Source of the DNA: Octopus vulgaris
Taxonomy: Eukaryota
Direction: 5' to 3'
Length of the DNA stretch: 64,000 nt
Assembly (NCBI GenBank): GCA_951406725.2
Contig: OX597822.1
Location: 15,004,001-15,068,000 of the forward strand
Shown here: in pieces, positions 1 to 64,000 of the stretch
Layout: each line of letters opens with the position of its first letter
Numbering within the stretch: the stretch's first letter is position 1
Notes under the pieces: model-generated
What the model saw: the letters and a program-made list of their open reading frames with translations, nothing else
Database searches by the model: none
Told to the model about the DNA's origin: nothing
Made by a program: the position numbers and the translations under genes

Positions 1-73
<73 letters not shown>

Positions 74-634
74 GAGTGAGAGAGCAGTTCATGCCATCAA
101 AGTGACACTGGGGTAAAATATACGAAACCCAATATACCCATCATGACTACCCGTCTGATAAGGGTACGCCAGGCACATGCATCACAACCATATGTGCGCG
201 ACATGGTGATCTCATATCAAGATAAAAAGCGTATGACCTTGCAGGTGGGGCCCAGTTAGAATTTTCTTCAGATTGAGTAGCCCATCCTACTCAAAAGGTC
301 CATGAATAAGGGTTGTTTACGGATGTTGAACGAACCACCTATGTTTCCAAAGGTGAATTATTCAAACCCCAAAGAATCCCTCTCAACACATGGCTATGGT
401 GCTCCCCCACTACTTCTGCTCGTGATCAGAGATGCACATGTCGTCAGCCACTAAGGGACATGCTCAACTGGTTAAGGTCAAATAGTGACAAGGAAATCTG
501 TGATATTGAGCAGAATATTTGCAGTAGCCCATCTTTTATACCAAGACAAAACAATGTACATGATAACACTTCCAATCAGTTAATATCAGAAGCCATGAGA
601 GCCACTGCCTGGTACGGCATCAGGGCATGTACAG

Positions 635-635
<1 letters not shown>
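74..635 (-). mobile_element. Non-coding ~560 bp SINE-like element embedded in (TAA)n; possible non-autonomous Dong/R4 passenger
   Basis: Complex sequence flanked on both sides by (TAT)n; on the minus strand it ends ...ctctctcactc(aat)n like the neighbouring R4 elements; no credible ORF. Confidence 0.5.
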
Positions 636-709
<74 letters not shown>

Positions 710-711
710 GT

Positions 712-972
712 TAGTGCTTTGCACACCTATAGCTGGAGATGTACTACAGTGTCAGCTGTTCACTACCAGTGAACTAAAGTAACACCTCTTATTTTTCGAG
801 CATCATTCGGAGTATTCGCGTTATTCCAAGCAATGCTGTTTTCTGCAACTTCTCCACTCTTATTACAGCCCCTATTTGTTCCTTGTCTTGCTCAAGATTT
901 TTATTCACTGTTCCCAGGGCTCCGACAAATATTAGTACTACGACCACCTTCTTCATCGACCACAACTGCTTG
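712..972 (-). mobile_element. R4/Dong retrotransposon 3' fragment (end of restriction-like endonuclease ORF + 3' UTR)
   Basis: Translation KQLWSMKKVVVVLIFVGALGTV...LQKTALLGITRILR; 3' UTR matches 3283-3358 in reverse orientation. Confidence 0.85.
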
Positions 973-1020
973 TTATAATAATAATAACAACAGCAACAAC
1001 AACAACAACAACAATAAAAA

Positions 1021-1079
<59 letters not shown>

Positions 1080-1157
1080 TGATAATAATGATAATAATAA
1101 AAATAAAAATAAAAATAATAATAATAATAAAATACTAATAATACTAATAATAATAAT

Positions 1158-3359
<2,202 letters not shown>

Positions 3360-3404
<45 letters not shown>

Positions 3405-3449
3405 TAATAATGATAATGATAATGATAATTATTATTATTATTATTATTA

Positions 3450-3526
<77 letters not shown>

Positions 3527-3679
3527 TATTATTTTCATCATTATTATTATTTAATTATCATCATTACTATTCATATGCCCTCAACAGATTAGACTGTTGG
3601 AAAAAAAGAATCCTAAAATCAGTAACCTTAGACGCCAAGAACACTCCTAGTTATCCCTAATAATACTGTTTTCTGAATC

Positions 3680-3770
<91 letters not shown>

Positions 3771-3780
3771 CATTATCATT
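3360..3780. repeat. (AAT)n/(TAT)n microsatellite complex
   Basis: Directly visible; repeat orientation flips near 3428. Confidence 0.9.
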
Positions 3781-3920
3781 CTATATCAATGTTGTATATA
3801 TTATATCTTGAGATTTGGTGACAAGTCACCTCATAACATTATTGCGTTATTGTCCATTCCTTTCCCAACGTGTTTTGTGAACCTTTGGTGCTGAACAAAG
3901 ACAAAATTGTGATTATCATA

Positions 3921-4132
3921 GACGAGCTGGTTGAATGCTTGGCATGCCGGGCGAAATGCTTAGAGGCGTTTAGTCCGTCTTCCCGTTCTGTGTTCAAATT
4001 CCACTGAGGTCGACTTTACCGTTCATGCTTTCAGGGGTCGATAAATGAAGTACCAGTTGAATACAGGAGTTGAATTAATCGACTGATCCCCTCCCCAAAA
4101 TTTTAGGCCTTGTGCCTATTGTAGAAAGGATT
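3921..4132 (+). mobile_element. tRNA-derived SINE family B (Deu/Nin-like central domain)
   Basis: gagctgg...gttcaaattcc..gaggtcgacttt..ttcat..ggggtcgataaa..aagtaccag; matches 25892-26122. Confidence 0.75.
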
Positions 4133-4224
4133 AAGATCCTCGTTGTTATTGTTATTATTATTATTATTATTATTATTCCTTTATTTCTAAGACGACAATA
4201 CACCTCCTGCTGATCTCTGCTTGT

Positions 4225-5305
4225 GTCGATTGATGATGGTGACGGAGATGATGTTAATGATGTTGATGATTGTAATAATGACGACGACGACGGCGGCGAT
4301 GATGAAACTGATGACAGTGATAATGATGATGATGCTGGCCATGATAATAATCACGATTATTGTAACCATGGCAATGGTGCTACAATATTAGCGCTGACGC
4401 TTTCGTTACTGCTACTGCATTTGTCGTTACTGCCTCCGTTGTTGCTGCCATTCTTCTTATAGCTACTGTTGCTGTCGCTGCCTCTGTTGCTGCTGCTGTC
4501 GCTGCTGCTGTTGCTGCTGCTGTTGATATGTGTGACAATTTTAATCCTTCTGTTGATGTTGCCTCCCCTAATTTTCTATAAAAAACCAACGGCAACCTTC
4601 ATCGAACAGACACGCAAAGACAATCTCTCCATGGCTACTCCATCTATATCTAAAATCAGTATACTCGAGGCAATATTATACGATAAGTGTTTACTTGGTG
4701 ATTGTTCGGTGCTGAGAGGGAGGTGTGGCTGGTATTTCTAGCTAATAATGTAACCACGTTGGGGAAACTCAGAATGGCTTTTGTCGTTGTTGTTGATAGT
4801 ATTGCTGTTGGTAATTGTAATGAGTGCGACGACGACGACGATGAAGAAGAGGAAGAAGAAGAAAAAGAAGAAGAAGAAAAAGAGAAAGAAGAAGATGAAA
4901 AAGTGGAAGAAGAAGAGGGGGAGGAGGAAGAAATAGAAGACGTAGAAGAAGAAGAAGATGAAAGAGATGAAAAAGATGAAAAAATTGAAGAAGAAGAAGT
5001 AGAAGAAGAAGAAGATGAAAAAGAGGGAGAAGAAGAAGAAGAAGAAGAAGATGAGGACGGTGACGACGGCGGCAAATATGACATTGATGATTTTGATGAT
5101 AATAATAATAGTTATTTTATATTGAAGATGTATTTGATGATAATGAGGTTGATGTTGATTGTGGTGGTGGTGGTGGTGGTTTCGGAGATTTTGGTGCATG
5201 TGGTAGGTATGATGCGTTGACGTGGCAAATAATGAAGATGCTAATGATTTCGGAAGATGATGATGATGATAACAAGGATGATGATGGTGATGGTGATGGT
5301 GGTAT
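4225..5305. repeat. Compound trinucleotide low-complexity tract (GAT/GCT/GAA/GGT)
   Basis: Directly visible; source of spurious poly-E/S/F/D ORFs. Confidence 0.9.
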
Positions 5306-5354
5306 CGACAATTTCAATGGTGACAGAGAAAACTGATAACAATTTAGTTATGCT

Positions 5355-5790
5355 CACATACATACATACACTTATACATATGTAACTTATACGATATATA
5401 CATATGTATATATATATATATAAATATATATGTGTGTGTGTGTGTGTGTGCGTGTGTATATATATATAAATATATATATATATATGTATATATATAAACA
5501 TATATATAAATGTGTGTGTGTATATATATATAAATATATATATACATATATATAAATATATATATATATACATATATATAAATATAAATATATATATACA
5601 CATATGCATACATATATATATACATATAAATATATATATGTATATAAATATATATACATATATATATATGTATATATATGCATTATATGCATTTATATAT
5701 GCATGTATGTATACACACACGTACACGTGCATACACACATGCACACGTGCGCACACAACATGCACACGCAAACATATACATACACATATA
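5355..5790. repeat. (TA)n/(TG)n/(CA)n compound microsatellite
   Basis: Directly visible. Confidence 0.9.
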
Positions 5791-7420
5791 GCTGTTGTTG
5801 AAATATTTGACTGAATCGAAATGTTATTGTATCGTTATATATTTAGTGTTTGCTCTTTATACTCCCCAACCCCCGTCTCCCCCCGCATCCCCCCGCATCC
5901 CCCCGTATCCCTCCGCATCCCCCTCTCTCCTTCTGTTTCCCTCTGTCAAAATCTTCTTTTTGCCGGCCGCCATTAATTCCATGCACAAGCTCGGGCTACT
6001 TTTGTTTGTCGAAGAATACCGGTATATAGATATGTGGCGTCATGGATTGCAATCGGAAATATCTGCGAGGCAAACATCAGCAACAAAGGCAGTCATGCAC
6101 TGCAGTTTTTATTGCATCACGAGCTGACTGCAAAAAAAAATATATATAAAAAGCCATGAGTTGAAGCGTGCGAGATGCTGCCGAAAGCTGAAATTGAAAC
6201 TTCAATGAAGTGGAATCACACGGCTTGTATGCTACCATGTGATTGTTACAATAGATTTGGCGTTTATTATGACAAATATGCTTCGAGTTATTAGTCAAGT
6301 TATTGTTACAGCGAAGTGATGAGTTTTATGATGCTGCATGTTGCTTGGTTCTTTTCTTGCCATTGTTGCTGTTGTTGTTGCTGTTGTTGTTGTTGATGCT
6401 CTTGCAGTTGCTACCATTGTCTCTATTGCAGATGTTGGTATTCCAACAGTTGTTGGAAAGTGTGTTAGTTAAAGTATTGTTTACAAAATATATTGCCATA
6501 TATGGGCATTTTAGAAACAGATCATAGCAAAGTGAGTTGATCACGTAGAAAATGAATAACAGAATGAAAAGAAAGAATTAAAACAAGGAAAATGAATGAG
6601 GAAAAAAGAGGAGGAGGGATGGAGGAAAGGAAGAAATAACGCAGAAATATCGGAATAAAGAAGTAAATGTAAGCAAAAACAGAACAGAATAAAAAAAAAC
6701 TGTTATTCCTTTCAATCAAAAGATTCTATGAGCTCACCTCTAGGCAGATAATAGATAAATCTCCTTTAGTGTCTATTGAATGGAACTTAGCAAGTAAGAA
6801 AAAAAAAAGCAGGAAACAAAAGACCAAAACAAACAAAACACATCAACTCGCCACGAATTTCTGGCATTTATTCAGCTCTACTTGCAATGTTTTCCTCATA
6901 TTCTAGCATAAAAATATTCTTTTCAACTGAGAAGTCTTAACCATATTCAAATATGATCTTGGGAAGAATTTACAGATAATATTTTAACCGGAATGTAGTT
7001 TTTTGCTATTACAGGGGGTCCATTTCCTTGATATGAAGCGAGTAACAACAAAACACACGATGAACGAAAGTCTTATTTCATGAACCTCCAAGTAAGGATT
7101 TCGACTTAAAATTTAATATTCTGTGTATAAGTGCAGAAAAAAAAACAAGTAAAATAAACGGAAAGTTTTGCGGTAATAATATTTTTAATATTCAATATTA
7201 TTACTTCTGTAGATTAATTTAAAGAAATAGATGTTAAGACATAAGATGGTGTTGTATAAGGCATATATTTCGAACCGTTGCTGCTTCATGTTTCGATCAG
7301 ATACGAAGGAATATAGTCTTTGATAAGTGTAAAGATTAATTAGTAAAATGTTCTTTTAAATGATACGCAGATAAACGTGGATGATATTTGAAATCCGTAA
7401 CTATAACTAATAAATAATAG

Positions 7421-7503
<83 letters not shown>

Positions 7504-8157
7504 GTGTGTGCGTTTGTGTGTGTATGTGTGTGTGTGTGTGTACATGTAAATTTATAGGAATATATACGAAGTGAAGCAAAACCTGAAAACATTCAGAAGA
7601 TGAAAACTCGTGTGCAAGCATATCGATACTTATCTATCTATACAACATACTTCAAGAGTACAAAAATACAGGAAGCTAAAGGGAGAATGTATGGTGTGTC
7701 AAGACCTACAGCTGTTTCTAGGTACTCGGAATTACGTAATAGTTGTAACGTTTATAATTGGCTGATGGAGTGGGCAAAACATCCACTGTATGCAACCAAT
7801 AGAGAAGGCATAGAAACATTAAAGTCCGGCCACCGTCTTCGCAGTGCAAAGATTCGTAACTATGTATGAGGGTGCATCAATTAATGGTCAGGGTGTTGCT
7901 CTCACGATCGCGAAGTTGTGGCTTCAATTCCTGGAGCAGGTGGTGCATTGTGTATTTGAGTAAAACACATTCTCTCATAATTGCTTTTATACCACTCTGA
8001 CACCTGGCGTGCAGTACACGGAAAACTTTGACATGATGGCGGGAGTGCGCTAATAAGAAACGCAAGCGTTTTATCATTAGAGGCAATATCGAACACATAC
8101 ATAACATATTCACACACGCACGCACACACACACACGTATATATGTATATATATATAC

Positions 8158-8294
<137 letters not shown>

Positions 8295-8323
8295 TATATG
8301 TATGTATGTATGTATTATATACA

Positions 8324-8494
8324 GGCGTAGGAGTAGCTGTGTGGTAAGTAGCCTGCTTACGAACCACATGGTTCCGGGTTCAGTCCCCTGCGTGGCACCT
8401 TCAGCAAGTGTCTTCTACTATAGTCTCGGGCCGGCCAAAACCTTGTGAGTGGATTTGGTAGACGGAAACTGAAAGAGGGCCCGTCATATATATG

Positions 8495-8527
<33 letters not shown>

Positions 8528-8536
8528 GTATATATA

Positions 8537-8583
<47 letters not shown>

Positions 8584-8800
8584 ATATATTTCTGTGTCTG
8601 TTTGTCTCCCAGCATCACTTGACAACCGATGGTGGTGTTTTTACATCCCCGTAACTTAGCCGGCAAAATGCACCGATAGAATAAATACCAGACTTCAAAA
8701 GAATAAGTCCTGGGGGCGATTTGCTCGACTAAAGGCGCTGCTCCAGTATGGCCGCAGTCAAATGACTGAAACAACTAAAAGAGGAAAAGAGGAAAAGAGT
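8324..8800 (+). mobile_element. tRNA-derived SINE family A (bipartite, internal TA/TG microsatellite, aaaagag tail)
   Basis: A/B-box head (tagctgtgtggtaag...ggttcagtcc), body ...gacggaaactgaaag, 3' part ...gcagtcaaatgactgaaac; more than 10 copies in the window. Confidence 0.85.
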
Positions 8801-8824
8801 ATATATATATATATATATATAGTT

Positions 8825-9128
8825 GGAATGTTCCATCGAAGACGACGCTTCAGTTGTGCGTTCAGCTTTTACTGATCGACCTGCACAAATAATGTGTTCA
8901 TGGAAATCAGATGTTCGTACGGCACATTAGCTCGCTCTTTCCATCAAACCTCCGTTGTGTGAACAGATGCACAGTGTGTTACGTGTCAAGTGTCAAAGGG
9001 ATCGCAGAGGAATGTGAAACGATGTGTTTTGGTGAAGAGCAAAACTGACCACCCAGACTCGGAATTGAAATAACGAGATGGCGAAATCGTGAGTGCGACA
9101 TCCTCAACACCAGGCCATGTGCCTTCAC
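8825..9128 (-). mobile_element. tRNA-derived SINE family D (degenerate)
   Basis: Minus-strand head gtgaaggcacatggcctggtgttgaggatgtcgcactcacga...; body resembles 22997-23290. Confidence 0.55.
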
Positions 9129-9770
9129 ACACACACACACACACACATACTTGCAGAGGGAGAGAGAGAGAGGGAGAGAGAGAGAGAAAGAGAGAAGATA
9201 TTATTAACTGTCACAAATAATATGTAACCGAGTTACCTGATTGGGTAGTCGGTGACTATACTGGCAAACGCGCTAATCCCTGTAAAGAGACTGATCTTTA
9301 GACAAAACTGCAGGATAAAAAGGATAAAGATACAAGACCAGTTAAGGGGCATATGAACTCATGACACTCATAGGCCATCTCCTTTTCGGCAAATATGGTT
9401 CTTTGAAATTTTTTCTGAATCTAATTTAGCTTTTAAGAGGAAAAGTGTGAAAGAAATCCCCCTGAAACCAACGGTGCAGTTGGTGCAGCTGCCAGTCATC
9501 ATGAAATGCTTGTCACTGATACTGAGAGAGTGAGAAACATGTCCAAGCATATGTCGGTTTAACCCAAGGCCGTACAAATGCTTTATTTCATCTGCGTCGT
9601 CCAGTCTCTCTATAAAAAGTCCTTTTGGTGATGGTAAGAGTCAGCTCAGAGTAAACAGACGTAAAGGAGATTATCGAGATAACGGAGATAAATTAGTATG
9701 GCTTTCATCATTCAAAATGAAAGGATCGTCATCGTCATCATCACATTCAACATCGCTGTCATCATCATAC

Positions 9771-9898
<128 letters not shown>

Positions 9899-9945
9899 TT
9901 ACCGGTTGGTTGTCTGAAAAACCATCGGAAAAAATTATTTACCCT

Positions 9946-10003
<58 letters not shown>

Positions 10004-11053
10004 GCGTGTGTTTTTGTTTTTGTGTGTTTGTGTATGCTTGATGTCCGCGTGTACCTGTATGTATTCTCCTGCTCTCCGTTATTCTTTTCATCTTCCTAAC
10101 CTCACACAGAAATATGCCATTGGATTTCATTTTCACTCGGCTCAAAGACATGTGCAACGTTCATGACAAATTTCTCGTTTTAAGTTCGTAATTAAAGAAT
10201 TTGCTTAAGATTCTTCAACTCGTAATTGAGACAGAGCTTCAGACATAGCAGCTGATTTCCAAGACAGAAACAAATTAATTCCATAAAATTCATTCGAAAG
10301 AAACGAAAGACAAATTAAACAAAACGATAAAAATGAAAGGAAAAACAGCGAGACAGAGATTTAACTGTAGGTGTAGCATTTAATGGACACAGAAGCTTAC
10401 GAGGCATTACATGTGATATGAAATACATGCATATTAATGAGAGTGAGAGAAGTTAGAAACTATGCGTCCATAAATTTGTTTTAGGATCATGGAATATTAA
10501 ACTTGTGTCATTTTCAAAGTGTTGTTAGATTAAGTTTGTCAAATATAATGATTGATAGAACACAATGGCCGTTCCATTTTGCAGGTTCTGAATAAATATA
10601 ACACGCAAGGAGATCAAAATAAACTGTAGCGATCGATCAGAATACAAAGTCAAAGATATACGACTCGTAATGTTTAATGTTATCGGGTCTGATGTTTGCA
10701 GTGATGGCGAGGTTTACTAAGCATAACACATAAAAAAATACTAGAACTACATTCCACTGTAAGATTCATCTGGAAAATTATAATGTAACTGATTGGATCA
10801 AAAATAAGCAATGAAGTTGTTTATCATTTATTTAAATGATTTCAATAAACAGTTGCAGGCGTGTCTGTGTGGTAAGAAGCTTGTTCCTCAACGACAGGGT
10901 TCCGGGTTCATTTTACTGCGTAGCAAGTCCGGCAAGTGTCTTTTGCTATAGTCTTTGGCCGAATGAGGCTTTCTGAGTGGATTTGGTTAACGGTAACTGA
11001 ATGAAGATCGTCGTATGTGCGCGCGCGTATGTGCGTTTGTGTGTATGTGCATA

Positions 11054-11320
11054 TATATAAGAATGTTTTGCGTAATGAGATAAAAAACCAAGGCTGTATA
11101 GATATTAGCGCATTCAGCTGTTTCTAGGATATCAATTAATAATATCCTTTCATCGGAGACGGTGTGAGAGAAAAAATTAAGTCATAGTTAGTTTCGATGT
11201 GATTTCCTTTCACACCGTCTCCGATGAAGGGATATTATTAATTAATATTCTAGAAACAGCTGTAAGACCTATCTATAAAAGCTCTAATATCTATGTCATT
11301 ACGCAAAAAATTCTTATATA
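11054..11320. mobile_element. Palindromic (head-to-head) Penelope-like pseudo-LTR element
   Basis: Inverted arms ataagaat..ttgcgtaatga / tcattacgcaa..attcttat and cagctgtttctagga...catcggagacggtgtga / tcacaccgtctccgatg...tagaaacagctg. Confidence 0.75.
11217..11268 (+). ncRNA. Minimal type-I hammerhead ribozyme, CCGAUGA (U4C) variant
   Basis: GUCU-CCGAUGA-stem II (GGGAUAUUA..UAAUAUUCU)-GAAAC AGCU GUA-AGAC; stem I GUCU/AGAC; palindromic stem III. Confidence 0.7.
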
Positions 11321-11466
11321 CACACGGTGACATAGAACCAACGTTGAACCCTTTATTCGCATTATTACCGAATCTGGAACTTAAGTATGGTCTGTCTATA
11401 GCACTTATTCAGCATTACCTGACACCTTTGGGTCTCAATGACGCCATTATCTCTTATATATATATA

Positions 11467-11507
<41 letters not shown>

Positions 11508-11889
11508 CACAGATATATATGCGTGTGTCATTGTGTCTGTGTTTGTCCCACCGCTTTACAAATGGTGATGGTGTGTTTACATCCTTGTAGCCTAGAATAA
11601 GTACCAGGCTTAACGAAAAAATAAATTCTGGGGTCGATTCATTCGGCTAAACATTCTTCTAAGCGGTGCCCAAGCATGACTGTAATCTAATGACAGAAAC
11701 AAGTAAAAGATAAAATCTTCAATGTGTAATTGTATTCATATTTCATGTTATGATGCTAGAGTGAGCTGCGAAGACGTCCTTGAGTTTCCATTATCACTAA
11801 TCTGTATGCCTGCCATGCAACACTCGGCAGCGAACCCATTCAGGTGTATTGCTTTCTAACGAGCCAAGTAGCACCATGTCGTCTACAAA

Positions 11890-12126
11890 TACCTATTTCT
11901 TTACTACCCACAAGGTAGGACAAACACAGAGAGGACAAACAAGGACGGACAAACAGATTAAGTCGATTATATCGACCCCAGTGCTTAACTGGTACTTAAT
12001 TTATCGACCCCGAAAGGATGAAAGGCAAAGTTGACCTCGGCGAAATTTGAACTCAGAACATAACGGCAGACGAAATACGGCTACGCATTACGCCTGGCGT
12101 GCTAACGATTCTGCCAGCTCGTCGTC
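11890..12126 (-). mobile_element. SINE family B with target-site duplication
   Basis: Near full-length copy; gtcgtctacaaatacct repeated at 11878-11894 and 12121-12137. Confidence 0.85.
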
Positions 12127-12379
12127 TACAAATACCTGCTGTCCTGTCCTGCACTCACCGATTGTGATAACACTTGTATGATTGATGCGCATGTCAATCT
12201 AGTTCATAAAAGGAGAGGTGACAAAACGCAACACTGCTCAAGTCTACACCCACGTTGAAATACTTTGACGTAGCCTCGTTAACCCAAACACAAACAACGG
12301 CATTCGCATAAGAACTTTACAGCAACCAGAATTGGCTCATCAAGTGTAGAGTACTAAACGTGGACAATTAGCAAGAGGG

Positions 12380-12540
12380 TTGAATAATATCGAAGCAGGT
12401 CGCGCTTAGGAATCGAGCCAGGAAATGTAACAAGTTCTTCTGATAGATCGCTATGGAGGCAGTAGCTGAGGACTCTAACAACCTCATTACGACCATCCCA
12501 GGTATAGTGGGTGGAGAAGATGGCTGGTTGGGTGGATAAA
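12380..12540 (+). mobile_element. Possible RTE-clade LINE 3' end
   Basis: LGIEPGNVTSSSDRSLWR resembles the RTE C-terminal DR..WR motif; followed by a short GT-rich tail and (GA)n. Confidence 0.35.
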
Positions 12541-12543
12541 GGT

Positions 12544-12636
<93 letters not shown>

Positions 12637-13069
12637 AGTATACAGAATTTAAAATTTCATTTCTTTTAGACTAAGTAAAATGGTAGAAATGCTGGTTGAT
12701 AGTAAGTGGTACAATTTCTCTTCATTAGTAGTGTAGAGAAGAAGAATGCTTTCGTAGTTGGTAACATAAAAGAAACAATCGAAGAAATAACTAATCGTCA
12801 TGGAAGAAACCTTAATCTTTTGAGCAAGAAGTGTAAGATGCAGGAATGGTAAGATCTATCGAAGAGCATCGGGAACTTGCAGTAGAGCATGACTTTTATT
12901 GTATCAGAGAGTGGTGAATAATCTTGAAAGCAGATATAATTACATTTATTCGATAAAAAGAAATAACAAGATTAAATAAATTCTGTATGTTTCTATTAAA
13001 TAAATTCTTTCTGCTGTCTCTTCATTTAAATCTATTTTCACAACTCCATTCAATAGAAAGAATAATCAA

Positions 13070-13437
13070 TTTCTTCTTCTTCTTCTTCTCCTTCTTCTTC
13101 TTCTTCCTCCTCTTCTTCTTCTTCTTCTTCTTCTTCTTCTTCTTCTTCTCCCCTCCTTCTCTTACCCGCCCACTTACCCCTCCTCCTTCTCCTCCCTTCT
13201 TCATCAACAGCCACTTCTTTTTGTTCTTCTCTTCCTCCTGCTCCTCCTACTTAATCTTCTGGCCCTACTTCTTCGCCTCCTCCTCCTCTTCCTTCTCCTC
13301 CTCTCCTAGTTCTCCTCCTCTTCCCTTCATTCTTCTGCTCATCCTTCTCCAACGTTTCCTCCTCCATTTCTATCTCTACTTTCTCCACCTCCATCTCCAC
13401 TCTGCCCCTCTTCATCCTCTCCCACTCCTCCTCCTTC

Positions 13438-13468
<31 letters not shown>

Positions 13469-13555
13469 TTCTTCTTCTTCTTCTTCTTCTTCCCCCTCCT
13501 CCTCCTCCTCTTTCTTTTTCTTCTTCTTCTTCTTCTTTCTACCTCCTCTTCTTCT
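13070..13555. repeat. (CTT)n/(CCT)n polypyrimidine tract
   Basis: Directly visible. Confidence 0.9.
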
Positions 13556-14005
13556 ACCCCGTTACTTCTGCCATCTGACATTTTCTTATTTTGTCATAAT
13601 CTGTGAATGTACGAGCTTCAGTTACACTATTTGAGATCTTAATATTCAGCAGAATGACGTCGACTGGTAACCGATTGAATACCAAGTATAATAAAAGTCC
13701 TTAGAACATTCTTCCAAAGCCATTATTGAATTGTATTATCAGTGCTGACTTAAAGCTTATTTCTTTAATATGTTTGATGTTAGCTAAGCTTTCGATCGAA
13801 ACCGAAATAATGTAGATAACACACCGATATAAATTGAAATAGTTCCTAAAAGCTAAAGCTAGTTAGAACATAGTTACAAGTATTCTGTGAGTGGAATCTC
13901 TCTCTTCGAGAGAAATTCATTAATAGTTGTGGATTAACTACAACACAGATGTTTGCCAAAAGTGTGACTGCAGAACATAGCATCTTTTATTATTATTATT
14001 ATTAA

Positions 14006-14093
<88 letters not shown>

Positions 14094-15129
14094 TTACGCC
14101 ATTAGCTATGCCTTTACCCAAAGCTCCCACCCAAACATTATGATGTTTTTAAGTTATGGTAGACATTTTATGCTACCTGTAATAAAAGAAAATTCATTTA
14201 AATACTTACGTGTACATGCAGCGGCCTTCCCCTGCGGTGGGTTGAACCGGCAGCGACCGACAAGTTAATCTCATACCTCACCAATGATGACTACATCCGA
14301 CGATCGGGTGCAGTCGAGGCTGTAATGGACGTTCACTCTCAGTTCCACTACCGAAGACCATACAGGAGTCCGATTGTGCTTCCACGTGCGCCTTTAATAA
14401 GCCAGCCACGTCTCTTGTTTTGCTCCATTTGCACCAGCTTGGGTTAGACCGCCTTGTGAACGAATCACCCCGAATGCTGACGTAGATTATGGCCAAGTCA
14501 CCTTACGCAAGGATGGTCCGGATGACCGCTTGGAAAATAGTATTTTGGTGCGAATTCTGGCCTCCAGTAGCGACCAGACTGACTTCATATAAATGCATTT
14601 CGTTGAGTGCCGAATTAGCACCTGATATTTTTTATGCATTAAAATAAAGTCGGTTGTTATGGAAGGGTCCAGCTTCTTAAGAGTCAAGACACTGCATCAG
14701 TTGGTGCAATTGATCTTCAGTATGAATATATGTCAATAGAAATCTCCGAGAGGAGGCCTGATTAGAAGTAATTAAAGAAAGATATTATTTCTGATATGAA
14801 GTGGTTCGTGAAAGACAGACCGTATGAGTTTGAAATCTGTTGGTGAATGAGGGATTCGTTTACAAACCAACCAACTTGATATAATGTTTTGAGATAAAGT
14901 CTAGCGCATCTGTACGTATCACAACCCAACTGAGTGTCATTTTTTTTTCTGTATACAAAAATACAGGACCTAAAGAGATGGAGCATTTGCTGGTCCTGAA
15001 CTAAATATTGTATCGAATGAAAATTTTTGCAATATTTTGGTAACTTCAGACGGTGCAACACGATGACCTCTGCTTTGAACGCTAGGCTGTTTTTGTTGAA
15101 ACTTGACGAATACAGCAAATAAGTCACCA

Positions 15130-15325
15130 AAATACTGGTTTCAAATTTTGGCACAAGGCCAGCAATTTCGGTGGAGCAGGATAGTCGGTTACATCGATCC
15201 CAGTGCTCAGCTGGTACACATTTTACGGACCCTGAAAGGATGAAAGGCAAAGTCGACCTCGGCAGTATATCAGCTCAGTACATAATGTCGGACAAAATGC
15301 CGCTAAGCATTTTCCCGGCGTGTCA
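15130..15325 (-). mobile_element. SINE family B
   Basis: ctggtac..gaccctgaaaggatgaaaggcaaagtcgacctcggc. Confidence 0.75.
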
Positions 15326-15886
15326 GCAGCTCGAGGCCTTAGGCTACCAAACCACTACAAAACCTTTGACTCAACAAAATAGCAATTGCTAATAATTACG
15401 CATGCGCACACGCATTCCTTAGTGTTTGTACTGAACTTATATATGTTTATAGTCATTTCTTTATGAGTAAGTTATAGATAATTAGTTACCTTTGCAATAA
15501 ACGCTCCAACAAGAGAGATGTCACGGGTGTGAGGGTGTTGCTATGCCAATATTAAAATATTGACGTCATACACAGCGATGATTCAGATATAAAGAAGGAT
15601 AGAGAGCATCTAATGCAACCATTTTTGTTTAAGATTGTAATTTGAGGAATGCAGTTGATAGATTTGGAGCTGGGATACTAATTTTTTTAAAGGATGAAGT
15701 TATTCAATCAATCTATTGCCGAACTGCTAAATTACTGAGATATAATCACACCGTCAGCGGTAGTGGGGACAAGCTCACACATACATATATACATACATAC
15801 ATACATACATATATACATACATACATACATAATACATACATACATACATACATTCATACATATATATATATATATATGTATATATG

Positions 15887-16277
15887 TGTGTGGTAAGTAG
15901 CTTGCTTACCAACCACATGGTTCCGGGTTCAGTCCCACTGCGTGGCATCTTGGGCAAGTATCTTCTACTATAACCTCGGGCCGACCAAAGCCTTGTGAGT
16001 GGATTTGGTAGACGGAAACTGAAAGAAGCCCGTCGTATATATCTATATGTATATGTGTATGTTTGTGTGTATGTTTGTGTGTCTGTGTTTGTCCGACCAA
16101 CACCGTTTGACAACCGATGCTGGTGTGTTTACGTCCCCATAACTTAACGGTTCGGTATAAGTGACCGATAGAATAAGTACTAGGCTTACAAAGAATAAGT
16201 CCTGGGGTCGATTTGCTCGACTAAAGGCGGTGCTCCAGCATGGCCACAGTCAAATGACTGAAACAAGTAAAAGAGTA
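15887..16277 (+). mobile_element. SINE family A
   Basis: High similarity to 8324-8800 and 31571-31950. Confidence 0.85.
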
Positions 16278-16369
16278 ACAGACAATATATATATATATAT
16301 ATATATATATGATAGATCCCTAGACATTAAATCTATTTTTATTTTCTCTCCCTGTTTATTTCTGCGTTC

Positions 16370-16405
16370 CTTTCTGTCGAAGAGCATAGGCTCGAAACGT
16401 AAAAG
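16370..16405 (+). ncRNA. Minimal hammerhead ribozyme, CUGUCGA (A6U) variant, within a Penelope-like pLTR repeat (16335-16495)
   Basis: CUUU-CUGUCGA-A-GAGC auag GCUC-GAAAC-GUA-AAAG. Confidence 0.65.
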
Positions 16406-16494
16406 ACTTTCTCACTTCCCGAGTGTTTAACTAATACATCTGTTTTATGTTTACACACCCGTGTTCGTCTTTTTTTTTTTTTGTACATTCAAAC

Positions 16495-16528
<34 letters not shown>

Positions 16529-16562
16529 TGTATGTATGTATGTATGTATGTATGTATGTATG

Positions 16563-16616
<54 letters not shown>

Positions 16617-16632
16617 CATATATATATATATA

Positions 16633-16791
16633 TGACGGGCTTCTTACTGGTTCCTTCTACGAAATTCACGCATAATACTTTGGTCGGCCTGAGGCTATGG
16701 TATAAAAAAAAGAAAACTTACTGAATATGCCACGCAGTGGGATTGAATCCAGAACCACATGGCTGGAAAACAAGCTTCTTACCACATAGTC
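16633..16791 (-). mobile_element. SINE family A 5' half
   Basis: Reverse complement of the family A head. Confidence 0.7.
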
Positions 16792-16869
16792 AAAATTCTT
16801 ATTTGAGGAATTGGCGAGAAAGAAATCTATTTTTCTCAGAAGATATTCATCACAGATTCTAATAGCATT

Positions 16870-17090
16870 TGATACTTTCAAGAAATTCATGTTAGTATTA
16901 AGGGCAGGACGCATCTTGTAGGTTAAATCTTAGATTTACTTTCTAAAGACCATATTGGATTTAAAACAATCTTCAAGATGATTTGATCATGAATATGGAG
17001 AAGTTACTGGAATAATTGGATTTCCACATGTTTCACGACAGCCGTGAAGAAATGAAGGTCTCTGAGAAAGCCAGTCGATTCATAGAAGAA
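16870..17090 (-). pseudogene. Decayed Penelope-like GIY-YIG endonuclease C-terminus
   Basis: Frameshifted remnants ETCGNPII, SSNFSI, SLESK, YKMRPALNTN match the PLE pattern NFSI...LES..I.K.RP.LN. Confidence 0.45.
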
Positions 17091-17272
17091 GATAACATTG
17101 GACAGAATAAATAACAACAGTGATTGTTGGTTATATAAGTATAAAACATCCCCACAAAATATCATGAATGTGAAAACGACTGCACAACGTGATCAGCAAC
17201 TCTTCCTGTCAAGCATACGTCGCATAAACAATCGATAATACGCCATTACTGAACATGACAATATATATTTTT

Positions 17273-17475
17273 TATTCTTTTAATTGTTTCAGTCATTTGA
17301 CTGCGGCCATGCTGGGGCACCGCCTTTTAGTCGAGCAAATCGACCCCTCGATTTATTCTTTTGTAAGCTTAGTACTTATTGTATCGTTCTCTTTTGCCGA
17401 ACCAGTACGTTACGGGGATGTAGACACACCAACGTCGATTGTCAAGCGATGGTGGAGGACAAAGTCAGACGCACA
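17273..17475 (-). mobile_element. SINE family A 3' half
   Basis: tgtttcagtcatttgactgcggccatgctgg... Confidence 0.75.
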
Positions 17476-17994
17476 AACATTTTTTTCAGCTCTGAGCTGC
17501 GGCCATACTTATGCACCGCCGCATATGTATATATAAACGACCTGTTTCTTTTAGTTTCTCTTTTAGATTCTCTTTTACCCCTGCCTAATGAAGAGTCAAA
17601 TATTCAGCACACAGTGAAGCTCCTTACCTCGGAGCCATTCATATACTAAGTTCGAAAATGTTTTCATAAACTCAGCGGAGTTGCATCACTCAGTTATGGT
17701 CAAATAGACGATAACTTTCTTGATGTTCTTATTGAAGTCTAGATTAACACTTACATTGGAAGACATGAAACTATAGATGTACAGAAAAAAGTAGGTGTTT
17801 TATTTTGTGGTTTATATTCATTCTTGTAGAACGCCTTTAGTTTAAGTTCACTAATAATAGAATTTTAAAGTTGCACGATCTATACAAATAAGATACACCA
17901 AATTTTGAATCAGGAACAATTGTAAAAATAATCGAACGATGAATGACATATAATACTCAACATTGACTGTTATTTGAAATGATGAAGTGAGAGC

Positions 17995-18323
17995 CATTTC
18001 TGTACGATAAATTTGTCGCTCCGTCGATTACGACGACGAGGGTTCCAGTTGATCCAATCAACAGAACAGCCTTCTCGTGAAATTGACGTGCAAGTGGCTG
18101 AGCACTCCATAGACTCGTACTCTTAAAGTAGTTATCAGGGTGGATTCGGTGTGACACACAATATGACAAGGACGGTCCATTGAATTACAGGTATAACTTA
18201 TTTTTACCTGTTGAGTGAACTTCAACAACGAGAGCTAAAGGATACAACGCACCTCTGGGAATCGAACTCACGACCTTACGATCGCGAGCCGAATATCCTA
18301 ATCCATAAGCCACGCACCTTCAC
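17995..18323 (-). mobile_element. tRNA-derived SINE (family D-like head)
   Basis: Minus-strand head gtgaaggtgcgtggcttatggattaggatattcggctcgcgatcgtaaggtcgtgagttcgattccc; 3' part also at 21603-21672 (+). Confidence 0.7.
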
Positions 18324-20439
18324 TTAGGATAAATACAATACAGAATCTTGGACTTTAGTAGGATGCGATGTTTCACTCTATTTTCTATCCTTTATTACAA
18401 ATGAAAAGAATACCCATGACATTTTGGCAGGGCAGCCGGGACATTTGGGATGAAAGGAAGAACTGTTCCTCAAACCAGAGACCTGCTCTGAATGCGTGCA
18501 ACAAAGTGGTATTCTTTAAAGGTACCCATGGGTACTTCTAAACTGGGTACCGAATTAAGTATTTCTCTCAAGAAACAACTTGTTGAGAGTCGGAATGTAG
18601 AGCGCAAATTACCTGAACCGGTATTCTTACAATTCCGCAAATCTTCTAAACATTTTTAATCAGCCCAGGGGGATGACAAGCAAAGAAGACCTTCGTTGGG
18701 TTTGAACTTGCAGCATCGATAGTCTGAAAACACGCCGGTGGTATTCTATCCGGCTCATCATGAAAGAAATCCAAAAAAAGTATTGTACTTTACGGGGAAA
18801 AGAAAAATTACACTACTCCAAGAAACATACAGCATTGAAATGCGGAAATTAAGAGTGCGGATATATTGTATTTCTAATAATAAGAAGGCTTTAAGTGTTA
18901 GAAGAATTATAACTCAACTTATTGGTTTCAGCTTAGCTAGATCAACTCCCATCTCTTTAAATGAACTACCCTCGGTGAAAATACATTTAAATGGCGTTTG
19001 AACTCAGATCGTAAAGAGCCGGAAGCTTTTTGTCCCTCCTGCTGACGATTTCGCCAGCTTTCCGCCTTTTTCTTAAAAATAACCAATATTAAACTTTAGA
19101 TTCCAATCATTACCCCATGCTTTGCATTGAACATTAAATAATTATCTTTCGTCAAAGGGGGAAACATATGGAATGAAAAACAATGGGAGAGAAAAATGCA
19201 ATGTCATGTAAACGATATTGAAAGTATTATATTCTGTTATTAACATTCAAGAAATCATGTTTAAGGTTAATTCAGTCGTAAAGATTAGGAGAATACATAA
19301 TGCGCTGCTTTATCAATGTTTGGTAGAGTTTAGTAATGAAACAAGTTGAGTTTATCTTTTTGAGATTCAATTTTTATGTTCTAAATAATCGGTGGAAACT
19401 AGTTAATTCTACAAATGCACGAAGAGAATCTTATAACCTGAATGAAAAAATATTAAAAAAATACACCTGATATTCAATGGTAGCCAAGTATTGCACAGTC
19501 TGTTGAATTCATGCGGTGAGAGTCAACTTTACTGATGCAATTTTGGTTTTATTTCACTATTTATACTTTAAACTTATCTACCGACATACGTACATACACA
19601 CATACATGCATGCATACATCCATACATGTTATACATGCAGACATGCCAATCCAGTATCCAAGATACAGATTCAGTTTCATACCTATTATGGTAGGTATCA
19701 TGATTATTACTACTGGAGCTATAGGGTACGTAGCTCTCTCTCTTCTGTCTCACTTCAGAAACCTAAAGTGGGTGAGTATATATAAGAAGTATTAAGCTTC
19801 ATATAAGCGGCCTCATCTCATAGAAAGAGCGCGCACACACACACATCATAATATTAATCATTGGTAGCTCAATAAAACGATAGTTAGTTTGGTGAAAAGT
19901 GTTGCCATTCCGAGGTGAGGTTTGGAATAAGAATATGAGTCTAATTATCACTCGGTGTTATATAATCTACTTATGTAATCCAAACAGAGATTTGAAGCTG
20001 GAAATACAAAATTATTTCCTTGTCTGTATGTGTCATTGTGTACGTGTGTGCGTGTGCGTCACTTGCTATTCATATATGCATGTTTGTGTATGTGCGTCCG
20101 TTATGAATATTCATAAATTATATTAGGAGCAGTACGAACGTGCTAACCAAGTTTATATGAATATGTTTAATTTCAAAGAATACTGACCATTAAACGAGCT
20201 GTTGAAATACGTGATGTAATTAAATAAATCTCTTTGTCTTATGGAAGTGAAGAAAGAGGTTATATTAAAAGTTTAGCTCCTTCTTTAACTGCTATATCTT
20301 TTTAATTAATATCCAGTGTCTGCCAATAAATAAATAAATTTGTAAACATATTAATATAAATTTTAAATTTTGATCATGCTAGTCACTTGAAGCAAAAATG
20401 AAGAAGAAAAGGAGAAAAATTAAGATTTAAAATTATGGA

Positions 20440-20755
20440 TACATAAAAGGTAGTGATAATAAAATCTCACAAGAAGTGCAAAGAATAAAAACACCTTAGA
20501 AAATTTCATAATTGAAATAACATTTTTAGATTCTTTTATAGAAGCTTTTTGACAAAAAATATTGGAATTTCTTTTCGTTTTTCTATTCGGTTTACAAGAT
20601 GTTTGATGTGAATTCGTGTGTTGAAACTGATGTTGTTGTATCTCGAGAGGATCATTAAGTCACTAATAAACACAAGCGCTGGTTCTATGTCAATTCCATA
20701 TTTTTTGTAAAGCTGTAAACCTGTAAAGTAAGGGACATACAGACAGACAGACCTG
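20440..20755 (+). repeat. Unclassified dispersed repeat (possibly Helitron/HINE-like); related segment at 33590-33660 (-)
   Basis: ttgttgtat..ga.g.tcatt...aataaa.aca shared between the two loci; ends in acatacagacagacagac. Confidence 0.35.
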
Positions 20756-20866
20756 GAGCCGACCTGGAATAGAGAGAGCTTGTTAATGATGAGGTGGCGA
20801 ATGACAACGAAAGAACGTTGACAAATGTGACTGACTGATGAAACAAATGCTTAATCAAAAAAATCG

Positions 20867-21180
20867 CTTTTAGTCTTTTAGTCTTTTATTTGCTTCAGTC
20901 ATTTGACTGCGGCCATGATGGCCCACCGCCTTTAGTCGAACAAATCGACACCAGCACCTACTCTTTGTAAGCCTAATACTTATTCTATTGGACTTTTTTT
21001 GCCCAACCGCTGTATATATATATACGACGGGCTATTTCAGTTTCCGTCTACCAAATGCACTCACAATGTTTTGGTCAGTCCGAAGCTATAGTAGCAGACA
21101 CTTGCCCTAGGTGCCACGCAATAGGACTGAACCCAGAGCCATGTGGTTGGTAAGCAAGCTACTTACCACACAGTCACAGA
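20867..21180 (-). mobile_element. SINE family A (internally deleted)
   Basis: Reverse complement of both family A halves. Confidence 0.8.
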
Positions 21181-21671
21181 TGTGGAACAGAACCAGTGCG
21201 TTTGCTTATTATTGGCACAGTTGCCTTCTGAGTTACAAAAAAGAAATGAAACTTAGAAACTTTAGATTCATAAAATACAAAGTATCTTTTAGAATTTTTA
21301 GTGCTTGTTAGTTGAGTGAGCTTATTATCATAGATCGTATCGGTCGTTTTCGTATTGGCTGCACAGCTGAGGAAATATAAAAGGGACGTTGGATAGCATT
21401 AGAACGGAGATGGTGGACGAAATTAAATACTGTTAGAAAACTGAAGCTGATTCGTTTCTGGCAATGCAATAAAAGATTATATTACTATTTTCGTGCTGGT
21501 GCTTTCAATGCTACGTTTTAAACAACATTAACTCTGTGAGGAAATTGCAAGCATAATCGAAAACTTTAACAAATAATGAAAAAATCGGAGACTTGCACAT
21601 TAGTTTCACGATCAGGCTGTTCCGTTGATCGTATCAGCTGAGACCCTCGTGTCCGTTATCGACGGAGTGCT

Positions 21672-21725
<54 letters not shown>

Positions 21726-21949
21726 AACAAGAGAGACTGTGGCAGACAAAAAAAAGGAACATGTCTCTTGCATTTGAAAACCATGGAAATATGTTTTTCA
21801 TATTGCATTTAATTTTTCCACAATTTAATTGTTTTTAATGCTATATTCTAAATTGAAAAAGTCGCAAAGAATGGAACCGGTATTAAAATGCTCTTCATGA
21901 TAAAACTATTTTAGCATTTCCTACCTTGTCTAATTTTCCTATCTATCTA

Positions 21950-22039
<90 letters not shown>

Positions 22040-22061
22040 CATCTCTTTCTCTCTTTCTCTC

Positions 22062-22107
<46 letters not shown>

Positions 22108-22189
22108 ACACAAAGCAACTCCAGCCTGGGAATCGAACCCACGAACTCGCAATGGTGAGTGCAACCCCCAAAGCACTAACCCATATTCG

Positions 22190-22490
22190 TTCCTTCTCCA
22201 ACCATGCCTGGCTCATAAGGGCCGGTTTCCCGGTTTCCTTGGCGTATAGATTCCCCACCTGGACGGGACGCCGGTCCGTCGCAGGTTAGCTGCAAGATGC
22301 AGGAGGAAAGAGTGAGAGAGAGAGAGTAGTGGCGACAGAGTCAGCAGAAGTTCGTCATTACCTTCTAACGGAGCCGCGTGGAGCTTGGGTGTTTCGCTCA
22401 TAAACACACTCATCGCCCGTTCTGAGATTCAAACCCGCGATCCCTCGACCGTGTGTCCGCTGCTCTAACCACTAGGCCATATGCCTCCAC
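22190..22490 (-). mobile_element. tRNA-derived SINE family C (V/Meta-SINE-like core)
   Basis: Reverse complement of 22695-22995. Confidence 0.8.
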
Positions 22491-22694
22491 ACTAAGCCCT
22501 GCTATACGAGTGTGTAGACAAACGAAAGAAGGGCACTCTTTCAGACCCCAATGGTCGAAGACTAGTGACTTGCTGGAAACTCGGAGAAATAACGATTCAG
22601 AATGAAATTGTTTTGATCTACACATGTAACTCCAAGCAAATGTGATGAGTGTCCTTCTTTCGTTTGTCTACGCATTCGTATAGCATGGCTTAGA

Positions 22695-22995
22695 GTGGAG
22701 GCACATGGCCTAGTGTTTAGGGCAGCGGACTCGCGGTCGAGGGATCGCGGGTTCGAATCTCAGACCGGGCGATGTCTGTGTTTATGAGCGAAACATCTAA
22801 GCTCCACGCGGCTCCGGTAGAAGTTAATGGCGAAACTTCTGCTGACTCTTTCGCCACTACTCTCTCTCACTCTTTCCTCCTGCATCTTGCAGCTCACCTG
22901 CGATGGACCGGCGTCCCTTACAGGTGGGGAACCTATACGCCAGGGAAACTGGGAAACCGGCCCTTATGAGCCAGGCATGGCTCGAGTAGGAACAA
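22695..22995 (+). mobile_element. tRNA-derived SINE family C (V/Meta-SINE-like core)
   Basis: Head tggcctagtg..agggcagcggactcgcgg...ggttcgaatc; core cctgcgatggaccggcgtccc..caggtgggg; tail aaaccggcccttatgagcc. Confidence 0.8.
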
Positions 22996-22996
22996 A

Positions 22997-23290
22997 CATG
23001 GCTTAGTGCTTTGAGTGTTGCACTCACCATAGCGAGAGCGTGGGTCCGATTCCCAGGCTGGAGCTGCTTTGTGTTATTGAGCAATGCACTACCTTTCACG
23101 TCGCTCTACGATCAGTTCGATATCTGACATGTGACACCCGTTGCACCTGTACAGGTAATGTCGACCTGATGGGGTGAGTGAGCTTATGTCTAAACAAACA
23201 TTCGATCACTATAAACAAATTGTCTGTGTGGTTGTTCGGCAAGAAATTTTTCAACCCTCATACGTCGTCTAACAACGAGAGAGTCCATCA
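22997..23290 (+). mobile_element. tRNA-derived SINE family D
   Basis: Head atggcttagtg...gttgcactcac...gtccgattccc followed by body. Confidence 0.6.
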
Positions 23291-23586
23291 CACACACACA
23301 CACACACACAATTATATAATTATATAAATATATCTGTAATCAAGATCGCTGGCGTGCCAACGCATATACGCTAGAAGTAGATGCCAAATATCTACAACCC
23401 CCTCTACATTTGTTCTCTTTTTCATTAATAAAACAAGACCGAATGCAAATAATGAGCAAGAAAACTCACAAAAATGTGATCTTAATTATAATTATAATTT
23501 TTATAAACTTAAAAATCAATTTTACCGAGATGGTGGTTTGTTATACGTTAGCTACTGATATAATCATTTTAATAATTCTATCTTCA

Positions 23587-23641
<55 letters not shown>

Positions 23642-24046
23642 TGTATATATATACATCTCTATATATAATGTTTGTTTGTACTTAAGAGTGTTCGGCTGAT
23701 TTTATTTAAACTTAGATAGCGGAGTGTTGTTGCTTGAATGACTCGTTATTATATCAATTAGAAACAGTACTTACGAGTATATGCTTTAATCATTTAAACT
23801 TTCAAACAAGTAAATATTACCATACCTTCATTACTCATACAGTGTAAATAAGAAAAATATGTTTATATACGAAAGTTTATCCCAATCGATTTCTATTAAC
23901 GGAACCGATGGAAGGCTGAATGTATTATGAGTTATTTCTCTATTCATATATTTATGTTAACGCAAATTTATTGCTATGTATCATAAAACTGTTTTCGCCC
24001 AGTCGTCTAAAACATCACCCACTGATATTTCTCGTTAACCAGTTCG

Positions 24047-24173
<127 letters not shown>

Positions 24174-24323
24174 TATGTATGTATATATATATCTGTCTGT
24201 ATAATTATCTAACTATCAAACTATCGATCTATCTAACTATGTATGTATGTATGTATGTATCTCTCTATCTCTCTATCTAATTATCTATTTATCTATCTAT
24301 CCATATATCTATCTATCTATCTA

Positions 24324-24368
<45 letters not shown>

Positions 24369-24470
24369 CTATCTGTCTGTTACATAAATAAAAATAAATA
24401 AATGCAAGCAATTACAATTCATATTCATCCACAGACAGACAGACACATATACATATACATTTACATACAC

Positions 24471-24531
<61 letters not shown>

Positions 24532-25891
24532 CATGTAAATATATATATATGTATGTATATATGTATGTATGTGTGTATGTATCTATAACGCCTAAGCACA
24601 CGTACATATCACAATAATTCATTTTTATGTGTATATGTATAATATGTACTGATCAATGTATTGATTGCTTAATGTTGGCTGCAAGCTCGCTGTTTTATGC
24701 ACCCGAAATGTTTTTATTAATGTCCCAATAAAACTTGACATGTTTTTCTCTGGTTATAATATTAATATTAATCACTTCGTATATGCGCGCGTGCGCGTGT
24801 GTGTATATGTATATATAATATTACAGTCTATATGATTCTATAGCCTTCCAACTACAAAACAAAAAAAATCAGGAGCAAATTATAAACACAGAACATAATT
24901 TTTATAATGGAATTATTTAATGTACAAATTGTGTAACACACGTTAATAGATGGCAATGAAAAAAAAAGCGATTTTGATTGAGACCCAAACAGTTTTATGG
25001 GAAGATCGTTGCGTCTTTCCTTAGCATTTTAATTTGTAATATTATTGAGAATCAATTGTAATGGGCTGTTAGACATACAATAGAGCATCGATGTTTTTAC
25101 AGTCCTACATCTGAAATAGTTGTCCAAATATCCGAAGCGTTGCGTGCCTTTATCATCTATCGTTTGTGTCAATAAAATAAGTAACAGTTATTTGATAGAC
25201 TTGATAAAATTGATTCTGCGCCTCATTTGGTCTTGGATATCTCACAGTACTTTAAAAACTGAATGGTGTGTTAAACCTTCAACAAGTACCCTGATGGCTT
25301 AGACGATCGAAAAACTCCACCATGCTTCTATAGTTTTTGCCCACAATAACCAATGTTTTATTGGTTTTCCAAATATCAGTTGTATCATTATCAAAAGGAA
25401 AAATGTACTCTGCCGTTGTGATTGAATGACAACGAATACTAAAACTATATCTTAAGGAACACAAATTTGTGATTTTGTAAACATTTGAGTATATAAAGTT
25501 CACTCCAACCCCAAATGGGCCCGCGTACTATCGCCTGTCTAGTATCGTCGGAAAGTGTTTTTAATCATAGTGTTCTGTTTAGTAATAGCCCTTTTGGGTA
25601 AAACGTGACCGAGCAAATTTAGTCGGTCATATCTAGAACTAATAAATTAAACTGAACCTCATGGCTGAATATTAAAAAAAAATATCTATGACAGTTATAT
25701 CAACAGAGTGGCAATATTAATCACTTGTATTTATGCCTATGCGCATAAAAGTAAAGTTTGCTCAATTCAACATTAAATCTCATCCTCTCCTTCCCCCTTC
25801 TCCTACAAGTCCTCCTCTTCCACCTTTTTCACCTCATCATCACCTATCGTAACACATACACACACACATATATACACGCATATATATAAAA

Positions 25892-26122
25892 GGCGGCGAG
25901 CTGGCAGAAACGTTAGCATGCCGGGCGAAATGCGTAGCCGTATTTCGTCTGCCGTTACGTTCCGAGTTCAAATTCCGCCGAGGTCGACTTTGCCTTTCAT
26001 CCTTTCTTGGTCGATAAATAAAGTACCAGTTTCGCACTGGGGTCTATGTAATCGACTTAATCCCTTTGTGTGTCCTTGTTTATCCCCTCTATGTTTAGCC
26101 CCTTGTGGGTAGTAAAGAAATA
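25892..26122 (+). mobile_element. SINE family B, full length
   Basis: ggcggcgagctggcagaaacgttagc...gtcgactttgcctttcatcc...gtagtaaagaaata. Confidence 0.88.
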
Positions 26123-26399
26123 CATATATACACGCGCATGCGCGCTAATGTCGGACAGTGAAAACGAGTGCTCAACATCACATTTTTTTTGACTGGCAAA
26201 TATACTTTATTTTACTCTACATGAATTCAATTTTTCATGTAGACTGAAATCTCGCAACAATTATCGACTATGCCACATGAAACGTTAGTAGTCGTCTTCA
26301 TCTTGGATGAGAATTGGTCGCCTTCATAACACATATAAAGCATGTGGACTATATATGTATATCTGTAATATAATATGTTACAAGTATTTGGTTGCCATA

Positions 26400-26458
26400 A
26401 TAAGACTCCGAGTTTCGGATGTCGGGAGGGAAACCTGCTCCGGCATCTCGTCAGTTAT
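26400..26458 (-). ncRNA. Type-I hammerhead ribozyme (canonical core)
   Basis: AUAA-CUGACGA-GAUGCCGGAG...CUCCCGACAUC-C-GAAAC UCGGA GUC-UUAU. Confidence 0.72.
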
Positions 26459-26532
26459 GGAGGCAATCAAAATATGCTATGAGAATGACCGTTAAACAAA
26501 GGTCATTTTCATTGCACATTTTGATTGCTTCG

Positions 26533-26591
26533 ATAACTGACGAGATGCTGGAGCAGATTTCCACCCCGACATCCGAAACTCAGAGTCTCAT
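26533..26591 (+). ncRNA. Type-I hammerhead ribozyme (canonical core, stem I mismatch)
   Basis: AUAA-CUGACGA-GAUG...CAUC-C-GAAAC UCAGA GUC-UCAU. Confidence 0.65.
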
Positions 26592-27536
26592 TATGGCAAC
26601 AGATAAATTCCTCTATTTAAATAATACTGAAGTCTCATTCATTTTTTTTTGTTATCTTACCATTACTATATATATATATATATATATATATGACAATTTA
26701 ATCCATGCTATTCATGTTCTATTTGTAATGATTATGTATGCCTAACTCATGTCATTTCCAAAAGAAAATTTACCATTCTTCATTGAAATCGTTGTAAAAG
26801 TTTTCCTTCGGTTAAACATTTTAAACCTAAACATTCAATGAAATTAAGCGTGGAATCCAGTAACAACTATTTGATATATTTCAATGAAACAATATTGATA
26901 AGGTATATAAGTATCTCACACATAGATTATTAGAGAACTATTTATATTTACATTTTATATAAATGAAAATGAGAAATATAATTATGTTCAATAAGTATAT
27001 TCGCTTTATATCTTCGATGTAGTGTGAAGACGATTATACATTCATACATTCCCAATGAAAAGTCTCTGCGAAGTCCTATAATATATCAGTACAAAGTGTT
27101 GTGGCAAATATATAATTGTACGGACATATTAATAATATTTTCATTTAATCATATTTTACTGTTAATGAAGGCAATATATTTTTATTCAGTGTTTCCTATT
27201 TCCCTCGTCGTTCGTTATTAACACATTCCATTACCGTTTTTGCCATATTCTTCGTGTTACATAGATTCCCTTCCGTAGACTATTTCTCTCTAAGTCCAGA
27301 GAATATATTTAAATGAAATACAAATTCACTTGCAAAAAAAAAGACATGTTTAATTCTCCATATATATTCTCTTGATAATCCCAAGAAGGAAATACCATCT
27401 TTTTTTTTTATTTATTTAAGTGTGAGGATATTTCTAGAATTTAGGTTTTAAAATATTCTTTTCCAAAGAAATAAAGTTAGAATCCCAAGTTAATTTTGAA
27501 ACCTTGAAAAAAAAAAAAAATGATTGAAGTGCGAGA

Positions 27537-27589
<53 letters not shown>

Positions 27590-27998
27590 TCGTTCACTCA
27601 TTTCCTCTCCTTTTTCTGTCCATCGGTATTCCTCTGTTTTTAAATCTCTGAATTCTTCTTCTCTCATTCTCTCTCACTCAGTATTATGCAGTGTATACAT
27701 AATTACAACTCTATTACCAGCGGTAAACAAATGCGAAACGTTAACAAAGCCAGGAGACATTCAGATGATGACGACAACAACAGCAATAATAAAATCTAGA
27801 AGAAAATAAACGACTAATTGTAATGAATATAACATATAAGACAATATATAACCAGAAAAACTCCAAGGAAGAAATAAGGAATATATTAAGTGTGCCAAAA
27901 GTCTGTTCAACAATTCTTCGATAAATATATAAAGAAAAGAGGAAAACGTATTTACCGAATTCTGCGAGCTGTTTCAGACAATATGATAAATGTTATAT

Positions 27999-28065
<67 letters not shown>

Positions 28066-28066
28066 T

Positions 28067-28122
<56 letters not shown>

Positions 28123-30957
28123 TACATACATGCATAATGGATAATAAAGCGTCTTTTAGTTGCCATTCATATATACATATATATAATATTGTTCTATATG
28201 AATTACAAAATGGTACCTGAGCCGCAAATATGTTTGATAATTACCGTAAAATAATAGGTCCACATGGCTATCAAAAGCCAATGTAAATCTGATGGTACTT
28301 GAAACTCGCACAGGGCTAAATATTGTAAAATATTTTCTTCAGAACTGCCATTCCTAATATCCTCGTTCTACTATTATTTCTAACCAATGCCTTCCTTAGA
28401 AATTGCATGTTATATAAAGTTTCTTATTACTCTTTTGATATATTTATGGATGCTTAGAACAATATTTTATACTACATTTATTCTTTCGACTGTGTATTCG
28501 AAGGAACTACGGATTTGAAGGACCCTGTCCGAAACGTTGGATTTCACTCCTCCTCACAGCAAGTTCAATATTTGTTTTATCGATTTTTTGTACATAACAT
28601 ATATATAAAATATATGCTCAGTGTTGGTGAATATATTATCGAAAAAGCGGTGTTACATAGTGCCTCTTTAACTTGACTGAAGGCCATAAAACACGTTTAG
28701 GGACCAAGTGCTTGGCGTCCTGAATCGACTGATATCACTGCAAAAATGTTATACGCGTAACTCATTGTGGCCGACGGGGTGGTCTTAAGATTTGAACTAC
28801 GAATGTAGTGTTATATAACCTTCTATTATTTTTTTAGTCAGGAAAGAAACGGTGTCCATAGCCGCTTATAGGTTCATTGAAATTGATGAAAAAAAACCAC
28901 ATAATTATCACACTAAAGGCCTGAATTAAATACTTTCTAGGAAGAGGACTCCACTGTAGAGATACAGAGTGTCAGCTAAGGTTGTAAAACCGGAATACGA
29001 ATTAAGTCTGTTAGAAAATAGGCTATGCCATAAGTTGAACTCAGATCTTAATGAGCTGGAATAAAAACTAGAAGACAACCGGCTCGTAGTTTCTTGCAGT
29101 TCCTCGAATTCGTTGCCCTTGATTAAAACATCTTATGTAACCCGAAAAAAATTTAAGCCCAAGAAGTACTATCGGTGGTATTTGAACTCAAAGAGTTGTT
29201 AATCGTAACGAATACCGCAAAGCAGCCCGTCTGACTCTGGCAGTTAATCCCTGATTCAAATTGTTTTATTAACTGATGAAGCCTTTTGTTCATTGATAAC
29301 AGATTTTTCAAGGAAAACATGAAGCCAAACACTTTTGGAAATATAGTGCAGTCGATGAAATAGTTCTAATAATGGTCTGGTAGATTTTTAATGCTCCTGG
29401 AAGTAGCAAAGACCAAGTAGACCCAGACGGATTTGAACTCATAACGCAAAAGTATGCAATTAATATGGTACTCTACCATATTTCGGTGCTCTCCGCAATT
29501 TCGAACGTTGAATTTTAATTCTTGATAATAATTTAATTATAAATATTTAGTGTTTTTAGGTTGATAATATAAAATATCAATTTATACAAGAAACTGTAAC
29601 ATTCTGTGAATTCGGACCTACAAGTCAAACGAAACATTAACTGTAGAATTGCAGACAATTCTTATCTCTCCACCATTTTATAATAACATGTAAGCACACA
29701 AAACACTAAGTGTTGAGTCGATAAGGAGAAAACAAAATAAATAAATACGCTATCCAAACAGATCAATATAAATCTAACAGACAACAAAGCAATGAATATC
29801 GGTTACATAAAAATGAAACTATGACTGGTGCTTAAATACAATCAAATAACTAATTATTGCCTCAGTTTTCTGATTCGAAAAAAAGAAGGAAAAACGAAAA
29901 GAGGAAGGCGTAAAAGAGAGATGAACATATGGAATTTTGATCCATATGCAAACTGAATGAAATGAACTGGTGCTGGTGTGAGTCAGAAAGAGTTTCCAAG
30001 CAAGACATAATAACGAGATAATTGTTATAAACGTCTACATAAATCATATTATGTCGAATCAAATTCTCTTTATGTTGGTATGGCTACGAGATCAAAGCAA
30101 ATACATACCAGAATGTTCAGCAGAGTGAAGTACGAATTCTTCTGATTTTCCTTCACATTCTAGGTTCATAGGCGTTGCGTTTTGCTTCTACATAACAGCA
30201 TTATATGAAGTTCAATGCTGCTGTTTGTTACTGGTCGAACAAACTAATATACAAATGGCTTTATCTTCGTTCTGATCGCTCTAATCATAGTTGTTTAATC
30301 TATATTCTAAACAACAAACAAGAAACTCTAACATGTAGACTGTTTGTTTATTGTACAAACTAATTGTAACATTCAAGGATGTATTAGATTCTACAGAATA
30401 TCTTGAGATAACGAGATTACTTAAGTAATATACTCTGCGAAAATCCTATAACGCATACACAGCAAATAAACCCAAAATGCATACAACAAAATATATGAGA
30501 ACATATCAGAGTTACTGCGTTTATCGCTGTTACTCAGCTCTGCCGTGTTTATTTCTACATTTGTATGATTGTTTATGGCTTTCGCAGAGAGATATTGTAT
30601 TATCAATACGTATCTTACCAGATATATATATTGACGTTTACCTCGCATAACATGGAGCATATGTCATATGGCAGCGAGAATAAGGACCAGATAGGCTACT
30701 GAAGTTTACATTAAATATATAAGTCAAGTGAAAACAACAGCGTGTTACAAGGTTGGAATATGGAGCGGTTTTCGACGAAATATGATCGAGAGAAGGACAA
30801 AGATTAAACGGATATCAATGAATCAGATATCATTTAGTCAGAAAGAAATTTTACGAATGAAAAAATCGGCAGCAAACTGTAAGTGGTTTATCGTCTTGTA
30901 TACATGTACGTTTCTATGTAAATATGTATGCGTGAATACACATTCAGATGTAAATGC

Positions 30958-31003
<46 letters not shown>

Positions 31004-31004
31004 C

Positions 31005-31121
<117 letters not shown>

Positions 31122-31570
31122 CTATACAAATACACATATACATATATGCATACATTTATACATATGTAAAATTTATATGTATATATATATATACACAAAC
31201 ACACACACAAGTATATACATATATATGTATGTATGTACTTTATGCATAGTTGTACAGATGATAAATCACTGTATTACATAGATACAGATAGTCCACAGCC
31301 CTTATATGGTCAGTTGGTTGGGTCATACCGTCATTTATTTTACATACACTATCATTTGTTATTTATTTCTAGAAATAAAAAACATGTCTTACGGAACTTT
31401 AGCAATATCTGTCTCAATACGAGGCTAACTAAGATAACAATGTTTGCTATTCTCTCTCTCTCTCTCTCTCGCTCTCTCTATTCTTACAGACGCATATATG
31501 CCTGTATGCGTGTGTATGTGCGCTTGTGTAACCGTCGCCGTATGTGTATGTGTATTTATGTGTTTATGTA

Positions 31571-31950
31571 GGCGAAGGAGTGGCTGTAAGTAGCTTGCTA
31601 ACCAACCACGTAATTCCGAGTTCAGTCCGATTGCGTGGCACCCTCGGCGAGTGCCTTCTGCTTTAGCTTCGAGCCGACCAAAGCCTTGTGAGTGGATTTG
31701 GTAGATGGAAACTGAAAGAAGCCCGTCGTATATATATATATGTTGTGTGAGAGTGTGTGTGTGTGTTTGTGTGTCCGTGTTTGTCCACCCCCACCCTCGA
31801 TCGCTTCACATCTGATGCTGGTGTGTTTACGTCCCCGTATCATAGTGGTTCGGCAAAAGAGACCGATAGAATAAGTGCTAAGCGACTAAAGGCGGTGCTC
31901 CAGCACGGCCGTAGTCAAATGACTGAAACAAGTAAAAGAATAAAAGAATA
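31571..31950 (+). mobile_element. SINE family A
   Basis: Matches 8324-8800. Confidence 0.85.
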
Positions 31951-31994
31951 TGTAAATACATGCACAACTGTGTGTGTATGTATGTGTATGTCTG

Positions 31995-32028
<34 letters not shown>

Positions 32029-32999
32029 AAAAATATATATGTATATACATGTATAGATATAATTATCTACACACACATATGCGTGCGCGCCCGCGACGGT
32101 GTGTCCAAGAGCGCAATCTTAGCTCTCAGGTTACATATTTGGATTCGTAATCCTAGAATAGCATTGCAAACAAATATTTACTTGCCCTGTTACAAATAAT
32201 TAATTTCAATGCTTTAATTATGTTATCAATCGAGACACTTTTTCGTATGAACCAACTCATAATAATATATGAAAACCTCTTCTAATTAACCTGAATTAGA
32301 ATTAATTTGATACGTGAATTATATTTTAATGATTCATCTTCCTTATTTTCAGTTTATTCTTTAATTTTCTTGTAATCACACCTTTGCTAATTACTTCGAA
32401 ATTTACCTCAATTTTCTATTGCGGTCTATAATTTTCACTTCTAAAGTAATGGGCTTTATCCTTCATTTTTTTAACAAATCCTTCATTTAAATAGAATTCT
32501 ATTTAACGGCTGTAACTTAATTTCTTTTATATTTTTTGAATATATTGTATGGAATAAAATTTGATTCAACGATCATAAACCTGAAATTCTTAAATAATCT
32601 AAATTGGCCATGCTATTACTACTGTGAATTGGTTTGAACTTAAATAACCTTACACACTTCAATGCGACTTCATTTAGACACGAAGTACACACTACAATTA
32701 TCCTCTCTTTACAGACTTTACGTCACCAGCTTCTCTTTCCGCAACTAACAGCCAAGCCCGTGGAAACGCTCTAGGACAAGAAGTAAAGGGAGGTAATCTG
32801 TCATCTCCTTCTAGATCTGATTGTATATCGCGCCCAGAAAAAAAAAACGTATTGTGACATTATTGATGCTTTTAAGAGAATGTCTCCGGGGACAATTGTT
32901 CCTTAAATTGGATGATTACTTGATCAATCAATGAATCAGTGATGCGTGCAACCTGAATTCTGAATCGTTTGAAATGTGCGTAAGTGAATAAAGTATTAG

Positions 33000-33290
33000 T
33001 GAGAATTTACAAAAAGAAAAAAAAAGACAAAAGACGAAGACGGGTGTGTAAACAACAAACAGATGTACATTATTTACATTATTTATATTTGACGGATATT
33101 TGTCCTCATCTTGTTTGTTGTTAACACACTGTTTCAGCTGATATATCCTCCAGCCTTCATCAGGTGTCTTGGGGAAATGTAAATAATGTAAATAATGTGC
33201 ATAATTCATCATCTCTTAAATATAGAACTGTAACAAACAAATGTATTAATTTAATGCTCGGAAAGTGAGAAAGTATTTTACGTTTCGAAT
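33000..33290 (-). mobile_element. CUGUCGA-family pLTR fragment interrupted by a collapsed palindromic hammerhead element (33068-33231)
   Basis: Outer parts match 36846-36972 in reverse; insert has inverted ends acattatttacattattta / taaataatgtaaataatgt; TSD aacaaaca(g/a)atgta. Confidence 0.7.
33124..33167 (-). ncRNA. Minimal hammerhead ribozyme, mutated at stem III/cleavage site
   Basis: ACAC-CUGAUGA-AGGCUG gaggauauau CAGCU-GAAAC-AGU-GUGU. Confidence 0.6.
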
Positions 33291-33307
33291 AAAGTATTAT
33301 ATGAATA

Positions 33308-33449
33308 AGCGCAGGAGCGGCTGTGTAGTAAGTTTCGGGTTCAGTCCCACTGTCCGGCACCTTGGGCAAGTCTCTTCTACAATAGCCTCGGGCTTACCAA
33401 AGCCTTGTGAGTGGATTTCATAGATGGAAACTAGAAGGAGCCCGCCGTA
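33308..33449 (+). mobile_element. SINE family A 5' half
   Basis: gcgcaggagcggctgtg...ccttgtgagtggattt. Confidence 0.75.
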
Positions 33450-33658
33450 TGTGTGTGTGTGTGTGTGTGATGTGTGCGTATGTGCATGTGTGTATGTTTT
33501 TACTGATGCGGTCACAGGAGTGTGACGAAAGAACTCTGGCCGAAATAAGATTAAGATTAATGTAAAAAATAAATAACGCTGAATCAAAGTAACACAAATA
33601 TATAGTGCGTGTGTTTTTATTGGCTAAACAGGAAAAATGACCATTCCTAAATACAACA

Positions 33659-33709
<51 letters not shown>

Positions 33710-34649
33710 TGTGTGTGTGTGTGTGTGTATGTATACGCATACATAGAACACACTCATACACTTTATACATTTGTGTGAATGTGCAATTATATACGCGCGT
33801 GTGTGCGTGTAGTTTGGTGTACAATGTTGCAAATAAATCCATCTAGAAGCAATATTAAGATCAATATAAAACCGATCTAAAAATATGTTCCTGGGTCGAT
33901 ATGCTTGTCTAGAACCCTTTGCATTATTGACCTAACGTTGCTGCAGTTCAATAAATAATATCAGTATAAAACATTAAAATAATAGAGTATCGATTCCAGC
34001 ATGTGGGAATGATTTTCCTTGTGGGGTCAATTTTATTCTGTGACCCACAGCTCAGTGTGGTGGATAACCTAATTGTAATTCTAAAGAAGTTTTCTAAATT
34101 TGTGTGTTGTTCTTTCGGATTAATTAGCAATTATCACAATAAGTTTCATTTCATTGTCTCGACAAGAGGACGGAAAAGTATTTCTTGTGAAATCGTATAC
34201 AATTTGTGACTACACCCGTTCGACATAATACCGTGTGTGAGATATACATTCATAATGACATGAATTTCGATCGTTCCTCGTCCATCTTGGGCAAGTCAGT
34301 TTAATAATACTGCTGTATCTCTTGGTTTTATCTTCATTCGGCTATGATAGTGATATCGGTTGGTTATGGCTTTATCTTGACCTGAAAGTCTCCTGAAATT
34401 CCGTTAGGGGCGTCGCAGCTGTATCCGTAAAGAGATCATCGCTCATAAACTCTAACAATCTATATAAAATACATTTGTATTAAAATACAAAATTTAATAT
34501 CCATACGCTATAAAATAATTCATTCCCAAGTGATACAAACGTGTAAGCATCTCGTGTACATGCTAGGTGCCAAGCACATTTATTTGTTATCCTGAATTAG
34601 TTTTGTGAAAGATATGAGTTGTTAAAACGTGTATCTGATATAAAATAAT

Positions 34650-35150
34650 AATGAAATTATTGTATACAGTGCTCAGGTGCACCACAACTTGTCAAAAGTG
34701 CGTATAAAGCATATGCAGTAATGTACAAATGTCTGGAAAGCGAACAGTGTATGGGTCAGATACATTCTTGCGTGTGTATGGAGGGGAGAAAATCAGGTGT
34801 AGTGTTGGCGAATCTCAGGAAGCATGGAAGTTTTGAAGGATGCAGTGCTCCGACAACTAACAACTGATGCTGGCAGTTTGTTCCATGCTTCAGCAACTCT
34901 TAGCATGAAAAAGTGTTTCCAAAAGTCATGGGAGCTGTGCTGTTTTCTGACTTGGTAAACATGTCCACGGGTGTTAGACAGGTGGAGTTTGAAAAGGTGC
35001 TCAGAGATATTGTTTGTAAGATGGTTAATAATTATATGGGTGTCTGCCAAGTCAGCTGCCAGACGTCGGAGTTTCAATGTATCCAAACCCAGGGAAGTAA
35101 GGCGTTCAGAATATGGCAAATGCCTGATGGAGGGTATTCTCTTGGTTGCA
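34650..35150 (-). mobile_element. CR1-clade LINE 3' fragment (ORF2 C-terminus + 3' UTR)
   Basis: RATKRIPSIRHLPYSERLTSLGLDTLKLRRL..DL...TRGH...HFF..RV..AWNKLP. Confidence 0.9.
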
Positions 35151-36379
35151 CGATAAACCTGTATCAATATGATAAACCTGTATCAATATGAATCATGATA
35201 GCCTGAAGTCACAGGTCCGTACATCATTAACAACAATTTCCTAAGACCACTGACTTCTTATGCTCCAAATATTTTAGTTGTCATATCTTCTGAGCCTTCT
35301 CCAACGATTATCTCACCGCATTTGGTTTCATGTTTTGATGACAACTTGCATATTTCCTTATAAACTTCGTCTCTGCTTTTTATATTCATCTTTCTTTCAT
35401 CTTCTCTCCTTCAATTTTAATCTATTTTTATCCCTCTTACCATTTAATAAAAAAAAAAGAAATGTCAATCTCAGATAAAATGTTCCTGCAAAAAACGTTT
35501 GAATTCGCTTTCTCACGACAAAGCTATTTTTTATCGCTTTTTCACCCGTTCAAACTCGCGAAACGCCGCTGCTATTTTCACTCATTTCCTCGCATTCCGC
35601 TGTTTTCACTATTCAGTGCCTGGGCGTGTCCATTAGATGCTGTGAAAATTCAGACTGTTTTCCCGTTCAATTAACCAACAGGACCGTCATATTAACTCTA
35701 CTTTATCCTTTGAAAATGTCAGCTATTTCTGTCATTGGATTGATAGCATTTTAAAAGTGCACTCAACACACCCTCCTCCCCACCACACACATACATACAT
35801 ATATAATCATACACGCATACACGCACGCAGCTTTAAATATTAACAAATTAACGATATTGCTCGTCTAAATATTGTTATATTTATTTCGCAACCGTTACAC
35901 CTTCACGTCTGCGCGCGTTGTGTGTGAGTGGGTGCGATTTCGCAATGCTTGCATTAAAATCAATTGACACGCAACTCTCTCGTTTCTGTCTTAACACTCC
36001 ATCATTCAACTTCATCAACAATTAAACACTTTTATCATCCTCTTTATATGCAACTGATGCGAGATTTTCGTGATTCTACGCATAGAATCCATCTTACATT
36101 TACATTTATCTATCTTTAATGGCGATCACTTGCTTCTCTTCCTTTGTGCCTTCCCTTTCCTAGACACACCCATAGATACACACATATAAACACCCATACA
36201 CACACACATACACACATACATGTTTTTAATGACTATTAATTACATGGTGTCCTTCATCCTTTCCTCATTGAGTGTGTGTGCGTGAATATACATACTATAT
36301 ATACATACACATATACTGTTATTATTATTATCATTATCATTATCATCATCATCATCATTATTATTATTATTATTATTAT

Positions 36380-36600
36380 TACTCTTTACTCTTTTACTCT
36401 TTTACTTGTTTCAGTCATTTGACTGCGGCCATGCTGGAGCACCGCCTTTAGACGAGCAAATCGACCCCGGGACTTATTATTTGTAAGCCCAGTACTTATC
36501 CTATCGGTCTATTTTGCCGAACCGCTAAGTGACTGGGACGTAAACACACCAGCATCGGTTGTCAAGCAATGCTATGGGGATAAACACAGACACACAAACA
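36380..36600 (-). mobile_element. SINE family A 3' half with (actctttt)n tail
   Basis: Reverse complement of the family A 3' part; a family B fragment follows at 36620-36735. Confidence 0.8.
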
Positions 36601-36845
36601 CACACATATATATATGTGTTAAAATTTTGTCGAGGTCGACTTTAACTTTCATCCTTTCAGGATCGATAAATTAAGTTCTAATCAACTGGTCCCCTCCCCC
36701 AAAATTTCGGGTCTTGTGCCTAGAGTAGAAAAGATTATTATTATTGTTGTTGTTGTTGGATTCTCCCATCAATTTCAATGTGTGTGTGTCTGTGCGCGTG
36801 TGTGTGTGCGTATGTATGTATATATATGTATGTATTTCTCTGTTC

Positions 36846-36881
36846 CTTTCTGTCGAAGAGCGTAGGTTCGAAACGTAAAAG
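36846..36881 (+). ncRNA. Minimal hammerhead, CUGUCGA variant (pLTR repeat 36833-36972)
   Basis: CUUU-CUGUCGA-A-GAGC guag GUUC-GAAAC-GUA-AAAG. Confidence 0.65.
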
Positions 36882-37865
36882 ACTTTCTCACTTCCCGAGC
36901 GTTAAACTAATACGTCTGTTTGTTGTTTACATACCCATCTTCATCTTTCGTTTTTTTTTGTAAATTCTCACTATATATATGTATGTGTGTGTGTATGTAA
37001 ATGTATGTATATATAATTAAACCTTATTTATACTTAATTGAGGATCATTGCACGAGTTTGTTATGAATTGAGAACAGCAAAGGGCATAAGAAATGTTTTG
37101 CCAATAATATCGAAAGATGTGTATAACTATGTTATCTAACAGCTTGCTAGAAATAATAGTAAATTTTTGCTTGATTCGTATCCTACAGGTTAAGAGAAGG
37201 ACATTTATAATTTGATGAAAGCGATTATTTTTCACATATTTTGATTCAGTAGTAATCAAGTGTATGATATGATAATCACGGATGGAGCACTTGTGATCTG
37301 GTTTAATTTAATGCTACATATCACCATCAACAACTGTTTCATAAAACACTGAATCTGTGAGGGTGAAATCGTGTGATCTTCTGATAACATAGCTAGGCCG
37401 GCGGTTGTTAGGTCGTGGGCCCACTCCACGAATCCGGCATTGCATCGTTTGTTTGAGCTATTCACTCCTTAGAACGTTATTCCTGTCTGCCTTACTGAAA
37501 AATCTCGGGCAGACAGGTTATAAGTCTTGTCAGACATCCGGATAAGTTCGGGTCTCATGAGACTACGTTTTCGAGGCAAAATTTAGATGACATATGTATG
37601 ATAATTATGATATCACTAGGTAGAATATTTCTGAGATAGAGAAGGATTTCGTTAGGGGACAAAATTTGCGCCCATGCGTTTCGTACGCACTTCTGAGTCT
37701 CGCTGAATAAGAGTGGAGTTATGGGCCTTGGATGGCTGGTTGCAAAATAAAAGCCTTATGCATGTGCTGAATGATGATCAAGGATTACTAATGACTTCCC
37801 TTCTTTCCTCCTTTCTCTCACTATGTATATTTGCATAGACACACACACACACACATACATACACA

Positions 37866-37904
<39 letters not shown>

Positions 37905-38248
37905 GCGTATCACTTAGGTTGACGAGGGAAGGATGACCTCTCTTTGCAAATACCGATAGGGCACAGAAAGTGTGCTTATAGCCAGCTGGAGGAGATGTTC
38001 TCCTGGGGCTACAAGCTACAGTAACACCCACCCTTAGTGGTTAGCCATATTGAGATGGCAAATATACCTCACATTGTCGTGCAGTTACTGTTTATACCTC
38101 GTTCAGAGATTTATTAACATACATATACATATAAATATTTATATATATATATATATAATATTAATTAGAGACAAAACCACTATTTTGCAAAACAAACAAG
38201 GAAAGACTTAATCAATACATAAAATTTTAATAAAAAGTAAAAAAACCG

Positions 38249-38289
38249 CCACTACAATTGTTTCATGTCTAATGACAATCTTCAGGTGG
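38249..38289 (-). ncRNA. Intact minimal type-I hammerhead ribozyme
   Basis: Exact reverse complement of 38344-38384. Confidence 0.82.
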
Positions 38290-38343
38290 ATTTCCAAATC
38301 AGTTTCAATTTCATAAATTGAAACTGATTTGAAAATCGGAAAT

Positions 38344-38384
38344 CCACCTGAAGATTGTCATTAGACATGAAACAATTGTAGTGG
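38344..38384 (+). ncRNA. Intact minimal type-I hammerhead ribozyme
   Basis: CCAC-CUGAAGA-U-UGUC auua GACA-U-GAAAC AAUU GUA-GUGG; predicted cleavage after 38380. Confidence 0.82.
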
Positions 38385-38559
38385 CGTTTTTTTTACTTTT
38401 TATTAAAATGTTATGTATTGATTAAGTCTTTCCTTGTTTGTTTTGCAAAATAGTGGTTTTGTCTCTAATTAATATTATATAATATTTTACTATAAAATTG
38501 GATTTAATCCTAAATCTGATTTTTTCCCTGTAAATTTGGATTTAATCCCTAATATTTAT

Positions 38560-38620
<61 letters not shown>

Positions 38621-38949
38621 ATCATATTCATACATATATATGTACGCACACAAACACACCACACACATACTCATGCACATACATACTTAATGATCATTAG
38701 TTACAGTTCTTCCTTCGTTCTTTCTTTCCCTTTTTATTAGCCTACCAAAAATGTACTTGCGCGTGCACAAATATTCATGTTATCGCTACAATGTCGGGTT
38801 CTGTATACGAACCTACCGCAATTCAGATTTCAGCCTATCACATTATAAACATAGCTGTCTCTATGTCACAATGTAAAATTCATTGAAACTTTTTTTCTCA
38901 AAATAATAGCCATGCTTCGTAAAACGCGACTTCACATACATTCATGACC

Positions 38950-39280
38950 CATACCTCATGTATGCAAATACGTGACGAAATGCATTAAAACTGTACACAA
39001 AGAGTCTGAACATTTCATTGTGAACGTCTGTGTATATCGCTTACAATTCAGGCTTCCTGGACTTGTAATGTGTAAAAGGCCAGAACATTGAAAGCAGAAA
39101 GAAAGGCCATTATCAAAATGATGCTTTGGTATTTCATGTCTAAAATCCACTACATTGAAGGAACAAAGCAGAATTGAAAAATCACAAACATTCTTAGTTG
39201 CCGGAAGTGTTCCATTTTGTTCGGAGCGTGTCATCTTGGTATGTGAACGATTCAACATTGAAATATTTGTGTTCAATGAA
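38950..39280 (-). pseudogene. Possible decayed piggyBac transposase C-terminal Cys-rich region
   Basis: VVDFRHEI...LNCKRYTQTFTMKCSDSLC..HFVTYLH weakly resembles C..C..T...C.KC...LC...CF..YH. Confidence 0.3.
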
Positions 39281-39555
39281 GACTAAAACCAGTAGTTGAA
39301 TGTCAAATAATATAGATTTAAAAAAAAAATTTCATCGTTGTTTAAATGTGTTACGAGCTTTTTTTAAATTTTTATTTTTAGCTATAACTAATTGCATAAA
39401 ACCAAAATTTCTGCTACGGGTATTTTGACGCTAACCAAAGCAATAAAATTGTAAAAGCGAATTGCTCTGGTTTTCTTCCTATCACACAAGCAAAGATTTC
39501 TACGCCAAATTCTAGAAGAGTTATTGCATATTTCTTTATTAATATTCTTGCAGCT

Positions 39556-39570
39556 GCTACTACTACTACA

Positions 39571-39661
<91 letters not shown>

Positions 39662-39678
39662 TTACTACTACTACTACA

Positions 39679-39749
<71 letters not shown>

Positions 39750-39774
39750 CACCACCACCACCACCACCACCACC
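39556..39774. repeat. (TAC)n followed by (CAC)n microsatellite
   Basis: Directly visible. Confidence 0.95.
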
Positions 39775-41180
39775 AAAAGAAGCCTAAAAGAAGGAACACA
39801 CTGAGTCCAAAACCAGGGAAGCAAGGATCCTGCTGCCTTGGCAGACCACCTTAATAGAGATGGTGTCTCGATAAAAATACAGGTTGGTAGTAACCTAAAA
39901 ACATACCTTATTAGTGAGTGAAAATGCCAAACAAAATAAATAGCGAAAACGGTGTGAACGGGACTGGAACTAATGATGAAGGCGCCGCACCCGACAGGTT
40001 CCCCACTGTGCGGCAGGGTGGGCCCGGTCGTAATCCAGCAATTGCTAGCCATGCTACAAGACACATGTGGAGTAAACAAGTAATTGTTTTGGTATGTTAC
40101 TACTGGAGCACCCCAGTGGACGCGAATGGCGCGCCTGTCAGAGGGTACAGAAAACGAATGCACAATGAATGGAAGGCAATGGAATTGTTTGAAATTACTG
40201 AAGGGAGACTATGTGACCAAGCTAGAGCAATACGAAAGAATGGATTGTTAACAGAACTGGAGCTAGAAGCTATTAAAAGAGCGATATTGAGTGAGGATGG
40301 GCATGCGAGAAATGAAAGTGATATAGGGGAGGAGATGGACAATTGTTCGCAAGAATATAATACCGTGAATTGTGAAAGAATTGAGATAAATGACTACTCA
40401 CACAATGAAGATAGATTAATAATAGACAGAATTTTAGATCTATTAAATACAGAGGGGACAGAATTTGTGTGCGAGTTTAAGAAGGCTAACCAATGGAGAC
40501 TAAATCAAGAGACGAATCAAGTCGATAATAAATTGAGACACATTGAAACAAAGAATATCACAAAAACAAATAATCTCATAAAAACTGCTGGTAGGACTGT
40601 GGTGGAAAGGATAGGATTGAGAACTACTGAAAATAGAACAGTGACAGATAGAAGAGGAAATAAACAACCGTGGTGGAAAAGGAGAATTTGTGAAGATATA
40701 AACTCGAAAAGGTTAGGAAGAAGTATGATGTAGATACGAAAGGTCTGAATGTTGTGATTGAAGAACTGAAGCAGCGCATACTTGCAAAAAGGCAAAGCGA
40801 ACGAGGTTTGAACAACAGATTCAACAATACCAGCGAAACAAGTTGTTTAGAATCGACCAAAAAGATTTTACCAAGCGATTAATGACAATAAAAAACGTGA
40901 AAAATTAGTCTCTGATGCTGATGAAAGTCGACTTTTCTGGAGTAAAATATGGAGCAAGCTAGAACAACATAATACTACAGCTGAATGGCTCTGCAGCGTG
41001 AAGCAAACAGTTTCTTATCCCCAGCAAGGGGCTATCCACTTCACAGAAGATTGTATCAGAGATATGAGTAAAAAGATAAGCAATTGGAAATCCGCAGGAT
41101 CTAATGTACAGTGATTTTGGATCAAAAAAAGTTCAGTAGTTGCCATAAATTGACCGCAGAACAATTGAATGCAATGGCAA
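39775..41180 (+). mobile_element. 5' half of an R4/Dong retrotransposon (5' UTR + ORF N-terminus, broken before the RT)
   Basis: CYY...RGYRKRMHNEW...EGRLCDQARAIRKNG.LTELELEAI; PWWKRRI; frameshifted EELKQRILAK, NKLFRIDQKRFY, FWSKIW..HN..AEWL, NWKS.G...FWIK. Confidence 0.88.
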
Positions 41181-41399
41181 AAGAAAGAACGGAGTTGTGC
41201 CTGACGGAAGCTTGAACGGGAAATGTTGCTGCCAATTACAGACCGATTTTCAGCCTCCTGTTGATGTGGAAGTTACTGTCAGGAGGAATTGCAGAACAGT
41301 ATACATTTCTTAATGAGAATGATATATTATCACCAGGACAAAAAATGTAGAAGTAGATACATACACATATATTTACATATACATCTACATACATGTATG

Positions 41400-41580
41400 T
41401 ATAAAAAACAACCACGCGAGCACGTGGTACATGCAAAGTATTAGTAGACGCTCAGGGAAGGAAAGAAAGGTAGTTTTACGTATCGAGCAAAGCTTCAAAG
41501 CTTCAAAAACAGGTGACAGAGGAAAGTCCAAGAGAAAAGGACGACGGGGGGGGGATCGCCAACGATCCACATGTAGTGAA
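41400..41580 (-). mobile_element. Penelope-like pLTR fragment with a decayed hammerhead (41473-41512)
   Basis: Minus strand ...gaagctttgctcgatacgtaaaa resembles GAGC..GCUC-GAAAC-GUA-AAA. Confidence 0.4.
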
Positions 41581-41623
41581 ACAAGGTGGAACAAATAGTA
41601 GACGAATACCGGAGGTAGAGTAA

Positions 41624-41799
41624 TATGCTTTATTAAAAAATCTGCAAAGATATCTCAAAAACTGTTACCCAGAGTTTCACGTTTCCGTTTGTCGGACAGT
41701 TTTGTTTGAAATTCTCAGGCAAAACTGTTCGACGAATTGGATCGTGAAACTCTAAGTAACAATATTTGTGATATTTTTGCAGCTTTATTAATAAAGTAT

Positions 41800-41800
<1 letters not shown>
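41624..41800. mobile_element. Palindromic pLTR element with degenerate CCGAC(G)A-type hammerheads on both arms
   Basis: Minus: AAAACUGU-CCGACAA-ACG gaaa CGU-GAAAC UCUGG GUA-ACAGUUUU; plus 41721-41764: aaaactgt-tcgacga-...cgt-gaaac tctaa gta-acaat. Confidence 0.7.
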
Positions 41801-41832
<32 letters not shown>

Positions 41833-42344
41833 CATGTATACATGGTTATATATCATAGTACGGCGTTGTAGAACTGCGTTTAGACATTTGTAACCATTAA
41901 ATTTAGGCAAGCTATTTGGTTACTTCAGGAACCATGAAGCTAAAGAAGAGATTATCATAATAGAAATGGCATAAGCTGAAATTGTCTTTGAGACTCAATA
42001 TTCTATAATTGCTTTTTAGAACTCGCAATGTAGCTTTATTTCCCATCAGATTCAGAATTTGAACAAGAAAATTCTAGACCACTTCCAGTGAAAAGCACAT
42101 GTAGAAACTAAACCATGCATGTATAATTTATCACGTATGAACGAAAGAAATAATCAGCGATATAGCTTACAAAAGAAGTGTAGTATCCTTCAAGGTTTCA
42201 TTTAGAAATTCGACAAGATTCGTTTTATGGTGGTGGAGGTGAAATCGTGTAGGGAAAAAAATTGCAGTGTCACTTCATTTCTCTTACATAAATTTGTTAA
42301 TAATATACTGTTAACCAACCGTCTCAGTACCAGTCTCTCACTCT

Positions 42345-42443
42345 CTCTGCCTGCCTGCCTGCCTGCCTGCTTGACCGTCTGTCTGTCATTCTCTCTCTCT
42401 CTCTTTCTCTGTCTGTCTGTCTTTCTGTCTGTCTATCTATCTG

Positions 42444-42521
<78 letters not shown>

Positions 42522-42577
42522 AGCCTGTCTGCCTGTCTGTCTGTCTATCTATCTATGTATCTATCTATCTATCTGAT
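42345..42577. repeat. (CCTG)/(TCTG)/(TCTA)n compound tetranucleotide repeat
   Basis: Directly visible. Confidence 0.9.
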
Positions 42578-42784
42578 TGACACAAGTCAAATGGGCTCCA
42601 AGTAAGTTGGTAGTTTTCTACGTTTAAAATTGTTGATTGTCAAACATTTTATTTCTAAAAGGTGTACAACACCCAACCCATACTTTCATTAACATCCACA
42701 CAAAATTTCGCCCTATGTGGGCAAAATTAAAAAAAAATTCTCAAAGGCTTCGTGGTTTTATTTTAGCCATTTTTATTTTCAAAA

Positions 42785-44023
42785 ATGGCTACTGGTCACC
42801 ACGAGGCCGAGGCGCAAGTCAAGCGTGACGCCGAAACAAAAGAGCAAGATTCCCTGTCACTAAAAAGTGAACCTGACAGTTTGAACGCCGCTAACATCAA
42901 CACCACCACCACCACCACCACTATCAGCATCAACAACAGCAACAACCACAAAACCAAGGTCCCAGGGCCAAGCACCGTCACCGCCACCAATGATCCAACC
43001 ATCAACACCGACACCACCACCATGGCGGTTTCTGCTACTACAGCTGCTTCCTCTGCTAACGATACCACTAACAACAACAACAAACCAAGATCACCAGACC
43101 AATCACCATCACCGTCACCAAACACCGTCAATACCAATGCTACTATGGCTGCCTCCCTTGCCACTAACACCACCGCCGCCACCAAGAACGACAAAAACAA
43201 CGATATCGTCGTTTTGCCGTGTACGATAACCGCCAACAATAACACCACTACTACAACCTCAACTACTACAAGTGACACCTCTGTCACCAACACTACCACC
43301 AAACCCAATTTTGCACAAGCATTAAAACCAAAAAAGACAATATTACACTTCACAACAGAACAAATAAAAAAAACAAAAGCCCTGTTAACTGAAGAAGGTT
43401 CACATCTACGCTTACATATACCACAAAACATCATAGACACCACACAAAAGAAGACAATAATATACAAATTCCTAAACGCAAAAACACGCCGACCAGAACA
43501 AACACAAGCAGAACTGATTGAAAAATGTTTACGGTCAATATGGGCCTACAAAAATGATTTAAATTGGGGAAACAAATATGCCACGATACAGGTTCGCTTC
43601 GACAGCGAAGAAAGAGCGAAAGAACTTTCGACGCTCACATTACAGTCGGAAAAACTAATTTTAATTCCGACCTACCTTGGTCAACGCGTGATCAAAATTT
43701 CGATTAAAAATGTCCCTCCAGAAATAGATTCACAATGGCTGTTGTCAGCCATTTGCTACAAAATGGAGGAAAATATAAATATTCTGGAATATGCCGCCTT
43801 CGAAGAAAAGAAATGGTCGGGGAAAATAGTTCAGTTATTGATGCAAATTGACCAAAACCAAATCAATAACATCCCCCACCAAATTGAGCTGCCAGACGAC
43901 AATTTCCTTTACGTAGTGGTAAAGGGTAGGAGGCCTCGCTGTTTCTTGTGTGGCACCGAGGAACACCTAAGAAGTGATTGCCCAACAACAAAAAAACAAC
44001 AACAAAAATCAGAACAAGAATAA
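42785..44023 (+). CDS. Retrotransposon ORF1 (gag-like; Thr/Asn-rich N-terminus, RRM-like region, CCHC knuckle); probably continued, disrupted, to ~44780
   Basis: 412 aa ORF ending GRRPRCFLCGTEEHLRSDCP (CX2CX4HX4C). Confidence 0.75.
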   Translation: MATGHHEAEAQVKRDAETKEQDSLSLKSEPDSLNAANINTTTTTTTISINNSNNHKTKVPGPSTVTATNDPTINTDTTTMAVSATTAASSANDTTNNNNKPRSPDQSPSPSPNTVNTNATMAASLATNTTAATKNDKNNDIVVLPCTITANNNTTTTTSTTTSDTSVTNTTTKPNFAQALKPKKTILHFTTEQIKKTKALLTEEGSHLRLHIPQNIIDTTQKKTIIYKFLNAKTRRPEQTQAELIEKCLRSIWAYKNDLNWGNKYATIQVRFDSEERAKELSTLTLQSEKLILIPTYLGQRVIKISIKNVPPEIDSQWLLSAICYKMEENINILEYAAFEEKKWSGKIVQLLMQIDQNQINNIPHQIELPDDNFLYVVVKGRRPRCFLCGTEEHLRSDCPTTKKQQQKSEQE

Positions 44024-44842
44024 CAACAACCATAACATGGGGAAAAGTCAAAAGAAAAAATAACACTACTACCCACACCACCATCAGCACAGAGGACAGA
44101 CAAAGGGAGTACGAAACCAAACCCGCCAACACCAACAAATGAACACACAACATCTGAAAATCACCACCAACAGCAAGAACTTAGGAAACAGAAAAACCAA
44201 AAGATAGTACAAAAACTGATTCCCCTTCCCTCACATCACACACAAGCAGTCAACAACCAACATCAACGAAAACAACAACACAACCAATTACACAAAAACA
44301 CATTGAAGCCTACAACATGCCCCTACCCCTTTCCGATTCCTCGGAAATTTCGTCGGAAGACGAAAGCACTGAGGAATGGCAAATAGCAAGAAAAGGAAGG
44401 AGGAAAAGGAACAAAAAAAAAAAGAACGAGATCCAATACAAACGCAAACAAAGCAGTGATATATACACCTGAAGACATCTCAAACCTTACCACAAACAAT
44501 ATCAACGCCATAAAAATATATAAAAAGAATATGCTCACAGCCATAGACACCAAAAACACAGAGTTGATGAAATACATCAACACAAACACAAACATTACAG
44601 AAAACGACATTAAAACGAACAACCACCCACACACAACACCACCAGAACGCATAAAAATTTACCACATATCATCACATACTAAAATCCCTCCCAATGCGGT
44701 AGGGGGATATCATAAATATTTATGCAAAAAATGTATAACAGCCTCCTTGATGAAAAATCAAAGGAGGAGACAAATCTTTTGAAAGGTAAGTAACTCTCCT
44801 TTCCTTTCGTTTGTGTTTTAAGGCACACAACTCAATAGGATC

Positions 44843-46200
44843 ATGGTCAAGATTGGTTGTGTGAATGCGTGTGGCTTGGGGTCCCCTTGGAAACAAGGGT
44901 ACCTTTTAAATGACATCAAGTCACATAATTTGGAAATCATAGCAATAAGTGTGACCAGACACCATGAACCACGGGCCCTAAAGCCCATGTTTGGTGAACG
45001 GTTTAACATTTATTTTTCTCCCTGTCTGCCAAGAATGAGCGGTAGTGGCACGGTGGTACTTTTTCGCAAGAGTCTGGATCTCGAAGTAAAGACGATATTC
45101 GTAGATCCGGAGAATAGACTGGTTGTCCTGGATGTCGACGGCAGGGATGGGTGCGCTTTTCTACTCCTGGCAGTTTATGCACCGCCTTTAACAGGTCGGC
45201 CGGATTTCTTTCAAAGTCTAAGTATTCCTTGGAACGTCTCGTCCTTCACTTTTAGTGGGGGATTGGAATGCTATCTTGGACACGCATCTAGACTACGTGG
45301 GGAGAGACGAAAATAGACGGGGATGTAAATGCCTTAGAGACCTGCTCAAACGCTTTCAACTGTCTGACAGGTACCGACTCGACCACCCAAATGTGCCAAC
45401 GTGGACATGGAGCAACCGCATTGGGTCGTTGAGATTGTATCTAGATAGGATACTATGCAGGACAGCAGATAGGGATAGCTTAGGATGTCCACAATTCCAT
45501 TTAATCAGCTACACAGATCACAAACTAGTGACGTGTACGCTAGACTTGGATAAGGCACATAGGCAGGGTTCCGGTTACTGGAAACTGAACCCGTCTTTCT
45601 CGTCGAAACAGGTTTTCAGAAACCGAATTAGCACACTAGTAAAGAGGGCTTTGACGGGAGCCATCGTCAACAACAAATGTTGGTTTGCCCTGAAGAGAGC
45701 AGTAAAAGCAGAAGCCATTAGGTATAGCAAAGCACTAGCCATAGATAAAAACAGAGTAGAGGGTGAGCTAGTTAAGAAGTTAGAAGAGGCAATAAGAAGC
45801 GGCATCTCATCCGACATTTTGGCGGCGAGGTTGGCCCTCGACCAACACTTCAACGCCACAAATACTGTCAGGGCTAGGATGCGTGCTCTAAAGATGGAAG
45901 GTGTTGGAGCCGCGAGAGAGGCCAGGGTGGCGGAGGCGCAACGGGGCAACAAAGCCACCATTCGGTCTCTGTTAGATGAACAGGGACGCGAGTTGCTCTA
46001 GCCGAGAAAGATGTGCGAGGCATTTCAGCGGCATTTTGCTCGACTGTACGGGACGAGTGGCGAGTGTGAACGCAGGGTGGACTTCAGTGCCTACCTGCAC
46101 AGCCTGCCACGACTCTCGGCAAGAGAGGCAGCGTGCTGCGAAGGTGCCATCACGGCGGCGGATGTGCGGGACGCAATGGCAGAATGCTCGAGAGACAAAT
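44843..46200 (+). pseudogene. ORF2 apurinic-type endonuclease and linker, frameshifted
   Basis: CVNACGL, AVYAP, GDWNA, WTWSN...YLDRI, TDHKLV, GYWKLN; frameshift ~45215, stop at 46001. Confidence 0.88.
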
Positions 46201-46203
46201 TGC

Positions 46204-46299
<96 letters not shown>

Positions 46300-46347
46300 A
46301 CTCTACACTCCAAACACCGCGCACATATTTATATATACACATACATA

Positions 46348-46550
46348 TTTCAGTCATTAGACTGAGGCCATGCTGGAGCACCACCTTCAAGACATTTTAG
46401 TCAAATGAATCGACCTCAGTGCTTATTTTTTAAGCCCGGTACTTATTTTATCGGTCTCTTTTTGCCGAACCGTTATGTATATGGGGCATCAATAAAGCAG
46501 CACCGGTTGTCAAGCGGTGGTGGGAGACAAATACAGACACAAAGACACAG
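46348..46550 (-). mobile_element. SINE family A 3' half
   Basis: tttcagtcattagactgaggccatgctggagcaccacc. Confidence 0.7.
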
Positions 46551-46578
46551 ATATACATACGCACACCACGCGCGCGCG

Positions 46579-46626
<48 letters not shown>

Positions 46627-46721
46627 ATTATAAATAAGGGCAAAAGAAAAAGATTCTATGCAAAAATGCTGAAAAATAGACTTTAGATTGTCTAACTACA
46701 TAAAATATTTTTCACTATAAA

Positions 46722-46932
46722 GGCTGCCAGCTGGCAGAGACGTTATCACGCTCTGCGAAATGCTTAGCGGTATTTCCTGTCTTTACTTTCTGAGATCAAA
46801 TTCCGCCGAGGTCGACTCTGCCTTTAATCCTTTCGGGGTCAATAAATCAAGTACCAGTTGCGTACTGTAGTCGATGGAACCGACAGGCAATCTCCACCAA
46901 AATTTCGGGTCTTGTGCCTAGAGTAGAAAAGA
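46722..46932 (+). mobile_element. SINE family B
   Basis: agctggcagag...ttccgccgaggtcgactctgccttt..tttcggggtc. Confidence 0.8.
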
Positions 46933-48004
46933 ATATTTTGCACTCTAAATTCACAGTCCTGACCGACTTCACGTGTGTTGGGGCTTGCTACAGAATTTCT
47001 GTTTGGATATATTTGGGGTACTTCAATGTACACATGACTTTGTATCTGTTTTTCTCCGTGGGTATATGTATGTATTCCATTTATTCTTATCGTGTTCCTC
47101 GCTGATGAAGGAAGAATCCTTTTGAATTAATCCAGAAATCAGTCCGATTTGAGGATAATAGAATTTTAAAACTTTTTCTGTTAGCTTGCTTTCCTCGTTT
47201 CAACACGATGTGAATTGGTACTGAAATATATTATATGTGGTTGGACGACATAAGGTCTATTTTTCAGCATATTGGGATAGGAAAGATAATTTGCGAATTA
47301 TCAGTGTTTTTTGGTGATTTAAAAAAGAGTTGTGACTGTTATTTCCAGCAGACAGACATACTTAGTCAGTCCTTTGATTAATTTTAATCCTTCAGCTATT
47401 TGATGCATTTTGGGGACCTGCATTCGCCTATATTATTGATTCTGTTATCACCATTTTAAAATTGTTACACTAGATAATAACCAAGTTAAATATTTTCACA
47501 AATTATTTTCCCGTGAATTGTGTTTTTCTCGTGAACTATTTGCTCAGTATTGAAATTATATTCACCCTCGTGACTGCCATGATTCGGCGCAAAACGAATG
47601 AGTTGCAGCGTGGACTTCAACACGACGGGTTGAGAGACTCTATCATGGTAACGCGTGCTGAGGAAGCTGAGGCTATTATGCCAGTGCACAAACCTGTCCC
47701 GTGAGTCCAAATACTTGAATGTACGTTGGGAGATTTTATTAGCCCATTTGCCTCCGAACGGTTAATTTCTGTAGTTATTGTCAGTGTATTTTGGCAATTT
47801 AAATTAGAGTTTTGGTGGTTATTTCCAGCAGGCAGACATGAGTTAATTTCAATATATATAATGTACTGATGTACTGATCCGTGAAGGAAATTCAACAGAA
47901 AAGTACTCCATCTGGTGAGAGATAAATATTATTATCTAAAGGTCACAATACATGTATTAAACAATAGTTTCGTGTGTTGAGAGAACTGAAACATATATTC
48001 AGAC

Positions 48005-48530
48005 GCAAATGCATCTGTTTGTTGTCTTTGTCTTTTGTTTCTCTGTAAATTTCAACCATATATTGTACGCTTACGTGGTCGCATCAGTTTGTCCTGAAAT
48101 TTCTGCACCTCTCCTCATTTACACACCAGCATTCCACTCGGATTACTACTCAATATACATATGTATTTCACTAGATTCCTCCGTTGATAAAAAATCACTA
48201 CATACACCACGACCTTTGAACCTTTTTGAACTGTTTTGAACTTTCCATTTTTTCAATCATGCCCGATTACAAATCTTTCCTCCTCTACCTTCACCACCAC
48301 CGAAGGAAACACTTTTCCACACTTCCTTTAATTACCTTTGTTCAGCCAGTCGCCATGACTGACCGCTAACCCCAAAAGTTTTTTTTTCTCTCTCTGTTTA
48401 GTTTCTCTTATTCCTTTCTGTTGTAAAACGTAGGCTCGAAACGTAAAAGTATTTCTCACCTTCCCACTAATACACCTGCTTGTTGTTTATACACCTGTCT
48501 TCGTCTTTTGTTTTCTGTAAATTTCAACTA
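48005..48530 (+). mobile_element. Partial tandem CUGUCGA-family pLTR with a decayed hammerhead at 48414-48449
   Basis: Tail tcttttgttt.ctgtaaatttcaac present twice (ending ~48057 and ~48528); cttt-ctgttgt-aaaacgtaggctc-gaaac-gta-aaag. Confidence 0.55.
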
Positions 48531-49319
48531 TATGTGTATATATATATACAAACATGCGTGTGTGTTTGAATATGTCTCTCTCACTGTATGTATGTATGAA
48601 AACACACGTATACTCACTTGGAGTAGCCTTTATTTATTTCAAATTGTTGCACTCTGCCCTCACACAAATATCCACGATCAACATTCTACGCGTTCATTCT
48701 GTTTTCCTTTCTGCCCGTTCGCTTCATTAGCTGATCAGCTTGTCTCGCGAGGAACTGAAATAAAGAATTTCATTTGAAACTTTCGAAGCATATCAAGAGA
48801 CCTGATAAGATTTCTGTGCAGCAGCAGTAGAATTTCAACTGGGAGTTACAACAATAATTAGATTTACTCCATGAATAGTCATTTAAGATGAAGCTATTTA
48901 TATTATGAACTACGTTAAAATATGTGCGTAACCTGCAAATTTTGATTAACCTTTGTTTGCAAATATTCATGAATCGTGTAAATAGAGAGGTGGTGTACAT
49001 ATGTTTCTAGTAAATGATAGTTATATATTTCATCTGCCCTAAAGGTTTAGAACATAAAATTAGCATCGAGAGTCTCTAATCTAAGTATCAGCTCAATACC
49101 TCTTGGCGTTTATTTTCTTTTCTAATCATTCATTCCTGTAGTTAATACATCACTAGTGAAATATACTGATTTTCTTTCAAGTGGTTGTAGAAATAATAAA
49201 GAATTTAGCGAAATATCATCACCACTATTATTCTGGTGTTTGCAACACAAATCAACATGAAATGTTGACAGACGTTGGTAATTTAGATAAAGTTTGTATC
49301 TTTGAAGCACGTGTGGTCT

Positions 49320-49620
49320 TCCTTCTTCCTCGAGCCACACCTGGCTCATAAGGGCCGGTTTCCCGGTTTCCTTGGCGAATAGGTTCCCCACCTGGACGGG
49401 ACGCCGGTCCGTCGCAGGTGAGCTGCAAGATGCAGGAGGAAATAGTGAGAGAAAGTTGTGGCGAAAGAATCAGTAGAAGTTCGCCATTACCTTCTGCCGG
49501 AGCCGCGTGGAGCTTAGGTGTTTCGCTCATAAACACACACATCGCCCGGTCTGGGGTTTGAACCCGCGATCCCTCAACCACGAGGTCCGCTGTTCTAACC
49601 ACTAGGCCATATGCCCCCAC
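49320..49620 (-). mobile_element. SINE family C
   Basis: Closely matches 22190-22490. Confidence 0.85.
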
Positions 49621-49651
49621 ACGTGCGGTCTTAGGTTGGTGTAAAGAGGGC

Positions 49652-49985
49652 GGGCAAGTGTCTTCTACAGTAGCCTCGGGCCGACCAAGGCCTGTGAGTG
49701 GATTTGACAGACGGAAAGAGTGAGAGGGAGTAAGAGAGAAAGGGAAGGGATATATATATACATATGTATATATACGTATTTGTGTGTCTGTGTTTGTCCT
49801 ACCACCACCACTTGACGACCAATATTGCTGTGTTTAAGTCCCTCTAACATAGCTGTCCGACAAAAAAGAACCCCGTTAGAGTAAGTACTTGGCTTACAAG
49901 AAAGAAATCCTGGGATCGATTTGGGCTACTGAAGGTGGTGCTTCAGCATGGCCGCAGTCAAATAACAATTAAACGAATAAAAGAA
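49652..49985 (+). mobile_element. SINE family A, 5'-truncated
   Basis: ggcaagtgtcttctac...gcatggccgcagtcaa. Confidence 0.7.
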
Positions 49986-50131
49986 AATTCAAAAATATAA
50001 AATCAGTTACGTTCTTTCCACTAAGGCACCAACCACACGAAAAACAATTAAGTCAGCCTTCATATCTACCGATCTATCCATCTATCTATCTGTCTGTCTG
50101 TTTATCTATCTATCTATCTATCAATCTATCA

Positions 50132-50219
<88 letters not shown>

Positions 50220-50924
50220 GTCTGTCTCTCTGTATATTTCTCTATCTCTCGATTTATCTTTCTGTATTCATCTATAATCAGCCGAAATTGCGAGGATGAT
50301 CCGGTTCTTGACTGAGGATAAAAGGCTTCGAATGACCCGTCTTTGTTTTTTGTATCGTCTATCTGGATGTTTTATTGTCCCTTTTTGTATCACCTAGTTG
50401 TCCAGATGTTTTGCGGTCTTGTCCCATTTGTATTTTATTTTATATATATATTCATAGTGGCGTACGTACACTTTGTTCTCTTATATATATATAGAACGTA
50501 TTGAGGATTTCTGAGGAATGTATTAATTTCTGATATGTTGGCGATTGTCACATGTGTTACTCTTTCCACAACTTTAAGTATGGAAAGTTTTCTCTCTGTC
50601 ACTCCTCATGTCTGCAATTCTGTCTCTCTGAATTGACAACTTTGCGCTATGAGAACGGCCCCATGGAACTATTCACAGTCTCTATCGCTCCAGACACGGC
50701 TTTAATATATTTTCATAGGAAATAAAATGAAAGAAACAGAGCCAAACAGATAAAAACACTCATATGAACCTGGAACAGTGTAATGATGCTCCAGTGTGTA
50801 ATCACGTGATCACATGACCTACCAGTCTATCAAATGTTGTTACACATTGCTGTTCACAATGCACTTTGCACTATTTTAGCCTTCGAATGACGCCATCCCG
50901 CTGGCTAGGCGAGCAGGCCAACAT

Positions 50925-51068
50925 TCAACCCTGATCGAAAGGGGGACTGGAGCCACGTGAAACGAAGCGTCTTGCTCAAGAACACAACCGCCGTACGGTC
51001 TGGGGGATCGAATCTACGATCTAGTAGCCGTGAGTGCAACAGCCTAACCATTAAGCTACGCGCTTTCA
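50925..51068 (-). mobile_element. tRNA-derived SINE head (family D-like)
   Basis: Minus-strand gtgaaagcgcgtagcttaatggttaggctgttgcactcacg...ttcgatccccc. Confidence 0.6.
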
Positions 51069-51936
51069 CCCAAGATATGATACGAAGGGAAATAGGTGAC
51101 GAGTAATATAAGCGAAATGCAGCAACTATGTAAATACAATAATACAGCAGAAAGCAGGTACGAGGTGAAAATATATAGAAACATGTCAACAACACGAGGC
51201 GGGAAAGTTCCTGATAAAATATAACACAATGGGCTGAAGAGCAAGATACGCCATATATGGAGAAGAACAAACGAAGCTGGCACAATTAAGAAAATATATG
51301 ATACATTAATTAGAATTTTTAAGTTGAAACTTTCTCTCTAAACGAAACTACACACTAATCAATAGCTACTGCCATTGGGTGTAGATTTGAAACGAACGAA
51401 GTTGTATATATTCAAGTGAAAGCAGTATAATTAAATGGAAACGTGAGTTGAATTACAAGGCAAAACTATTTAATAGATTTTATATTATAGCACATTTTAT
51501 ATGTTTATGTTATCTAATTACTTTCCAAGTTTACACAGATTACGATGTTATGAGGACAATTTTAATAGTTCATTAGTCCGCAGATATTTTATATACATGT
51601 ATATGTGTGCGTGTGTGTGTGTGTGTGTGTGTTTAACTATGTATATGTACATTCACACCTGTATAAATCCGTTTCAAATTGATAATTGAAAGACAGTCGA
51701 AAGAAAGATTACTTCATAACATTTTACAAATTAATAATATACACCGGATTTATATTATTGTAGTTGGTCTCTGTATAATTCAGAATTCGCTGAATGATCG
51801 TGTGTGCACATGGGCGGATCTCCACAATAGTAAGACACTTACACGAAGAAAATATATGCGCATAACATATATATATATATATATATATTCTCTAGTGCCT
51901 TCGAATTTAATATTTAATAATTAATATTTCTGGAAT

Positions 51937-52022
51937 CCCACGCTGAAGAGCCGAAAATGGTCGGGTAAGGTATAATTATTTATTCTTTATACCGATCTAA
52001 TTCTGAAACGCGCGTACGTGGG
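51937..52022 (+). ncRNA. Type-I hammerhead ribozyme with an extended stem II, in a ~320 bp element between (TA)n tracts (51888-52202)
   Basis: CCCACG-CUGAAGA-55 nt-GAAAC GCGC GUA-CGUGGG; 6-bp stem I and palindromic stem III. Confidence 0.75.
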
Positions 52023-52201
52023 TAACCTAATACCGATTGATTTTCGTTATTTTTCCCTTTCGCCTGCGTGGATTGTTTTCAAGTACTTTGATTTTTCTGG
52101 GAACTCCTTTTAAAGTAGAAGGAATAGCTAATATTTTTTGACTGCTATTTCTAAACTTCGGTATGTGGTGAAGCAAATCTTTGCTGAACCCTAATTATCA
52201 A

Positions 52202-52254
<53 letters not shown>

Positions 52255-52257
<3 letters not shown>

Positions 52258-52510
52258 TCATTGTTCGACCGTGGTCGAGACATTGGAATTTATCGTGCTA
52301 CGCCAGACTTTACAGTCCATCATAGAATTACGGAGATTCTGTTGCTGGATGCCTGTATCCCTGGAGATTACATTAGGGTAGGAGAGTGTATGCCCTCCGG
52401 TATCGCGAGTAGATGGCTTCCAGAGGAGAAGAGGAGAAATTGCCTCGTTTTCAGCTCTACAACAACGTCCAGGTTTCTGAGCTATATAATAAAGGATTGC
52501 ATTTGTTAAA
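52255..52510 (-). mobile_element. RTE-clade (RTE-X-like) LINE 3' fragment with an internal deletion
   Basis: LLYSSETWTL, then LLLWKPS...GHTLSYPNVISRDTG...MMDCKVWR; (tga)n tail. Confidence 0.75.
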
Positions 52511-53419
52511 GTATGTCACTAGAAGACGGTCACTTGGTCACTGATATATAAAGCCAGATAAACAGGAATTGACATTGAATATTTTGGCATATTTTCCCTA
52601 CGTGTGACATCTTGACACTCCCACATTTCTGAGCCCCTGACCAAATGGAGAGACGGTGGGTGAGGTGCTGTGCAACACTTACTGGACCTAAAGTTGTGCA
52701 ATCGCCGGCGACGTAACAGACTGCTGCCCGCTCGAATACAACGGCGTCACGGTGACAATGGGAGCCTCAGGTGCGAGCCCGAGGGAAGGCGATTTCTGGG
52801 GCGTGAACCTAATACACTGTCATTGTTGACATTTTCCACGAACAATGGTCAGTGACGGTGGTTTTCCTCGATCACGTGTTGATATCCATTACACAAGAAC
52901 ACAGACACACACCCATACACGCACACAGACATCACACACACACACACGCACACACACACACATACACACATACAAAGTTTTTGGGTCTAAATGTTTTTGT
53001 TTTCTATTTTTAGGTGCATTTTGGTGTATGGGTGAACTCTTAACGGCGTTTGATAGCATTAAAATTGAAAATGTACTTCAGAAAAAGTCAGCGGCCATAG
53101 AGGACTGGAAGCTATCTGAATATTGGAAAAGAGTTACTTGTATCATGATGATAGGTATCGTGCTTTAAAATACCACACCACGACTGTTGCTTAATGTTCT
53201 GTAAAAACTGTGAAATCAGTAAGACATGATTTGGACTGCTGTAGCGGGGGCTGCGAATGTGTGTGAAGCGAGAAGAGAGACATCAAGCAGGAAAGGACGC
53301 AGTACATGGGAGTTCATCCCCACATCTTTGCACAGGAACTTAGACACAATTCAGGCGGCTCTGTGGAGTGTCTGGTAACTGTGATAAATCCCTGGTCTGA
53401 GAATGTTGCTCCTAGGAGG

Positions 53420-53880
53420 CCACATGTGTCATTCATTTGAACAATACTTTCCAATTCGACATAATTCATCGAATCTCCTCGAAATAATTAAACAATCACA
53501 ACTCTTCAACAACCAAAGACAACAGCCAAATGTCAAGATAATCTTAAGAAAGATAGATAAGATTCACTTTGGAGAAAGAAAGAATACGGGTAACGAACTG
53601 GGGAGACTCATGATGTTGGACATATGTAATGCCTGAACAGGAAACAAGCAAAATATTCAAGAATGAGAAGGAATTGAAAGGGAATGAAAACATGAATTGC
53701 GAAACAAGAAATCTCATCTATTGCATTACGTACAATGTGAATTATTTTGGCGGATACAAAAGCACATAAACACAAAAGAAAAAATCTTCTTTTCTTAGAA
53801 ATGTTCTATGTAGTGAAGGTGTAGATATTTGTGCAAATGGAAAATTAAAAATATTCCAATTTTGCAAAATAGATTCGATA
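53420..53880 (+). pseudogene. Decayed Penelope-like ORF (RT-EN linker + GIY-YIG endonuclease)
   Basis: NQRQQPNVKIIL; NMNCETRNLIYCIT...; SEGVDICANGKLKIFQF. Confidence 0.6.
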
Positions 53881-54082
53881 ATGGTTGTGAACAGGTTGAA
53901 ATGTTGTAGAACCTGTGTGAAATATTCAGTTTTGTCTTTTCCGGCTCTTACCACCTTCGGGAGTCCAAGTGAACGGTTTCTTCTTAGAATAAACATAATT
54001 GAAGTTGAGTTGTCGCGTAGAAATAGGCAACTCCGCTTTCTCCAAAAATTCCAGAGGCCTGCGTATATATATATACATATAT

Positions 54083-54260
54083 AGGGGAGGAATTCACGAA
54101 AAATACAAAAGACGAAGACAGGTGGTGTAGAAAATAAACAGATGCATTAGTATAAGGCTCGGGAATCGAAAACGTCTTTTACGTTTTGAGCCTATGCTCT
54201 TCTACAGAAAGGGACACAGAAAAAACAAGGAGAGAAAAAATGTGTGTAGTGGCTACCGAT
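54083..54260 (-). mobile_element. CUGUCGA-family pLTR with hammerhead 54176-54211 (CUGUAGA, G12A)
   Basis: Minus: CUUU-CUGUAGA-A-GAGC auag GCUC-AAAAC-GUA-AAAG. Confidence 0.65.
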
Positions 54261-54269
54261 ATATACATA

Positions 54270-54323
<54 letters not shown>

Positions 54324-54389
54324 AATATATATATGTATATATGTATATATATATATATTTATAAACATATTTATATATATACATATATG

Positions 54390-54497
<108 letters not shown>

Positions 54498-55967
54498 GAG
54501 GGGAGAGAAAGAGAGAGAGAGAGAGATTTGACCAACATTTGCAGAGAAAGGATTCCTCAATACTGGCATGTATTAATATTTGAGGATTATTATTTCCTGC
54601 CTGCTAATGTAATATATAAATTTACAATTTCATAAACGCGTCGCAACTTTTTCTTTACTCTTCCTCAGAAATGAATTGCTGTGCTAACAATTCATTAAAT
54701 CGCAGAGATTGCCTTGCTTATATCTAACCTGAGTTTTCTACTTGTTTATGTATATCTCTGTGTGTATATATTTAAAAGCCGCGTGCGTTGCTCTGACAAA
54801 TTGTTATTCATAATAATATTTGCAGTAAGAATTTCATCGCTTACATTCTACTTATAATAATATTTTGGCAAACTACCCATTTTGCTTAAATATCCTGCTG
54901 CTGAAATCTTATGTAAAATGTAAACAACATATTCTAATCAAACTCTATTGGATGTAAGTTCTTCAATATGAATATATCTTCCACTGTCTTTAATCTCCAA
55001 CGTAAACAAACTCCTGGCGAAAAATATGGCGGGTTTTACATAATTTTAATTGCATATTGGGCCACCTATGAAGAACCAGTTTTTTTTTATTGAAATACTT
55101 TTCATTTTTTTTTACTTCTTTGTAATCTAGAGATATAAAAATTCTTGGCATATTTCTCAAAGAAAGTAAAATATATTTCTTATTTTACATGGCAAGTTAA
55201 CAAAACTCCGTTTTAAAGATTAAAATTTAAAGAAACAGAGAAAACAATTATTTTATTAATAGTGATTGTGTATCAGAAATATGATTTAATTTGTGGCTTT
55301 GAAATGCACAGCGCACCGTTTGAACGAATAGAGAGGATTGTAATCGGTTTGCGATTTGCGAACTTTAAATCAAAATAACGAAGGAGTGATATACGTAGAA
55401 AAAACCCGTTATGCTATTTGTCACGAAGAGGAAGAATGTAAAATTTTCAGGTGCTTCGCCTTTGTCTACAGTGAAGACAGAGAATATTTTTGCTCTGATT
55501 TAAGACAAGTCAAACTAAATCTCCTTCCAACAATCTCAAAGGAAAAAAGTCTTAGATTTTCAAATGTTTATCTTCAAGCCAATTTTAATTTTTACCGAAG
55601 CAACTCACGAACAATGTTCCCGAAAGCAAGATTTTATCTGAGCCAATTAAACATTTTGTGTAGCTTGCTTTAAAACTTGGTAAATGAAGCCTTTGAAGTT
55701 TGCTAGCGATTCTTTATAATAAATACAGAAACTTATTTCAAACTTTAGCACGACGTCTGCAATTTCAGGGTCAGGGAGCTTGTTCCTTCAATTAACCGAG
55801 TAATTTATTTTATCGACCTCGAAAGGGTAAAAGACAGGGCTGACTTCAACAGTATTTGAAGTGAAAACCCGATAATGCTGCACGAACGATTCAGTCAGCT
55901 TGCTGCCCTTGCGATACATACGATTGCTAAGCTGTTATAGTCTCAACTCAAATATCTACTGCCAGAA

Positions 55968-56180
55968 GGCGGCGAGGTGGCGAAACGTTATTATACCGGA
56001 CAAAATTCTTCGCATCATTTCGTTCGTGTTTACGTTTTGAGATTAAATTCCGCTGAGGTCGATTTTACTTTTCATCCTTTCGCGGTCGATAAAATAAATG
56101 CCACTCATATACTGGCGTCGACGTAGTCAACTGCCTCCCTCTTCTCAAAACCTACAGGCCCTTATCTAAGATTAGAAACC
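55968..56180 (+). mobile_element. SINE family B (degenerate); a divergent minus-strand remnant lies at 55740-55910
   Basis: ggcggcgaggtggcgaaacgtta...gaggtcgattttacttttcatcctttcgcggtcgataaa. Confidence 0.7.
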
Positions 56181-57644
56181 GTCTACCGTCATCATGGAGA
56201 ATAAAAATTGAACTACTTTCTCAGGAACTAATGTCGAATAAATTCTCATTGTTTGTTATCAGATCAGCATTTATCTAGAACTCGACAGAAACAACAGTTA
56301 AAATATGCTTTCGGAAATGATATGGCATAATTTGGGGGATAACGAAGTCTATAGAATCTTTGTGTTTTCTAATTAGGAGGTATTATTTCTCATTCCTAAC
56401 TCAAATTAGATTATGAAATTGCCTTATCGAATAATTAACTTTTATTCATTGATTGATGGCGCTAGTAAAACTGTCATAGACTAAACGCTATTTTAGTCCT
56501 ACATTTCTTTTTCTCGCAAAAGCTTGTGCGATTTTATAGATGCTTTCAGAATGCCTGTGAGATAGAGGGAGATATCCTGGAATCGGAAACCTGATATAAA
56601 TACTTCCATCATATTGAACTCTTCTAAAGGTAGCCAAGGTACAAGATGGTGGCCTTAAACCAGACGATGGCTTAATTTTACCATCCATTGTAGGTTATGG
56701 CAGAATTTGAAAACTTAGAACACCAACGGCAGGAAAAAAGCATCGCAAGGGATCCAGTTTATCGTTTTTCTCTTTCCTCCAAGCCATCACACAGATTTTT
56801 CTTCTGCTCCAAAAGGAAGAAAGCCTAAAGTGACCTTAGCACGATTTGAACTTGGAGTATCAATTGTTAGAAGCATAACGAAACGTGCTGTTTGTTATGA
56901 TCCGTAACTGATCCACCGATTTACCGCCGGCGAATAGATGCAAAATAACCAATTTAAGGTATTGATATCGGCTCACAGCTTTAGAAATCTACTTTGTTGT
57001 ATTCGCTTCGTTGGATTCGCATTAATTCGTAGGAATTTATCCAAACTCACGAACTACAACGTAAAATATTTGCTGACGCGCATCAGTTGCAACTTTTTAT
57101 GAATATGTATTTACTTATAACTAAAATGTAAGTTTGTCTTCAGCTAATCGACAAAGAAGTTACTGGCAGCCCGTGGCAAAGTTGCCGGTGACATAATCAA
57201 ATCGTGTTCAATGTTACATGTGTATTAGATAACAGGGAAAGTAGAGTTAAACACCGGATACGTTTGATCAGGTGAAAAGATTAACATTAAGTTTTCTCAC
57301 CAGCAGAAAAATCAAAGGAAAACTTTTGTGAGAGAAACAACGATATGAAAAGTACATCTAATCTAAGAGTAAATAAAGAAAGTGCACATCTGATTGAATG
57401 TATATAATAAAAGATAGAATATTAAGAAACAAATCTTGTCTCGATTTATTTTTTTTTTCCCCCATTTTTAAAAAAACAAAACAAAAGCCCCGTAAACCTT
57501 TGCTTTGTGGCATTTCTATCAATGTTTAATATCTCCTTCTGACAGATGTAGAAGGATAATCAGATAAAATACATTAGAATAATTAAGAACGGATTTTTGT
57601 GTCATTTCCTTTCACCTACCTAAGAAAGAAATAAAGGCTGCAGT

Positions 57645-57812
57645 GGAAGAAGAAGAAGGAGAAGATGAAGAAGACGAAGAAAAGAAGAAGAAGAAGAAGA
57701 AGAAGAAGAAGAAGAAGAAGAAGAAGAAGAAGAAGAAGAAGAAGAAGAAGAAGAAGAAGAAGAAGAAGAAGAAGAAGAAGAAGAAGAAAGATGATTTGGA
57801 GGAAAAGAAGAT
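57645..57812. repeat. (AAG)n microsatellite
   Basis: Directly visible. Confidence 0.95.
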
Positions 57813-60274
57813 GAAAAAATCTGTGAATTTTTTTAGAAGATTTGATGAAAATAAGAAGAAAAAACAATTCCTATTATTGGTTTTGTATGCTTTTAGATTT
57901 CATAGACACAACGACTATGAAAAGAAGAATCCCAATTATAAATAGTAGAACGAAATCTAAATAGGAAAAAAAAAATCAAATCAAACATTTATTTTATTTT
58001 TGAAATGTATAATTTCTCCATTCTTTTCCTTTTTACAACTCGCTATGTACTTTAAGTATTTCTTGCGTTGCTTTGTCGCAAATTCTGTTTTAAATATATA
58101 TTATTCTATTTTCTCTATCGCAAATGTTGTGTTTTTGTTTTTCAATCTTTCGACATCTCTTTCCCGGGGTTTTTCTGCAGGCCAATTCATCTTTATAAAA
58201 CTGAAAAAAAAAACAAACAAAAAGAAAAACAGAAGCAATAGAAACTAAAGAACGGCAAACACAAGAATGAATTCTTTATGTTGCAATGAAAACTTCAAGA
58301 AGCAATGAATAAATAAACGATTAGAAAAAAATTGCGAATTGCTGCAAGGAGATAAGTTTATATTTGCATATTAAATGGATTATCAATAAAATGGATATGA
58401 TAACAGTGTTTTCTGTATAGATCAACTACAAAAAGCGAAATAATCAAAGAATCTTGTATTTAGATCAAGCAAAACTTGAATAATAACTAGCAGTTTTATA
58501 TTGAGAAGTTAGGAAAAGTTAATGAGACAATTCCTTAATTGAAATAATAGGCAAAGACAAACAGGCTGAACCTATTGCCTGTATTAATAATAGTTGGTAT
58601 TATATGAGTGTGGTTTTACTCTGTATTGTTTATGTTTACTATACTACAAACAAATACAACCTTGATCTGACATATTCAGAGTTAATACTAATCTCAATAT
58701 CCCTGACATGGAATAAATTCCCTTTTGTAGAGATACTTAGAATATCACTGGTATAAATTTCGTAAATGCATAGTTTATATCGCTATTACGAATAATGATT
58801 AGCAAAGAAGTACATCCATTCTCATTTATCACTGATTTATTTAACACGGAATAACACGGAACGCTCTGTAGTTATGTGTTACGCTTATCACGAAGAAATA
58901 TGTGATAACACGAGTCACCAATCTGCCAAAGATTCTCCTCAAACCACAAAAGCACACCCCAAAGACCATCCATAATCCTCACAAGAACTTGGTGGGGCGG
59001 TCTTGGAACATAACACGTTTTCTCCTGATCTTCTATTATTTACCATGATGCTCACGGTGTTTTTTGGAACTAAGCATCCATGATGAACGAGGTAGGTGGG
59101 TGAGTGTGCTGTATTGAAAGACAGTGTGAAATAATACAACACATAAAGCAAAGCGAATGTAGTCAAAAGATGAGAATGAAGTGAATATGCAAGATTATTC
59201 TAGAAATAAAAGCTCCTGTACCATATTAAATGACTTGAAATATTCTTCAGAAATGCATAAAAACCACTGTTTATCTTTTCTCTTCGTAATATTGGATTTC
59301 ACGTTTTATTTGCAAATAAATCCGAGACTTCTTACGTATACCAGCGCTCCTAACAAATCAATATTGGTTTCAAACTTGTGGAACATTTTTATTGACACGA
59401 TTCTTGCCAATGGAGTTTGTTCCAGACTTTTCTTTTTTTTTTTTTTGAATCTTACCAGGAATGTTATTCAGATTGGAACTGAAATTAAATCTGCAAATTA
59501 CCGTTTGGTTTTCTTTGCTCAGGAGTCAATTAAATCCCCGTGTTCTTCATGAGACAACGTCTGGTATAATCATTGCAGAGCTGGTTAGAATACCTTGAGA
59601 TATTCGTTCTGTAATTCTTCTTTATGAGATAAAATTCCGCGGCCGTCAATTTTGTCATCGATGGCTTCATGCTCGCTAACTAAATAAGGAATGGAGCTGG
59701 CGGCGATGAAAGGACAATGTTTAGTGGCAATAATTCCATTTAGATATTTAGATTTGCAGTTGCAGAGTAAAGACGGTCTCATACGTTTTCCCCTTCCAGC
59801 CTGCTCTTCCATTATGTTGCTCATATTTTTAGGAAAGGCATAAAAACCACGGTATCTCATTTCTGTTTCGTCATACGTCTCATTGTCATTGTTATATACA
59901 TCTGAGTTTTTAAGTGTATATTTTAAATAAATATTGATTCATTGAAGATTGTTGAGCAAATTTATTGCGACGACTTTCGTCCTTGGAATTGCTTCGAGAC
60001 AGTTTCCTTTCATCTTCGTGAAATATTCCATGAAATTTGATGAACAGATAAAATTCTTTCGAAAGACAAATAAAACAATTACAAACTTTTAAATACTTTT
60101 CTGAGATTTATCGTCTGATAGTTTCACTAATGATATCAGGCGATGCAATTAATACTTACAATGTTTCCATTTGATATTCTTTCTTTACGAACTGTCGTAC
60201 GTTGTATATTGAGATATATTTCACTGCTGCTACGAGTTTATGCTGTGATTATTTTTTTCTTTCATCTTCTATTT

Positions 60275-60745
60275 GGTTCATTCATTAGACAACAGCCATG
60301 CTGGAGCATCACAGTGAAGAAGTTTTAGTCGAACGAATCAATCCCCCCAGCAATTTTTAAAACTGGTACTTATTGTATCGGAATTGTTTGCTGAACCGCT
60401 AGATTACGTGGGCGTAAGCAAACCAAAAGCAGTTCTCGAGCGATGGGGGGGGGGGGGATAAACACAAATATAAATACACACATACATATATATATATGTA
60501 TATATATATATACGAAGCTTCTTTCAGTTTCCGCAGTTAAGTAAAACAAATCAATTCCAGTTAAGGTTAGTATTTATTTTGTCGATTCTTTTAGCGGGCT
60601 GTTAAGTTACTGGTGCGTAGAAGAACAGAAAGAAGTAGACACACACTCACATATACGTGACTGGCTTCCAAGAAGAGTCTGTCAGCCAAATTCACTCACA
60701 AGGAATTAATCGACTCAGACCTATAATTGAAGATAATTGATCAAT
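60275..60745 (-). mobile_element. Degenerate SINE family A fragments
   Basis: gccatgctggagcatc...; cttctttcagtttccg; ccaaattcactcacaagg. Confidence 0.55.
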
Positions 60746-61060
60746 TTCCCGGGCATTCTTACTATCCTCTGCACACTTTTCCGCACCCAATTTCCAGTCA
60801 GATAACATTAGACCACTCAAAGCTCTAATACTAGTAGTAAAAATGCATGTCCAAGTTAAGGCGCGAACATAGTTTAATGTAACTGCAAATTAATCTTATT
60901 AATCAGAAAGCCATACAAATCCCGATGAGTTTGTTTATAATTTTAGTCCAATTATTGTTAGCAAACGTAAAGCGAATACTTGATATCGGGTGATAAACCT
61001 AAGTATTATATAAGGCGTGTAAACTATGTTTGTACACATAATTTTTAAGAGATAAGAGAC

Positions 61061-61565
61061 GAGGCATGGTTATGTGGTAAAAAGCTTACTTCCTAATCAC
61101 ACGGTTTGTGGTTCAGTTCCACTGCGTGGCACCTTCTACTATGGCCTCCGGCCGACCAAAGCTTTCTGAAGGTATTTGGTTGATGGAAACTCAAAGAAGT
61201 TCGTCGCAGCCATAATGTATGTATGTATGTATGTATGTATGTATGCATGTATGTATGTATATATGTATGTATGCATGTATGTATGCATGTATGTATGTAT
61301 TTATGTATGTATGTATGTATGTATGTATGTATGTATGTATGTATGTATGTCTTTGTGTCACTGTTTTCCTTCCTCCACCGTTGGACAACCGGTGCTGGTG
61401 TGATTATGTCCCTGTAACTTAGTGGTTCTGCAAAACGGAACCGATAAAATAAGTACCAGTCTTTAAAAGCGTAAGCCTTGGGGCGAGTCATTTGACTAAG
61501 ATGCATGAAGGTGGTGCTCCAGCATGGCGTCACTTTAATGACTGAAACATGAAAGAGATAGAAAA
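61061..61565 (+). mobile_element. SINE family A with internal (TATG)n
   Basis: Both halves match 8324-8800. Confidence 0.8.
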
Positions 61566-61759
61566 AAAGAAGAAATATTATTCAAATATAGATAATTAGC
61601 TTGGAGTGCAGATTTCAGCTTGTCCCTCCGCCTTGAAGTAGGCAACAAGAAGCTACATCGATTGTATTTCTCCTCCGAAGAAATCCTGATCATGGCAGGT
61701 TTATCAAGGGATTAATTATCATGTGATACCTTAAGCAGCAGAGAGTGACAAAACAGAAT

Positions 61760-62157
61760 CATTTCTACTCTAAGAACAAGGCCCGAAATTTTGGTTGGAG
61801 AAGGTCAGTCGATTAGATCGACTCCAGTAAGCGTTTGGTACTTAATTTATTGACCACGAAAGGATGGAAGGCGAAGTCAGCCTCGGCGGAATTTAAACTC
61901 AGAACGCACAGACAGATGAATTACCTATTTCTTTACTACCCACAAGGGGCTAAACACAGAGGGGACAAACAAGGACAGACAAACGGATTAAGTCGATTAT
62001 ATCGACCCCAGTGCGTAACTGGTACTTATTTAATCGACCCCGAAAAGATGAAAGGCAAAGTCGACCTCGGCGGAATTTGAACTCAGAACGTAGCGGCAGA
62101 CGAAATACCGCATAGCATTTCGCCCGGCGCGCTAACGATTTTGCCAGCTTGCCGCCT
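61760..62157 (-). mobile_element. Nested/tandem SINE family B dimer
   Basis: Older unit 61760-61921 joined to a younger unit 61922-62157; possible outer TSD tgacaaaacagaat / tcacaaaatagaat. Confidence 0.8.
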
Positions 62158-62422
62158 TAATCACAAAATAGAATGCATAACATTATATCAAACAAACGTA
62201 ACCGGTATTCGAAAAATAATGAATTTAATGAATACGATGGAAATAGTTCTTAAAACTAATTAGTAATGTGTAAGTGAAAAGAAAACTTAACAAAAGCCCA
62301 AGATTAATTATAAAGAGCACTATAGGCGAGAGGACATACTTCAGCAGAAAATAAATCTCCCAAAGATAATGGTGTGGTAAATTCTTCGATAGGTGTGACA
62401 TATGTATATATGTGTGTGTGTC

Positions 62423-62470
<48 letters not shown>

Positions 62471-63689
62471 TGTGTGAGTGTGGGTATGTCCTCTACAACT
62501 CTTTCCCTCTCCTACAACGTGGTCGCTGTCCGGCCAAGGCATTTTCATCCTGTTTCCACCGGCCGCCATCCAGACCAGTCACGTTCGTCTATCCTCCCGC
62601 TCGGTCTATGACTTTCCATTTCTCTTCTGGACCAGTCTACTATGTTCGTCTGATAGTCGAAAGACTTTCTGTTATTTATTCATCTTTTAATTGTACAATT
62701 ATTTTCATTTTGTAGTAAAGCCGAGAGGCGTTTGTCCATTGTATATGTACTATTCCTTTTCTGTTGCACTTGTATTATTTTTTTCATCACGTTACGTTCG
62801 TCTAACAGCCGATTGACCCTTTCTTTATTTATTTGAAAATTCGCAATCATTTTCGTTTTGCTGTATAGCCGAAGGGTGTATGTCTGTTGTATGTGCATAA
62901 TTCTTGCTTTCTTGTACTTGTTTTCGTTTGCTTTTTCCAAGAAGTTGAATGCATTTAGCGTAACCCTTTTGGCACTAGCTGGGTTCGAGCGGTCTCAGTG
63001 AGTGCAATGAGTGCAAAACTAGTAGGACTTTTCCAAGTAAGTTTTATCTTAATAACTACGATGAGCACTCTTCTATTTCTACTATCTCTTCTCTGTTTAT
63101 ATCTCTCCCTCTCTTGTTCTTCACTCCTTCTGGTTTTTTCTCCCACCCTTCTCTATTCTTCTCCTCTCCTCTTCACCGTTCCCTCTCTCTCACTCTTTCT
63201 CCTTAACTCTCTCGTCGCTGACACGTGACGAAAGGGAATCTATCTTTCTGCCCATTTTCTTCATAAAAACAACACGTGCTTATACCTGTCTCCACTCATA
63301 AGCTTGTCTTCCTAAGCGTTCATAATAATTTTTCTATCGTCTTGGCTTAATAGCCCTCACCGTTTGTTTTTACTGTCTTGTTCTCACTGTTCTGTTCTTG
63401 TTACTAACTTTCACCCCCAGCAAAAAATTCCCAAATTTTATTTAATTTGCTTTGCGGTGTACCCGGTAATTCCCGAGGATAAAGATGTTCTATTTAAGTA
63501 CCTTATTACTCTATTATAAAAATCAATTTCGTTATAACTGCCACAAAAGCTGTATTTTTCTTCGTGAAAAAGTACCAAAAACAAACTGTGAGCTCGATAA
63601 GGGAGAGATTGTCGGAGGTTGGCGAGAGAGGTTTTCTAAGGTTGCCGGTGGGAGAGGCATCTTTGTTCCAAAATTTCAGTCTTGTAGGG

Positions 63690-63830
63690 CTACGTGATAA
63701 CAATGCTCTTGGTTTTGCCGTTGGGTGCATAGATGAATAAAGTCTCTGGATTTCCAACTCTAGAGCATCCGACATAGAGCTGTCCGTGAGACAAAAACCC
63801 GGGCTGGGACACACTTATTAAATACGTTCT
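63690..63830 (-). mobile_element. Helitron RepHel (PIF1-like helicase) C-terminal fragment
   Basis: FLSHGQLYVGCSRVGNPETLFIYAPNGKTKSIV matches helicase motif VI and the Helitron C-terminal TKNIVY pattern. Confidence 0.8.
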
Positions 63831-64000
63831 GGAATCAAAAATGTATCTACTGCCATCGAAAAAGTTTAACTGGAAAAATGGAGAATTATCGGAGTTATGA
63901 GCATTCAAAGTGTAATGAAATTTCATTGAAAACCCTGCATGTATTGCCAGCATTTAGTTATTTGGAGATGTTGAAAAATTGTCTATTAATGCAACGTCTA

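Follow-up and report, generated by a model that had tools for sequence, protein, structure and literature searches.

EN+ Penelope-like insertions are described in PMC8557442 as an inverted, 5'-truncated copy with a tail at one end and a bias toward (TA)n, and the head-to-head junctions reported in PMC3846280 carry palindromes for which self-priming was proposed, a route close to the snap-back of a cDNA. In PMC11167929, cutting was followed by extension on both strands, and the tail was defined by two internal start sites. Dual minimal hammerheads on opposite strands, 100-700 bp apart, were reported in 2014 (PMC4209133), and non-LTR retrozymes have been linked in print to PLE pLTRs (PMC7229834; bioRxiv 10.64898/2026.07.22.740005). 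Octopus vulgaris has recently active Penelope elements (30 families, 329 insertions), as documented in PMC13282606, the main text of which does not mention hammerheads. Besides PMC8557442, our literature search returned no paper linking Penelope-like, hammerhead and octopus, and no Penelope paper combining "twin priming" with "pLTR". Here we describe a palindrome in a stretch of 64,000 nucleotides of O. vulgaris DNA (the window), all coordinates being positions within that stretch. It consists of two short, non-coding end pieces of a hammerhead repeat joined head to head in (TA)n, which very probably arose as one recent Penelope-like insertion. The palindrome is most likely a recent example of an established type of retroelement footprint, and its layout has already been published.

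The palindrome occupies 330 bp (38152-38481), is 74% AT and has 160-bp arms. When the reverse complement of the left arm (38152-38311) was compared with the right arm (38315-38481), 158 of 160 aligned positions were equal, the two substitutions being 38246/38387 and 38223/38410. The left arm is an inverted copy (minus strand) that ends at the short 3' end, equivalent to 38481, and lacks one of two near-identical 7-mers; the corresponding 7-nt unit forms a bulge in the right arm (38331-38337, plus strand), 16 bp from a 3-nt apex loop (38312-38314). The right arm is a direct copy (38310-38481, plus strand) that runs from the commonly seen 5' start of the family to the short 3' end point, and the loop has right-arm family sequence, given that family contigs match without any deviating letter from 38310 onward. 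With the right arm beginning at ~38310, the two copies overlap by ~2 nt at the junction. The original prediction had described arms pairing nearly base for base around a 3-nt loop, a description that holds except that the 7-nt bulge was overlooked. As DNA the palindrome folded at -170.7 kcal/mol (z = -37.8), a value equaled by none of 100 shuffles. With 74% AT and a 3-nt loop, cruciform extrusion would be possible; it would need negative supercoiling, because a crude calculation put the cost of the cruciform relative to duplex DNA at roughly 43 kcal/mol. The palindrome had also been called young, a view borne out by the 1.25% divergence (substitutions) between its arms as against the 79-87% self-match identity in the three other hammerhead palindromes of the window.

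The two ends of the insertion are unequal, and the flanks are not mirror images of each other. The right arm continues ~70 nt past the end point of the left arm into a one-sided 3' extension, or tail, of family sequence (38482-38554, plus strand), over which contig depth remained high to 38550. Both ends enter (TA)n, on the left at a (TA)-rich target tract (38119-38151, part of an AT array called at 38119-38161) and on the right at an (AT)n target tract (38552-38606) whose junction with the tail can be placed only to within a few bases. A target-site duplication is unreadable, both insertion ends merging into TA microsatellite. The extent originally given for the feature (38152..38560) had the correct start and included the 330-bp palindrome, which ends at 38481; the remainder is the one-sided extension. 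The tail (38482-38560) contains a 38-nt direct repeat, which is imperfect, and sequence predicted to form a 13-bp hairpin (z = -2.8); together these are a candidate start structure for reverse transcription. The left flank (37900-38110) is a separate, very high-copy repeat with many opposite-strand joints in its other copies.

For a survey of the family, contigs of sequencing runs were aligned to the window; 20 listed runs from 9 studies contain part of it. In three of four runs, summed contig depth, which is not copy number, was 1e4-1e6 on the arms and tail vs ~8-39 on the unique right flank, which suggests, allowing for contig overlap, roughly hundreds to thousands of tail copies with fewer reaching the hammerhead. 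The 3' part of the family greatly outnumbered the 5' part, as expected from 5' truncation. At least eight head-to-head joints with other break points were present among the joints listed for runs X1-X3, and further inverted or TA-joined 5' ends were located at 38307-38318 in X1, X4, X8 and X16. There were two 3' end points in the family, with loose ends entering TA repeats at 38469-38481 (X3) and other contigs continuing through 38524. Family depth at both substitution sites favored the left arm, whereas at the 7-mer a depth of 28,472 (X1) at 38334-38364, compared with 1,797 at the mirrored bin 38272-38302, identified the right arm as the family state; therefore, each arm has private changes. 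The 7-nt loss in the left arm, which removed one of two tandem near-identical 7-mers, is best read as slippage. The abundant repeat family and the Penelope-type layout of the inverted insertion had both escaped the earlier reading of this DNA.

In the mechanism that we propose for such an insertion, a Penelope-like endonuclease would have cut both DNA strands within the TA tract, and at each cut end reverse transcriptase would have begun to copy the RNA at a different point, 38554 or 38481, which lie ~70 nt from each other. Both cDNA copies would have ended at nearly coincident 5' positions (38310 and 38315) before being joined via the ~2-nt overlap; alternatively, the first cDNA may have snapped back on itself, a step that would give the same apex picture. 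The hammerheads would be passengers of the end repeat of the element. None of the 141 window reading frames scanned (of 244 filtered) matched a reverse transcriptase or GIY-YIG Pfam family, and such a frame is not expected within a truncated stub.

One variant of this scenario keeps the insertion mechanism and changes the identity of the family, which would be a short (~245 nt) non-autonomous RNA or retrozyme-type monomer mobilized in trans by Penelope enzymes instead of the end of a coding element. We regard this variant as possible though rather unlikely. It draws on the distribution of 5' ends, which clustered near 38307-38316, where four of the 16 arm starts lay (P ~0.015-0.07), and included at least five loose ends near 38310, among those listed, that had no common upstream sequence beyond 2-3 letters; together these ends suggest a preferred 5' start near 38310. 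It also agrees with the absence of a reading frame downstream of the hammerhead of the kind present in Poseidon, all three frames being closed, and with the folding of the 245-nt unit (z = -2.8). However, the locus holds no head-to-tail tandem and no end-to-start joint appeared among the matches listed, short contigs may hide a shared upstream continuation, and reverse transcription that begins within a full-length RNA, at its first tail site, and proceeds to the transcription start would likewise give a fixed start. A more elaborate version, which we consider doubtful, treats the family as a SINE-like RNA (~245 nt) that is complete in itself and has its 5' end fixed 34 nt upstream of a hammerhead that stays uncut. 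Penelope enzymes would copy it at both ends of one DNA break from sites 70 nt apart. Selection would maintain its hammerhead, in which stem II is closed by something other than G-C (U·U, A-U or U·G), and cleavage would require either an intermolecular dimer or assistance from protein. Were this SINE-like reading true, a young, nearly full-length double copy such as the present one would be a clean substrate for separating two-end priming from cDNA snap-back.

The hammerheads themselves are two identical 41-mers, 38344-38384 (plus strand) and 38249-38289 (minus strand), which lie on opposite strands, both facing outward from the apex, and whose predicted cuts fall after 38380 and between 38253 and 38252, respectively. 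Judged by its sequence, the 38344-38384 motif is a type I hammerhead: it agreed with the core at every position (C3-U4-G5-A6-N7-G8-A9, G12-A13-A14-A15.1 and U16.1-H17), the triplet is GUA, and helices I/II/III could be drawn at 4/4/2 bp with helix I open. Stem III comprises 2 bp within a self-complementary octamer that forms an 8-bp duplex (-6.4 kcal/mol), so that the self-complementarity noted originally, and its fit to a known dimer design, were confirmed. Stem II is closed by U·U (10.1 = U38355, 11.1 = U38368), and the conserved G10.1-C11.1 pair is absent. Loss of this pair lowers hammerhead activity, and no figure for its rate cost was found in the literature consulted. The two motifs had been presented as identical and intact; their identity, core, 4-bp stem I and GUA all stand, while "intact" fails at 10.1/11.1, where U·U is present and not G-C. 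A relaxed type I descriptor returned three exact-core sites across the 64-kb window, two of which were the palindrome copies, and no exact-core site in any of 20 block shuffles. Rfam yielded no gathering hits over the whole window and no hammerhead family among 38 weak rows to E = 10, and it likewise missed the other hammerheads of the window; weak matches to generic hairpin (miRNA-type) models were below the models' own thresholds and were set aside. No metagenome contig matched a 21-nt piece of the motif.

Relatives of this copy retain the catalytic core. Between 38280 and 38400 in four runs (copies at least 80% alike, away from contig ends), the substitutions listed at 2% or more fell only at N7, 10.1 and 11.1, and the changes at 10.1 and 11.1 would each turn U·U into a pair (A-U or U·G). 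There were also at least 12 insertions or deletions among those listed for the same interval and runs, of which 10 fell within loop II or next to it. The retention of the core across relatives hints, at the level of sequence, at selection on the motif of the family.

Folding predictions gave little indication that the copies at this locus would cleave. For the 41-mer, the hammerhead fold had an energy of -3.5 kcal/mol vs -6.5 kcal/mol for the minimum-energy fold, and in the 41-mer alone the predicted probability was 0.011 for stems I and II together and 0.08% for all three stems. The probability of stems I and II fell to 0.0001-0.004 in RNAs started at the apex and to ~1e-48 in an RNA running through the whole palindrome. 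An intermolecular dimer of the 41-mer gained only ~3 kcal/mol, a rough value that considers nested folds only. With the hammerhead copies on opposite strands, one RNA carries just one sense motif and no dimer can form in cis, and in read-through RNA from either direction the antisense arm is made first. Because each RNA has a single sense motif and its antisense arm is transcribed first, the palindrome would work against cleavage, and its arrangement is predicted to prevent the ribozymes from acting instead of aiding them; any read-through RNA would fold as a 160-bp hairpin, in which the hammerheads of the 38152-38481 copy are predicted to be silent. A small palindromic stem III with a short stem I is described in PMC4209133 as a dimer-type design, and the same source reports that a single minimal hammerhead motif showed no cleavage and dimers low cleavage. 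PMC11167929 reports a Penelope hammerhead that depends on its protein for cleavage and is dispensable for insertion in vitro. Family contigs over the motif, one of them spanning the predicted cut, were present in runs X8 and X16, which we guess to be RNA; such contigs show neither expression nor cleavage.

These predictions bear on the proposal that the locus is a functional ribozyme cassette, in which a putative promoter at the apex would drive divergent RNAs whose identical hammerheads dimerize in trans via stem III and cut after GUA. The exact core, the confinement of listed family variation to N7, 10.1, 11.1 and loop II and the pairing restored by each of the two stem II changes speak for it, as do the use of GUA as a working triplet in natural hammerheads (PMC1636495) and the protein-assisted cleavage reported for a Penelope hammerhead. 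Nevertheless, RNAs diverging from the apex would be near-identical sense copies of the sort that any two family copies supply, so that the palindrome adds nothing. When these points are combined with predicted stem I and II formation at or below 0.4% in apex-started RNAs, the small gain on dimerization, the U·U closure of stem II and the poor activity published for minimal hammerheads, a functional cassette appears improbable. The original ranking of the locus as the best candidate for an active ribozyme was not sustained, given the opposite strands and the antisense arm made first, the value of ~1e-48 in read-through RNA, 0.08% in the monomer and ~3 kcal/mol in the dimer, and the U·U closure.

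An assembly or library fold-back artefact was also considered. No contig bridged the exact apex in 7 runs, and depth was 0 at 38280-38284 in 4 of 4 runs, contigs recording presence only; X2 and X6 contain the unique right flank yet had no matching apex letters at 38309, and an X1 contig (depth 9.85) near 38309 stopped short of the left arm. The insertion may be polymorphic, and contigs that record presence only are compatible with a genuine locus. The arms differ by a 7-nt indel, two substitutions and a one-sided 70-nt extension, and each arm retains the family state where the other arm changed. An artefact is very unlikely, since the inequality of the arms follows the family pattern, the flanks are unmirrored and the same family forms other inverted joints in independent runs. 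Least probable is a MITE or fold-back DNA transposon with a hammerhead present by chance in its terminal inverted repeats, which would suit the near-perfect arms, AT richness, TA target and high copy number but is largely refuted by joints whose apex position and arm length vary among copies (at least eight different ones among those listed), by asymmetric ends instead of fixed symmetric terminal inverted repeats of uniform length, and by a 3' part far commoner than the 5' part, which fits 5' truncation.

Several other repeats were noted in the window, including three older hammerhead palindromes that belong to families other than that of 38152-38481. One of these (26391-26600, 87% self-match) is a head-to-head palindrome with two hammerheads of another family, which have exact cores, a GUC triplet and a long stem II, and its right arm appears to extend ~70 nt to a TA tract. 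The palindrome at 11054-11320 is head to head and decayed, its plus-strand copy being a type I hammerhead that deviates once from the core and has a palindromic stem III and a stem II of 9 bp. Also decayed is the head-to-head palindrome at 41624-41800 (79% self-match), in which hammerhead-like remains that the descriptor missed were seen by eye on both arms. Two copies of another repeat (16374-16401 and 36850-36877) have textbook minimal-hammerhead architecture, with a bulged A, G10.1-C11.1 and a palindromic stem III of 2 nt, each copy deviating once from the core. A lone hammerhead-like core at 33131-33163 (minus strand) has a long stem II and matches the first box exactly, its stem I and cut site looking decayed. 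A 970-bp inverted pair (22105-23077, 85% self-match) consists of a GC-richer repeat, with a further copy at 49319-49622, that by eye we take to resemble a tRNA-derived SINE. The region 42767-46001 contains a broken LINE-type element in which a zinc knuckle and an endonuclease were matched, neither reaching its Pfam cut-off, and the reading-frame remains at 1018-1587 and 39918-40733 presumably resemble non-LTR retrotransposon proteins. Across the 141 of 244 filtered frames searched, Pfam detected no Penelope protein and just weak LINE-type matches (42767-45998) and low-complexity ones, none of them relevant at 1018-1587 or 39918-40733.

As a single locus the palindrome matters little, being one Penelope-type stub among many, with three others in the window. 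For the origin of Penelope inversions, the literature sets self-priming on an antisense template against other routes, and young copies that pair a short end with a long end constrain the answer. The role of hammerheads in the element cycle is a second question for which the family could be of use, since its combination of a retained core with a variable 10.1-11.1 pair makes it a cheap test case.

Among described systems, the metazoan non-LTR retrozymes (PMC7229834; bioRxiv 10.64898/2026.07.22.740005) resemble the present family in being non-coding and AT-rich, with a type I hammerhead and a unit near 250 nt; unlike them, the locus has only an inverted pair, with no head-to-tail units and no end-to-start joint among the matches listed. 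The min-HHR of metazoan PLE pLTRs (PMC4209133) is closer, sharing the exact catalytic core, the 4-bp helix I (4-5 bp class), the small palindromic helix III, a loop II that is variable across the family and opposite-strand pairs within 100-700 bp. It differs in that helix II is here 4 bp and U·U-closed (A-U or U·G in relatives), whereas the published consensus has an extra base after A9, G10.1-C11.1 and a long helix II, although the supplement alignments of that paper may hold a U·U variant, and in that the helix III insert is here 4 nt. With respect to layout, the closest counterparts are the pLTR insertions of EN+ Penelope-like elements (PMC3846280, PMC8557442, PMC11167929). The differences from these are that no reading frame or parent element was found here, that the tail, at ~70 nt, exceeds the published 30-40 bp, and that both arms reach nearly the same 5' point. 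What the locus shares with the EN+ Penelope-like insertions described in these sources is a head-to-head inverted copy, a short junction palindrome, an extension at one end only, a (TA)n target, a hammerhead inside the repeat and membership in a dispersed, mostly 5'-truncated family.
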